NCBI GenBank assembly: GCA_963850905.1 | Contig: CAWKMU010000003.1 | Location: forward strand, 128,001 to 192,000 | Reading direction: 5' to 3' | Length of the DNA: 64,000 nucleotides | Source of the DNA: an uncultured Gemmatimonadales bacterium | Lineage (GTDB): Bacteria; Gemmatimonadota; Gemmatimonadetes; Gemmatimonadales; Gemmatimonadaceae | In this document: one piece after another, positions 1-64,000 of the stretch | Position numbering within the stretch: the first letter of the stretch is position 1 | Layout of the letters: each line of letters begins with the position of its first letter | Notes under the pieces: generated by a model | What the model was told of the DNA's origin: nothing | Databases searched by the model: none | What the model saw: the letters and a program-made list of their open reading frames with translations, nothing else | Position numbers and translations under genes: made by a program

Positions 1-196
1 GAAGCGGAGCCACCGCTCGCGAGGCTGCGTTGGCACCTCCTGCGGCAGCACCGCCTGCGCCCTTGGGGGCGGGGGTTGGGGCCGTCGACGGTCGCGGGCC
101 TCCGCCGCAGGCCATGAGAGCCACAGCCAGGCCGCTCACAATCGCGCCCCTCTGCCACGGTGCCACCATTGCGCGGAAACTAACGGTGTGACGCAT
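1..196 (-). CDS. N-terminal part of a probable lipoprotein (runs off window edge)
   Basis: Manual translation MRHTVSFRAMVAPWQRGAIVSGLAVALMA-CGGGPRPSTAP...: hydrophobic stretch, lipobox-like Cys, Pro/Ala linker; not in the ORF track. Confidence 0.5.
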   Translation of the reverse strand, partial: MRHTVSFRAMVAPWQRGAIVSGLAVALMACGGGPRPSTAPTPAPKGAGGAAAGGANAASRAVAPL

Positions 197-580
197 CTGC
201 GGTTAGGGATGCGCGAGTGGGCCAGCGGCACGCCATGGGAAGATGACGAAGCAGTCGCGAACCAGGTTCCGGGTGACCAACTCCGGAGGGCCGGATACGC
301 GCCGCCACGACATGCTCGCACTGGTACTTCCAACACGCAGAGACCCCGACCCTGACACCCAGGCCTTGTGTCAGGCACCGCGCGTCAGTGCCTATCCGCC
401 CCGCTGGACGTTACTTTCTCACTCCCAGAGTGAGATACCGAGCGCGTTCGCCGATACCCCTACCCCCCTCCCTCCCTGCTTCCTCCCCCGGGCGGTTCCA
501 CCTGCGTCCCGCCGGCGAGGCGCGCCACGACGTGATATGCGAATGACGCCGGTCCCGGGGGTGATGGCAGAGGACCGGCC

Positions 581-1698
581 GTGAGTCCGACCGGCTCGGT
601 TGTGGTTCGAGTGTATGGGTGCTCGGACGTCGGGCGCACACGCGACCACAACGAAGACGCGTTTGTCGTCGCGGATCTCACGACCGCCTCGCCCATCGCG
701 TTTCAGCAGGACTACACCGAGATGCCGGGCGACCATGGCGCGATGTTCATGGTTGCCGACGGCATGGGCGGAGCCGCCGCAGGCGAAATCGCCAGCTCGA
801 TGGCCGTCGACGTCGTGCTCCGCGAGCTGCAGGCACGCTGGAGTGGAGCGACCCCCGAGCCCGATGTCTTTGCAAAGGCGCTGGTGTCCGCGACGAGTAC
901 CGCGAACGACCGGATCCACCTCTTTGCCAAGATCATCCCGAGTATCGCGGGATGGGCACGACCGCCACGGTCGCCGGCATGCTTGGGGATACGCTGTACA
1001 TTGCACAGGTCGGCGACAGCCGCGCATACCTCATCCGAAACGGCCTAGCGCGTCAGATAACGAAGGATCAGTCGCTCATGCAGCGCTTGATCGAGGCCGG
1101 CGAGATCACAGCCGAGGAAGCGGAAGTCAGCGAGCGGCGCAACATCATCCTCCAGGCACTCGGCCCGGAAGCGGCCGTCAAAGTCGACATCACGCACCAG
1201 CAGCTCCGCCGCAGCGACACACTCGTGCTCTGTAGCGACGGCCTCTCGGGCCTCGTGCGCGATCGGGAGATTGCCCAAGCCGTCCTCGAGGAGCCCGATC
1301 TCCGGTCGGTGTGCCTCCGACTGATCGCCGCGGCCAACGAGCGCGGCGGACCGGACAACATCACCGTCGTCGTCGCACACTTCGAGGGACCCGGCCTCTC
1401 GGACGCCGCGGAGACCGATCACGTCGGCCACCAAATCTTCCCAGTCGCCGACGTCGAGCCACCCACCGATCCAGTCGAACCAGCAGCGGCCGACACCGCC
1501 GACCCCAATCAGCCGGACGCCGCTCCCGGACAAGCGCCACCGCCGCCCAAGCGGCAGATGCGCACCAACACCCTCGAGATCGCCCCCCCGCGCCGCGACG
1601 ACACCCCGATACCCATTCGGATCCCCCGGCTGCTCCCGCTCGTCCTCGCCGCGATCGCCGTGATTCTGCTGATCGCCTATTTGATGCGCGTGCGGTAG
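581..1698 (+). CDS. PP2C/Stp1-family Ser/Thr protein phosphatase with C-terminal TM helix (one frameshift near 930)
   Basis: SDVGRTRDHNEDA and VADGMGG in ORF 581..1048; GMGTT, VGDSRAY, LCSDGL, GGPDNITV in ORF 619..1698. Confidence 0.9.
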
Positions 1699-1746
1699 CG
1701 ACGGGCGACGCTTGCGTCCCCGCTGGTCTACGGGCGGTTGGTCGTC

Positions 1747-1797
1747 GTCTACTTTCTACTTTCTGACCTTCAACTTTCTCGAGCGCGAAGCGCCCGC
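1747..1797 (+). repeat. TCTACTT-heptamer + GCGAAGC hairpin element, copy 1 (overlaps anmK 3' end)
   Basis: GTCTACTTTCTACTTTCTGACCTTCAACTTTCTCGAGCGCGAAGCGCCCGC, colinear with copies at 2444 and 35905. Confidence 0.85.
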
Positions 1798-3116
1798 GCC
1801 GCTGGGCGTCAGCTTCCCCAACACCCGCGGTCCCCGCGCACCGGTGGCACTGGGGACGTTGCCCGGCCTGCCCCGCAAGGTGGAGCGCGGCCAGAAGCGC
1901 AAAGGCGACAGCCTCCTTGGCCTCGCCATCGAAGTACACCGCATTCGAAGAGGCGCACCACGCGCGGGGCGAGCGCGCGCGTCAGCGCGTCCACAAGGGC
2001 GGGATTGCGTGCACCACCCCCCGAGAGCAGCACGTCGGTCACCGGCTCCGCGACGAAGCGACGGTAGGCGTCCGCGATGCTGCGCGAGGTCAGACTCACC
2101 GCCGTCGCGACAACGTCCGCATCGCTCGCGTGCGGCGCCGCCGTCCGGCATCGCGTGAGGAACGCAGCGGCATACGCCGCACCGAAATGCTCCCGCCCTG
2201 TGGTCTTGGGGGGTGACGCCACGAAGTACGGGTCCTGGAGCAGTGTGTCGACAACACCCGGGATAGGCGTACCCGCGCGTGCCATGGCGCCGCCGTCGTC
2301 ATATCGCTGATCGGGCCGCAACGCACGCACGACACCGTCGATCACGATCACCCCCGGCCCGGTGTCGAACGCACGCACGAGCGAGAGGGAGTTGCCCGGA
2401 CTTTCGCGAGCCGCGCGAGCCTCCAACGGCCTCGAAGCGCGTGGTCTACTTTCTACTTTCCGAGGTTCTACTCTCTCGGCCGCGAAGCGGCCGGGGGGAC
2501 GACCGTCAGGTTGCCGATGCCGCCCAGGTTCTGCAGCGCGCGCCAGTCGTGACGCGACCCAAAGAGGACCGCGTCCGCCATCGGCACCAGCGGCGCCCCC
2601 TGCCCCGCGGCCGCCACGTCGCGCACGCGGAAATCGCTGACGACATCGAGCCCCGTTCGCTCCGCGATGACTGCAGCCTCGCCGATTTGCCAGGTCGAAC
2701 GTCCCGGCTCGTGCCAGACAGTCTGCCCATGCGACGCAATGGCGCGGACCCGTGTGCGAGGCACTCGCGCGGTCTCGAGCAGCTCGTTGGCCGCATCCGC
2801 CAGCCACCCTCCGAGATCAAAGCCGAGCTGGCACCACTCGGCTGCGCTCACCCCTCCCTGAATCGCGCGCTCGAGCCGCCCGCGCTCGTCCGAGGTATAC
2901 GGACGCACCCGGTGAGCGAGCAGCTCGCAGCGAGTCGGTCGCCCATCCCGGCGGCCTCCCATGAATTCCACCGCGGCCGCAGTGATGCCGTCCAGCGACG
3001 TGCCGGACATGAGCCCCACAAAGACCTGGCGCTGCCTCGCGGCCCCGCTCCTGCTGCGCGCGAGGCGTTCGCGCGCGCCCTCTCCCCGCGTCCGAGTGAC
3101 GACGACCCGGGCTCAC
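1756..3116 (-). CDS. anmK: anhydro-N-acetylmuramic acid kinase (frameshifts near 2495, 1945, 1872 and probably in the N-terminus)
   Basis: GLMSGTSLDG, SHGQTVWH, GQGAPLVP, NLGGIGN, FDTGPG, PKTTGREHFG, SGGGARN, KEAVAFA, GNVPSATGA spread over 4 ORFs; directly downstream of murQ. Confidence 0.9.
2444..2494 (+). repeat. TCTACTT-heptamer + GCGAAGC hairpin element, copy 2 (inside anmK)
   Basis: GTCTACTTTCTACTTTCCGAGGTTCTACTCTCTCGGCCGCGAAGCGGCCGG. Confidence 0.85.
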
Positions 3117-4054
3117 GCGACGCCGGGCGGTGGGCCAGGCACGACGCGTCGGACCACCCCACCGACCGCCTCGAGCCGACGCTCAGCCTCCGCTTGGTCG
3201 ATTCCAAGCGCCTGCATCACGATCGCGGTCTTCACTCGACCGTCAGCCGCGTCGAGCAGGACACGCGCTTGCCCCCGCGGGATACCACACACCTCGACAA
3301 TGATGCGTTCGCTCCGGGCGCGCAGCTTCGCGTTGCTGGCGCGCAGATCCACCATGAGGTTCCCGTACGTCTTGCCCAACCGAATCATCGCGCCGGTGCT
3401 GATCATGTTGAGCACGAGCTTGGTTGCGGTGCCCGCCTTGAGCCGCGTGGAGCCGGTGACCACCTCCGGCCCGACGATCGGCAGGATGGGGACGTCGACG
3501 ACGGCCAATAACTCCGCCGGCGGCGGCGAGCAGGCGATCAGCGCGGTTCGGGCACCCCGCTCATGCGCATGCACCAGCGCACCCTGTACGTACGGCGTCG
3601 CCCCGGACGCGGCGATCCCGACCACAAGGTCGCGCGCGGTCAAGCCGCGACGCTCGAGGTCGTGCGCCCCCGTCTCGGGACGGTCTTCTGCACCTTCCTG
3701 CGCACGCATCAACGCAGGCGGCCCACCAGCGATGAGGCCCTGAACCAGCTCCGGATCCGTTCCGAAGGTTGGCGGACACTCGCTGGCATCCAGGACACCA
3801 AGCCTGCCAGATGTACCGGCGCCTACATAGAAGAGTCGGCCGCCTGCACGGAACGCGGCCTCGGCCAGATCGATCGCTTGCGCGATGACGACACGTTGGC
3901 TCGCCACGGCCGCCGGAACCGAGGCGTCTTCAGCGGCCATGAGGTCGACGATCTCGAGCGCGGACGCCAGATCGATATCGACCGTGCGCGGGTTGCGGTG
4001 CTCCGTGAGACTCAGGTCGGCGGGATGCACCACGCGGTTCGCCTGTCGCGGCAT
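3113..4054 (-). CDS. murQ: N-acetylmuramic acid 6-phosphate etherase
   Basis: TEHRNP, GAGTSGRLGVLDASECPPTF, GPEVVTGSTRLKAGTATK, GKTYGNLMVD. Confidence 0.97.
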   Translation of the reverse strand: MPRQANRVVHPADLSLTEHRNPRTVDIDLASALEIVDLMAAEDASVPAAVASQRVVIAQAIDLAEAAFRAGGRLFYVGAGTSGRLGVLDASECPPTFGTDPELVQGLIAGGPPALMRAQEGAEDRPETGAHDLERRGLTARDLVVGIAASGATPYVQGALVHAHERGARTALIACSPPPAELLAVVDVPILPIVGPEVVTGSTRLKAGTATKLVLNMISTGAMIRLGKTYGNLMVDLRASNAKLRARSERIIVEVCGIPRGQARVLLDAADGRVKTAIVMQALGIDQAEAERRLEAVGGVVRRVVPGPPPGVA

Positions 4055-4080
4055 TGGCGTGCGGGCTAAGTTACCGAGCG

Positions 4081-5899
4081 ATGATCACGTCCCGCAAGCA
4101 AGTTCGCATGGCGATGCCACATGGCCGTCGCCAGCATCGCGCCGTTCTCGCCACCGCGGGCGCGAGTCTGCTTGTCGTCATCGCGGCGTGTCAGTCGCAG
4201 CCACCGCAACACGGCGTCGCGCCCGCAGCCGTGGCGACGTCACGCGTCCACGCCCCGCTCGCGGCGTCAAGCACCTCCTGGACGCTCGGCGAAGGCCGGA
4301 GCGCCACCCTCGCGCCCCACGCAATGATCGCCAGCAATAGTCAGTTGGCGAGCGCCGCAGGCGTCGAGATCCTGCGTCAGGGCGGAAACGCCGTCGACGC
4401 GGCCGTCGCGGTCGGGTTCGCGTTGGCCGTCACCCATCCGGAGGCCGGCAACATTGGTGGCGGCGGATTCATGGTCATCCGGATGACCGACGGACGCACC
4501 GCGGCATTCGACTACCGCGAGGTCGCCCCACTGGCGGCGACGCGCGATATGTACGTGCGGCCCGACGGCGGTCCGTCGCGCGAGAAGCATCGTGGGGCCC
4601 AAGGCGTCGGGCGTCCCCGGATCGGTTGCAGGCATGAGTGCCGCTCTGCAGGCCTTTGGCCGCCTCCCCCTGCGCACGGTCATCGCCCCCGCCCTCCGGC
4701 TCGCACGCGACGGCTTCATTGTGGACTCGGCCTTCGCTCGCTCGATCGCCGGCTCGCGCGCGGAGATCACGCCCTATGCGGGCGCCGCGGTGTTTCTCCC
4801 GGGTGGCGAGCCGCCACCCGTCGGGTCGCGCTTCGTGCAGCCCACCCTCGCTCGGACCCTCCAGCAGATTGCGGATCAGGGACCGGACGCGTTCTATCAC
4901 GGACCCATTGGCGCGGCGCTCGCCGATGAGATGCGGCGCGATGGTGGCCTCATCACGATGGAAGATCTCGCGCGATACCAGGCCGTGCGCCGTACGCCGC
5001 TCGTCGGCAGCTATCGCGGATACACGATGCTGACCATGCCGCCGGTGTCGTCGGGTGGAGTAACTGTGCTCGAGACGCTCAACATCCTCGAGACGTTCGA
5101 TCGACTCCCCCCGTTTGGCTCGACCGAATACGTGCACGTGCTGGGCGATGCGTTCCAGCGCGCGTTCATTGACCGCAACGGGAAGCTCGGCGACCCCGCG
5201 TTCGTGGACATTCCTCTCGATCGCCTGACGAGCAAAGCGTACGCGCAGCAGGTGCGCGCCACGATCGCGTCCGACCGCGCGACGCCCACGAGCCGGCTGG
5301 TGCCAGAGCTGCAGGAAGGCTCGCAGACCACGCACTACTCCGTCGTCGATGCCAATGGAAATGCCGTCTCGACCACCACGACACTGAACAACCTCTTCGG
5401 TTCCGGCGTCTACGTGCGCGACGCGGGCTTTTTCCTCAATGACGAGATGGATGACTTCGCGACGCGCCCCGGACGGCCAAACATGTTCGGGCTGGTCGAG
5501 GGTCCGCAGAACGCCATCGCGCCTGGCAAGCGGATGCTGAGCTCGATGTCGCCCACCATCGTCCTGGATTCGACCGGATCCGTGTTCCTCGTCGTCGGCG
5601 CCCGCGGCGGCCCTCGCATCATCACCAGCACCGCGCAGGTCATCGTCAATGCGATCGACTACCACATGGGCCTCATGGAAGCGCTGTCCGCCCCGCGCAT
5701 CCACGATCAGGCGCGCCCCGATTCGCTCCACTACGATCGCGGTGGTCTCGCGCAGCCCGTGCTCGACTCCTTGAGCACCATGGGCTACACGACGATCTCC
5801 GGCACCGCGAGTGGGACGTGCACCGCCGTCATGCGCACGACCGGCGGCTGGGCCGGCGCCGTCGATCCCCGCGCCACCGGCGGCGCGGTAGGATACTGA
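4081..5899 (+). CDS. ggt: gamma-glutamyltransferase, lipoprotein-type signal (frameshift near 4570-4590)
   Basis: GGNAVDAAVA, AGNIGGGGF, FDYRE; then GVPGSVAG, TTHYSVVD (nucleophile Thr), LNDEMDDF, KRMLSSMSP. Confidence 0.93.
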
Positions 5900-5975
5900 G
5901 CCGCCGCCTCCTGCCTTCTCTCTGTTCTGCCCTCTTGACGGGCGCGTCGCGGTATCCAAGATCTCACCGTCTGAC

Positions 5976-6084
5976 CAGGGGTCAGGGAACAAATCGAAAG
6001 GCCGATCACGCTGCACAGTGAACGGCCTTGGACCGGTAGGGGCGACGCATTGCGTCGCCCGTTGTAGTCGTTGCGGTTGTCGTT
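5976..6084 (+). repeat. composite REP element (heptamer arm + hairpin + GTAG REP at 6036-6060)
   Basis: 5976-6062 nearly identical to 28796-28882. Confidence 0.85.
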
Positions 6085-6098
6085 CGTCTAGCGCCCCT

Positions 6099-6779
6099 CT
6101 ACGGCCCATCCACGTCAGCGACCGTTATCCGCCCCTGTCGCGGAATGCACACATCGAATGCCGCACCCGATGGGCGCGGATCACCGCCTGTACTGACACT
6201 GGAAGGTTGCAGGCCGTGGCTGAGTGGGTCGACCAGCATGCGGTCGTCCCGCGCGCGGCTCTCGATCTGTCCGGGGGCGGCCACCGCTCGCGGTCGACGC
6301 ACTCGTCGCGTCGCAACTGATTTGATGTGCGCGGTTGCCGGATAGCGGACGCCGTCGATGTCGAGCGAATCGAGCGCGATGCCGACCTGGGCAGCGCCAG
6401 GGTCTGCGGCACTCGGCGGCGTGACCGCCGTGACCCTGAAAGTCGCCAGCGAGCCCGCAGGGATGATGGCGCCGCTCGGTGCGTGAGCGGTGTCGGTGAC
6501 CGTCGCCGTGAAGCTGTCGCCGGCATGGTAGGCACTGGCGCACACACTGACATTCGAGAGCAGCACGACAGTCGCACCTGATGGGACGCTGCCACGCTTT
6601 CGCGGACCCGCAGAGACACTGAGGGCGAGGCTGCCGGTGGCAACAGCGACCGTTCGCGCCTCGCCGACCGCACGTCGACCGCTATCGTGCGACGCCCCAC
6701 ACGCACCGTCGCATACCGCGACACCAATCGCCATGCACAAGGCCAGCGGTCGGGTCTGCAGCCCGATATATTGCGGCAT
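6099..6779 (-). CDS. hypothetical exported beta-rich protein (loosely TrbI/VirB10-like repeats VPSGAT / IPAGS)
   Basis: 226-aa ORF, N-terminal hydrophobic/Cys segment, GDSFTATV...AIIPAGS pattern. Confidence 0.5.
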   Translation of the reverse strand: MPQYIGLQTRPLALCMAIGVAVCDGACGASHDSGRRAVGEARTVAVATGSLALSVSAGPRKRGSVPSGATVVLLSNVSVCASAYHAGDSFTATVTDTAHAPSGAIIPAGSLATFRVTAVTPPSAADPGAAQVGIALDSLDIDGVRYPATAHIKSVATRRVRRPRAVAAPGQIESRARDDRMLVDPLSHGLQPSSVSTGGDPRPSGAAFDVCIPRQGRITVADVDGP

Positions 6780-6854
6780 CGACTGTCCCTCGCCTGCGCG
6801 CCAAATTCAGTGCGCGACCGCCGGGATGCGGCGACGCACACGCGGGCAAAGCAT

Positions 6855-8702
6855 ATGCCAGGTCTGAGTTCCCTTCGCTCGTTATGGCCCTACATGCGCC
6901 CATGGCGCATGCGGCTGGCGCTCGGTCTCTGCTGCGCGATCGCCGCGGCGCCCTTCGCGCCATTGGGCACCTGGTTTCTCACCAAGGCGATCAACGATCT
7001 CAATCATCACGCGCCGCTCCGTCAGACGTACGGGATGGCCGCACTGATCATCGTCGCGTCGCTCGCCAGCGCACCGTTTCGTTACGCGATGCGCGAGTTG
7101 TTGAACGGTGTGAGCCGATACGTCGAGTACGACCTCCGCAACGCACTGTTTACGCACCTGGAGCGCCTCGACGCGGCGTATTTCGGCCGCACGCGCACCG
7201 GCGACATCATGGCGCGACTGACGAACGATCTGGCGGCCGTCCGCGTCGCGGCAGGGCCTGCCATCATGTATCTCGTCAGTACCATCGCGGGCGCGCTGTT
7301 CACGCTCGGGTTCATGCTGCGCATCAGCCCGCGGCTCACCGGTCTTACCCTACTGCCGATGGCCATCCTGCCGATCATGATGGTTCGGCTCGGGCGGGCA
7401 ATCCACGAGCGCTTTGAGGCGGTACAGGACCAGTTCGGTACCTTGACCACGCGCACCCAGGAAAACCTGTCGGGCACGCGCATCGTCCGCGCGTATCGCC
7501 AGGAGGCCGCCGAGATCGCGCGATTCGCTGGACTGAACGACGAGTATCTCGTGCGGAACATGCGGCTCGCCACGCTGAACGGCATCATGAGTCCGAGCTT
7601 CACGATACTCGCTGGACTAGGCGCCGTCGTCGTGCTCGGTGCCGGTGGCGTCCTCGTTGTGCATGGCACGATCAACGTGGGGGAGTTCGTCGGGTTTTCC
7701 ATCCTGCTCTCCATGCTGACCTGGCCGCTCATTGCGCTCGGGTACGTGGTCAATCTGTTCGAGCGCGGGGCCGCGTCGATGGGCCGTCTCAATGAGATCT
7801 TCAATGTGCAGCCGACGATCGTCGACCCGCCGCACCCACTCGCACTGCCGCCACTGGCGCCGAGTGCACGCGGGCGAACGCTCGAGTTCCGCAATGTGAG
7901 CTTTCACTACCCCACCCGTCCGGGCGAGCCAGTCCGGCCAGTGCTGCGCGATATCTCCTTCACGGTCCCGGCAGGTACGACACTGGGCGTCGTCGGCGCG
8001 ACCGGCAGCGGCAAGAGCGCGCTCATCGATCTCATCCCGCGTCTCTTCGACCCTCAGGCCGGGGACATCCTCATCGACGGGGTGCCCATTCGCGAGCTGC
8101 GCGTGTCCGAGCTGCGGCGCGAGATCGGCATCGTCCCGCAGGAGAGTCTACTCTTCAGCGATACGATCGCCGCGAATCTCGCCTACGGCCGACCGGACCA
8201 GGACCTGAAGGCGCTGTCATCGCTGACGGATGCCGCGGATGCCGAGGTGGGCAGGCCTTTCACGCCGGATGAGCAAACCCGTTGGGCCGCCAATGTCGCC
8301 CAACTGGACGAGACGGTGATGCAGTTCCCCGGAGGTTATGGCACCATGCTCGGGGAGCGCGGCATCAACCTCTCCGGAGGACAGAAGCAGCGCACCGCAC
8401 TCGCGCGTGCCCTCGCCCGACGCCCCGCCATCGTGTTGCTCGACGATGCACTCTCGGCCGTGGATACCCATACCGAGGCGGAGATCCTCCGAGCACTCCG
8501 CGATGCCGTCAGCGGCCGGACTGCGATCATCGCCTCCCACCGTGTGAGTGCTATTCGGGATGCAACCTGGATCATCGTGCTCGACGAGGGGCGCATCGTC
8601 GAGCACGGCCGGCACGAGGAGCTGCTCGCACTCGAAGGGCGATACTGGTCGCTGCTCAGACGGCAGCAACTCGTCGAAGCGGTCGAACAGGACGCGGCAT
8701 GA
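6855..8702 (+). CDS. ABC exporter, fused TMD-NBD (MdlA/MsbA-like)
   Basis: TM helices, GATGSGKS Walker A, LSGGQKQR signature, LLDD Walker B, SHR. Confidence 0.95.
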   Translation: MPGLSSLRSLWPYMRPWRMRLALGLCCAIAAAPFAPLGTWFLTKAINDLNHHAPLRQTYGMAALIIVASLASAPFRYAMRELLNGVSRYVEYDLRNALFTHLERLDAAYFGRTRTGDIMARLTNDLAAVRVAAGPAIMYLVSTIAGALFTLGFMLRISPRLTGLTLLPMAILPIMMVRLGRAIHERFEAVQDQFGTLTTRTQENLSGTRIVRAYRQEAAEIARFAGLNDEYLVRNMRLATLNGIMSPSFTILAGLGAVVVLGAGGVLVVHGTINVGEFVGFSILLSMLTWPLIALGYVVNLFERGAASMGRLNEIFNVQPTIVDPPHPLALPPLAPSARGRTLEFRNVSFHYPTRPGEPVRPVLRDISFTVPAGTTLGVVGATGSGKSALIDLIPRLFDPQAGDILIDGVPIRELRVSELRREIGIVPQESLLFSDTIAANLAYGRPDQDLKALSSLTDAADAEVGRPFTPDEQTRWAANVAQLDETVMQFPGGYGTMLGERGINLSGGQKQRTALARALARRPAIVLLDDALSAVDTHTEAEILRALRDAVSGRTAIIASHRVSAIRDATWIIVLDEGRIVEHGRHEELLALEGRYWSLLRRQQLVEAVEQDAA

Positions 8703-9094
8703 CGACGCCCCAACCGTCAGAAGCGCAGGCGTCGCAACCGGAGGTGCTCGTCGTCGAAGACAACATGCTCGCCGCCGATGCCCTGCGCCTGCTGCTCGAG
8801 ACCCAGGGGTACCGCGTGCGGATTGCCGCGTCCGTCGCCGAGACGGTGCGCGCGTGCGCTGACCACCCCGTCGACCTCATGCTGCTCGACCTGACGCTGC
8901 CCGACGGCAGTGGCCTCGACGCATTGGCAACCGCCGCAGCCGATGGGACGACACCCCGGATCATCGTCGCGCTCACCGGCCATGATGATCGCGTATTGAC
9001 CGAACGGTGCCGGCGAGCCGGATGTCGCGAGGTGCTCCTGAAGCCGGTTCAGCCGCGAGAGCTGCTCGGGCGCGTTGCGGGATGGCTCGCGTGA
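8699..9094 (+). CDS. single-domain response regulator (CheY-like)
   Basis: VLVVEDN, LLDLTLPDGSG, ALTG, LLKP; ATGA-coupled to the ABC gene. Confidence 0.9.
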   Translation: MTTPQPSEAQASQPEVLVVEDNMLAADALRLLLETQGYRVRIAASVAETVRACADHPVDLMLLDLTLPDGSGLDALATAAADGTTPRIIVALTGHDDRVLTERCRRAGCREVLLKPVQPRELLGRVAGWLA

Positions 9095-10914
9095 CGCAGT
9101 TCGTCGAGCGCCGACAGCACCGCCGCGCCGGGCCGATCATCCGGTGGTACTACACGCTCAAGTATGGCGCCTTCCGGAGTGAGCGCCGCCCGCGCGACGG
9201 GCGGCGCGGCCTGCTCGCGCTGCAGATCGACGCGCTGGCCTATGCCGATTTGCGTCGTGCGATCCGTCGCGGGTACTGTCCGACGATCACCCGACTGTTG
9301 CGCGAGCAGGGCTACACACTCCGGCGCTGGTTCTCGGGGCTCCCCTCCGCCACACCGTACTGCCAGGCCGGCATCTTCTACGGCGAGAACGCCGGCATCC
9401 CTGCCTTTCGGTTCTACGACAAGCTCCTGCGCCGCGTCATCACCTGCAATGCACCCGAGGGCGTGCAGTACATCCACGACCGGATCACGGCGCCCGGCGC
9501 GTTGGCGGGCGGGTCGAGTTACGTCAACCTGTTGGACGGTGACGCCCAAACCGTCGCGTTCACCGTCGCAACCCGACAACGCATGTCCGTCTACCGCAGG
9601 CTGGGCGGTACGCGCATGCTCCTGCTCATCGCCCTCCACCCCATCCGGATGCTCCGGATCGGCGTGGTTTCGGTCGTGGAGTGGCTGCGGGAAGAGTGGG
9701 AGCGAATGTGGGGTGAGCTGAGCGGTCGAGTGACTCACTCGGAAGGGATTTTTCCCTTCCTGCGCATCCTCAGCAACGTCGTCGTGCGCGAGCTCCAGAC
9801 GATGGCGATCCTGCTCGACCTCTACCTCGGCGTGCCCGTCATTTACAGCACCTTCATGCAGTACGACGAGCTCGCCCATCACTTCGGCCCGCGGAGCCGC
9901 CAGGCGCTCGCCGATCTCAAGCGAACGGACGCGAGAATCAAGGAGCTGTTGCGCATGGTGCGCGTCGCGGCCGGCCGCGGCTATGACGTCGTGATCCTGT
10001 CGGACCACGGGATGACGCCGGCCTTGAGCTATCGGGTTGCCTTTCGCGAGTCGTTGGGCACGACCGTCGCCAGCATCCTCGCCGGTGACACCACACGGCC
10101 TGGACGTCACTCGCTGCACACCGTCGCGAGCTTCGCCGAAGACAGCGAATACGCCGACGTGGGCGCCCAGGTCCTCGATGCGGCAGCGCTCGTCGCGCCG
10201 CCCGACTACGGACGCGTCCGTCATGCGCTGCGCCGCGCCCGTGACTGGATGCGCCAGCACTACGGGCTCCGCGAGATCATCCTCCCCGAGAAGTACCGCG
10301 TCGACATTCGAAACGCCGTCGTGGTGACCTACAGCTCCTGCCTCGCCCAGCTGTACTTCGCCGACGATGAACGCCCACTGACCCGCGCCGACGTCACGGG
10401 CGACCCGCGGCGTTCGCACCTCTACGCCAGGCTCCTCGGCCACCTGGGCATTGGCCTCATCGCCACGCGGATCGCCGATGGCGTGCACGTCGAGAGCCGG
10501 CGTGGCCGCGCGATCATTCGCTCGGGCCGACTCGACGTGACCGCGGGGACCAATCCGCTAGCGCCGTATGGCCAAGACGAGCGCACCGCGCGAGCGGTGG
10601 AGTCGTTGGTCCGCCAACCCAATGGCGGAGATCTCGTGCTGTTCGGCGCGTATGACGGCGATGAGATCGTGTCCTTCGACGATCAGGTTGGCGCCCACGG
10701 CTGCGTGGGAGGCGACCAGACCTTCCCGTTTCTCATTACCCCGCCCCAGCTCGACCTGTCGGGCGCCTCCATCGAAGACGCCCGGGACATTCACCGGGTC
10801 ATCATGGCGCGCTATGCCGTGCCGTCGCGCCCGGAAATGTCGTCTGCGAGTGGCCGTGCGGGAGGCGGTGGCGACTCGCGAGAAGTCGCATCCCGCTCCG
10901 GCGCCGCCGCGTGA
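9091..10914 (+). CDS. alkaline phosphatase superfamily / nucleotide pyrophosphatase-phosphodiesterase
   Basis: QIDAL, PSATPYCQAGI, YDELAHHFGP, SDHG, GAHG motifs; GTGA overlap with the regulator. Confidence 0.82.
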   Translation: MTQFVERRQHRRAGPIIRWYYTLKYGAFRSERRPRDGRRGLLALQIDALAYADLRRAIRRGYCPTITRLLREQGYTLRRWFSGLPSATPYCQAGIFYGENAGIPAFRFYDKLLRRVITCNAPEGVQYIHDRITAPGALAGGSSYVNLLDGDAQTVAFTVATRQRMSVYRRLGGTRMLLLIALHPIRMLRIGVVSVVEWLREEWERMWGELSGRVTHSEGIFPFLRILSNVVVRELQTMAILLDLYLGVPVIYSTFMQYDELAHHFGPRSRQALADLKRTDARIKELLRMVRVAAGRGYDVVILSDHGMTPALSYRVAFRESLGTTVASILAGDTTRPGRHSLHTVASFAEDSEYADVGAQVLDAAALVAPPDYGRVRHALRRARDWMRQHYGLREIILPEKYRVDIRNAVVVTYSSCLAQLYFADDERPLTRADVTGDPRRSHLYARLLGHLGIGLIATRIADGVHVESRRGRAIIRSGRLDVTAGTNPLAPYGQDERTARAVESLVRQPNGGDLVLFGAYDGDEIVSFDDQVGAHGCVGGDQTFPFLITPPQLDLSGASIEDARDIHRVIMARYAVPSRPEMSSASGRAGGGGDSREVASRSGAAA

Positions 10915-11372
10915 GCGACCACATTGCCGTGGCCCACGATGGCGCGGAAGTCGGCCCCGCTCAGCCGATCGGGGTCTGACCACCCCTCTCCGCTCGCCAG
11001 CTGAAGCCCGACGCCGTCTGACCGACGCTGGACTCCGCGCACGACGGCAGCTACCGCATCGAGTGGCGCGTCGGCCTGCACGACGGTGTCCACCGCCCAC
11101 GCACCGCGGTCACGCCCCTTGCGAGTGTAGCGATAGGTAGCCGTATAGATCGCGTGGCGCGGCTCTGTTCGCGCAGCGTCGGCGACGCCATCCGCAGCGC
11201 TCGGAGCGCCGTCATCCACCGCAACGACTGCCACGGCACTCTCGAGAGGGCCCTGCCGCAGCGGCGGGAACAGGTACACCTCGATCACGCGCTCCGCCCC
11301 CAGTCGCTCGGCAATCGCTCGCAGGAACCGCTCCGCCGTTTCCGAGACGCGGGCCGCACCGAAGGCGCTCAC
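10812..11372 (-). CDS. hypothetical protein
   Basis: Protein-like core ETAERFLRAIAERL...EVYLFPPLRQG...RYTRKGRDRG; GTGA-coupled to upstream gene; 3' end uncertain. Confidence 0.65.
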   Translation of the reverse strand: MSAFGAARVSETAERFLRAIAERLGAERVIEVYLFPPLRQGPLESAVAVVAVDDGAPSAADGVADAARTEPRHAIYTATYRYTRKGRDRGAWAVDTVVQADAPLDAVAAVVRGVQRRSDGVGLQLASGEGWSDPDRLSGADFRAIVGHGNVVAHAAAPERDATSRESPPPPARPLADDISGRDGTA

Positions 11373-12505
11373 CGAGCGAGCACCAGACCCGACGCGTTCA
11401 CGGGCGGCGACTCGCCGATGCCCCGCGCATCGAGCTCGCGCTCGACGTACAGACGGAGAATGTGCATGAAGTCCTGCGCGTTGGTGACGACGCCGAACGC
11501 CTGATGCGTCCCGCGGTCCTTCAGCTTGCTCACCACGAACTCCGACGAGTCGACGCACACCGTCGGCAGCTCGCGCAGCGACCCGTCGGGATTCGTCACG
11601 AACGCCGGCAGCATGTTGCCCGTGGCAATCGCATGCAGGGCCGTGGCGATCAGGAGCGCCATCGTCGCCTTCGTGGTGTGGCGCTTCATGGCGTCCTGGC
11701 CCGCGATCGCGTCAGTGATCACGTCGGGCAGGGGGCCATCGTCGCGAATCGATCCCGTCAACACGAACGGCACGCCATGCCGGACACACGCGTGCATGAT
11801 GCCACCAGTGATGATGCCTCGCCGAACCGCCTCGGCGATCGACCCCGCGGCGCGCACCTGATTGATGGCCCGCATGTGGAGACCGTGACCACCGACCGCG
11901 GCCTGCCCTGTGCCACTGACACCCAGGCTCGTGCCGAAGATCGACGCCTCGATGTCGTGTACGGCGACGGCGTTGCCGGCGAGCAACGCGGCCACGAATC
12001 CGTGCTCGATGAACCAGACCATGTCGGCCCGGGCTCTCGAGTGCACGAGCGCCGGCCCCGTGACCCAGATCGGATAGCCACCGCGTTCGCGCTCGTCGAT
12101 GAGCAGGCGAGCCATGATGGCATACTCGATCGGCTTCTCACGAGACACATCGCTCGTCATGAATTTGAATTCGCTCGGCCCCTCGGGGTCGAGGAACGCC
12201 GTCGCGTGCACGTAGATGCCTTCGCTGCCGTCTTCGGCCACCCCGACTGCGACGCGCTCGCCGGCCTTCACACGCCGACCCTCACGCACCCACAGGATGC
12301 CGCCAGAGTCTATGACGAGCGCCGAATCCATCCGGGGCTCCCGCGGCAGCCGCCACCCGCCGTCGAATTTGACGTACGTCGGCAGGTTGGTGGTCGAAAA
12401 GAAGCCGTCCGGCAGCACGCCGTCTGCCGGCGCGGGGACGAATGTCGCGTCGGGCGCGCTCGTGAAGCGCGGAGCGGTGAAATCAGGGGGTGAGAATCCA
12501 GTCAC
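11369..12505 (-). CDS. TIGR00300 / LOR-SDH-like protein (ArgZ C-terminal / ornithine cyclodeaminase-like)
   Basis: DGVLPDGFFSTTNLPTYV, FKFMTSDVSREKP, GNAVAVHDIE, GSIRDDGPLPDV, IATGN, KLKDRGT. Confidence 0.85.
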   Translation of the reverse strand: MTGFSPPDFTAPRFTSAPDATFVPAPADGVLPDGFFSTTNLPTYVKFDGGWRLPREPRMDSALVIDSGGILWVREGRRVKAGERVAVGVAEDGSEGIYVHATAFLDPEGPSEFKFMTSDVSREKPIEYAIMARLLIDERERGGYPIWVTGPALVHSRARADMVWFIEHGFVAALLAGNAVAVHDIEASIFGTSLGVSGTGQAAVGGHGLHMRAINQVRAAGSIAEAVRRGIITGGIMHACVRHGVPFVLTGSIRDDGPLPDVITDAIAGQDAMKRHTTKATMALLIATALHAIATGNMLPAFVTNPDGSLRELPTVCVDSSEFVVSKLKDRGTHQAFGVVTNAQDFMHILRLYVERELDARGIGESPPVNASGLVLAR

Positions 12506-12526
12506 AGGCGAAAAATGGCGGCCGCG

Positions 12527-14877
12527 TCAGAGGAGCGCCACAGGATCACGGTCCCATGCGATGCGCAGGCCGTGTGACGCGGGGATCGGAAAGCGCTGCA
12601 CGAAGTACTGGGCCAGTCGCGTGAGGCGCCCGGCGTGCTCGGCCTTGACGAGCATGTGCCAACGCCATCGCTGCTTGATCCGCTCGACCGGACATGGCGC
12701 CGGACCGATGATCTCGATGTCGCCGCCACCGTCCCGCGCCGCGAGGCGCCGCAGCCAATCCGCCCCTCGCGTAGCGAAGTCCGCAGTCGGCGCCTCCGCC
12801 AGTCCGCTGAACACGACGTTGGCGAGCCGGACCAGTGGCGGATAGGGCGGTTGTCGCCTGCCTGCGAGCTCCTCGGTGACGAAGCCCGCGTAGTCGTGCG
12901 AAACAGCGCACCGCACTGCATGGTGCCCGGGGACTCGCGTTTGGATGAACACCTGACCACCCTTGGGCCCCCGGCCCGCCCGCCCGGCGACCTGACAGAG
13001 AAGCTGGAAGCACCGCTCCGACGCGCGGAAGTCCGGGAGGTTGATCCCGACGTCGGCATCGATGACGCCCACGAGCGTCACGTTCGCGAAATCAAGTCCC
13101 TTGGCGATCATTTGGGTACCGAGCAGCATGTCGACCTCGCCGCGGCCGACTCGATCGAGGATGTCGGCATGGGCCCACTTGCCACTGGTGGTATCGATGT
13201 CCATCCGCGCCACCCGCGCAGTGGGGAACCGTTCGCTCAGCAATCGCTCGACTTGCTGAGTACCGAGTCCCCGGCGGCGCAGCACGGACTCGCCACACTG
13301 CTCGCATCGGGTCGTGATCGGAGCGTGATGCTGACAGTAGTGACACACCATCCGATCGGGGGACCGATGATATGTCAGGGTGATGGAGCAGTGCGGGCAG
13401 ACGGTCACTTCGCCGCACGCGGCGCATTGCACGAAGGCCGCGTAACCGCGTCGATTCAGGAGCAGGATGCTCTGTTCCCCCCGCGAGAGCGTCGTGCGCA
13501 ACGCGGTTTCGAGCGGCTCGCTGATCACCATCGTAAACGGATCCGGGGCCGGTGCCGTCGAATCGATGCCGATACCCGGACGCCGCCGCAGGTCGACAAC
13601 CGTCACCCGCGGCAGCGTCCCGCCGCCCACACGCTCCGGAAGTGACAGGTAGCGGTACTTGCCAGAGGTCGCGTTGACCCACGATTCGAGGCTCGGCGTT
13701 GCACTCCCCAGCACCGCCACCGCGCCCGCATGCCGAGCGCGCACGACCGCAAGCTCGCGCGCGTGGTAGCGCGGGGACTCCCCCTGCTTGTACGTGCTCT
13801 CGTGCTCCTCGTCGACGATGATCGCGCCGAGGTCGGGAAGCGGGGCAAAGACAGCCGAGCGCGCGCCTACCGCGATGCGCTTCGTGCCGGCCCGCAGCGC
13901 GAGCCACGCGTCGTACCGTTCGCCCTCGCTGAGCGCGCTGTGGAGCACGGCCACGCGATCACCGAAGACGGCACGAAACCGATCGACCGTCTGCGGTGTG
14001 AGGGCAATCTCCGGCACGAGCACGATCGCCGATTGCTGCCGTTCGTTCACGACCCGACGAAGCAGCTCGATGTACACGAGCGTCTTGCCACTGCCCGTCA
14101 CGCCGTGCAGCAGACAGACCTCGCCCGGTTGCGCGGCCATGAGCGCGCTGATCGCTGCCGCTTGCGCGGGCGTTGGCCGGTGGGCTGCGGGCGGCCCGAC
14201 CCGCCGTGCCGCGAAGGGATCGCGATCGAGTACCTCGTCGATCAGGCTGATCAGGCCTCGCGTCGTGCAGCGCCTGAACGACTGACGGCGCGCACTGCAC
14301 CTGCTCGATCAGGAGCTCGACCGACGTGCGACCGCCGACCGACTCGAGGTACTCATAGGCGGCGCGCTGCCGCGGCGCACGGGCGAAGAGCCGTTCCCGC
14401 TGGAGGAGCGATGGCACGTCGGTTCGGAGCTCAGCCACTCGCCGGGTCTTGCGCGACGGGTGAGGCGCTGCGGCTCCGGTGAGGGCTGCCGGCAGCGCGG
14501 CAGCGGACCGCGACGCCCAGGGGCACCGCGTAATAGTCAGCCATCCACTGGCACAGCGTCATGAGCGGCGCGTCCAGGACTGGCGTCGCGTCGGGAACGT
14601 CGAGAATCGGTTTTGGAGTTCCCCGCGCGGGCGGCGCGTCAGTCCCGCCGACGCAGATGCCTACGACGCGCCGCGAGCGGAAGGGGACCACAACCCGCGT
14701 CCCGGGCACCAACGGGTTTGCCGGCTCACCCTCGACCGCATATGTGAAGGTCTGGAACAGCGGCAGCGCCAGCGCGATCTCCACGAACCGCCGCGGTGGG
14801 TGGCCGACCCCGCCCTCACCCCCCAGCGTGGTCTCAGTCACCCCATCAGTGCTGTCCGCCCCCACAATCGACGCCAT
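12527..14877 (-). CDS. priA: primosomal protein N' (frameshifts around 14250-14510)
   Basis: N-terminal FTY..VVVPF..WMADYY; GVTGSGKT, LVPEIALTPQ, DEEH, CxxC Zn motifs, GTQMIAKGLDF, QVAGRAGR. Confidence 0.95.
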
Positions 14878-14920
14878 ATAAGGAAATATGGCGCTCCCGC
14901 AGGCCCCGAGGTTGGTCCCC

Positions 14921-14991
14921 TCTAACGTCCAACGTCTAACGCCCCTTTGTCTCCTTTCTCCTTTCTCCTTACTCCTTTCTACGCGAAGCGT
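14921..14991 (+). repeat. heptamer tandem repeats TC(T/C)AACG x3 and (T/A)CTCCTT x4, ending in ACGCGAAGCGT hairpin
   Basis: Read directly from sequence. Confidence 0.75.
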
Positions 14992-16013
14992 TAGCGCCCG
15001 TCTCCGTCAGGGGCTGGGAGCCGGAGGCGGTTTTCCGAGCCAGCCACGAGAGGCGCGACGCGGACGGGGATGCCACCTGGGCGAGGTAGGCGATCAGCGC
15101 ATCGGCGAGGTGTATACCCCGCTGGAACCGCTCGTCCGGAGACTTCGCCAGGCACTTCATGATCGACCGTCGCCAGAGCCGGCGGGGTGCGCGAATCGAC
15201 CACCTCGGGAGCCACCGGCGCCTCATGGACGTGCTTGTAGCCAACGGAGTACGAATCGGCGCCGTCGAACGGCGGGAACCCGAGCAGCATCTCGTACAAC
15301 ATCACGCCGACGCGTACAGGTCGCTCCGCCCATCGACCATGCGTCCCATCGCCTGCTCCGGCGACATGTAGTGCGGTGTCCCCATCGCGCGTCCGGTGCC
15401 TGTCAGTCGTCCGTGCCTGCGCGCGGTCGCGATCCCGAAGTCGGTGACGATCGCGTAGCCATCGTCATCGAAGAGGATGTTGTCCGGCTTGATGTCGCGG
15501 TGCACCACGCCGCGGCGGTGAGCGTAGTCCAGCGCGCACACCACCTGCGCAGCTGTCGACGCAGCGAAGTTCGGCGGCACCGTTCGCTCCCGGACCAGTC
15601 GGTCGGCCAGCGAGCCCCCGGCGAAAAAGGGCATCAGGAGATACACGATATCGTCGGTGGCGCCGTAGTCGACGATGGGACAGATGAAGGGATGAACGAG
15701 ATGGGCGGCAGCTTCCGCCTCGCGGCGGAATCGCTCTCGCATTTCCGTCTTCCTTCGCCAGCTGCGCGTGCAGGACTTTAATGACCAACGGTCGGCCCAG
15801 AGCCACGTGCTCGGCGTAGTAGACGTGCGCCATGCCCCCGCTGCCCAGTCGCCGGACGATGCGGTAGCGATTGCCAGTCACGCGTCGGAGTTGGGAGATC
15901 TCCGCGTCAGGCGGCTCGCTGGCGGTCGCGCTGAGAGATGGTAAGGCACTCGCGCAGCGTGTGCATTGGACTGCGACCGCCCGATTCCACGTGCCGCAGT
16001 CGGTACAGAACAG
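14969..16013 (-). CDS. Hanks-type Ser/Thr kinase with N-terminal Zn ribbon (frameshifts near 15745, 15310, 15165)
   Basis: CTDC...CTRC; LGSGGMAHVY, VIKVL, HRDIKPDN, TDFG, GTPHYMSPEQ, SDLY, KCLAKSPDERF. Confidence 0.9.
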
Positions 16014-16017
16014 AGCG

Positions 16018-16687
16018 TTATCCTCCGAACTCGAGGCGCACAAAATCGTAGGGCGGCCACGGACCACTGAGCGCGATATCGAGCCCGGACACCCGTCGCG
16101 CCGCAACGGCAACGGCCTCCGCGAAGTCGCGCCAGTGTGATCGCTCCACGAGGAACGACGCGCTGATATCGTCGACGTCACGTGTGGGCTCCGTCGGCCG
16201 CGGCACGAGCGACCAGGCCGCTGCATGGCCGCTGACTTCGTGGAAGACCTCGAACGCCCGGCCCTCCAACGGTGTCGGCTTCGCCGACGAGTGTGGATGG
16301 GCGCCGCGAGGCTCCGCCGGTCGCCCCGCGCATCGGACATGGACTCGTGCCTCGGCACGACCGTCGACATATCGCACGGCTTCCATGAGCGGAGCGTAGT
16401 GGAGCTCCAGCCAGCCCTTGAGCGTATCCAGTCGGCGAAAGACGACACCTGCGCGGGACCGGTACGACCGATCGGTGTGCGAACAGCGCGGTGACGACGG
16501 ACCGGTGCAGGTCGACGTCCGGTGGCTCCGGCCCCCGCCGGCCTGCGGTGACCTCGGTGACCGCTGCGGCAAGGTCCCGGTAACTCACGAGTCGCACGCC
16601 GGTTGGCAGTGCCTCGGGGGCGCCTGCAGCATGGTCCATGATGCCGTAGAGACGAATCGATGGACCGGGCCCGCGCGGACGCCTCAT
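16018..16687 (-). CDS. GvpL/GvpF family protein (frameshift near 16455)
   Basis: RLYGI, YRDLAAAV, HRSVV..VVP, GVVF, SFLVER, SGPWPPYDFV (family-typical GPWPPY end). Confidence 0.8.
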
Positions 16688-16696
16688 CCCGCCAAC

Positions 16697-17626
16697 TTAC
16701 AACATCGCGGCCAGGTGGGCGACGCACGCGGCGGCCGTCTGCTCGACCGCGTAGCCGCCCTCGAGCGCGCTCACCACACGCCCACCGCACCACACCCCGG
16801 CGCGTGCCACGACTTCGCGGGTCAAGGTATCGATGTCGTCGATCTCGAGCGTGAAGCCTCCAAGAGGATCGCCACGCAGCGAGTCGAAGCCCGCCGAGAT
16901 CAGCACAAGATCGGGTCGAAACGCAGCGGTCGCCCGGTCTACCCCCTGCAGGAACGCGTCGACGTAGCGCTGTGCCGGCAGATCGGCCGGCATCGGGATA
17001 TTCCATACGGTGTCTCGCGGCCCGCGGTCGTCTGCGGCGCCCGTGCCCGGGTACCAGGGCCACTGGTGCATCGACACGAAGTGGATACCGGGGTCGTCCT
17101 GGACGAGCGCCTGCGTTCCGTTCCCGTGATGGACGTCCCAATCGACGATCAACACCCGGTCGAGCCCCCGCCGGAGCCGTGCGTAGCGCGCCCCGACCGC
17201 GACATTGCCAAAGAGACAAAAGCCCATGGCCCGCCCCGCGAGCGCGTGGTGGCCAGGCGGTCGCACCGCGCAAACGCTGCGCACGGCACCACCGTCGATC
17301 GCCCGATCGATGCCGTCCAGCACGCAGCCGGCCGCCGCCGTCGCCGCCGCCCACGACCCGGGGCTCAGCACCGTGTCCGCGTCGAGGTGAACGAGCTCGC
17401 CGCCGCCGGCGAGATCCCGAATCTCCGCGACATAGGCCGCCGCGTGCGCGAGCTCGAGATCCGCCTCCGTCGCATGCCGTCCCTCGAGATGCTCCACCGC
17501 ATGGAACACATCCGGCCGGTCGCGCAACGCCCGCGGAATCGCCCGCAACCGCCCCACGTGCTCCGGATGCCCCCACCCGGTGTCGTGTCGCCCGCAATCC
17601 GAATGTGAAATGAACGCCGTCGCCAT
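16697..17626 (-). CDS. histone deacetylase family (Zn-dependent lysine/polyamine deacetylase)
   Basis: HPEH, RPPGHHA, GFCLFGN, DWDVHHGNGTQ, SAGFD, LEGGY. Confidence 0.95.
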   Translation of the reverse strand: MATAFISHSDCGRHDTGWGHPEHVGRLRAIPRALRDRPDVFHAVEHLEGRHATEADLELAHAAAYVAEIRDLAGGGELVHLDADTVLSPGSWAAATAAAGCVLDGIDRAIDGGAVRSVCAVRPPGHHALAGRAMGFCLFGNVAVGARYARLRRGLDRVLIVDWDVHHGNGTQALVQDDPGIHFVSMHQWPWYPGTGAADDRGPRDTVWNIPMPADLPAQRYVDAFLQGVDRATAAFRPDLVLISAGFDSLRGDPLGGFTLEIDDIDTLTREVVARAGVWCGGRVVSALEGGYAVEQTAAACVAHLAAML

Positions 17627-17689
17627 GCGTTGAATGATAGAGGACCGGCCTAAATCCTCACCGCCCGCATGGTGTCCGTGAATCGGCGG

Positions 17690-17846
17690 GTAGGGGCGAC
17701 GCATGCGGCGCCCTCCCATCGCACACGCGATCGCAGGGTTGCCCGCACGGTGTCGTCGACGGACCGGTAGGGGCGACGCATTGCGTCGCCCGTTGGTGTC
17801 GTTGGGGTTGTCGTTCTCTGACCCCTGACCCCTGACCCCTGACTCC
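17690..17846 (+). repeat. two GTAG REP units (17690-17713, 17767-17791) followed by TGACCCC x3 heptamer arm
   Basis: GTAGGGGCGACGCA(T)TGCG(T/G)CGCCC palindromes; GTTCTC-TGACCCC-TGACCCC-TGACCCC-TGACTCC. Confidence 0.9.
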
Positions 17847-17858
17847 GCCGTTTGCCCC

Positions 17859-18218
17859 TTACGACCGCACGGGCCGTCGACGCCGAAACGTCAGCAGAAA
17901 GATCGAGCCATCCTTCGCACCGGCGTCCGACACGGTCGCGTCCTCGTCGCGCACCTCGATCCCGTTGAGCTTCATCACGAAGGCGTCGCTGTCGCCGAAG
18001 TCGGGATAGAGCACGTCGAGCGCACGCTGCTTGACCACACGGACCGGCGTCGTCGCGGGAGCCTCGATCCGCACGACATCCCACACTTCGGGCATCTGCA
18101 CGCGAAGCGTCAGGGTCGGCTCGCCGTCTTTCCCCAATTGGATCGTCGCCGGCTGCGACCGGAGTGTTCCGACAAACGGTCCCTGCTCGCTCGCCGCTGT
18201 GCCCGATCCGCCGCTCAT
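17859..18218 (-). CDS. ubiquitin-like (YukD/EsaB-like beta-grasp) small protein
   Basis: TLRVQ..VRIEAPATTPVRVVKQRAL..MKLNGIEVRDEDATVSDAGAKDGSIFLL pattern matches beta-grasp Ubl proteins by eye. Confidence 0.6.
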   Translation of the reverse strand: MSGGSGTAASEQGPFVGTLRSQPATIQLGKDGEPTLTLRVQMPEVWDVVRIEAPATTPVRVVKQRALDVLYPDFGDSDAFVMKLNGIEVRDEDATVSDAGAKDGSIFLLTFRRRRPVRS

Positions 18219-18529
18219 ACGACGCCCTCGGCGGCACTCGGCCCCGAGGCCGGTGGCGGCAATGTCGTGAAGAATCGAGCCACTTGCTGATCGAAGAGGT
18301 ACGTCGATCCCGTCACAGTCGTGGCGCTCGTATCGGCAGCCACACCCACCACGATCTCCTCCCCACCCTGTCCTCGGAAGCTCACGTGCGTCGGACCCTC
18401 CTGCTCGAGAAACGCGGGATACAAACTGCTCCGACGCAGGAAGAATTGCTTCGCTGCCGACAGCACGGCGGCCGGTGCGAGGGACGTGCGCGTCCGGTGT
18501 AGCGATCGAATGGGAGGGGTGGGTGCCAT
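18215..18529 (-). CDS. hypothetical protein
   Basis: 104-aa ORF, ATGA-coupled to the Ubl gene, protein-like composition. Confidence 0.7.
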   Translation of the reverse strand: MAPTPPIRSLHRTRTSLAPAAVLSAAKQFFLRRSSLYPAFLEQEGPTHVSFRGQGGEEIVVGVAADTSATTVTGSTYLFDQQVARFFTTLPPPASGPSAAEGVV

Positions 18530-18542
18530 GCCGGAAAATTAA

Positions 18543-19916
18543 CTATCCGACAGTCACGACATCCACCGCTTGATATTCGAGTGGGATCTCCACAGTGAAA
18601 GTCGCCCCGTCGCCGGCCGCTGACACGAGATCGATGTCGCCGCCGAGGAGCCGCGCCAGGCGGCGCGACAGCGCCAGACCGAGACCTGTGCCGCCATAGC
18701 GGCGGGTGAGGGATCCATCCGCTTGCCGAAACTCGTCGAACACCAAGCGCTGCGAGGCGACGGGCACGCCGATGCCCGTATCCTGCACGCGATAGAGCGC
18801 ACGCCCGTGCGCCACCTCGATCGAGGCGGTGACGACCCCCGAGGCCGTGAACTTGAAGGCGTTGCTCAGGAGGTTGCCGAGGATCTTCACCAGCTTGCGA
18901 CGGTCGCTGCGCATGTACGGCACCGGATCGTCGGGTAGCTCGATGCGCAGCTCCGTGCGCTCCGGACGGCCCTTCGTCGTCGCAGCCGCCTCGCGTAGCG
19001 GGTCGCGCGGATCGAACGTCTCGACCAGTACCTCGAGCGCCTCGCGCTTGAGCGATGTCATTTCGAGCAGGTTGTCGACCAGCGCCAGGAGACGCTCGCT
19101 GGCGTCACGCGCCAGCGTGAGGTCGTTGCGCTGCCCCTCCGTCAGAGGCCCCGAAAACTCCTCCTGCAGCAGCGCAATGTAGCCCATGACTGCCGTCAGC
19201 GGCGTGCGGAGCTCGTGCGTGACGTTGGAGAGGAATTCATCCTTGATCCGCCGCGCCTCGACGACCGCGAGGTACTGCTGCTCGAGCTCCGCTTTCGACT
19301 CCGTGAGCGCGGCGTTCGCGCGCCGGAGCTCTTCGATCAACGACGCCTTTTCCGCTGTCGCCGCCATTTGCGCCGCGACGATGCGCAACAAGCCGCGACG
19401 CTCGCTGCTCAACGCCCGGACATCGGAGAAATAGAACGTCACCGCCCCGAGCACGCGGTTGGCCGTCTGCAGCGGCAACGCGATCAGCGCCCGGAACCCG
19501 AGCTCACTCGCGACCTCTTGCCAATCTTCGAGGTACGGATCCGCAAACACGTCCGGCACCTCGATCGCGCGGCGCTCGCTTGCGGCCTCCCCACTCGGCC
19601 CGAATCCCAACCGGACCCGCATCTCGCCCAACCAGGGTTCGTAGCGCTTCGGCCAGTTGTAGGCAGCCGTGAGGCGCATCAGCTCCGAAGCGCCGTCAAT
19701 GAGATACACGGACGCAAACGTCGCCCCGACCACCGGACTCACGCGCTCGAGCGCGAACCGAAAGACCTCTTCCGGCCGGTCCGCCGTCAGAAAGGCATGG
19801 ACGATCTCCCGCACCGCCATGAGCTCTCGCACGGCAGCCTCGGACGAGATCGCCGGGATGCTATCGGGCGAGGGTGAGCGGACGCGCTCGGCCGCAGCCG
19901 AGAGCGATTTAGTCAC
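18543..19916 (-). CDS. GAF-domain sensor histidine kinase
   Basis: GAF-like N-terminus; HELRTPL H-box, NLLSNAFKFT, DTGIG, GGTGLGL. Confidence 0.95.
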   Translation of the reverse strand: MTKSLSAAAERVRSPSPDSIPAISSEAAVRELMAVREIVHAFLTADRPEEVFRFALERVSPVVGATFASVYLIDGASELMRLTAAYNWPKRYEPWLGEMRVRLGFGPSGEAASERRAIEVPDVFADPYLEDWQEVASELGFRALIALPLQTANRVLGAVTFYFSDVRALSSERRGLLRIVAAQMAATAEKASLIEELRRANAALTESKAELEQQYLAVVEARRIKDEFLSNVTHELRTPLTAVMGYIALLQEEFSGPLTEGQRNDLTLARDASERLLALVDNLLEMTSLKREALEVLVETFDPRDPLREAAATTKGRPERTELRIELPDDPVPYMRSDRRKLVKILGNLLSNAFKFTASGVVTASIEVAHGRALYRVQDTGIGVPVASQRLVFDEFRQADGSLTRRYGGTGLGLALSRRLARLLGGDIDLVSAAGDGATFTVEIPLEYQAVDVVTVG

Positions 19917-19993
19917 AATCCAGGCCTGAAATGCACTAACGCCAATCTACACTGATAGTTGCGGCGGGAACAGGCGAGCTGAACGGCAGGGTG

Positions 19994-21505
19994 TCACCCC
20001 ACCAGCCGCTCCACCGCCTGCACAACCGGCCCGAACGACAACGCTCGACCACCGACTCGCGTCGCCAACTCGTCCGCCAGTTCCCGCTGCCCCTCGTTCA
20101 GCAACTGCCCGACGAGCCACGGGCCCGCGCGGGGATTACGGAACCAATCCTCGTCGAAATGCTCGGTCAAGACACTCGCGAGCAGGGCTCCGAGCTGCCA
20201 GGCACGCAGATACCTGGCGGCGTAGAATCGCGAGTCGACGTCAATGAATGCATCCGCGCGCTTGTAGCGAAAGGAGGTCGCGGCGCTCAGCGTCTCGACG
20301 TAGAGATCACTCAACGCATCCCAGTTCGTACCCGGGGCGTAGAGCTCCGCCTCGTAGATCAGTTTCGCGCAATAGCGCCTGAGGAACTGCAATTCTTCGA
20401 GCGCGGCCGCACGGAGAAAGCTCGGGAGTTGCTTCTTGCCAAGCCCCGAGTAGCGGAGCAGCCAACCGGGCGTCTGGGTCAGATGGTCGAAGAGCATGGC
20501 GTAGCTCTCCGTGACCGAGTTGTCGCCGACCCACCGGTACTCGAACGGATAGTCCGGCCTCGTGTAGGCAAAGTGGAGTGCGTGTCCCAGCTCGTGCAGC
20601 AACGTCTGGTAGTCGGTCTCCCCACCGTGAGGGCGCATGACGAGGTAGACCTCCTCGGGCACGCGCACGGGGGCGCAGAACGCGCGGGATCGCTTGCCTT
20701 CCCGTTCACCGACGTCGTAGCGGATGCGCCCGTTGGCCGTCGGGTCAATGCCCATCTCCGTGACCTGGCGGCGGACGACCGCCTCCATCTCCGGGCCGGG
20801 GAAGTACTGATCGAACTCCGGCGCTCGCAGCAGTGCGAGCGCGTCCGCTCGTGTGAGCTCGCGGACCGACACGCCCAGGGAGCGGCGCGCGGCGTCCGGC
20901 AAGAGCGCATCCCACATCGCTTTCGTGTCCGAGAGGCAGGCGCGACACTGGCGGAGCAGCGCGTCGAGATCGACGCCACTCAGCGTCGTGAAGGTCGCGT
21001 TGTAGTCATCGGCCAGCCCCAAGCCCTCGACGAAATCGCGCTCCCGCTGCAACCGGTCCCGTCGGATCGGCACCAGCTCCCGTTCGACGAGCGCCGCGCG
21101 AGCGTCGTCCAGCGCGAGTCGCTCTTTCCGATTCGTCAGGTTCGCCAGCTCGATCGGCACGCGTTGGTAGGGGATGGGCCCGCGATCGGGCACATCGACG
21201 ATTGCGCTCGCTTCCCACGCGATCTCGCGTTCCTCCAGCGGTGCCACCGCGCGCCCGGCCTGCGACTCGACTTCCCACTCCAGCAAGAGTCGCGCGGAGC
21301 GGTGCGTGTCGGAGCCGCTCGTCGCGCCGGTGAAAGCATCGCGCAACAGCTCGATGGCGTCCCTCCCCAAGACCGCCGCGTGTCGTCGATAGATCGGCTG
21401 CAGTTCGGCCGTCGGCTTGAGACCGGCGTGCGCGAGATAGAATTCGCGCGACACCTCCTCCATGAAGGCCTGTCCGCCCAGGCGGAGCCCTTCCATAGTC
21501 AACAC
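19994..21505 (-). CDS. M3-like zinc metallo-oligopeptidase
   Basis: GKRSRAFC, LLHELGHALH (HExxH), TESYAMLF. Confidence 0.75.
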   Translation of the reverse strand: MLTMEGLRLGGQAFMEEVSREFYLAHAGLKPTAELQPIYRRHAAVLGRDAIELLRDAFTGATSGSDTHRSARLLLEWEVESQAGRAVAPLEEREIAWEASAIVDVPDRGPIPYQRVPIELANLTNRKERLALDDARAALVERELVPIRRDRLQRERDFVEGLGLADDYNATFTTLSGVDLDALLRQCRACLSDTKAMWDALLPDAARRSLGVSVRELTRADALALLRAPEFDQYFPGPEMEAVVRRQVTEMGIDPTANGRIRYDVGEREGKRSRAFCAPVRVPEEVYLVMRPHGGETDYQTLLHELGHALHFAYTRPDYPFEYRWVGDNSVTESYAMLFDHLTQTPGWLLRYSGLGKKQLPSFLRAAALEELQFLRRYCAKLIYEAELYAPGTNWDALSDLYVETLSAATSFRYKRADAFIDVDSRFYAARYLRAWQLGALLASVLTEHFDEDWFRNPRAGPWLVGQLLNEGQRELADELATRVGGRALSFGPVVQAVERLVG

Positions 21506-21508
21506 GCC

Positions 21509-22858
21509 TTACCCGTCCACACGCTCCACGAGGTACGCCGCCAACGCGCTGGCCGCGACGCGATCCTGCGTGAGCGAGTCGCGATCGCGCACCGTCACCG
21601 ACCCATCGGCCATCGTCTGGCCGTCGACGGTCACGCAGTACGGCGTCCCGACTTCGTCCTGCCGCCGGTACCGGCGGCCGATCGAGCCCGACTCATCGTA
21701 GAACACCGGCAACCGGCGGCGAAGCTCGGCCGCGAGCTTGGTCGCGAACTCCGGCATGCCATCTTTCTTTACCAGCGGAAACACGCCGGCCTTGGTCGGC
21801 GCGAGCGAGGGATGCAGTCGGAGCACTGTCCGCCCCTCGGCTTCGCCAGGCACTTCCTCCTCGCGGTACGCGTTGATGAGCACTGCGAGCGTCACGCGAT
21901 CCGCGCCCACCGACGTCTCGATGACGTATGGCACGTAGCGACGGTTCTGCGGCTGGTCGAAATACTCCAGCTTCTTCCCCGAGTACTCCTGGTGTTGCTT
22001 GAGATCGAAGTCGCCCCGGTTGTGGATGCCTTCGACCTCCTGGAATCCCAGCGACCCACCGAAGTCGAACTCAATGTCGAACGCCGCACGCGCGTAGTGC
22101 GCCAGCTCCTCTTTGGTGTGCTGGTGGAACTGGAGTCGCTTCGGATCGAGTCCCAGGGACTCGTGCCACGCCAGGCGCTCGGCTTTCCACCGCTCGAACC
22201 ACGACATGGCGGTGTCAGGCTCCACGAAGAACTGCATCTCCATCTGCTCGAACTCCCGCGTTCGAAAGATGAAGTTGCCAGGCGTGATTTCATTGCGAAA
22301 CGCCTTGCCGATTTGCGCGATGCCGAACGGGATCTTCTGGCGAGTCGATTGCTGGACGTTCAGGAAGTTGACGTAGATCCCCTGCGCCGTCTCGGGACGG
22401 AGGTACACGACGGACGCACTCTCTTCGACCGGCCCCATGAACGTCTTGAACATGAGGTTGAACTGGCGGGGCTCCGTGAGCGCGCACGCCTCCCATTCGC
22501 CAGGTCGCTTGCTTGGCTTCTGCAGGCACCGGGCGTCGGCGAGCTTGTCGGCCCGGAAGCGCCCCTTGCACGTCTTGCAGTCGACGAGCGGGTCGGTGAA
22601 CCCCGCCACGTGTCCGCTCGCTTCCCAGACACGAGGATGCATGAGGATCGCGGCGTCGAGTCCCTCGACGTCGTCGCGCGACAGGACCATCGCGCGCCAC
22701 CAGCGATCCTTGATGTTGCGTTTCAGCTCGGCGCCCAGCGGCCCGTAATCCCACACAGAGCCGGTCCCACCGTAGATTTCCGACGATTGAAAAATGAACC
22801 CGTGTCGCTTGCACAGCGACACGAGCTTGTCCATCACGTCGGGATTGTCGGAAGGCAT
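21509..22858 (-). CDS. glyQS: glycine--tRNA ligase, homodimeric type
   Basis: [54 protein letters not shown]. Confidence 0.97.
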
Positions 22859-22926
22859 GGCAGAGGGGCGCGGGAGAAGTACTGTGGACCACCGGCGGGA
22901 GGACGTCCGGTTGGAGCTCCGAAACG

Positions 22927-23937
22927 TCAATGGTGTCCGGCGAGGGCGCGGCCCACCGATAGGCGGCGCGCAATCAGCGCCCCGTGCCCCCGTCCATTTT
23001 CAATGAAGACCTTGTTCGCGTCGTTGCCCTGGGCCAGCACTCCAGTGATGAACACGCGCTCGACATCGGTCTCCATCGTTGCCGGGTCGAAGGTCGGGAC
23101 ACCGGTCTCCGGCTGCATGGTCACGCCCAGCTGCTGCAGCAGCGTCGTGTCCGGCGTGAAACCCGTCATGAGGTACACCCGATCGGCCCGCAGCCGCTGG
23201 GTGCCCGTCGGGCCTTCGACCAGCACCGCATCGACCTCGATTCGCGTCGCCCGCGAGTTCCAATGGACGGCAATCGAGCCATCGGCCAGCCGATTGGTGA
23301 TGTCGGGAAGGACCCAGGGTTTGATGTTGGGATCGAGTCGGTCGCGAAAATGCACCATCGTCACCTTCGCGCCGCACCGCCACAAGTCGAGCGCCGCGTC
23401 GACCGCCGAGTTGCCGCCGCCGATGAGGACGACATCGCGTCGAAACGACTCGTGGCCCTCGGAGTAGAGATGCGAGACATGCGGGAGCGTCTCGCCGGGA
23501 ATGTGCAGCAGATTGGGATTGCCGAAATACCCTGTTGCGATGACGACCGCGTCGTACGGCGCTTCCACGGTGCCCCGCGGCGTCTCGGATCGGACGACGA
23601 AGTGCTCCCCGGCTCGCGTGATGTCGAGCACCGGTTCATACAGCCGCAACAGCAGGCCAAAGTACTGAACCGCCATTCGATAGTACGCGAGGGCTTCGCG
23701 CCGCGTCGGCTTCTCGCCCGCGGTCACGAACGGCAGGCCGCCAATCGCGATCTTTTCCGCGGTCGAAAAGAACGTCATGTAGGTGGGATAGCTCGCGAGG
23801 CTGCTGACCAGGCACGATCGGTCGTACACGAGCGGCCGGGCCCCCGCCTGCTTGAGCGCGATGGCCGTGGCGAGGCCACAAGGCCCCGCCCCGATGACCG
23901 CGACAGACGTCGTGCTCGGTGCACCTCCCCGTGCCAT
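22927..23937 (-). CDS. ypdA: YpdA family flavoprotein disulfide reductase (putative bacillithiol disulfide reductase)
   Basis: [52 protein letters not shown]. Confidence 0.85.
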
Positions 23938-23980
23938 GCCTATCCCCTCGCAATCCTGTGTGTGCCGTCGCGGTGCGCCA

Positions 23981-25279
<1,299 letters not shown>

Positions 25280-25312
25280 GTCGTGAAAAGTACAGTCGTA
25301 GCGAGCTAGCCG

Positions 25313-26308
25313 TCAGCCAGCCAATCCCATCCGCGCCTTCACATCGTGCATCGTCTCCCGCGCGATCCCGCGGGCGGTGGCCGCGCCGGCCGCGAGGGCG
25401 TCCTCCACGACCTCGGGTTGCGCCCGAAGCGCTTCCGCGCGTGCACGGATCGGAGCCAGTGCCCGCTCCATCCCGTCGAAGAGCACACGCTTGCAGTCGA
25501 TACAGCCCCAACCGGCGCTGCGGCACTCACGTTCCACCAGGGCCACCGTCTCGGGAGGATTGAAGCCGCGGTGCAGGTGGTAGATGTTGCACACCTCCGG
25601 CGTTCCCGGGTCCGTCCTCCGCACCCGCTTGGGGTCGGTCACCGCCGGGCGAAGCTTCTCCCACACCTGGTCGGGCGGCTCGAGCAAGCCCACGGTGTTG
25701 CCCATCGATTTGGACATCTTGGCCTGGCCGTCGAGCCCCAGGACTCGGCGAGTCGGCGTCAACAACGCCGCGGGCTCCGGGAAATAGGGCCGATCCGGCG
25801 AGAAGCGCGAGTTCCACCGACGGGCCGTTTCGCGCGACAGCTCGAGATGTTGGACCTGATCCTCGCCGACCGGGACGGTGTCAGCCCGGTACAACAGGAT
25901 GTCGGCCGCCTGGAGCACCGGGTAGTTCAGCAAGCCAGCGGCAACGCTCTCCTGCCGTTGCGCCTTGTCCTTGAACTGGGTCTGGCGTTCGAGCTCGCCA
26001 AGCGGTGTGATCGTGTTGAAAATCCAGGCTAACTCGGTATGTTCCGGGACCGCTGACTGAACAAACACCGTGGCCACAGCGGGGTCGATACCCGCGGCGA
26101 GCAGCGAGACGGCTAGCTCTCGAGTGCGAACTGGGAGCTCACGCGGATCGTATGGGATCGTGATCGCGTGGTAGTCGACGATGCAGAAGAACGACTCGTA
26201 GCGGCCTTGGATGCCGACCCAGTTCTGAACTGCACCGAGGTAATTTCCAATGTGGAGCTCGCCTGACGGCTGGATGCCGCTGAACACGCGGGTGCTGGCT
26301 CGTGTCAT
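25313..26308 (-). CDS. trpS: tryptophan--tRNA ligase
   Basis: SGIQPSGELHIGNY, YPVLQAADIL, VGEDQ, KMSKS. Confidence 0.97.
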   Translation of the reverse strand: MTRASTRVFSGIQPSGELHIGNYLGAVQNWVGIQGRYESFFCIVDYHAITIPYDPRELPVRTRELAVSLLAAGIDPAVATVFVQSAVPEHTELAWIFNTITPLGELERQTQFKDKAQRQESVAAGLLNYPVLQAADILLYRADTVPVGEDQVQHLELSRETARRWNSRFSPDRPYFPEPAALLTPTRRVLGLDGQAKMSKSMGNTVGLLEPPDQVWEKLRPAVTDPKRVRRTDPGTPEVCNIYHLHRGFNPPETVALVERECRSAGWGCIDCKRVLFDGMERALAPIRARAEALRAQPEVVEDALAAGAATARGIARETMHDVKARMGLAG

Positions 26309-27258
26309 CGCGCGAAGGTAGACGAGGCCGCGGACCGTCGCAAGCGACCACTTCCCATACCGGCCGCTCGCCGGTGTCGTCGCGACGCGCTCCGAAAGAA
26401 GCGGTGACGCCGCAATCGGGCCGCAAGCCGCGCCGGAAGAACGCGCCCGACCCGACAGAGCTGCTGGCCATAGCAGTGGAAGCCGCCGCAGCCTCCGCGA
26501 GTGTCCTCAAGGCCCACGTAGGCGGCCTCGCGCAGATCAGGTGGGAAGAGAAGGCACCCGCAGACTACGTCACGACCGTCGACCGAACGTCGGAGGAGGC
26601 CCTCCGTGCCGTCATTCACGACCGGATGCCCGACGCGCGGGTCCTCGGCGAGGAGCTATCGCCCGAGTTGGCCGGTCGGCGAGGACGAAACGCGTTGGAC
26701 GGCGTCGTGTTTGTGGCCGACCCGCTCGACGGCACGACGAACTACCTCCACGGCTTCCCCGAGTACGCCGTCTCGATCGCTGCTCTCGTCGACGGGGTCC
26801 TGACCGCGGGCGCTGTGCGCCATGGGGTCACCGATGAGCTCTACACCGCGACGCTGCGCGGCGGCGCGTACCGCGATGGGCGCCGGCTCAGCGTATCCCG
26901 GATCATCGAGCCCGCCCGCGCCCTGATCGGCACCGGCTTCCCATTCTCTCATCTCGAATCGCTCGACACCTACCAGCCCCAGTTTGCCGCAGTCGCGCGC
27001 CACACGGCCGGCATGCGACGAGCCGGCTCGGCGGCGCTGGATTTGGCCAGGCTGGCCGCCGGCCAGTTCGATGGGTTCTGGGAGCTGAAGTTGGCCCCGT
27101 GGGACATCGCGGCCGGGATGCTGCTCGTGCGAGAAGCTGGCGGCGTCGTCACAGACCTCGACGGACGCGTCGCCCCCGTCGCACACACCAGCATCGTCGC
27201 CGGCAACCCCACGATCCACTCGTGGCTCCTCGACACCCTCCAATCGGCAACTCCATAG
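26302..27258 (+). CDS. suhB: inositol monophosphatase family (true start may be downstream)
   Basis: DYVTTVD, GEE, DPLDGTTN, RRAGSAALD, WDIAAG. Confidence 0.88.
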   Translation: MSSREGRRGRGPSQATTSHTGRSPVSSRRAPKEAVTPQSGRKPRRKNAPDPTELLAIAVEAAAASASVLKAHVGGLAQIRWEEKAPADYVTTVDRTSEEALRAVIHDRMPDARVLGEELSPELAGRRGRNALDGVVFVADPLDGTTNYLHGFPEYAVSIAALVDGVLTAGAVRHGVTDELYTATLRGGAYRDGRRLSVSRIIEPARALIGTGFPFSHLESLDTYQPQFAAVARHTAGMRRAGSAALDLARLAAGQFDGFWELKLAPWDIAAGMLLVREAGGVVTDLDGRVAPVAHTSIVAGNPTIHSWLLDTLQSATP

Positions 27259-27259
27259 C

Positions 27260-28778
27260 ATGCCCTTGATCGAATGCGTCCCCAATTTCTCCGAGGGCCG
27301 TCGAGCGGATGTCGTCCAGCAGATCCGCGCCGCAATCGCCGACGTCTCCGGAGTCGTTGTTCTCGATGTGTCGTCCAATGCATCGCACAATCGGACGGTC
27401 GTCACCTTCATCGCCCCGGCCGATACCGTCGCGGACGCCGCGTTTGCTGGTGTGCAGCGCGCGCATAGCCTCATCGATCTTCGAACCCACAGCGGCGAGC
27501 ATCCACGAATCGGCGCGACCGACGTCGTACCGTTCATCCCGCTGGAAGGCGCGACGATGGACGACTGCGTCGCGTTGGCCCGGACGTTGGGCGAGCGCAT
27601 CGGCCGCGAGTTGCACATTCCCGTCTACCTGTACGAGCGCGCGGCTTCGCGACCCGACCGTGAGAATCTGGCCGACGTCCGGCGCGGCGAGTTCGAGGGG
27701 CTGCGCGACGCGATCCGGACCGACCCGCAACGTGCGCCCGATTTTGGCCCCGCAGAGCTGCATCCCAGCGCGGGCGCCGTCGCAGTCGGTGCACGCCCCT
27801 TTTTGGTGGCGTACAACGTTTATCTCGGACCGTCGAGCAACCTCCCTGTCGCCAAAGACGTCGCCAAGGCGGTTCGGGGGTCTTCCGGCGGGTTGCGCTA
27901 CGTCAAGGCACTCGGACTCGATGTCGACGGACAAGCACAAGTGTCCATGAATCTGGTCGACATCGATCGGACACCGCTCCACCGCGCGTACGAGGCGGTG
28001 CGTAGTGAAGCGGCCGCTCACGGCGCCTCGCCAACCTGGAGCGAGGTCGTCGGCCTCGTGCCAGAGCGCGCGCTGCTCGACGCCGGCATTCGGCATGTAC
28101 AGCTGCGAGGGTTCACGCCTGACCAGCTGCTCGAGCGCAAGATTCGCTCGGTCACGACGCCGGGCCCGACGCTGGCGTCGTTCCGCGACGCGGTGGCCGC
28201 CGGGACGCCCACCCCTGGGGGCGGCAGCGTCGTCGCGTTCGTCGGAGCCCTTTCGGCAGCACTCGCGCAGATGGTCGCTGGTCTCACCGCCGGCCGCCCG
28301 AAGTACGCCACGGCCGACGCGACGATGCGAGCCGTCGGGCGCGAGGCCAGCACGCTCGGCGCACTCCTCTCAGAGTTGGTCGACCGCGACGCCGAGGCGT
28401 ATGGCGCCGTCGTCGCCGCCTACAAGCTTCCCAAGGAGCCCGATGCCGCGGCCGCGGCCCGACGCGCCGCCATAGCCGACGCGACGATCGGGGCAACGCT
28501 GGTCCCGCTCGACACGGCGCGCGCATGTGCCCGAGTTGCCGAGTTGGCCGCGGTGGTCGCTAGCCAAGGGAACCCCAATGCCGTCTCCGACGCTGGCGTC
28601 GCTGCGCTCCTTGCCGAAGCCGCCACCAGGGGAGCCGCCTACAACGTCCGCATCAACGTCGCTGCGCTCGAGGATCCCACGCGCGGCGCCCCGCTGGCAG
28701 CCGAAGCAGAATGCGCTGGTGCTCGCCGTGCGACAAACGGCAGCGAGGGCGACGGCGGAGGTGGAGAAGAGGCTATAA
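27260..28778 (+). CDS. ftcD: glutamate formimidoyltransferase / formiminotetrahydrofolate cyclodeaminase, bifunctional (frameshift near 28710)
   Basis: LIECVPNFSEGR, HNRTVVT, HPRIGATDVVPF, QVSMNL; PTPGGGS, GNPNAVSDAG, NVRIN; helical C-terminus ...AEVEKRL* in ORF ending 28778. Confidence 0.9.
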
Positions 28779-28782
28779 CGAC

Positions 28783-28953
28783 GGGGACCGGGGGTCAGGG
28801 GTCAGGGAACAAATCGAAAGGCCGATCACGGCGCGCCGCGACCGGCCTTGGACCGGTAGGGGCGACGCATTGCGTCGCCCGTCGTTGTCTTCTCCTTTTT
28901 TCGTTGTCGTTACGGTTACCGTTCCCAGACCCCAAACCCCAGACCCCAGACCC
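28783..28953 (+). repeat. complete composite REP element with inverted heptamer arms (MITE-like)
   Basis: Left GGGGTCA x2 + GGGAAC; hairpin; REP 28856-28880; right GTTCCC + A(G/A)ACCCC x4. Confidence 0.85.
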
Positions 28954-28966
28954 GCCGTTCCGCCCC

Positions 28967-29719
28967 CTACGCCGCCGTCAGTATCCTCGGCCCATCGTCT
29001 GTAATCGCCACCGTATGCTCAAAGTGCGCCGACCGCTTGCCGTCGGCCGTCACGACGGTCCACTTGTCCGGCATCGTGCGCGTCAGTGCCACGCCGAGAT
29101 TGACCATCGGCTCGATCGCGATCGTGAGGCCCGGCACCAGCTTCGTCCCGCGTTTGGGCTTGCCCTCATTGGGGACCTGCGGCTCTTCGTGAGGCTCGAG
29201 ACCGACTCCGTGCCCGACGAGGTCCTTCGCCAACGAGAAACTCGCGCAATGCACGACGGCCGAAATGGCGGCGCCAATGTCTCCCGAGTGATTGCCGGGT
29301 AACGCCGCGGCAATGCCGGCAGCGAGCGCCTCCTGCGTCACGGCGAGCAACCGCTCCGACTCAGCTTGAATCGTACCCACTCCGACGGTGATCGCCGCGT
29401 CGGTGTAGTAGCCCTCGTACTTCACGCCGACGTCGATCGAGAGGATGTCGCCCTCGCGAAGCACCCGGGTCGGCGACGGGATGCCGTGCACGATTTCCTG
29501 GTTGATCGACAGGCAAGTGCTCCCGGGAAAACCATAGAGGCCTTTGAACGCGGGCACCGCCCCCTTGTGGCTCCGAATGAATTCGTCAGCGACTCGATCG
29601 AGTTCGCCAGTCGCCACGCCCGCCACCGTGCGCGACGCGAGCAGGCGGAGCGTCTTCCCGAGGATCCGGCCTCCCTTGGCCATGATCTCGATTTCCCGTG
29701 AAGACTTGAGCTGAATCAT
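28967..29719 (-). CDS. map: methionine aminopeptidase type I
   Basis: SINQEIVHGIP, DVGV, TDAA, GHGVG..HEEP, AIEPM, SAHFEHT. Confidence 0.96.
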   Translation of the reverse strand: MIQLKSSREIEIMAKGGRILGKTLRLLASRTVAGVATGELDRVADEFIRSHKGAVPAFKGLYGFPGSTCLSINQEIVHGIPSPTRVLREGDILSIDVGVKYEGYYTDAAITVGVGTIQAESERLLAVTQEALAAGIAAALPGNHSGDIGAAISAVVHCASFSLAKDLVGHGVGLEPHEEPQVPNEGKPKRGTKLVPGLTIAIEPMVNLGVALTRTMPDKWTVVTADGKRSAHFEHTVAITDDGPRILTAA

Positions 29720-29813
29720 GCGATCATCGTCGCGTAGTCGATAACCAGACACGGTGGAGAAAGTTAATAGTGCCCTAGCCCTTACCGCAGGCACCGAGCC
29801 TCGGCCGCGGCGG

Positions 29814-29837
29814 GTAGGGGCGACGCATGCGTCGCCC
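29814..29837 (+). repeat. GTAG REP unit
   Basis: GTAGGGGCGACGCATGCGTCGCCC between adk and map. Confidence 0.9.
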
Positions 29838-29838
29838 G

Positions 29839-30537
29839 TTACGCCCGAACGCCCGCCCCGTCCAGCCCCGCGGTCACCCGTGCCGCCACCTGGTCGGGCG
29901 TCCCGACCGCGTTCACCCGCACGACCTGCGCGCCGTGCGATTGGTACCAGCTCAGGACCGGCGCGGTCTGCGTCTGGTACACACGCAACCGGTTGCGGAC
30001 GGCGTCTGGCTCATCATCACGACGACGCACCAGCGTGCCGCCGCACTTCTCACATCGCGTCCCCGGCTCGAGACCCGTGTAGGGCGTCTGGCACCGATCG
30101 CAGACCGTCCGGCCGCTGATTCGCCGTACGAGCTCGTCGTCGCTGATCTCGAAGAGGATCACGCCCGTGAGGGGCCGCCCCAGCTCGCCAAGTAGGCGGT
30201 CGAGGCCCTCGGCCTGCGGCACCGTTCGCACGACGCCGTCGAGGATGGCTCCCCGCGAGGCCGCGGCGGAGCGCAGGGTGTCCTTCATGATGCCGAGGAT
30301 AACCGCGTCGGGCACGAGCGCGCCGCGGTCCATGTAGGCCTTGGCCTCGAGTCCGAGCGGCGTGCCCTCGCTGACGGCAGCCCGCAAGATGTCGCCCGTG
30401 CTGATCTTGGGGATCCGCAGACATTCGGCTAGGCGCTCGCCTTGCGTTCCCTTGCCCGCACCAGGCGGGCCGAGCAGCACGAGGATCGTGTCGCCCGCGG
30501 CTCCGGAGAGGCCATGGCCACCGCGGGCGGGATCCAC
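29839..30537 (-). CDS. adk: adenylate kinase (Zn-lid type; start uncertain)
   Basis: GPPGAGKGTQ, STGDILR, CDRC...CEKC lid, RRDD. Confidence 0.96.
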   Translation of the reverse strand: MDPARGGHGLSGAAGDTILVLLGPPGAGKGTQGERLAECLRIPKISTGDILRAAVSEGTPLGLEAKAYMDRGALVPDAVILGIMKDTLRSAAASRGAILDGVVRTVPQAEGLDRLLGELGRPLTGVILFEISDDELVRRISGRTVCDRCQTPYTGLEPGTRCEKCGGTLVRRRDDEPDAVRNRLRVYQTQTAPVLSWYQSHGAQVVRVNAVGTPDQVAARVTAGLDGAGVRA

Positions 30538-30538
30538 G

Positions 30539-31882
30539 TCAGTAACCGCCGACCGGCGCTCCCCTGATGCCCGAGCGGAGGCGGCTGCCTTTCTTCATGA
30601 AGCCGTCGTATTTCCGAAGCAGCAGGTGCTGGTTCATGTTCGTGATCGTGTCGAGCGCCACGCCGACAACGATCAAGAGCGACGTGCCACCGAATCGGAA
30701 CGGCACATTGATCTGGTCGGCGATGAACATCGGCAGCAGTGCGATGAACGTCAGGAAGATCGCACCCGGGAACGTGATGCGGGACATCACCTCGTCGATG
30801 TACTCGGCCGTTCGCGTCCCGGGCTTCACGCCGGGAATGAACCCACCCTGCTTCTTCAGGTTCTCGGCCAGATCCACCGGGTTGAAAATGATGGACGTGT
30901 AGAAGTAGGTGAAGAACACGGTCAACACCGCGTACGAGATGTAGTAGGCGAGCGCGCCCGGGCGAAAGATGTCGGCGAGGTCGCGCGCCACGGGCCATCG
31001 ATTGCCCATGAATTGCGCAATGGCGCCCGGCACCACGATCACGGACTGGGCAAAGATGATCGGCATCACCCCGGCCGAATTGATGCGTAGGGGGATGAAG
31101 CTCTTCGCCCCATCGCGCATTCGGCCACGCGCCATCGTTCGCTGCGGAATCTGAATTGGGACTCGACGCGCGGCGACGGTGATCGCGATCACCCCGGCCA
31201 CGACGCCCACCATCAGAATGCCCAGCACGATCAGCTTGACGACGCTCGTCGCACCCGTGGTCACGTATCGGAACGTGCCGAAGATGCCGGGCCAGAAGCG
31301 CTCGATGATCGAGAAGAAGATGATGAGACTCGCCCCATTACCCACCCCGCGCTCGGTGATCTGTTCACCGAGCCACATGACGAAGATCGCGCCGGTCGTG
31401 AGGAACAGCACCATCTGGATCTTGAACCCGAGTCCCGGATTCGTGACTGCGCCCGGCAGCGACTCGGTGAACAGCGCGAAACCCCACGCCTGCACGACGG
31501 CAAGGGCCACCGTCAGATAGCGAGTCCACTGCGTGATCCGCTTCTGCCCCTCCTCCTCCTTCTGCATCTTGTCGACCTGGGGAATCACCGCGCCGGCGAT
31601 CTGCATGAAGATGCTCGCCGAGATGTACGGCATGATCCCCAGTGCGAAGACCGTCGCTTTGGACAGCCCGCCGCCGACGAAGAGGTCGTAGAGGCCGAGG
31701 AGACCTCCCTTCCCCTGATTGGCGAAGAAGTCGGTGAGTGCGATGACGTCGACGCCCGGCACTGTGACGTGCGAGCCGACACGGTAGATCACAAGGCAGA
31801 GCAGCGTGAAGAGGATCTTGTCCTTGAGCTCTGTCGTCTTCCAGATGTTCGAAACCGCTGTCGCGGCGCTGGCCTGTGCCAT
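30539..31882 (-). CDS. secY: preprotein translocase SecY
   Basis: FALGIMPYISASI, WLGEQITERGVGNG, AGVMPIIFA, FGGTSLLIVVGV. Confidence 0.98.
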   Translation of the reverse strand: MAQASAATAVSNIWKTTELKDKILFTLLCLVIYRVGSHVTVPGVDVIALTDFFANQGKGGLLGLYDLFVGGGLSKATVFALGIMPYISASIFMQIAGAVIPQVDKMQKEEEGQKRITQWTRYLTVALAVVQAWGFALFTESLPGAVTNPGLGFKIQMVLFLTTGAIFVMWLGEQITERGVGNGASLIIFFSIIERFWPGIFGTFRYVTTGATSVVKLIVLGILMVGVVAGVIAITVAARRVPIQIPQRTMARGRMRDGAKSFIPLRINSAGVMPIIFAQSVIVVPGAIAQFMGNRWPVARDLADIFRPGALAYYISYAVLTVFFTYFYTSIIFNPVDLAENLKKQGGFIPGVKPGTRTAEYIDEVMSRITFPGAIFLTFIALLPMFIADQINVPFRFGGTSLLIVVGVALDTITNMNQHLLLRKYDGFMKKGSRLRSGIRGAPVGGY

Positions 31883-31905
31883 AGTGGCCCCTGCATGAGG
31901 ACAGT

Positions 31906-31927
31906 GGGACCACCGTGAGGTGGTCCC
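31906..31927. other. perfect stem-loop between rplO and secY
   Basis: GGGACCACC-GTGA-GGTGGTCCC. Confidence 0.6.
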
Positions 31928-31950
31928 CCAACGAATTTACCTAGCCTGCA

Positions 31951-32427
31951 CTACTCTTCGATGCGACCGCCGGCCGCAAGGATCTTCTCACGCGCCCCGG
32001 CACTCACCTTCACACCCCGCACGGTGACCGCCCGCGGTACCGAACCGTTGGCGAGCAACTTCGCGGGCCCGCGCCCGACACGGATGAGTCCCGCTTCCGC
32101 GAGCGACGCCGGCGTGACTTCCGCGTCCTCCGGCACGTGCGCGAGTGCGTCGAGGCGCACGAGCTGCGCTTCGACTCGGAACGGGTTCGTGAATCCGCGC
32201 TTCGGCACACGGCGCGTCAACGGCATCTGGCCCCCTTCGAACTGCGGCTTGCCGCCGCCAGGACCATGATGCCCAGCCCGGGCCTTGATGCCCTTGTGGC
32301 CCTTGCCCGAAGTCTTGCCCGTGCCGGACCCCGGACCGCGGCCGATTCGCTTGCGATTGCGATGCGACCCGGGTGCGGGTACGAGGTTGTCGAGCCCGAT
32401 AGGAGTTGTCTTCTCACGATCTGCCAT
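31951..32427 (-). CDS. rplO: 50S ribosomal protein L15
   Basis: [26 protein letters not shown]. Confidence 0.97.
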
Positions 32428-32429
32428 CG

Positions 32430-32681
32430 TTACGGCTCCAGCGGCGTCACGGACACCAGGTGACGGACGCTCTTGACTTGACCGGCCACTGCCGGTGTGA
32501 AATCCCGAATGACGGCATCCTGATGGTGCCGCAGCCCGAGCGCCGCCAGCGTCCGCCGCAGCCGCGCAGGATGCCCGATCTCGCTACGGACCTGTCGGAT
32601 CTCGACCTGGCCGCCGAGTGGCGGAAGCTTCGGGGTCTTCGCGGGCCCCTTGCCCGGATGCCACACAAATCGTCTAGGCAT
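32430..32681 (-). CDS. rpmD: 50S ribosomal protein L30 (N-terminal extension)
   Basis: [22 protein letters not shown]; position between rpsE and rplO. Confidence 0.92.
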
Positions 32682-33483
32682 GCGCGGCCTCCTTGCTGTG
32701 CGCACGCGATCGATAACCGAGGCTCGACGGCTCGACGCCACGCTCGCGCGCGACGTCCTCGACGGTCGTGAGCTGATGCAGCCCATCGAGCGCGGCGAGC
32801 ACCATGTTGTGCGGATTGGTCGAACCCAGGCTCTTGGTCAGGATGTCCGAGATGCCAGCGCACTCCATGATGGCGCGCACTGCACCACCGGCAATCACGC
32901 CGGCGCCCGGCGCGGCCGGCTTCATCCAGACCCGACCAGCTCCGTGCTCGCCGATGACCTCGTGCGGAATCGTGCTGCCAGTCAGCGGCACGGATGCCAT
33001 GCGGCGACGCGCGGCATCCACCGCCTTTCGGACCGCCTCCGACACTTCGTTCGCCTTGCCCGTCGCAAAGCCGACCTTCCCGTGACCGTCGCCAACGGCG
33101 ACGAGCGCGTTGAAGGAAAATCGCCGGCCACCCTTCACCACTTTGGCGACGCGGTCGATGGCAATCACGTTCTCGAGCAGCTCGCTGCCGTCTCGGTCGC
33201 CACCGCCCCGCCCACCATCCCCGCCGCGTGGCCGCCGGTCGCCGCCGTCGCGGCCACCACCGCCGCCGCCACCGGGGCCACCGCCCGGACCACGGCCACG
33301 GCCGCCGCCACCCTGGCCGCCGGCCCCACGCCCACTACCACCGCGACCCCCGCCGCCACGACCACCACCACCCCCACGACCGCCAGGGCCGCCGGGGCGT
33401 CCACCGCGCCCGCCGCCGCCTGGCCGCGCGGGACGCTGCGGTGCTGGTGTTGCGCCGGATTCGGCCGATTCATGCTCTGCCAT
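32674..33483 (-). CDS. rpsE: 30S ribosomal protein S5 (long Gly/Arg-rich N-terminus)
   Basis: [31 protein letters not shown]. Confidence 0.97.
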
Positions 33484-33546
33484 ATGACTCGTCGCTCCCT
33501 CGAGCTCCGTTGAGCTACGTGAAAAAATGCGTACGCGGCAATCGAC

Positions 33547-33906
33547 TCAGAAGTCGAGACCGCCTTCGCGCGCGCCGTCGGCCACAGCCTTGACTCGACC
33601 GTGGTACTTGTACCCCGCGCGATCGAAGACGACGCGCGTGATCCCGGTAGACTTGGCCCGTTCTGCGAGCGCCTTGCCAACGGCCGTTGCCTTCTCGGTC
33701 TTCTTGCCACCACCCACCGTCCGGCTGGACACCGTCGCGAGTGTTCGCCGCGCGACGTCGTCCACGAGTTGCGCGTAGATGTGCTTGAGCGAGCGGTACA
33801 CCACGAGCCGCGGACGCTCCGGCGTGCCCGCCACCTTCTTCCGCACTCGCAGATGGCGGCGTGTCCGCCTCTCCTCGCGCGTCTTGGGAATCCCTATGCG
33901 AGCCAT
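33547..33906 (-). CDS. rplR: 50S ribosomal protein L18
   Basis: [28 protein letters not shown]. Confidence 0.97.
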
Positions 33907-34445
33907 TACTTGCCTCCGGCCTTGCCCGCCTTCCGACGGACCTGCTCACCAACGTACTTGATGCCTTTCCCCTTGTATGGCTCAGGAGGACGCAGGCTCC
34001 GCAGCTCCGCTGCGACCTGCCCCACGACTTCCTTGTTCGCCCCTTCCACCACGATCGCCGTGGGCTGCGGCGCCGAGAGCTTGATGCCCGCAGGCGCGCG
34101 GTAGTCGACGGGATGCGAGAATCCCAACGCGAGTTGCAGCCCGAACGGCCGCGTCTCCGCCTTGTACCCGACTCCGACGATCTCGAGCTGCTTCTTGAAG
34201 CCCGCTGTGACGCCCTCGATCATGTTGGCGACGAGCGTACGCGTCAGTCCATGCAGCGCCTTGTGCTCTGGCTCGTCCGACGGCCGACTCACAACGACCT
34301 GCGAATCCTCGACGGCGACCGCCATCACCGGATGGACCACGCGCACCAACTCCCCGCGCGGGCCTTTGACCCGGACTGTCGATGCGTCGACGGTCACGGT
34401 CACGCCCTTGGGGATGGGAACCGGCTTCTTTCCGATTCGCGACAT
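33906..34445 (-). CDS. rplF: 50S ribosomal protein L6
   Basis: [26 protein letters not shown]. Confidence 0.97.
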
Positions 34446-34453
34446 GGCGCCTC

Positions 34454-34846
34454 CTACCAGATCACGGCGAGCAACTCGCCGCCTTGTCGGGTCTGTCGAG
34501 CTTCGCGATCCGTCATCACGCCCTTCGACGTGCTGACAATGGCCATCCCCAGACCATTGCGGACCCGGGGCAGCTCGCCCACCCCAACGTATTTCCGCAG
34601 GCCAGGCGTGGATACGCGATGCAGCTCGCGGATCACCGGCTGCCCGCCCTGAGCGTACTTGAGGATCAGCCGCAGGATGCGCTCCTGCTCCAGCACCTTG
34701 TAGTCCTGGATGTAGCTGTTCTCCTTCAGCACACGCGCGATCTCGAGCTTGAGGCGCGACAGCGGCACGTCGACGCGGCGATGCTTCGAGCCGCACGCGT
34801 TGCGAATGCGCGTCAGCATGTCGGCCACCGGATCAGTCATTGTCAT
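34454..34846 (-). CDS. rpsH: 30S ribosomal protein S8
   Basis: TDPVADMLTRIRN, STPGLRKY, STSKGVMTD. Confidence 0.97.
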   Translation of the reverse strand: MTMTDPVADMLTRIRNACGSKHRRVDVPLSRLKLEIARVLKENSYIQDYKVLEQERILRLILKYAQGGQPVIRELHRVSTPGLRKYVGVGELPRVRNGLGMAIVSTSKGVMTDREARQTRQGGELLAVIW

Positions 34847-34857
34847 CGTCGTTTCTC

Positions 34858-35043
34858 CTACCAGCTCGCCTTTCGGACGCCCGGGACCATCCCGTTGAGC
34901 GCCTGCTCGCGGAAGCAGATCCGGCAATAGCCGAACTTGCGCAGATATGCGCGCGAGCGGCCGCACCGCTGGCAGCGGTTGTGCTGGCGCACGCCGAACT
35001 TCGGTTTCCGCTTGCTCTTCTCGATCATTGCCTTCCGAGCCAT
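34858..35043 (-). CDS. rpsN: 30S ribosomal protein S14 (Zn-binding type Z)
   Basis: 61 aa, CQRCGR, CRICFR, KASW. Confidence 0.97.
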
Positions 35044-35078
35044 CGCAGTCTCGTCGTAGAGGAATCAGTCTCTGGTCG

Positions 35079-35843
35079 TCACTTTCGTCCGGTTGCAGTC
35101 GCGGCGCCAAGGCCAGCCGCCGGGCCGCGATCGCGCCCGCGCCCAGCACTATCCGCGTCGCGGAACGGCATCCCCAGCTCGCGCAGCAGCGCCAGCGCAT
35201 GATCGTCGCGTGTGGCCGTCGTCACGAACGTCACGTCGAGTCCGTGCACCTGGTCGACCATGTCGTAGTTGATCTCGGGAAAGATCAACTGCTCCTTGAG
35301 CCCGAGCGAGTAGTTCCCGCGGCCATCGAACGAGCGGGTCGACAGCCCACGGAAGTCGCGGATCCGGGGAATCGCCACGGTGATGAAGCGATCGAGGAAC
35401 TCCCACATCCGCGCACCCCGCAACGTCACCGCGGCACCGATCTCCTGGCCCTGCCGCAGGCCGAAGTTGGCGATCGACTTCTTCGCCCGCTTCCGCACCG
35501 GCCGCTGCCCGGTAATGACCGCAAGCTCCTCGACGACCTTGTCGAGAACCTTTGGCTGCTTGATCGCCTCGCCGACCCCCACGTTCACCACGATCTTGGT
35601 CAACGTCGGAGTTTGATGCACGTTGGTGAATCCCAACTGCGTCATCAGCTTCGGCTTGACCGTGCGCCTATACGTCTCGCGCAGGCGCGGCGGCGGGACC
35701 GGACGGTCGGCACCGGCATGCGGGCCCTTGGCCGCCGCGGGCGCAGCTTCCCGGCCGCGACGACTCCCGCCGCCGCCACCAGGGCTACCACCTTTCCCGC
35801 CCTTCTTCTCAGCCTTTTCGCTCTTCGCTTTTTCGTCTGCCAT
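35079..35843 (-). CDS. rplE: 50S ribosomal protein L5 (N- and C-terminal extensions)
   Basis: KIVVNVGVG, ITGQRP, PRIRDFRG, FDGRGNY, IFPEI. Confidence 0.97.
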   Translation of the reverse strand: MADEKAKSEKAEKKGGKGGSPGGGGGSRRGREAAPAAAKGPHAGADRPVPPPRLRETYRRTVKPKLMTQLGFTNVHQTPTLTKIVVNVGVGEAIKQPKVLDKVVEELAVITGQRPVRKRAKKSIANFGLRQGQEIGAAVTLRGARMWEFLDRFITVAIPRIRDFRGLSTRSFDGRGNYSLGLKEQLIFPEINYDMVDQVHGLDVTFVTTATRDDHALALLRELGMPFRDADSAGRGRDRGPAAGLGAATATGRK

Positions 35844-35904
35844 AATCGCCGAGCCTTCTATGTGTGGCAAGCCACGTTTCTCGTGTCACTTCGTCACTGC
35901 AGTT

Positions 35905-35952
35905 GTCTACTTTCTACTCTCTGCGTCTACTTTCTCGGGCGCGAAGCGCCCG
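35905..35952 (+). repeat. TCTACTT-heptamer + GCGAAGC hairpin element, copy 3
   Basis: GTCTACTTTCTACTCTCTGCGTCTACTTTCTCGGGCGCGAAGCGCCCG between rplX and rplE. Confidence 0.85.
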
Positions 35953-35963
35953 CCGCCCGCCGT

Positions 35964-36368
35964 TTATTTCCTCACCGGCTTCGGCACCGGCTCGCCACTC
36001 TTGACCGCGAGCCGCTCCTTCGTGCCGTCCTCGTCCACGCGAATGCGGGTTCGCGTCGGACTCCCCGATTGCGGGTCGAGCAGCATCACGTTCGACGCGT
36101 GGATCGGCGCCGGATGCTCCATGATCCCGCTCTGCTCCTCGGGCCGGCGTGCCTTCCGGTGGCGCTTCACGATGTTCACGCCATCGACGGTCACGCGCCC
36201 CGTCTTCGGAAACACCCGCAGGATCTTGCCTTCCTTGCCTTTGTCGTCGCCGCGCATGACGCGCACGTTGTCGCCCACGACGACGTGCACATGCACACGC
36301 TGGCGGTTCACGGCGTGGCGCAGGCCCGGCCGGCGTCCTGCCGTGCGGCGATACTTGAGCACACGCAT
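35964..36368 (-). CDS. rplX: 50S ribosomal protein L24
   Basis: GDNVRVMRGDDKGKEG, GVNIVKRH, PIHASNV. Confidence 0.96.
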   Translation of the reverse strand: MRVLKYRRTAGRRPGLRHAVNRQRVHVHVVVGDNVRVMRGDDKGKEGKILRVFPKTGRVTVDGVNIVKRHRKARRPEEQSGIMEHPAPIHASNVMLLDPQSGSPTRTRIRVDEDGTKERLAVKSGEPVPKPVRK

Positions 36369-36370
36369 GG

Positions 36371-36739
36371 CTACAACACCTCGGGTGCCAAAGACACGAT
36401 CTTCATGTACTTCTTCTCACGAAGCTCGCGCGCAACGGGCCCGAAGATACGTGTGGCCCGCGGCTCGCCCGCTTCGTTGATGATCACCACGGCGTTCTCG
36501 TCGAACCGGATGTAGCTGCCGTCCTTGCGCCGGGTTTCTTTCGCCGTCCGCACGACGACCGCGCGCGCGACATCGGACTTCTTCACGGTCCCGTTGGGCA
36601 GCGCGTTCTTGACCGCCACGATCACGGTATCGCCCAAGCCGGCGTACCGTCGCCTCGTGCCGCCAAGCACGCGGATCACGAGCGCCGTCTTGGCACCCGA
36701 GTTGTCCGCCACCTTGACCATCGACTCCTGCTGAATCAT
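36371..36739 (-). CDS. rplN: 50S ribosomal protein L14
   Basis: [27 protein letters not shown]. Confidence 0.98.
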
Positions 36740-36764
36740 CGCTGGGTTCCCTCGTCCGCGGTGC

Positions 36765-37094
36765 TCAGCGGGCCCGTTCGAGAATCTCGACCACGCGCCA
36801 CCGCTTGTCCTTCGACAGCGGGCGGGTCTCGACGATGCGCACCGTATCCCCTGCCTTGGACGCGTTCTGCTCGTCGTGCGCCTTCAGGTGAGTGGTCCGC
36901 GTGATCATTTTGCCGTACACGGGATGCGCCACTCGGCGCTCGATCGCCACGACGACGGTCTTCTGCATTTTGTCGCTGACGACCGTGCCGACACGCGACT
37001 TGCGGCTGCGCCGCGCGTGCCCAGTCGGACCGCCGGAGTTCGTATCTGGAGACCGGCCCGCGCCCGCAGGCGCTCCGTATGGCATTCCCATCAT
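36765..37094 (-). CDS. rpsQ: 30S ribosomal protein S17
   Basis: [28 protein letters not shown]. Confidence 0.97.
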
Positions 37095-37321
37095 GTGTCC
37101 TCACCGCGGGGCATCGCGACGCCCCGTTCACGTTCACGCAAAACCGTCTTGAGCCGCGCGATGTCGCGGCGCAACCAACGCAGACGCAACGCTTCCTCGA
37201 GCGCCTCGGTCGCAGACCGGAAGCGCAGCCGGAATCGTTCTTCCTCGAGCTCGGTCACGCGAACACGGATGTCGACATCCGTCCATTCGCGGATCTCGGA
37301 GGCCGTGAGCCCCTTAGCCAT
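37091..37321 (-). CDS. rpmC: 50S ribosomal protein L29
   Basis: [20 protein letters not shown]; position. Confidence 0.93.
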
Positions 37322-37739
37322 TGGTGTGGACCTCCTCGCGCGTGATGAACTTGCTCTTCACGCTGATCTTCGCGGCGGCGAGCGCCATGGCCTTCACCGC
37401 CTGATCAGGCGTCACGCCTTCGAGCTCGAACATCACGCGACCAGGCTTGACGACGGCCACCCAGCCCTCGGGTGAGCCCTTGCCCTTCCCCATCCGCGTC
37501 TCGGCCGGCTTCTTCGTGATCGGTTTGTCGGGGAAGATGCGAATCCAGACCTTGCCGCCACGCTTGATGTGCCGAGTGAGCGCGACACGCGCCGCCTCGA
37601 TCTGCCGGTTGGACACCCACCCGGGCTCGACAGCCTGGAGGCCGTACTGACCATTGACCACGGTGTTCCCCCGCGTCGCCAGCCCCCTCGTCCGCCCTTT
37701 GAACATCTTCCGGTATTTGACCCGCTTTGGACTTAACAT
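37314..37739 (-). CDS. rplP: 50S ribosomal protein L16
   Basis: [25 protein letters not shown]. Confidence 0.98.
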
Positions 37740-37793
37740 GCTGCATCATCCTCGTTGCGCCCGTACACATCCTGCCTTCGGTCTCCCCACGGC

Positions 37794-37894
37794 GGGCGAC
37801 GCAGTGCGTCGCCCCTACCAGCCCACTCACTCCACCTCGTCTCAAGCACGAGTTGTTGTCGTTCCCCAGACCCCAAACCCCAGACCCCAAACCC
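37794..37894. repeat. reverse-oriented GTAG REP (37794-37818) plus GTTCCCC-A(G/A)ACCCC heptamer arm
   Basis: Between rpsC and rplP; arm matches 28921-28953. Confidence 0.85.
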
Positions 37895-37899
37895 TCGAC

Positions 37900-38559
37900 C
37901 TATGAGCCGGTCGAATACGTTTTCCCCCGCCGATCCTCGACGATCTCACCCTTGAAGATCCAGACCTTCACGCCGATCGTGCCGAACGTGGTCTTGGCCG
38001 TCGACGTCGCATAGTCAATGTCGGCCCGCAAGGTGTGCAGCGGTACACGGCCTTCGTGGTACCCCTCGACCCGTGCGATCTCGGCACCACCGAGTCGTCC
38101 GCCACACTTGATCTTGATCCCCTGCGCCCCCATCCGCATCGCGCTCTGCACCGCGCGCTTCATCGCCCGGCGAAACGAGATGCGCTGCGCCAGCTGGTTC
38201 GCGACGTTGTCGGCGACCAATTGCGCGTCCAGCTCGGGACGCTTGATCTCCTCGACATTGATGCCGACCTCCTTGCCGACGAGCTGCGTCAGCTCGTCGC
38301 GCAACTTGTCGACCTCCGCACCCTTCTTCCCAATGACCACGCCGGGACGACCAGTGTGGATCGTGACGACCACCTTCCCCGGCTTGCGCTCGATGTGAAT
38401 GTCGGCGATCGCCGCGTGGCCAATGCGCGCCTTGAGATACTTCCGCAGCAACTCGTCTTCCTTGAGGAGTTGCGGGAAGTCGCGGTTGGCGTACCACCGC
38501 GAGCGCCACTGCTTGGAGACGCCAAGTCGAAACCCGATTGGATTTACCTTCTGTCCCAT
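37900..38559 (-). CDS. rpsC: 30S ribosomal protein S3
   Basis: [33 protein letters not shown]. Confidence 0.98.
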
Positions 38560-38563
38560 AGTC

Positions 38564-39052
38564 CTATTGCCCCCGCTTGGGCGAACGCGATCGAGTGGTC
38601 GTTTTCCGTTTGGTCGCCGCGCGTTGCCGGCCAGTTTTTTCCCCAGGCGCCTTCTCGGCCGCGGCTGCCCCGCGCGCTGTGGGCGCGACGGGCTCCCGCA
38701 CCACGCGCGGCGCCACCACGATCTCCACGTGGCTCGTGCGCTTCTGGATCGGCGTCGCGCGCCCCATCGCGGCCGGCATGAAGCGCTTGAGCTTGGGCCC
38801 CTCGTTGATCACGGCATGCTTCACGTAGAGCTGGTCGACGTCGACTGGCTCGTTCGCCTCGCGACCCTTGTACTCGGCGTTCGCAACGGCCGACTGCAGC
38901 ACCTTCGCGATCTCGCGCGCAGCATGCTTCTTCGAGAATTGCAGCAGGGCGAGGGCCTCGTTCACCCCCTTCCCGCGGATCTGATCGACCACGAGCCGCA
39001 TCTTGTACGGCGATTGGCGCGCGGTGCGCTGGAGCGCACGGACATCCGGCAT
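38564..39052 (-). CDS. rplV: 50S ribosomal protein L22 (basic C-terminal extension)
   Basis: [27 protein letters not shown]. Confidence 0.97.
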
Positions 39053-39055
39053 GGC

Positions 39056-39445
39056 TTATCTCCCGCCTGACTGTCGCGGCGATGCGCCGCCACCAGGGCC
39101 ACCGCTCGCAGGCGGAGCCGATCCGCCGGCCGCCGCCGGCGCGCCCGGACCAGTGGGAACGCCCCCGACCTTCTTGTCGACCGCCTTCGCACCCGTGTGG
39201 CCACGGAACAGCCGGGTGGGCGAAAACTCGCCCAGCTTGTGACCCACCATGTTCTCCGTGATGTACACGGGAATGAACTTGTTCCCGTTGTGCACGGCAA
39301 ACGTGTGCCCCACGAAGTCCGGCGTGACCGTGCTCGCTCGCGACCACGTCTTGATCACGCGCTTCTCGTTGCGGCTGTTCATCGCCGCAACCTTCTTGAT
39401 CAAGCTGTCGTGGATATACGGACCTTTTTTCAGACTTCTCGCCAT
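39056..39445 (-). CDS. rpsS: 30S ribosomal protein S19 (Gly/Pro C-terminal extension)
   Basis: [28 protein letters not shown]. Confidence 0.98.
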
Positions 39446-39488
39446 ATAAGAACCCGAAAGTGACTGTGGATTCGGCTCTACGCTTAGT

Positions 39489-39523
39489 AACCCGAAACCC
39501 GGAACCCGAAACCCGAAACCCGG
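39489..39523. repeat. heptamer tandem repeat AACCCG(A/G) x5
   Basis: Directly read; between rplB and rpsS. Confidence 0.85.
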
Positions 39524-39527
39524 CCGT

Positions 39528-40358
39528 TCATTGCGTTGCCTTTCCGCGCTTCCGACCGCGCACGATCAACCGCTCGGACGGCTTCTTCTTGTTGCGCGTC
39601 TTCACGCCTTCTTTCTTCCCCCACGGGCTGACGACGTTGCGGCCACCCCGCGTCCGTCCGCCGTGCGGATGGTCCACCGGGTTCATGACCTCGCCGCGCA
39701 CCTTGGGCCGGCGCCCCATCCAGCGCGTCTTGCCCGCTTTGCCCCAGGACAACAATTCGTGCTCGGCGTTGCCGACCGTGCCGATCGTCGCCAGACAGGC
39801 ACCGTGCACCATGCGCATCTCCGTGGAGCGGAGACGCAGCGTCACGTACTCGCCTTCCTTCGCGACGACCTCGACCCCCGCTCCCGCGGAGCGCGCGATC
39901 TGCCCGCCCTTGCCCGCCTTGAGCTCCACGTTGTGCACCTCGGTGCCAAGTGGAATCTCCCGCAGCGGCAGCGTGTTGCCGGTGCGCACATCGGACCCCG
40001 GACCCGACACGATTGTGTCACCGACCGCCAGACCGCGCGGATGGAGGATGTAGCGCTTCTCGCCGTCCGTGTACTCGACGAGCGCGATGCGCGCCGATCG
40101 GTTGGGGTCGTACTCGATCTCCCGCACCGTCGCCGAAACGGCGAACTTGTTGCGACGAAAATCGATGACGCGGTACTGCCGCTTGTGGCCACCACCACGG
40201 CGCCGCATGGCAATGTGGCCATGATTGTCGCGGCCACCCGACTTCTTGAGCGGCTCGAGCAGCGACTTCTCCGGCGTCGTGCGCGTGATCTCCGCAAAGT
40301 CAGAGACCGAGCGGAACCGCGAGCTCTTCGTAACCGGCTTGAACTGACGAATAGGCAT
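39528..40358 (-). CDS. rplB: 50S ribosomal protein L2
   Basis: [29 protein letters not shown]. Confidence 0.98.
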
Positions 40359-40370
40359 TCCGGGCTCCTA

Positions 40371-40658
40371 TCAACCTTCGAAGACGTCGATCGTATCGCC
40401 GCTGCGCAGCTGCACGATCGCCTTCTTCCAATTCGGTTTGCGGCCGGCTGTCTTCGCGACCCGACGCGCCTTGCCGCGCACGTTGGCCGTCCAGACGCCG
40501 GTGACTTTCACGCCGAACAGTCGTTCGATCGCCTGCCGAATGGCCGCCTTGTTGGCATCGGGTGCCACCTCGAACGTGTACTCCCCCCGCTCGTGGTACC
40601 GGGCGGAGGTCTTCTCCGTCATCACGGGACGGATGATCGTCCGGTGCAATGTGGGCAT
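40371..40658 (-). CDS. rplW: 50S ribosomal protein L23
   Basis: PVMTEK, YTFEV, LFGVKV, WKKAIV. Confidence 0.96.
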   Translation of the reverse strand: MPTLHRTIIRPVMTEKTSARYHERGEYTFEVAPDANKAAIRQAIERLFGVKVTGVWTANVRGKARRVAKTAGRKPNWKKAIVQLRSGDTIDVFEG

Positions 40659-40661
40659 CGG

Positions 40662-41549
40662 CTATTTCCCCTTCTTCTTCTTGGCGGATGACTTCTTGGC
40701 GGCCTTGGGCTTCGCAGCGCGCGTACCCGCCGACTTGCTGGCCGCCTTGTGTGCCTTGGTCGTTCGCCGCGTCGACTTCGCCTTCGCCGCACCACGCTTC
40801 GTGGCCGCGTGCGTGCCCTCGGCCGCGGCCGCCCGCTTGGCGCGCGCAGGCCGACGCCGCGTGGCACGACCCGACTCCGCCGGCGCGCTCTCCGCCAATG
40901 GCTCGAGCGCATGGCCGATCGCCGCCGACTCGACGAGGATCACATCCGACCAGAGGATATGATAGGTCGACACGTCGGTGTACGGCATCACGTGCGTCGT
41001 CGGTAGGTTCCGTCCGCTCAAGTACACGGCCGGCTGGAGTCCGTCCGTGAGAATGAGCACCTTCCGGTCGGCCACCCCGAGCGTCGTCAGCAGCTGCTCG
41101 AGCCGCCGCGTGCTGGGCGCGTCGTAGCGGAACGCGTCGATGACCTTGACCGCACCGTCCTGCGCGCGCGCATTGAACGCGCTCTTGCGCGCGAGCGCAC
41201 GCACCTGGCGCGGCACGTACTGCGCATAGCTGCGCGGAATCGGGCCGAAGACCGTGCCGCCGCCGACCCAGTGGGGCGCCCGGATCGATCCCTGTCGGGC
41301 ACGACCCGTCCCCTTCTGCTTCCACGGCTTCTGGTTTCCGCCGGTCACGTACTTGCGAATCTTGGTCGCGGCGTTGCCCTGCCGCTGATTGGCGAGAAAC
41401 GCTTTGACCGCCTGATGCATGACCGGCATGTTGATCGTGCCGTCGAACAGCGCCTCGGGGAGCCGGACGGCGGGACGTGGCGTACCGTGGACCGAGTACG
41501 TCTCCGCGTCGAACGTCGTGGGCGTCATCGCCGCATGTTGTTGTGTCAC
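40662..41549 (-). CDS. rplD: 50S ribosomal protein L4 (Ala/Lys-rich C-terminal tail)
   Basis: [31 protein letters not shown]. Confidence 0.96.
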
Positions 41550-41559
41550 TAGCTCCTCC

Positions 41560-42243
41560 TCAACCCTGCTTGCGGATGACGACGATCCCGTTCTTGGGAC
41601 CGGCGACCGCACCGCGGATGTAGAGGAGGTGCCGCTCGGGATCGATGCGCTCGATCCGCAGATGCGTCTGCGTGTGTTGCTCCGCGCCGTAGTGCCCCGG
41701 CATGCGCTTCCCCTTGATGATGCGCGACGGGTCCGTCCCGGGCCCGATCGAGCCTGGCCGGCGGTGCTTCGTGTTGCCATGCGTATTCGGCCCGCCGCCG
41801 AAGCTGTGGCGCTTCACCACGCCCTGGAACCCGCGACCCTTCGTCGTGCCAGTGACCTTGACGGCGTCGCCCACGGCAAAGACGCCGACATCCACGTGAT
41901 CGCCGACCTTGTACGTCGGAATCTCGGGATTGCGGCCTGGCCCGTCGTCGAGACGCACACTGCGCAGCACACGCGGCGGCACCTTGAGTCCCGCCTTGGC
42001 GGCGTGGCCCACGGCGGCGCGCGTCGCGCGGCGGCCACGAGGCGTGCGCTCGCCCTTGGCGCTGTCGCGTCGCGTGCGCTGCTCGCCGTAGCCCAGCTGG
42101 ATCTGCGCCATGCCGGCCGTCGCCTTCTCACGGACCATGAGCACCGGATTCGGCTGCGCCTCGACCACCGTGCACGGGATCTGCTGCCCCTTCGCGTCGA
42201 AGATCTGCGTCATGCCGACCTTCTTGCCAATGATGCCGATCAT
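41560..42243 (-). CDS. rplC: 50S ribosomal protein L3
   Basis: [30 protein letters not shown]. Confidence 0.97.
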
Positions 42244-42245
42244 GG

Positions 42246-42554
42246 CTACTGGACCTTGATCTCGACATCGACGCCAGCCGGCAGATCCAGCTTCGTCAAT
42301 GCGTCGACCGTCTGCGCGCGCGAATCGAGGATGTCGATCACCCGCTTGTGCGTTTTCAGCTCGAACTGCTCACGCGACTTCTTGTCGACGTGCGGCGAGC
42401 GCAGCACCGTCCACCGCTGCGTCTTCGTCGGCAGCGGAATCGGCCCGGACACCTGAGCGCCGGTCTTCTCCGCCGTGCGCACGATGTCCGCCGACGCTTG
42501 GTCGATGACGGCGTGATCGAAAGCCTTGAGACGAATTCGTATGCGACCTGACAT
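42246..42554 (-). CDS. rpsJ: 30S ribosomal protein S10
   Basis: [31 protein letters not shown]. Confidence 0.98.
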
Positions 42555-42566
42555 AATCAAACCGAT

Positions 42567-42620
42567 GTAGGGGCGACGCATGCGTCGCCCGGTTGGTAGG
42601 GACGGCGCACCCGTCGCCCC
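42567..42620 (+). repeat. GTAG REP unit (42567-42590) plus degenerate second unit
   Basis: GTAGGGGCGACGCATGCGTCGCCC then GTAGGGACGGCGCACCCGTCGCCCC, between tuf and rpsJ. Confidence 0.88.
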
Positions 42621-42642
42621 ATGGTGAACAGCAGTCGCACGG

Positions 42643-43836
<1,194 letters not shown>

Positions 43837-43848
43837 GGCGTCGCTCTC

Positions 43849-45945
43849 TTAAGACTTGACTTTGTTGATGATTTCTTCCGCCTTCGACTTCGGCACTTCC
43901 TCGTAGTGGGCGAACTCCATCGAGTACACGGCACGCCCTTGTGATTGCGACCGGAGCTTGGTGGAATAGCCAAACATCTCCGACAACGGCACCGTCGCCG
44001 CAATGACCTGCGCCTCACCTCGCTGCGTCATGCCGCCGATCTTACCGCGCCGAGCCGCCAGGTCGCCGAGGACGTCACCCATGTAGTCGTTGGGCACCAC
44101 CACCTCGACGTTCATGATCGGCTCGAGCAGCACAGGGTGCGCGCGCTTCGCTGCCTCCTTGTACGCCATCGACCCCGCAATCTTGAACGCGATCTCGCTC
44201 GAGTCGACATCGTGGTATGACCCGTAGGTCAGCTCGACTTTCACATCGACCATCGGATAACCGGCCAGAATGCCGTTCTCGAGTGCTTCCTTGATCCCGT
44301 CCTCGACCGGCCCGATGTACTCTCGCGGAATCACGCCGCCGACGATCTTGTCCTCGAAGATGAACCCTTGGCCCGGCTGCGCAGGCTCCATACTGATCAC
44401 CACGTGGCCGTACTGCCCGCGACCACCGGATTGGCGGATGAACTTGCCCTCCACCTTCTCGACGCGTCGCCGAATCGTTTCGCGATACGCGACCTGCGGC
44501 CGGCCGATGTTGGCGTCGACTTTGAACTCGCGCTGCATGCGGTCGACGATGATCTCGAGGTGCAGCTCGCCCATGCCCGAGATGATCGTCTGCGCCGTTT
44601 CCTCGTCCGTGTGGACGCGGAAGGTCGGGTCCTCCTCCGACAGCTTCGCCAGAGCGATCGCGAGCTTGTCCTGATCGGCCTTGGTCTTCGGCTCGATCGC
44701 GACATCGATCACGGGCGCCGGGAACTTCATCGCCTCGAGGATGATCGGCTTGTCGTCGTCGCACAGCGTATCACCGGTGCGCGTGTCACGCAGACCGATC
44801 GCCGCCGCGATGTCGCCCGCGCGCACTTCCTCGATCTCCTCGCGCTTGTTGGCGTGCATCTGGAGGAGACGGCCGATCCGCTCGCGCTTGTCCTTCACGG
44901 AGTTGTACACGTACGAGCCGGTCGACAAGACGCCCGAGTACACCCGGAGGTACGTCAGCTTCCCGACAAACGGATCCGTGGCGATCTTGAACGCGAGCGC
45001 CGCGAACGGCTCGCTGTCCGAGACGTGTCGCTCGGAGTGCGTCTCATCGTGATGCGGGAGATGCCCGCTGATGGCTTTGACGTCGAGCGGCGCCGGCAGA
45101 TAGTCGATCACGGCGTCAAGCAGCGCCTGCACACCCTTGTTCTTGAACGCCGCGCCGCACAGCACGGGCACGATGTGCCCGCCGATCGTCGCCGTCCGGA
45201 TCGCCCGCTGGATCTCGTCCAGCGTCAGCTCGTGCGAGCTCAGGTACTTCTCCAGCAGCGGCTCATCGTGCTCGACCGCCGCTTCGATGACTTCGTGCCG
45301 CGCCTGCTCCATCGCGTCGCGGTACATCGCGGGGACCTCGATCTCCGTGTAGGTCTTCCCCAGCGTCTCATCGTCGAAGATGACCTGCACGCGTCGCAGC
45401 ACGTCGATATGCCCGGTGAAGAGCTCACCCGACCCGACCGGCAGCTGGATCGGGAACGCCGACTTCGTCAGGCGATCACGAATCATGCGCACGCATCGAT
45501 CAAAGTCCGCGCCCACGCGATCCATCTTGTTCGCGAAGATCAGCCGCGGCACCTCGTACCGATCGGCCTGCCGCCACACGGTCTCGGTCTGCGGCTCCAC
45601 ACCGGCCACCGAGTCCAGCAGCGCCACCGCGCCGTCGAGCACGCGCAGCGACCGCTCGACCTCGACCGTGAAGTCGACATGGCCGGGCGTATCGATGATG
45701 TTGATCCGGTGCTCGATGCCGTGCCGCATCCAGAAGCAGGTCGTGGCCGCAGAGGTAATCGTGATCCCCCGCTCCTGCTCCTGCTCCATCCAGTCCATCG
45801 TCGCGGTCCCTTCGTGGACCTCGCCGATTTTGTAGCTCTTGCCCGTGTAGTACAGGATGCGCTCGGTCGTCGTCGTCTTCCCGGCATTGATGTGGGCCAT
45901 GATGCCGATATTCCGATAACGTTCGAGCGGGGTCATACGCGCCAT
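43849..45945 (-). CDS. fusA: elongation factor G
   Basis: AHINAGKTT (usually AHIDAGKTT), [25 protein letters not shown]. Confidence 0.98.
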
Positions 45946-45962
45946 GTGTCGACTCTCTCAAT

Positions 45963-46150
45963 CCCCCGAAGGGGCGTTCTATTCAGCAAAAATGCGGGTG
46001 GACCGAGCACCCCCTTCACAACCGGGGCTGGTATCCATCCGCTCCATCGCCGGGTGCAGCCGCACTCCAACCGCGGCTGGGGACCCTCGGCGCGTCGCCA
46101 GGTGAGCGCGAACGCCCACCGCGACGTCAAATTGTCGTCGATCTGCTACA
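45963..46150 (-). ncRNA. candidate structured 5' leader RNA of fusA-tuf-S10 transcript
   Basis: Four predicted hairpins, three of them nearly abutting: two with UUCG loops, two with GGUUG-starting loops; U-rich run after the third. Confidence 0.6.
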
Positions 46151-46158
46151 GCCTGATG

Positions 46159-46186
46159 AAGTTAACCGGACAAAAAGGTGTGTCAA
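46159..46186 (-). promoter_or_regulatory. putative sigma70 promoter for fusA
   Basis: TTGACA-N16-TAACTT on minus strand, directly upstream of the structured leader. Confidence 0.6.
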
Positions 46187-46383
46187 CCGGTGCAAGCCCG
46201 CGTCGACGCAAGGATGAGCGATGAGGACGCGAATAGTCAATTTATCGCACCCTACGACCTCGACGCCGGCCGTCGAGCCCTCACCAACTCTCTACCTGTA
46301 CAACCGGGCGCGGCCGGGCGATGTTGTTGCATGCTGCCACGGCCCGGGTTGAACAACTCACTGGACGTGGCGGGCACCTCTCT

Positions 46384-46989
46384 GTGACGACGAAACTTGG
46401 CGCCGATCTGCTCGAGCACACCCTGGTGTATCGGGTGTGGCAAGCGCCCTTCGCGGAGCGGAAATTCGCGCCGATTCGGGCCCACAACGACCTGACGGCT
46501 GTCCGCCGGGTCCTCGATGTGGGGTGTGGTCCCGGCACGAATACGCATCACTTCGCCAACGCAGACTATCTCGGCATCGACATTAACGCCGCGTATATCG
46601 AGGCGGCCCGGCGTCGCACGGGACGCCGGTTCGTCGCAGCTGACGCCACGACGTTTACCGTCGATCCCGCGGAGCGATTCGATTTTATCTTCCTCAATAG
46701 CTTTCTGCATCATATTGACACGCCCGACGTCATGCGGCTGCTCCGGCATCTGGCGACGCTGCTGAGCGACGACGGACGGGTGCATATTCTCGACTTGATC
46801 CTACCCCCAACATCGTCTGTCGCACGGACACTGGCACAGTGGGATCGTGGCCACCACGCCAGACCGCTCGACGAGTGGACGAGCATTTTTACCGATGCCT
46901 TCGTTCCAGAGATCCAAGAACCGTATCGCCTCAGCACAGCAGGCGTGACACTCTGGAACATGTTGTACTTCCGGGGCCGTCGCCCGTGA
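46384..46989 (+). CDS. class I SAM-dependent methyltransferase
   Basis: VLDVGCGPG, GIDIN, FVAADA, FLHHI; start uncertain. Confidence 0.9.
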   Translation: MTTKLGADLLEHTLVYRVWQAPFAERKFAPIRAHNDLTAVRRVLDVGCGPGTNTHHFANADYLGIDINAAYIEAARRRTGRRFVAADATTFTVDPAERFDFIFLNSFLHHIDTPDVMRLLRHLATLLSDDGRVHILDLILPPTSSVARTLAQWDRGHHARPLDEWTSIFTDAFVPEIQEPYRLSTAGVTLWNMLYFRGRRP

Positions 46990-48023
46990 CGGAGACCAAG
47001 GGCACAGACGGCGTTCATTCGGCCGGTGCCCTCGCCCTCGAACCCAGCAGTCTACGGCCGGCACGCCCGCCACGGATATCGGTTGCAATCCCGCTGTACA
47101 ACGAGGAGCACGGCGTCCTCGAGTTACTCCGCCGGGTCTCGGCCGTGCTGGACACGCTGAGTGGCGGTCCCCACCAGATCGTCATCGTCGATGATGGCAG
47201 CCGTGATCGGACGATGGAGTATCTGGAGAAGGTCGCCGCCACGGATGCCAGGATCGTCGTCATTGCGCTGTCGCGCAATTTCGGGCACCAGGCGGCGTTG
47301 ACTGCTGCGCTCGACTACGTCACGGGAGATGCGACCGTCCTCATGGATGGCGACCTTCAGGACCCGCCGGAAGCGATCCCCGAGTTCGTACGGCAGTTCG
47401 AGCTGGGCTTCGATGTCGTCTACGCACAACGCGTGCGTCGTAAAGAGCCGTGGCCGTTGCGGGCGTCATACTACCTGTTCTATCGTTTGATGCGCCGCCT
47501 GTCCGATCTGCCGGTCCCGATCGACGCGGGAGATTTCGGCCTGATGTCGGCGCGCGTCATTCGACAGATCCGGGCCACGCCGGAACGCAATCGGTACCTC
47601 CGAGGCCTGCGCGCCTGGGCGGGATTCCGACAGGTGGGCATCCCCATCGAGCGGAGCGAGCGGTTTACAGGCGAGAGCAAATACAGCCCGTTAAAGCTGT
47701 TGCGACTCGCGTCCGATGGCATCTTCGCATTCTCCATCGTCCCGCTCCGGGCAGCCGCCCTCGTCGGACTGGCCAGCATCACGTTCGCCGTCTTGTTTGC
47801 GGCCTACGCCGTCTACGCGAGGGTGGCACTCCACCGATCCCCGGCCGGCTTCACGGCCCTCACCATCCTGATCACGTTCCTGGCCGGCGTGCATTTGCTG
47901 TTCCTCGGCGTGATCGGTGAATACGTGGGCCGCGTGTACGAGGAAGTGAAGGCCCGACCCGTGTACATCGTGGGTCGCGTCGTCCGTCACGACGCCGAAC
48001 GCCACGCGACGCCGGGGAGCTGA
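46986..48023 (+). CDS. GT2 polyprenyl-phosphate glycosyltransferase (GtrB/DPM-like)
   Basis: IPLYNEE, VDDGSRD, SRNFGHQAAL, MDGDLQDPPE, GDFGL, two C-terminal TM helices, GEYVGRVYEEVKARP. Confidence 0.93.
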   Translation: MTETKGTDGVHSAGALALEPSSLRPARPPRISVAIPLYNEEHGVLELLRRVSAVLDTLSGGPHQIVIVDDGSRDRTMEYLEKVAATDARIVVIALSRNFGHQAALTAALDYVTGDATVLMDGDLQDPPEAIPEFVRQFELGFDVVYAQRVRRKEPWPLRASYYLFYRLMRRLSDLPVPIDAGDFGLMSARVIRQIRATPERNRYLRGLRAWAGFRQVGIPIERSERFTGESKYSPLKLLRLASDGIFAFSIVPLRAAALVGLASITFAVLFAAYAVYARVALHRSPAGFTALTILITFLAGVHLLFLGVIGEYVGRVYEEVKARPVYIVGRVVRHDAERHATPGS

Positions 48024-48029
48024 TCAAGG

Positions 48030-48797
48030 GTGGATTCCGAGTATGCGCGCCACTATCGCACCTTGTTCGAGGAGCATTGGTGGTGGCGGGCGCGTGAAGC
48101 GGTCATTCTGAGCGTCCTCCGACGATATCGGCCTGCGGGCGGTTGGTCGCGAGCGCTCGATATTGGATGCGGCGATGGGTTGTTCTTCGAGCGCCTCGCC
48201 GCATTCGCGCCGGTAGTCGAAGGCATCGAGCCGGCCAGCGAGCTCGTGACGGATGCTGGGCGCAAGCTCGGCACGATCCACGAGGTGCCATTCGATGAGC
48301 GATTTGCACCTGCGCAGCGCTACGGCCTGATCCTCATGCTCGACGTCCTCGAGCACCTCGATCACCCCGCGTCGGCCCTCGCGCACGCCCTCGATTTGCT
48401 CCAACCAGGCGGCATGATGCTGGTCACCGTGCCGGCCTTCCTGGCACTGTGGACTCGTCACGACGAGGTCAATCACCACCGCACCCGCTACTCCCGGTCG
48501 AGCTTTACGCAGCTCGCGGAGCCCACGGGTTTCGAGATCGATTGGACTGAGTACTGTTTTCACTGGACCGCCCCGGTCAAGCTGGTGCAGCGTGCGGTCG
48601 AGGCGGTCACTCCTGGCCCTCCCCGCGCCCCGACGATCCCCGCTGCACCCGTCAACCGGCTTCTGTACCTGGGCTCGCGACTGGAGCGGGCGCTGCTCGC
48701 CCCCCTGCGCCTTCCATTCGGGACATCACTGCTCGTGGTAGGAGGGCGGCGCGGCGAGCGCGACCAGCGTCACCAGGGGCCGGCACCTATCAAATAG
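48030..48797 (+). CDS. class I SAM-dependent methyltransferase
   Basis: HWWWRAR, LDIGCGDG, LDVLEHL, TVPA, HDEVNHHRTRY. Confidence 0.92.
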   Translation: MDSEYARHYRTLFEEHWWWRAREAVILSVLRRYRPAGGWSRALDIGCGDGLFFERLAAFAPVVEGIEPASELVTDAGRKLGTIHEVPFDERFAPAQRYGLILMLDVLEHLDHPASALAHALDLLQPGGMMLVTVPAFLALWTRHDEVNHHRTRYSRSSFTQLAEPTGFEIDWTEYCFHWTAPVKLVQRAVEAVTPGPPRAPTIPAAPVNRLLYLGSRLERALLAPLRLPFGTSLLVVGGRRGERDQRHQGPAPIK

Positions 48798-48820
48798 ATG
48801 ATGAAGGCCAGCCAATGGAC

Positions 48821-48849
48821 GAAGGCCAGCGACGTCGTCGCTGGCCTTC
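48821..48849. terminator. 13-bp stem-loop between convergent methyltransferase and rpsG
   Basis: GAAGGCCAGCGAC-GTC-GTCGCTGGCCTTC; no long U tract. Confidence 0.55.
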
Positions 48850-48887
48850 AACCCCCTAACTCGTAGTCCCCAAATCGCTTCGGACGA

Positions 48888-49358
48888 TTACCACCGGTAG
48901 TGCGCGAATGCCTTGTTCGCCTCAGCCATACGATGCGTGTCGTCCTTCTTCTTAATGGAGTTCCCCTCACCCTTGGCCGCCGCAATTACCTCGGCCGCCA
49001 GCCGCTCGGGCAGCGATTTCTCGTTCCGCTCGCGCGTGTAGGTGATCAGCCACCGCATCGCCAACGTCGTCCGCCGTTCCGGCCGGACCTCGACTGGCAC
49101 CTGGTAGGTCGCGCCGCCGACGCGCCGGCTCTTCACTTCGACGACAGGCTTGAGGTTCGACAACGCCTGCTTGAACACCGTCACCCCAGGCTGGCTGGTC
49201 CGCTGTTCCACCAGATCCATCGCGTTGTAAAACAGCCGCTCGGCCAGCGACTTCTTGCCCTGCAGCATCATCGCATTGATGAACTTCGATACGGTCTGGC
49301 TGTCATACCGCGCGTCCGGCAGGATGGGACGCTTCACCGACTTCTTGCGTCGACTCAC
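48888..49358 (-). CDS. rpsG: 30S ribosomal protein S7
   Basis: [32 protein letters not shown]. Confidence 0.98.
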
Positions 49359-49753
49359 GACTTCTTACCTCCGGCAGCGCCACCCTTGGGCTTCTTGGTG
49401 CCGTATTTTGAGCGACTCTGATTCCGGCCGGTCACCCCGGAAGCGTCCAGGCTGCCCCGCACAATGTGATAGCGGACGCCCGGGAGATCCTTCACACGGC
49501 CGCCCCGAATCAACACGATGGAATGCTCTTGCAGGTTGTGACCTTCGCCCGGAATGTAGGCCGTCACCTCGAAGCCGTTCGTCAGTCGGACGCGCGCGAC
49601 TTTGCGTAGCGCCGAGTTGGGCTTCTTGGGCGTAGTCGTGTACACGCGCGTGCACACACCACGCTTTTGAGGATTCGACCGGAGCGCGGGGGCCTTTTCC
49701 TTCTTGATCACGTCGCGGCGGCTTTGCCGGACGAGTTGATTGATAGTCGGCAT
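49355..49753 (-). CDS. rpsL: 30S ribosomal protein S12
   Basis: [31 protein letters not shown]. Confidence 0.98.
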
Positions 49754-49981
49754 GTCTCGGGATGTAGAACGTGCGCCCCGAAACGGCCCGCCTCGGGACA
49801 GACCTGGAAACGTAAGTACCACGCCACCTTAGTTCAAGCTGCGTGGGCTCGGGACTGGTCAATCCGAAGGCCCAACTTACCTATCGACGAGCGTTGCCAC
49901 GTGCGATACATATATTGGCCGCCGGCCCCTCGATCCCCGTCCTTCCCCATCGGGCAACGCCCGTTCAGGCCTTCCCTCCCC

Positions 49982-51364
49982 ATGGACCGTCTCCGTTCCG
50001 CTCGACCGCTGACGAGCCTCGCGGTCACCCTGGTGACGCTCGCCCTCTTCCATACAGACCCCGCAGCCGCTCAGAGCGCGGTGATGACCGGGCCGGCTGG
50101 ATCCGCCCCCCAACGAGCGGCCCCACCCGCGGCGCCCGTCGTCCTTCGACCTGCAGCCGTCTTTGACGGCGCCGATCTGCACCAGGGCTGGGTTGTGGTG
50201 GTGCGTGGGAATTCGATCGAGGCGGCCGGCCCAGCTGGTCAGGTCAGCGTGCCGCGCGACGCGACGGCGATCGACCTGGCAGGAATGACGCTGCTACCGG
50301 GCCTGATCGACGCACACTCGCACGTCTTTCTGCATCCCTACAACGAAACGCTGTGGAACACGCAGGTGCTGCAGGAACCGCTTGCAGTGCGCACCGCGCG
50401 GGCCGTCGTGCATGTCCACAATACGCTCATGGCTGGTTTCACGATGCTACGCGACCTGGGAACCGAAGGCGCGGGCAACAGTGATGTCGGCATCAAGCAG
50501 GCGATCGAGCAAGGGATCATCCCCGGGCCTCGCATGCTCGTCGTGACGCGGGCGATTGTCGCGACCGGCTCGTACGGCCCCCCGCGCTGGGCGTACGCGT
50601 TCGACCCGCCGGAGGGCGCGCAGGAAGCCAGCGGCCCCGATATCCAGCGAGTCGTTCGCGAGCAGATCGGTGAGGGCGCCGACTGGATCAAGCTGTACGG
50701 CGACTACTCCTGGGGCCCGCACCACGAGGCTGAACCGACCTTCACACCCGCCGAGATGGCGCTCGCCGTCGAGACCGCACACTCGTCTGGCCGATCGGTC
50801 GCCGTGCACGCCACGACTGCCGAGGGAATTCGAAGGGCAGTCGAGGCGGGCGTCGAGACGATCGAGCACGGCGACAACGCGACACCCGAAGTGCTCCGGG
50901 AGATGGCGACGCGCCACATCGCCCTCGTCCCTACGCTCGCCGCGACGGAAGCCACTGCGATCTATTTCCAGAACTGGCACCGCGGCGATCCGGAAACGCC
51001 GTCGATGCAACGCAAGCGCGCACTGATGCGCGCGGCGCTCGATGCGGGCGTCACCATCGCGAACGGGAGCGATGTGGGAGTCTTCACGCACGGCGACAAC
51101 GCCCGGGAGATCGAGCTCCTGGTCGACTATGGGATGACTCCGATTGCCGCGCTCCGGTCCGCAACATCGATCAATGCCACGGTGCTCCACATGGACACCC
51201 AGATCGGTCGCGTCACGCCGGGCCTCAAAGCGGATCTCATTGCGGTGACCGGTGACCCCACGCGTGACATCAGCGCCCTTCGGCGCGTGACGCTGGTGAT
51301 CAAGGACGGGGTCGTGTACAAGCGACCGAATGCACCGGCGCTGGCGTCCGTCAGTGGCCGGTGA
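49982..51364 (+). CDS. exported metal-dependent amidohydrolase (Xaa-Pro dipeptidase-like)
   Basis: Signal peptide; PGLIDAHSH, RDLGTEG, WIKLY, AVHA, IEHG, GSDVG, ADLIAV. Confidence 0.9.
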   Translation: MDRLRSARPLTSLAVTLVTLALFHTDPAAAQSAVMTGPAGSAPQRAAPPAAPVVLRPAAVFDGADLHQGWVVVVRGNSIEAAGPAGQVSVPRDATAIDLAGMTLLPGLIDAHSHVFLHPYNETLWNTQVLQEPLAVRTARAVVHVHNTLMAGFTMLRDLGTEGAGNSDVGIKQAIEQGIIPGPRMLVVTRAIVATGSYGPPRWAYAFDPPEGAQEASGPDIQRVVREQIGEGADWIKLYGDYSWGPHHEAEPTFTPAEMALAVETAHSSGRSVAVHATTAEGIRRAVEAGVETIEHGDNATPEVLREMATRHIALVPTLAATEATAIYFQNWHRGDPETPSMQRKRALMRAALDAGVTIANGSDVGVFTHGDNAREIELLVDYGMTPIAALRSATSINATVLHMDTQIGRVTPGLKADLIAVTGDPTRDISALRRVTLVIKDGVVYKRPNAPALASVSGR

Positions 51365-51394
51365 GAGACCCGCGCCACACCTGTTGCGAGACCG

Positions 51395-51643
51395 TTACTG
51401 ACCCTGCGAGCCCCCGCTGGTCCGCGCCCGCTCGGAGGAACCGCCCTTCGTCAAGACGATCACTCGCCAGCCCTGACCCGACAGGATAGGAATATTTGCT
51501 CCCGTCGGGCCTCGCAGCGAGACCCGGTCCGGGTTCACGGTACCACGCGCAACCAGGTGGCCTTTATCGTCCTTGATGACGACATCGGCGCCGACCGGGA
51601 GTTGTTCGAGTTGCCATTCGACGGTGGTGTTCGCGCGGGACAT
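51395..51643 (-). CDS. small hypothetical protein
   Basis: MSRANTTVEWQLEQLPVGADVVIKDDKG..., beta-rich protein-like composition. Confidence 0.5.
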   Translation of the reverse strand: MSRANTTVEWQLEQLPVGADVVIKDDKGHLVARGTVNPDRVSLRGPTGANIPILSGQGWRVIVLTKGGSSERARTSGGSQGQ

Positions 51644-51833
51644 CAACGACCGACGACCCGCGCCGCGCGGCGTCACCCTGTCCCGCAAAGGCCACACAAT
51701 GCTGTCCCTGAAAGTGGGCAATGTCGCGCGCCCGCTCAGGCCGCGCGCCGGTCGTCGATCGTACTTCGGCAATGTTCAGGTTGCATCCGAGAGGCGCTGT
51801 CTGTCCTCTCGTGCGCCTCGTCGCTGGAAGCGG

Positions 51834-53342
51834 CTACGCGGCGACTTCCGCCAGGGCACGAGCGGGCGGCCCGTCGATCTCCACCTCCCGCCGGGACGCA
51901 AAGCGCATGTGCGACAGCGAGTACACTCCCACCATCCCGTACCCCATAGCGAACAGCAATGTGAACGGGATCGCACCAAACTGCCGGAGATGGATCGCGA
52001 GGGCGAGCGCCGTCCAGGAGAAGCCAGAGAGGAGGAACTCGCCGACAACGCTCCAGGACGCGCGACTCCGGTACCGACCACTCGCCCGGGTCGTGCGGTA
52101 CGACGTGACACGGTACTTGGGGGTTCGCTCGAACGGGCTGCGCTTCCCAAGAAGTCCCTCCAACGCTGCACGCGCGTTGTGCACGCTCATCCCGATCGAC
52201 AGCGCAAGGAATAGCGGGAACCGCGCGATCCGTAGCTGCCATGACCCGCCAAGGACGCGGGCCGCCGTGTAGTAGCAGAGGAAGGTCCCCGAAAATGCGA
52301 GCAGATAGTAGAGCGAGATCGGCCAGATGATCTTGAGGTGGCGCGCGCCCGCAGCGAACACCACAAACGGGCTGAGGACCGTCAGCACGATGAGCAGCGG
52401 ATACGCAAGGCTGCTGAGCAAGTGCATGGTGCCCTGCCACTTCACCGACGCCGGCATCGCCGATCGCCACAGCCGAGGCAAGACCTTCCGTGCCGTCTCC
52501 TGCGCGCCCTTTGTCCACCGGAACTGTTGAGCTTTCAGACTGTGCATGTCCGCGGGGATCTCCGACGGGCAGACGACATCGGGCAGGTACTTCGCGCGCC
52601 ATCCAACCAATTGCGCACGATAGCTGAGATCGAGGTCCTCCGTGATCGTATCGTCCTGCCAGCCGCCTGCGTCGGCGATGGCTTCCCGCCGCAGAATGCC
52701 AGCTGTTCCATTAAAGTTCAGAAACCAGCCAGCCCAACAGCGAGCAGACTGCTCCACGACAAAGTGACCATCCAGGGCGAGCGCGGTCGCTCGAGTCAGC
52801 TCCGAGTACGCGTCGTTGAAGTATGTCCAGCGGGTCTGAACGATTCCGATGCGCGGGTCCACGAAGTGTGGCAGGGTGCGGCGCAAGAAATCGCGCGGAA
52901 CGACGAAGTCCGCGTCGAACACAGCAATGAACTCTCCCCGGGCATGATCGAATCCATGCGCCAAGGCACCACTCTTGAACCCCTTTCGGCTGTCGCGGTG
53001 TAAGTGGACGATCGGGACACCGCGGGATTGATGATCGAGGACGAGTCGTCGCGTGAGTTCGAGCGTCTCATCCGTCGAGTCGTCCAGTACTTGAATCTCG
53101 AGCCGGTCACGCGGATAGTCGACTTCGCAGGCGGAACGGATGACGCGCTCAGCGACGTAGAGCTCGTTGAAGAGCGGCAACTGAATGGTGACGAACGGAT
53201 CAATCGCGGGGCCGACGGCGTTCACTTCCTTTGTACGGCGGCGCAAGAAAACCGCAACTAACGCGGCATGATTCAGACTGTAGAGCGAAAGACCGAAGAG
53301 CGCTATGCCATATGCAATTACAATGGCCAGCCATAAGCTCAT
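51834..53342 (-). CDS. processive-type GT2 membrane glycosyltransferase (cellulose synthase-like, CslA/CslC-like)
   Basis: IQLPLFNE, QVLDDSTD, GFKSGAL, FDADF, FNGTAG, TEDLDL, QQFRW (QxxRW), C-terminal TMs. Confidence 0.92.
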   Translation of the reverse strand: MSLWLAIVIAYGIALFGLSLYSLNHAALVAVFLRRRTKEVNAVGPAIDPFVTIQLPLFNELYVAERVIRSACEVDYPRDRLEIQVLDDSTDETLELTRRLVLDHQSRGVPIVHLHRDSRKGFKSGALAHGFDHARGEFIAVFDADFVVPRDFLRRTLPHFVDPRIGIVQTRWTYFNDAYSELTRATALALDGHFVVEQSARCWAGWFLNFNGTAGILRREAIADAGGWQDDTITEDLDLSYRAQLVGWRAKYLPDVVCPSEIPADMHSLKAQQFRWTKGAQETARKVLPRLWRSAMPASVKWQGTMHLLSSLAYPLLIVLTVLSPFVVFAAGARHLKIIWPISLYYLLAFSGTFLCYYTAARVLGGSWQLRIARFPLFLALSIGMSVHNARAALEGLLGKRSPFERTPKYRVTSYRTTRASGRYRSRASWSVVGEFLLSGFSWTALALAIHLRQFGAIPFTLLFAMGYGMVGVYSLSHMRFASRREVEIDGPPARALAEVAA

Positions 53343-53439
53343 GGACCAATGTCCTCAGCGAAGTACCGTGGCCAGCAAAAGCCTGCGGCCACAAGTTATA
53401 ACAGCGTTGGGCTGTCGAATAGGGAGGGTGGCTGGACTC

Positions 53440-54069
53440 ATGGTCTATGTCATCACCTGTGCGGTCGCCCTCGCTGCCTGCGGCGACTCCGATACGACGC
53501 CCGGCCGCCCTGGATCGCCCGCGTACAGCACAGCTGTCCCCGACACACCGCCTCCTGGCTTTGCAATGCTCATGCTCGCACCCGCGAACCCACCGCCTCC
53601 CACGAGCGCAACTGGGGCCAACGCACCGTCCGGGTCATTTTGGTACCGCATGGCGACCCCCGCCGCGGACGGGTCCACGGCGTTCGAATGGTACGTACAA
53701 GCTCAACATATGGCCGCCGACCGCGCATTCCGCGTCGAGTTCAACGTCGATGGTCGCTCGATATACTCGGTCGGATCGGCCCGGACCGATGGCTTCGGAG
53801 TGTTGGCCGCGCATGGTACGCTGAAGCGCTTTGCGGACCAATACTGTGTCGGCCAGCCAACCGTACCGGTGCCGATTGACGGCACCCACGTTGTGGCCGT
53901 TGCGATCAAAGCGGATGGCTCAGGCAAGGCCGGCGGTCCCGCGGGCGGACTGATGGACTTCCAACGATCGCTCGCGTGTAACGGGAATGGTGACGGAGCA
54001 TTCGAATACTGGTTGGTCACGCGTGAGGCGGTCCATCTCACCGCACAGCCGACCGCGGCAGCGCAGTAG
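53440..54069 (+). CDS. hypothetical lipoprotein (CxGNGD family, paralog A)
   Basis: MVYVITCAVALAA-CGD lipobox, GGAGG upstream; similar to 57233..57793. Confidence 0.75.
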   Translation: MVYVITCAVALAACGDSDTTPGRPGSPAYSTAVPDTPPPGFAMLMLAPANPPPPTSATGANAPSGSFWYRMATPAADGSTAFEWYVQAQHMAADRAFRVEFNVDGRSIYSVGSARTDGFGVLAAHGTLKRFADQYCVGQPTVPVPIDGTHVVAVAIKADGSGKAGGPAGGLMDFQRSLACNGNGDGAFEYWLVTREAVHLTAQPTAAAQ

Positions 54070-55597
54070 TGGCTTGCCCGCCCGGTGGACCATGGCGATA
54101 GAGGAGCCACGTTTCCGTGCGATAGACGTGATCGGGTGCAAGCCGCAACAGCGAGCGCGCCACGGCCGCCGCGTTCGAAGCCGAATCGGGCGGCAGCCAG
54201 CCACGCAATGCATTGCTCGTATGGTAGAGCGGGGCGAGACCCGCGCTTTCGATATCATTGCCTGACAAGCCGTACGAGGCTGGGCCGATGTGATCGTCCC
54301 ATTGGACGAGAGTGCCCGGCTCAGCGCGCGTCAACGCGGCCACCGCCCCAGGCCGGTCACCGAAGCGCAACGGGTTCTCCATCGGATCGCGCTCCAGGAG
54401 CACATCGGCGTACGACTGACTCCAGATGAAGCGCGCCACCGGCAGCGGATGGCCGCGGAACCACTGGACGGCGTCGAGAATGGGCCGCCACTCGCGCGTA
54501 CCCGGCTGGCCATCCGCAAAGGCGACGTCCCCCGCGAGCGCAATCGACAGAACGATGCCGGCGGCGAGCGCCAGGAGTCGGGGCTGTCGAAGACCCGACA
54601 ATGCGCGCGCGACCACATTCCAGCCGGCCAAGGTTGCGAACGCGAGCGCAGGGGCGACGCACACGTACGCGGCTGGAACCGGTGCCCACCCAAAGAAGCC
54701 GATTCGGCCGCCCACGAGATGGCCGGCAAACACCGCGAGTGCGAGCGCGATCGCGAACCGCGTTTCTCGCCGGCCAAGTGTGACCCAGAGACCGACTACG
54801 AAGGGCAAGACGAGAGCGACGCCGAGGGTTTCGCTCCATCGGGTCCCCTCGTTCTCCATGAGCGCGTGCAGCAACCCCCCGCGACGGAGTTGCGACATGG
54901 CCGTGTCCACTGGCATGAAGAGCGCCGGCCAGTTGTGGACGGGAAAGAGTGGGTCCAGCGTGATCTGGGCCGCCAGGTACCACCAGAGGGCAGGTGCAAT
55001 CGCGAGCGAGAGGATGAGAGCCACGCGCCCCGTCACAGAATGCGGTGAGCGGGGATCCCGCGCGGCCCACCACGCCCATAACGGGAGCAGGAGAAATCCC
55101 TCCGGACGCACCAGCGTGAGGAAGGATGCGACGATGAGGCCACCCACCACCCGCCCCCGTTGCCGCAACCACAGCGCGATCACCAGCAGAAGTGCAAACA
55201 GTGGCTCTGGTGTCGTTTGGCTCGAGAGCAGGAACACGCACGGCTGGAGCCACATCAGTGGAATAACGAGAGCCGGCCGCTCAAGGCCATACGCGCGGGC
55301 CAATTCGTATGTGAGCCACGCCGTCACGGCGGCGATCGCGACGGTCGCCACTTTGGCGGCGACGTACGCGGCGAAGCCGGATCCGGGCCAATGCGCCGGA
55401 ATCGAGTACACGAGCGTAAACAGTGGTCGGTCCCAGACATCGACCGCCATCCAGGGGTACATCCACATCCAGCGCGCGCGCAGGAAGTGAATCGTCGGAT
55501 CTTCGAAATAGCCGCCAGGGTAGAGCGCCACCATTGCGACGCCAACAACCACACACACGGCCAGCCACAGGCGGGCCGCTCGATCGTCAGAGTTCAT
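54038..55597 (-). CDS. GT-C-like polytopic membrane glycosyltransferase
   Basis: FEDPTIH acidic loop after TM1, TTPEPLF, LVRPEG, ~12 hydrophobic segments, soluble C-terminal domain. Confidence 0.7.
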   Translation of the reverse strand: MNSDDRAARLWLAVCVVVGVAMVALYPGGYFEDPTIHFLRARWMWMYPWMAVDVWDRPLFTLVYSIPAHWPGSGFAAYVAAKVATVAIAAVTAWLTYELARAYGLERPALVIPLMWLQPCVFLLSSQTTPEPLFALLLVIALWLRQRGRVVGGLIVASFLTLVRPEGFLLLPLWAWWAARDPRSPHSVTGRVALILSLAIAPALWWYLAAQITLDPLFPVHNWPALFMPVDTAMSQLRRGGLLHALMENEGTRWSETLGVALVLPFVVGLWVTLGRRETRFAIALALAVFAGHLVGGRIGFFGWAPVPAAYVCVAPALAFATLAGWNVVARALSGLRQPRLLALAAGIVLSIALAGDVAFADGQPGTREWRPILDAVQWFRGHPLPVARFIWSQSYADVLLERDPMENPLRFGDRPGAVAALTRAEPGTLVQWDDHIGPASYGLSGNDIESAGLAPLYHTSNALRGWLPPDSASNAAAVARSLLRLAPDHVYRTETWLLYRHGPPGGQATTALPRSAVR

Positions 55598-55608
55598 GCG
55601 GCACAAGA

Positions 55609-57267
55609 TTATCGCGCGGACCGCAACTCGCAGCAAGTGGCGGTCGTATCGGACAGCCCGCGAGCCTGAGGACTCGGGCTCGCATCGCGTACGACGATGA
55701 CGCGAACCCGGCGATCCCCGGAACCAACCGCAGCGTCGCGCGCCACGCGCCCCGGGATGATCTTGGCCAGCGACTCTGGAGGCGTGCTGTACCATCGCGA
55801 TCGATAATCGAGCACGACCCAGGTGCGCGCGCCCGGCGACGGCCCGAGCACGTCCCCAGGTGCCGCGCCCGCACGCATGCCCCACATTGAGATCGGCGTG
55901 CCGCGCACGTAATACGCCAGTTGCACGCCCGCTTCAGGCGGTTGGACGATCACCGGCTCGCCAGCTCGCGCAGAGTCGATCAGCAGTGCCGCCGTCGGGC
56001 GATAGTCCGAGTCGCGCGCGAGGATCGTGGGATATTGCATGAGTCCATACGCACTCGCCCACAGCATCGCGAGGAAGACGGGCACCCCAAGCCAACGAGG
56101 CGCCCGCGCCACTCCCGCACCGAGCAAGAGACTGAGATACGGGCTCACGAACAGGAGGTAGCGCGTCAGCGAGAGTTCGTGCCAGATGGACACCACGGCG
56201 CCGCTCACCAGCGGGACCAGCAGGGCCCAGTACAGCACCCGCACTGGACCCCGCGCCCGTGTGCGAGGGGGATACGCGAAGGCAGTGACCATCGCGAGGA
56301 TGAGCAGCGGGAAGACGACGACTAGCCGCAAAACCGCCGGGCGTCCCCACTTCTCGACGATGGCCGGGTACAGGTCCCAGGGATAGAAATAGAGCCCGTG
56401 GACGGACCCAATAAAAAATTCGAGAAAATCTCGGGTTGCTCCGGCCAGGCCGATGGGGCCACGCCACGCCTGACTGCTCGCCGCCGCGCCGGCATCGACA
56501 CCGACGAGCAGCGGGAGGCACGCCAGCCCGATCGCGACCTGCGCGACGACCCATCCTCCACCAGCAGCACGCCGGGTGCCGGATGACACGCTGGGCCCCC
56601 GGGCCGCGATCAGCAGCATCGCATCGAGTGTCAGGACGGCATAGAGGAGCGCCACCAGCGGCAGGGTGTACAGAGATGCCACCGCGGAAAGCGCGTACAC
56701 GACGAGCGCCCGGTGTGGGCCAGTCGGCGCGGCCGTCCCGCTGAGCCGCCGAACGGCATCGCTCCGCCACTCGAGATACGCGGCCGTCGCCAGCGTCGCG
56801 AGGAGCGTCGCCAGCATGTAGACACGCGCTTCCTGCGCGAAATACAGCTGGAGCGGCGAAGTCGCGAGCAGCGCGACAGCGACGAGTGCAGCCGCTCGGC
56901 CGACGGTCTCGCGTCCAATCCAATACACCACCGGCAGCAGCAGCACGCTCACGGTGAGTGAGAACGCCCGTAATGCCGTTGTCGAGTCGCCCCACGCGAG
57001 CGTCCAGAGTTTGAGCAGCAGAAAGTAGAGTGGACTCGATGGGCTGTGCCGGATATTGGCCAGCATGCCGTGCACTGAATACGTTGTCAGCAGCCATGAG
57101 TTGGCCTCATCCAGCCACAGATTCGTCGCACCGATCCCCCGCGCCCGAATGACGAGAGCGAGGACCATGAGTGCGCCAATCACGGCAGCGTCTCCTGGTC
57201 GCACGGCGCTGCTCGTGGCCGCCGCTCGACCAGTGCTCATTCTCTGCGTCTCGGCCGCGATTGTCAT
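55609..57267 (-). CDS. GT-C glycosyltransferase, PMT_2/ArnT (GT39/GT83-like)
   Basis: LWLDEA, SPLYFLLL, ALRAFS, SPLQLYFAQEARVY, RYLLF, SDYR. Confidence 0.85.
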   Translation of the reverse strand: MTIAAETQRMSTGRAAATSSAVRPGDAAVIGALMVLALVIRARGIGATNLWLDEANSWLLTTYSVHGMLANIRHSPSSPLYFLLLKLWTLAWGDSTTALRAFSLTVSVLLLPVVYWIGRETVGRAAALVAVALLATSPLQLYFAQEARVYMLATLLATLATAAYLEWRSDAVRRLSGTAAPTGPHRALVVYALSAVASLYTLPLVALLYAVLTLDAMLLIAARGPSVSSGTRRAAGGGWVVAQVAIGLACLPLLVGVDAGAAASSQAWRGPIGLAGATRDFLEFFIGSVHGLYFYPWDLYPAIVEKWGRPAVLRLVVVFPLLILAMVTAFAYPPRTRARGPVRVLYWALLVPLVSGAVVSIWHELSLTRYLLFVSPYLSLLLGAGVARAPRWLGVPVFLAMLWASAYGLMQYPTILARDSDYRPTAALLIDSARAGEPVIVQPPEAGVQLAYYVRGTPISMWGMRAGAAPGDVLGPSPGARTWVVLDYRSRWYSTPPESLAKIIPGRVARDAAVGSGDRRVRVIVVRDASPSPQARGLSDTTATCCELRSAR

Positions 57268-57793
57268 GTTTCTATGTATGCCGTCCGCCCGCCATGCGGC
57301 AACGCCGGCATTCCCGGAGCGCGTTCGACACATCGGCCTCATCCAAAAGGACGCGGCGTTTCGGGTCGTGCGCGGGGGCGCGTCCGGTGACGTGTGGTTC
57401 GACGCCGCCGCTCCGACCTTCGCGTTCCGCCTCTTCGCGACAGGACTGAAAGCCGGCGTCCATTACCTGGTCGAGTTGAACGCCGACGGCCGCACATACG
57501 AGGTCACGAGTCGGATGGCGGACGCGCAAGGCCGAATCAACCTGGATACCACGCTGACACGATTTGAGACCGGCGCCTGTATCGGGGGCGACTACGTTCC
57601 ACCTCGACCGCTTCGCGGCGACCATACGATCAAATTCTTGGTGAAGCGCGACGGCAATCCCGTGTCGGGCACACGGCAAACACTCAGCAGATCAGCGAAC
57701 CCACCAGCCCTGCCCTGCCACGGTAACGGCGACGAAGATTTCGCCTACGCGCTCTACGAGGATAACCTAGCCAAGTTCACGGGCACCCGGTAG
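57233..57793 (+). CDS. hypothetical exported protein (CxGNGD family, paralog B)
   Basis: N-terminal hydrophobic VLILCVSAAIVMFLC; similar to 53440..54069; start uncertain. Confidence 0.7.
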   Translation: MLILCVSAAIVMFLCMPSARHAATPAFPERVRHIGLIQKDAAFRVVRGGASGDVWFDAAAPTFAFRLFATGLKAGVHYLVELNADGRTYEVTSRMADAQGRINLDTTLTRFETGACIGGDYVPPRPLRGDHTIKFLVKRDGNPVSGTRQTLSRSANPPALPCHGNGDEDFAYALYEDNLAKFTGTR

Positions 57794-57820
57794 CAGATCT
57801 GGCGGGCCATTCCCGCGCTG

Positions 57821-59506
57821 TCACTCGGCCGTTGGCGTGATGACTTGACACACATGATCCCGGTCGAGGTCCCAGCGGTGTATCCAGCCAACGAGGTCAG
57901 ACGTGAGCCGCAAACCATGCGCCGGCGTGACGATCGTATTGCGGTAGAACGGCCACCATGGCGGCTCATTGCCCGAATAGCCGTTGATCGTCGGGACACC
58001 GGTGTTCATCGATGCCCACATCCCATCCACCTGGTACCACCATGGGTCCTCGCGACCCGAGGTCGGTGTATACAGAAACGCGACGCAGTCAGGGCGAAGC
58101 GCCGATGCAATCACGGCGACTCGACGGCGCCCATCGATCTTGTCGAACGAGGCGAGCTCCTGTCGCTGCTCGTTCGCGATGCAGATCGCGGCCAGGGCAA
58201 GGATGCCGAGGTGCCTCCGAAAGCGCTCGGCAAACAACGCGACTCCTGCCCCCGCCGGGATGAGTAACATGAGTGCGATGCGCGAGACGCCGCGAATGGC
58301 AGCGGCCCCCGGTGCAGCGTAATACACAATGATCCAGAGGCTCGTGCCGTTGGGCCAGATCGTTGACAGCAGCACGATCGTGATTGCCACAGCCGACAAG
58401 AGCTGAATCGCCGGTCGGCGACGGCCGAGCCACAGTCCCGCGATCGCGATGATCGTGCTGATGAGACCGATGCCGAGTCGGTGCTCCTGGCCCTCGGCGG
58501 TGTCGTGGATCGCGGCAAATTGGTACATCCAACCGTAGAACCGGCTCTCGCGTCCGAGAAAAACCCAGGACCACAGGCGTGGCAAGTACCAGGTAACATT
58601 GGCGTACGTTCGGAGGCCGACATCGCTGGCCGCGCGCATGTATGGTAGCGCAAGGGGGATGAGAGCCAGCTCACTCCCAACGAGAGTGAGTCCGATCGCC
58701 CGTCGCGACTGACGGACTACAACCCAAAATCGTCGCCGGCGCGCGGGTATCGCCACGGCCCACGCCAGGCCTATGGCCAGACTGAAACCAAGGAACCACC
58801 CCAGGTAATAGCCTGCCCACAGCTGCGCAACGATGCTCGCACCCATCAGCGCGATCCACCACGGGCGCCGCTCGTCGCCTCGCGCTCGGGCGGTACCGTC
58901 AGCGGGTTCCTCGAAGATCCGGACGAGCGCATAGCACACGAACAGCACATAGAACTGGCCGGTCAACTGTTGATGCATGAGCTGAGCGACTCGGGTGCTG
59001 CCATACGCGAACACGAATCCGCCGAACGCGGCGGCCGTCCACCCGACGTGCAGCAGTCGGCGGCAGCACACAACCGCGACCGCGTAGTTGACCGACGCGA
59101 TCGTCATGACCCACAGTTGGAATGCGGTATCGGGCGCGGCGCCGAGGCCCCGCCAAAGCCAATAGAACGGCGCAACTCCCAACAGAATGTCGGAATAGGC
59201 GGCAGTGTTCGGCGCTGGGTAGAACACCGGCGGACTCCAGAGCGCGCGATGGCCGCGCACGCCAAGGATCCAACGGTACCCGTGTTCTAGGATGTAGTTG
59301 TTGAGACGGGTGTCCCCCCAGTCGCTCTGCATGCGACCAAGGGCAGAACTGATTGTTGGGTTGAAAGCGATCCACATCCCGATCGCCCAGCCCGCCAACA
59401 CGACCAGCATGCCGAGGATCGGCCGCTGCAAGTCGTCCCCACCCACTTCCGCCTGACCTTGTAATTGCGTCTGCCCGGGCGCTGTCGCCGGCACTGATGC
59501 ACCCAT
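57821..59506 (-). CDS. YfhO-like GT-C membrane protein
   Basis: GDTRLNNYILEH, FYP..NT.AYSD, HQQL, IRGVSR, PTINGYSG. Confidence 0.8.
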   Translation of the reverse strand: MGASVPATAPGQTQLQGQAEVGGDDLQRPILGMLVVLAGWAIGMWIAFNPTISSALGRMQSDWGDTRLNNYILEHGYRWILGVRGHRALWSPPVFYPAPNTAAYSDILLGVAPFYWLWRGLGAAPDTAFQLWVMTIASVNYAVAVVCCRRLLHVGWTAAAFGGFVFAYGSTRVAQLMHQQLTGQFYVLFVCYALVRIFEEPADGTARARGDERRPWWIALMGASIVAQLWAGYYLGWFLGFSLAIGLAWAVAIPARRRRFWVVVRQSRRAIGLTLVGSELALIPLALPYMRAASDVGLRTYANVTWYLPRLWSWVFLGRESRFYGWMYQFAAIHDTAEGQEHRLGIGLISTIIAIAGLWLGRRRPAIQLLSAVAITIVLLSTIWPNGTSLWIIVYYAAPGAAAIRGVSRIALMLLIPAGAGVALFAERFRRHLGILALAAICIANEQRQELASFDKIDGRRRVAVIASALRPDCVAFLYTPTSGREDPWWYQVDGMWASMNTGVPTINGYSGNEPPWWPFYRNTIVTPAHGLRLTSDLVGWIHRWDLDRDHVCQVITPTAE

Positions 59507-59631
59507 GTGCACGAAGTACCACCGTGTCGCGTAAAGAGCAAGCCGCTCGCGATCGAGCGGATTGGCTTATGAGCGGGCTATCGGATACGTTTGCCGCCGT
59601 TCGTTGTTGACGCAACTGGTGACCGCATTCG

Positions 59632-61128
59632 ATGACTGCGCGGCGCTCGCCCGAAGACGCGGGGCACCGCTCGCAGGATAGAGTCCAACCGTCCCCCGCG
59701 GACGCCGTCAGCAATCGCTTGAAAAAACCAGACCCACACGCCGTAGCAGGTCGAGAAGCGAGTAGCAGTCAACAGTGGCAGCGCATCGTGGAGTGGGCGC
59801 TGCTCGCCGTCGGTGCGATGGTGTACGTCACGCTGCCGCACCTGATCGACGGAGACGCCGCTGTGCGCTACGACTCGCTGGTGAAGCTCGTAGACCGGCA
59901 CCAGTTATCGAACGCACGCTACTCGATCGTCCAGGAAGTGGTCTCGATTCCCTTGTACGTCCTGGGCAACCGCTATCGAGCCGCGTTTGCGTTTGTGGAG
60001 CGCTTCAACCTGCTCGTCTTCTTTGGGGGCGTCGTTGCACTCTACTGGATGTTTCGCAGGCACCTCAATCGAGACGTTCTCCGACGATTCCTCCTACTCT
60101 TGGTCGCCGGAACCATGTTCCCGTACCACACCACGAATTACTATGGCGAGATCTTCACCGCGGTGGCTGCGGCCCTCGGCCTTGCACTGTACGCGCGCGG
60201 GCAGTTCATCACCGGGACGGTTACTGTCGTGCTCGGAGTCGTCAACAGTCCCGCCACGCTGGGGGGCCTTGTACTGGCTGCTGCGTCCAATGCATGGCGG
60301 ACCAAGTGCTGGCTGAGATGGGCCGCACCAGTCATTGCGAGCGCCGCCCTGATCGCGGCGGAGTCGTGGGTTCGTCGCGGGAGCCCGTTCCAACACGGGT
60401 ATGAAGGGGATGCCGGCGCGCGCACGGTGTTGCCGTTTTCGGCACGGCCGGGGTTCAGCTATCCGCTGATACTCGGTGTGCTATCCGAAACGCTCTCGTT
60501 TGGCAAAGGCATCGCGTTCTTCGCGCCTGGATTGGCGCTCATCTTCGCGCGGCGTGATCGCTTCCCGCCCGTGGTGGAGGCATTCTTTCGGGCATGCGGA
60601 CTCTTTCTGTGCGGGATGATCCTCGTCTACGCCAAGTGGTGGTCCTGGTATGGAGGGTGGTACTGGGGCCCTCGCTTCCTGCTGTTCGCCGGGTTTCCGG
60701 CATCACTGCTGCTCGCGTACCATCTCTCCACCGGTACGGACAGGCGTAGCGTGCGAGTCTTCACCTTGGTGTTGCTCGCTCTATCCGTCTGGGTCGCCGC
60801 GAATGGCGCGGTGTTCCGACAGGATGATCAGGGCATCTGCCAGGCGAACAACTACGCGCTCGAGTCTCTATGCTGGTATACGCCAGAGTTCAGTCCGCTG
60901 GTGCTGCCATTCATTCACCATCGCGTCCTCGATCTTCGCGAACGCCTCACGCTCGCCTACTTCGCAGCCGTCGGCCTCTGCCTGGCCATCCCGACCGCCC
61001 GCCGGCTCTTCGAGCGTGGCCCCAACACGGAGTCATCGACCGTCGCCGATCCTCTCACGACGTCACACGGCACAGGCGTGACGCGTCGAGAGACCACCGA
61101 GCCGCCCACGCCTGTATCGCCCGCGTAA
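59632..61128 (+). CDS. GT-C-like polytopic membrane protein
   Basis: DGDAAVRY loop, YYGEIF, SFGKGIAFFAP, WYGGWYWGPRFLL. Confidence 0.72.
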   Translation: MTARRSPEDAGHRSQDRVQPSPADAVSNRLKKPDPHAVAGREASSSQQWQRIVEWALLAVGAMVYVTLPHLIDGDAAVRYDSLVKLVDRHQLSNARYSIVQEVVSIPLYVLGNRYRAAFAFVERFNLLVFFGGVVALYWMFRRHLNRDVLRRFLLLLVAGTMFPYHTTNYYGEIFTAVAAALGLALYARGQFITGTVTVVLGVVNSPATLGGLVLAAASNAWRTKCWLRWAAPVIASAALIAAESWVRRGSPFQHGYEGDAGARTVLPFSARPGFSYPLILGVLSETLSFGKGIAFFAPGLALIFARRDRFPPVVEAFFRACGLFLCGMILVYAKWWSWYGGWYWGPRFLLFAGFPASLLLAYHLSTGTDRRSVRVFTLVLLALSVWVAANGAVFRQDDQGICQANNYALESLCWYTPEFSPLVLPFIHHRVLDLRERLTLAYFAAVGLCLAIPTARRLFERGPNTESSTVADPLTTSHGTGVTRRETTEPPTPVSPA

Positions 61129-62701
61129 CCGCCGTATCTGCCGCGCCTGGCCCGATCATGTTTCGGTAGAACGTCCAACCAGGGGGGATGTTTCCGGAGT
61201 AGCCATTGACCGTGGGCACGCCAGTCTCCACGGAGGCCCACATCGCATCCGTCTGGTACAGCCAGGGATCCCCCGCCCCATTCCGCGGCGTATACAGGAA
61301 GGCGACACAGTGCGGGCTCACCCCCCGCGCGACCGCTTCGGCCCGCTCCCGTGCCACGCCTTTGTCGTACGACGGCAGCGCTTGCCATTGCTCCGCAGCG
61401 ACAACGAGACCGATCACGGCGACCACCGCAGGCCATCGTCGCCAACGCTCAACCGCGACGGCACATCCAATGCCCGCCGGGATCAGCAACGCCAGGGCAA
61501 TGCGTGACACCCCCCGTACGGCAGCCGCACCCGGGACATCGCGGTAGACGACTATCCACGCGCTTCGACCATTCGGCCAGCACGTCGATACCAGGACCAC
61601 GGTGACGACGCAGGCGATCATGACCTGGCCAACGCCTCTGCGCCGTACGCTCCAGAGGCCCATACCCGCCAGCAGCGTCGTGACAAAGCCGATGCCAAGG
61701 TGATGCTCCCACGGCTCCGGGATCGACGCGAATACGGAGAAGCGCGAGAGCCATCCATAGAGAGCGCTGTTACTTCCCTCGAAAACCCACGACCACACCC
61801 TCGGCAGATACGGCCCGACCAAACTGTAGGGTCGCAAGCCGACCGTGTGCACCGCTTGCAGATACGGACGCCCCAGGGGAATCAACGCCATTGCACAGCC
61901 GGCGAGCGCTGCTGCGGCTGCGACGGCAGCAGGTCTGCCGACGGCGAGAACAGGTGGCCGGCTCGCCGGCAGAATGACAGCCCACACGAACGCCAACATC
62001 AGCGCGAAAACCAGGAACCAGCCCTCGTAGTAGCCCCCGTAGAGCTGCAGAACAACACACGCAGCCAGGACCCCAATCCAACGAGAGGATCGTGTCGCGT
62101 TCATGCGGGGGTCGCTCCGGTCGGCCGATAGTTGGAAGCAGCGCGCGATGGCATACAACGCGAGGAGCCAGTAGAACTGGCCCAGCAGCTGCGCATGCCC
62201 GATCTGTGCGATTCGCGAGCTGCCGAACGCAAACACGAACGACCCGATGGCTGCGGCGGGCCAGTCGACTTTGAGCAATCGCCGACAGCACACCACGGCC
62301 GCGACGTAATTGAACGACACGACCGTGAGCATCCAGAGTTGATAACTGGTGTCAGGAGCGAAACCCGCGACCCGCCACGGCCAGTAGAGCGGCGCAACAC
62401 CCAGCAGGATGTCCGAGTACGCCCCAGTGTTGGGGACGGGATAGAAAATCGGCGGGCTCCACAGAGCCTGATGGCCCGGCATCCGCAACAGCCAGCGATA
62501 TCCATGCTCCAGGATGTAGTTGTTGAGACGGGCATCACTCAGATCGCCCTGGATTTGCCCCAGACCCGACGCGAACGTGCGACCGAAGGCCACCCACAGG
62601 CCAACGGCCCACGCGACGAGCACCGGCCATGCGCCGAGCACAGCGGCGGGATGGCCGATGCCGCGAGCTTCGCCCGGTGCTGGTACCGTCGATGCAGACA
62701 T
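61055..62701 (-). CDS. YfhO-like GT-C membrane protein (paralog of 57821..59506)
   Basis: SDARLNNYILEHGYRW, FYPVPNTGAYSDILLG, VRGVSR, PTVNGYSG. Confidence 0.8.
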   Translation of the reverse strand: MSASTVPAPGEARGIGHPAAVLGAWPVLVAWAVGLWVAFGRTFASGLGQIQGDLSDARLNNYILEHGYRWLLRMPGHQALWSPPIFYPVPNTGAYSDILLGVAPLYWPWRVAGFAPDTSYQLWMLTVVSFNYVAAVVCCRRLLKVDWPAAAIGSFVFAFGSSRIAQIGHAQLLGQFYWLLALYAIARCFQLSADRSDPRMNATRSSRWIGVLAACVVLQLYGGYYEGWFLVFALMLAFVWAVILPASRPPVLAVGRPAAVAAAAALAGCAMALIPLGRPYLQAVHTVGLRPYSLVGPYLPRVWSWVFEGSNSALYGWLSRFSVFASIPEPWEHHLGIGFVTTLLAGMGLWSVRRRGVGQVMIACVVTVVLVSTCWPNGRSAWIVVYRDVPGAAAVRGVSRIALALLIPAGIGCAVAVERWRRWPAVVAVIGLVVAAEQWQALPSYDKGVARERAEAVARGVSPHCVAFLYTPRNGAGDPWLYQTDAMWASVETGVPTVNGYSGNIPPGWTFYRNMIGPGAADTAVTRAIQAWAARWSLDASRLCRVTS

Positions 62702-62715
62702 CGGCCGCGCCAGAG

Positions 62716-64000
62716 CTAATTCAGATTGATCGTGAGCTGCCTGAGCCGCACCGCCGGCACAGACGAATGCAGGTGACCGGCAACAGTGTCGGCCGCTCCC
62801 GTAGCGTCCGGCGTGAACGAAAAGATCTCCGCGGCAGGGCCTCCCTGAAAATGCAGTGTGTCCGGTTTCGCCCGCGCGCCCACAGTGATGGCACGCGATT
62901 GTCCGTTGAACGAAACGAGGATCGGGACCTGCTGAGTCGTATCCACCGCCGCCGCATCGACGACGAGATTGACCGGCGCCAGAAAGGGACGGCCGTAATA
63001 GATACGAGCGTGGAGATCACTGATCACGCGCCCAGTCCCGCTGTCCGCCCCGAATCCACTCGTCGAATCTACCGCCCCCTGGTTTCCCGTTCGCAGGTCG
63101 ACGTGCAGCGTGATCGGAGGAGGAGTGGGTTCCTGAGCGAGGAGAAGTTGTGTGAGCGGAGCGGCCGCATTGCGTCCGCTGCGCGCGACACACACGTTCG
63201 CCTCCTCAATGGCGCCGCATACCACGCGGCCCCGAGCCCACCACTCGATAGCCTCCCGGTAGAAGGCGGTCGGGATGTACACCGTGCCTTCATCGACCAA
63301 CCCACGCTCGAGACTGTCCAACATAGGGCGGCACAGCGGGGTGAGATCGTCAATCCGCGCGGGGCTTCCGCTGTTGAATTCCATGTGCTCCTGCGCCGCT
63401 ACGACCCCGAACTTGATCTCATAGTCGGAGTATTGGTCGTAATGTCGACAGGCGATGCGGTTCGCGACGATGGGCGGCACGAGACGCAGCGCCCTGAAGG
63501 AGCGGCCGATGTCGTGCCAGGCCGGAGCCTCGAGCTGCGGATAGGGATAGCCGTAGTCTCGCCGCACGAACGCGCGAAGGGGACGGGTATCCTTCACCTG
63601 CAGCGCGAGCGCGCACACCAAAAGCCAAGCAACCGCCGCGGTGGGCCACCGTCTCGCGATCTCGGCGATCGCAAGGGCCATGACGAGATAGTACAGAGGC
63701 CACGCGAACCGCCCTGACCCGCGAAACCAGGCGGTCACCGTGGTCATGTGGGCATAGATGGGAACCGTCACCACCTCGTGCCCCAGCATGCGAACCGGTG
63801 TCGCAAGGGCATATGCGAAGAGCAGGAGAGCCGCGGCCACTCCCGGCCACATCGGAGGCCAGCGGGTTGCTGGCATCCCCGCCGCCGTGCGAGCGCCCGT
63901 GCCCGGCCAGCGGCCTCTGATCGCCAGCACCGCAGCAATGATCACCAGAACGATCATGCCCAGGCCGAGATAGTAATACGACTCGTAGGCACCGAATAAG
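62716..64000 (-). CDS. DUF6311-like membrane protein, 5' part outside window
   Basis: YESYYYLGLG then FRGSGRFAWPLYY, QVKD, NSGSPAR; periplasmic C-terminus. Confidence 0.65.
   Translation of the reverse strand, partial: LFGAYESYYYLGLGMIVLVIIAAVLAIRGRWPGTGARTAAGMPATRWPPMWPGVAAALLLFAYALATPVRMLGHEVVTVPIYAHMTTVTAWFRGSGRFAWPLYYLVMALAIAEIARRWPTAAVAWLLVCALALQVKDTRPLRAFVRRDYGYPYPQLEAPAWHDIGRSFRALRLVPPIVANRIACRHYDQYSDYEIKFGVVAAQEHMEFNSGSPARIDDLTPLCRPMLDSLERGLVDEGTVYIPTAFYREAIEWWARGRVVCGAIEEANVCVARSGRNAAAPLTQLLLAQEPTPPPITLHVDLRTGNQGAVDSTSGFGADSGTGRVISDLHARIYYGRPFLAPVNLVVDAAAVDTTQQVPILVSFNGQSRAITVGARAKPDTLHFQGGPAAEIFSFTPDATGAADTVAGHLHSSVPAVRLRQLTINLN

Follow-up and report, generated by a model that had tools for sequence, protein, structure and literature searches.

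The 64,000-nt stretch of DNA analysed here (the window) carries, upstream of fusA, a leader RNA whose core is an imperfect, terminator-like hairpin, H3. Together with its U-tail, H3 was found in all of the parsed fusA regions from Gemmatimonadales (45 from family f1, 56 from f2 and 4 from f3; a first search pattern recovered 104 and a second all of them) and in 0 of 27 fusA regions from other orders and classes. Judged from its sequence, the leader appears to work like a ribosomal-protein leader attenuator with a core that resembles the S8 binding site, and it is itself undescribed in the literature that we found. Whether surplus S8 stabilises H3 as a terminator and in this way attenuates the fusA-tuf-S10-spc-map transcript seems to us evenly balanced. 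For a lineage abundant in soil and freshwater, the proposal specifies ligand, site and mechanism; if true, it would place an rRNA mimic inside a terminator and extend S8 feedback to elongation factors. Should S8 prove to be the wrong ligand, the leader is still a cis-regulatory RNA of the whole order that Rfam lacks.

According to the ORF list and Pfam matches, the str operon of the window is divided into two parts, with rpsL-rpsG lying apart from fusA (Table 1). From fusA the genes continue through tuf, rpsJ...rpsQ, rplN...rplO, secY and adk to map as an unbroken run on the minus strand (ORF list), with about 25 RNA-binding proteins encoded downstream of the leader. The gene for the proposed ligand, rpsH, lies 11 kb downstream of the leader within this same-strand run, which has one promoter signature and a terminator-like hairpin after map; its product keeps the KY and VSTSKG RNA-contact motifs of S8, and 1s03, the spc complex, is among its PDB matches. 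A three-gene cassette on the opposite strand cuts off rpsG, and S7 is therefore not encoded downstream of the fusA promoter here. The same promoter and leader are present in a relative (G004) that lacks the cassette and has an rpsG-fusA gap of 516 nt, so that the cassette lies 5' of a pre-existing promoter; in another relative (G001), GT and MT2 genes likewise lie 3' of rpsG. Two short minus-strand ORFs of the window overlap the leader. Many relatives have a U-tailed hairpin 3' of rpsG, plus varied inserted genes, and in the window a palindrome without a U-tail follows rpsG (48821-48849), with two or three similar copies elsewhere in the genome.

Table 1. Features of the fusA leader and its surroundings, in window coordinates
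Feature	Position	Strand	Remarks
rpsL	about 49355-49753	minus	
rpsG (S7)	48888..49358	minus	Pfam; upstream of, and outside, the predicted fusA transcript here
Methyltransferase - GT2 glycosyltransferase - methyltransferase cassette	46321..48797	plus	between rpsG and the fusA promoter
-35 hexamer TTGACA, predicted fusA promoter	46181..46186	minus	sequence; relatives
-10 hexamer TAACTT	46159..46164	minus	16-nt spacer
Conserved AGGCT	46150..46154	minus	predicted transcription start about 46152-46154
A/C-rich single-stranded linker (ACAA) before H1	46127..46136	minus	alignment of f1; loose pattern, low in information
H1	46093..46126	minus	basal 5-bp helix conserved, top of variable length
H2	46048..46092	minus	CGCC/GGCG and GGGU/ACCC helices, CCC x Y internal loop, covarying upper stem; family-specific
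H3	45994..46042	minus	imperfect terminator-like hairpin, order-wide; 105/105 parsed in-order regions
S8-like core, 5' strand GAUACC	46030..46035	minus	equivalent of 16S 639-644; U and A bulged
S8-like core, 3' strand GGUC	46001..46004	minus	equivalent of 16S 596-599
H3 U-tail AUUUUUGCU	45985..45993	minus	predicted release or pause at U+9 (45985)
H4	45964..45974	minus	small hairpin before the Shine-Dalgarno (SD) sequence; mainly in the genus
SD-like GAGAGAG	45953..45959	minus	sequence
fusA (EF-G)	43849..45945	minus	Pfam, ORF list; start 45945; heads the gene run
rpsH (S8), proposed ligand	34454..34846	minus	53% identical to E. coli S8; PDB S8 matches
Terminator-like hairpin 3' of map	28818..28849	minus	predicted end of transcript, about 17 kb

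The promoter TTGACA-N16-TAACTT had been placed correctly by the first-pass annotation and is conserved upstream of the hairpins in relatives. The signature TTGAC-N17/18-TANNNT was found upstream in 31 of 45 f1, 17 of 56 f2 and none of the 4 f3 regions (shuffled background 0-0.05), with a 16-nt spacer in 45 of the 48 matches, and TANNNT-N4-NGGCT in 29 of the f1 and 15 of the f2 regions. On the minus strand between 28300 and 50200 the only such signature is the one before the leader; a consensus promoter scan of the window returned no promoter and thus missed it. In relatives whose rpsG-fusA spacers are short (down to 108 nt) the promoter signature is lacking, and transcription presumably reads through from rpsL. 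The leader region of one relative (G106) occurs in RNA runs, four of which are assembled contigs with flat depth over the whole stretch and for that reason say nothing on starts, ends or levels.

The fusA 5' regions were anchored on rpsG or EF-G protein matches, except for four that came from a DNA search including the leader; the genomes are a hand-picked subset of those with matches, and membership of Gemmatimonadales was taken from record titles. Of 137 loci, five (two in the order, three outside) were left out for want of a parsable fusA. The unpublished genomes G016, G199, G097 and G249 contribute at most one row each to the tallies, and none of the claims rests on these genomes. A covariance model of H3 (R1), built from 88 of the 105 in-order sequences, gave one strong match each (E <1e-6) in 99 of 105 in-order genomes, a set overlapping the training data, and no strong match in 44 other genomes. 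An exact-pattern scan of 185,579 genomes yielded at least 120 loci, with about 700 estimated; among the 120 listed, 111 have fusA downstream and the U-tail, three have the tail but a short flank and six are chance matches, and the named records that carry the motif bear the titles Gemmatimonadaceae, Gemmatimonadales or Gemmatimonadota. The novelty claimed against Rfam stood, as Rfam 15 gave no match at the gathering threshold in the window, the best E values being 0.81 in the leader region and 1 in 20 relatives.

All four proposed hairpins were recovered on the minus strand where the first-pass annotation had drawn them, H1 with an additional 2-nt UG bulge in its 3' arm that the earlier notation had skipped. 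In the cross-family alignment (A2), 99.8% of H3 cells are paired. For the 35-pair named structure in the 45 f1 sequences the value is 96.4%, with two-sided changes at 13 of 35 pairs; the covariation sought among relatives is present in H1 and H2 within f1. None of 500 shuffles scored as high, and slid controls gave 35-43%, both figures being uncorrected for kinship. RNAalifold independently recovers the upper stem of H2 and both helices of H3, and does not recover H1 or the lower helices of H2. Across families the base of H3 changes from UG/CA to GC/GC, two compensatory pairs that are probably one ancient event. Only two sequences have a pair at the position above the GCGG/CCGC base, which is otherwise kept unpaired (A.C 89, A.G 9, U.U 2, A-U 2, U.C 1, insertion 2; n=105). 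An earlier caveat, that the A-C mismatch in H3 would pair better on the other strand, is resolved in favour of the minus strand, given that A.G and U.U pair on neither strand and that both U-tail and promoter face fusA.

Folding of the single sequence is no better than chance on the minus strand (z -0.49, 60 of 200 shuffles as good), and the plus-strand fold of the leader region gives z -1.52. The leader is nevertheless real, the evidence being conservation and covariation rather than single-sequence folding. That the hairpins arose by chance in a GC-rich spacer or belong to a dispersed repeat there, which would agree with that z value and with the many palindromic repeats in operon spacers of this genome, is already refuted by order-wide conservation, covariation and occurrence as a single copy, no second copy of the leader having been found in the source genome; we regard this reading as having next to no chance.

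In all 105 sequences the GC-rich GCGG/CCGC base of H3 is followed by six to eight U in the next nine nucleotides, with U at +2, +3 and +9 in all 105, at +4 in 104 and at +5 in 96, and G at +10 in 88. The stem ends 19-136 nt before the fusA start codon and therefore leaves the SD uncovered. The anatomy of H3 is that of a predicted conditional terminator or pause and not of a translational operator. Outside Gemmatimonadales, some rpsG-fusA spacers of other orders and of another class end in U-tailed hairpins that have no S8-like core. Family f10, whose spacers have GCCGCCC...GGGCGG and a partially conserved loop in common, offers a candidate leader of its own. U-tailed hairpins of this kind would suit a ligand-free role for H3, in which it would act in partial termination, in pausing or in RNA processing/stability and so fix the proportion of rpsL-rpsG to downstream transcripts, or would answer to general factors only (NusA, NusG, nucleotide levels), as would the invariant U+9 with frequent G+10 and a candidate attenuator reported between rpsG and fusA of streptococci (PMC2965389, available portion). 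However, a plain terminator needs no invariant bulged A and ACC/GG beside a freely varying top, and constitutive termination would waste transcription in the at least 48 of 105 regions in which H3 lies directly behind its own promoter. We consider a ligand-free role unlikely.

The near-invariant core of H3, GA-N-ACC/GGUC, is the same in shape as, and very close in sequence to, the S8 site in helix 21 of 16S rRNA, which in E. coli reads AGUC (596-599)/GAUACU (639-644); the E. coli helix 21 and spc operator sequences were taken from annotated K-12 DNA. The equivalents of G597, C643 and A642 are kept in all 105 leaders, and the 3' strand is GGUC in 104 and AGUC in one. At the equivalent of position 641, which is variable in rRNA too, all four bases occur (U 68, G 32, A 4, C 1). 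H3 and helix 21 are alike in G597-C643, variable 641, invariant A642 and Watson-Crick pairs 598-640 and 599-639; they differ in that the strand order of H3 is permuted and that it has no purine at 595. The core pairs, G597-C643 included, are invariant, and their pairing is therefore not provable by covariation. In free RNA the pairing probability of C644-G596 is low (0.07 here, mean 0.23-0.5), and invariance of ACC/GG despite this improbable pair suggests recognition at the level of sequence.

In other phyla, some 700 stored 16S stretches have GGUC/GANACC as their natural helix 21, and an identical core occurs in the 16S rRNA of Gaiellaceae, Thermoleophilia, Atopobiaceae and some Bacillota. 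Among 50 in-order 16S sequences, A642 and C643 are invariant, G597 is present in 47 (the other three being register shifts of the parser) and G596-C644 in none. The source genome's own helix 21 is AGGG/CCGACU and that of most f1 16S sequences AGCG/CGAACU, with other pairs than H3 at 598-640 and 599-639, so the leader core does not track host rRNA. The commonest helix 21 in f2/f3 16S is AGUC/GAGACU (9 of 20 stretches), and compared with this AGUC type the S8 site of f1 16S is unusual.

A loose S8-like core occurs 419 times in the 4.49-Mb genome, equivalent to a chance of about 1% per 250-nt leader, and only the copy in the leader has the basal stem and U-tail. A stricter scan of the minus strand from 28900 to 49900 found no S8-like core with two flanking pairs; it also missed H3, and its negative at rplE is weak. 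The rule for the bulge, applied to shape only, also fits positions 1318/1329 of E. coli 23S rRNA with a different sequence; in E. coli 16S rRNA only helix 21 fits it with full flanks.

At the equivalent of position 595, 96 of 105 leaders have C or U, as against A in 90 of the 97 distinct 16S helices that share the core. A direct mimic of the second base triple is consequently lacking, and a prediction that rRNAs with G596-C644 carry a pyrimidine at 595 failed. A conserved G stands 3-5 nt upstream of the 595 equivalent, on the same strand and within the adjacent internal loop, in 98 of 105 leaders; as a speculation by analogy, it could take part in a G-(G-C) triple resembling the one described for the aptamer in the available portion of PMC4176348.

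The 595 mismatch speaks against S8 and is one reason for weighing an autogenous attenuator with another ligand from the operon (e.g. L4, L22, S19, L18 or S10/NusE), bound at H3 or at the family-specific H2. The RNA-binding proteins encoded downstream offer many candidates, and S8 does not explain the near-invariant lower helices and CCC loop of H2 in the f1 sequences. For an S7-type ligand, the UGGA/UCCA helix of f1 resembles the S7 consensus CCA/UUGGR given in the available part of PMC3616713, but it becomes GCGA/UCGC in f2/f3, and rpsG lies outside the predicted transcript here. For L18, helix II and loop B of in-order 5S rRNA (30 loci) are unlike H3. That helix 21 alone fits the bulge rule with full flanks in E. 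coli 16S rRNA, and that f2/f3 keep H3 and lack H2, likewise count against another ligand, which we hold to be conceivable but doubtful. The ligands first suggested, S7, L4, S10 and EF-G, left out S8, to which the sequence points.

H2 is absent from f2 and f3, which retain H3, and because other families place different hairpins upstream of H3, we take H3 to be the core of the leader and H1 and H2 to be additions of f1. In the f1 alignment, 94.7% of H1 cells are paired and three of five pairs show two-sided changes. The lower helices of H2 (97.7% of cells paired) are nearly invariant and, together with the CCC loop, almost so in all 45 f1 sequences, and its upper stem shows two-sided changes at five of seven pairs; H2 may be a second protein site. 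The broad claim of the first-pass annotation, a conserved, lineage-specific, covarying leader or attenuator upstream of fusA-to-map, was borne out. Its tandem GGUUG sites were not: GGUUG stands at the start of the H2 loop in 2 of 42 parsed family members, and the top of H3 contains it in 1 of 105, so that the shared loop starts are incidental. H4 does adjoin the SD-like GAGAGAG, as had been noted; an order-wide role for it is not supported, with H4-like hairpins in most of nine same-genus rows folded and not in the five other f1 rows (14 rows in all). H4 does not pair with the SD in the family, and it was rejected as an SD-sequestering element. In a subgroup of f2, an extra conserved helix, which has an anti-SD-like CCUCC and a pyrimidine loop of 1 x 3, lies upstream of H3 (12 of 56 by a strict pattern, more by eye).

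The arms of H2 (46061-46080) resemble those of H3 (45994-46042) with their order swapped, a hint of old duplication or of alternative pairing. In a switch of the Bacillus L20/L10 type, the 5' arm of H2 would pair with the 5' arm of H3 as an antiterminator, and a ligand on H2 or H3 would decide the fold. The H2 arm is compatible with the invariant H3 arm at five of six positions in 42-44 of 45 sequences, and the sole column with purine-pyrimidine flips faces the mismatch A of H3; the column pattern, however, also follows from ordinary transition bias. The duplex (-13.2 kcal/mol) would have to displace H2 arms of -18.4 (whole H2 -25.3), was not seen in co-transcriptional folds of the window and is not evident in f2/f3, all of which makes such a switch improbable. 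No convincing antiterminator for H3 was found among alternative pairings and co-transcriptional folds.

In the S8 mechanism that we propose, transcription would start at about 46153, or read through from rpsL-rpsG in relatives with short spacers, and polymerase would pause at the invariant U+9, with reference to the elemental pause consensus. H3 appears to be deliberately weak: it keeps a mismatch above its 4-bp base and is interrupted by a 2-nt bulge and an internal loop (1 x 3-5), and most polymerases would therefore read through. S8 not taken up by new 16S rRNA would clamp the bulged core, 8-13 bp above the base; by the geometry of the RNA exit channel, the bound core would probably sit just outside it. 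The clamp would help the stem to zip and the transcript would be released before fusA, H1 and H2 probably keeping the 5' arm of H3 free. To the complete reading, an S8-sensing terminator that holds a helix-21 mimic in its stem, works with no antiterminator, controls EF-G, EF-Tu and S10-spc across the order, and has kept an ancestral-type S8 site while helix 21 of the host family drifted, with H2 perhaps adding a second input, we give somewhat less than an even chance.

NusA has a part in L4-stimulated termination at the E. coli S10 leader. That system likewise joins protein-stimulated termination to a multi-hairpin leader of S10 genes (PMC3616713, in the part available), but the fusA leader differs from it in ligand motif and position and has no Rfam match. 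In the B. subtilis L20 (infC) and L10(L12)4 (rplJ) attenuators, a ribosomal protein promotes termination in the 5' leader, as we propose here (PMC10931766, available sections); there the protein binds an anti-antiterminator, whereas in H3 the mimic lies inside the terminator stem.

The closest likeness in the core is to the E. coli spc operator, which has the same GA-N-AC-Y/R-GUC core, two-base bulge and hairpin above the core, as far as the available parts of PMC3616713 and PMC4176348 go; these describe the operator as translational and for Gammaproteobacteria. Its permuted strand order (GAAACU-hairpin-AAGUC) is also that of H3, and in both cases the ligand gene lies downstream. The spc operator acts at the start of rplE, whereas H3 stands before fusA and off the SD, where control would be transcriptional and would cover EF-G, EF-Tu and the S10 and spc genes. 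H3 also has G596-C644 and a pyrimidine-ended internal loop, unlike the single bulged A595 of the operator. On this comparison of sequences, the leader falls outside the E. coli spc operator family, from which it differs in position, mode and 595 triple. In the accessible part of a 2024 review (PMC10931766), S8 control of the spc operon is given as known for E. coli, presumed for Vibrio and unknown for B. subtilis and other species.

Structured RNAs near the head of str-S10-spc, sometimes before fusA, are likewise represented by the streptococcal rpsG-fusA 'rpsL-leader' (PMC2965389) and the Pelagibacter rpsL motif (PMC2704228), both papers being available in part; the latter motif is stated there to be unlike S7, S8 and L4 sites, and the former is set beside the fusA leader by description and not by sequence. 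No description of the fusA leader was found in the literature, of which the supplementary motif tables of PMC2965389 and PMC7247131 could still list it; the main text of PMC7247131, so far as available, mentions neither Gemmatimonad nor fusA.

Some further features of the window and its genome are worth recording. In the region of EF-G codon 20 (45886-45890) the protein reads HINAG, as against HIDAG (P-loop) in every relative read that far, a difference of one base that is either a sequencing error or a rare variant. A dispersed palindrome with about 190 copies in the genome (382 counting both strands) occupies the operon spacers at 42555-42642, 39446-39527, 37740-37899 and 28850-28966, which also carry tandem 7-nt units. 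The 23S rRNA match of the source genome (C3:3191528-3195352) is 3825 nt long, with two insertions resembling group I introns, the first of which appears by eye to carry a LAGLIDADG-like reading frame.
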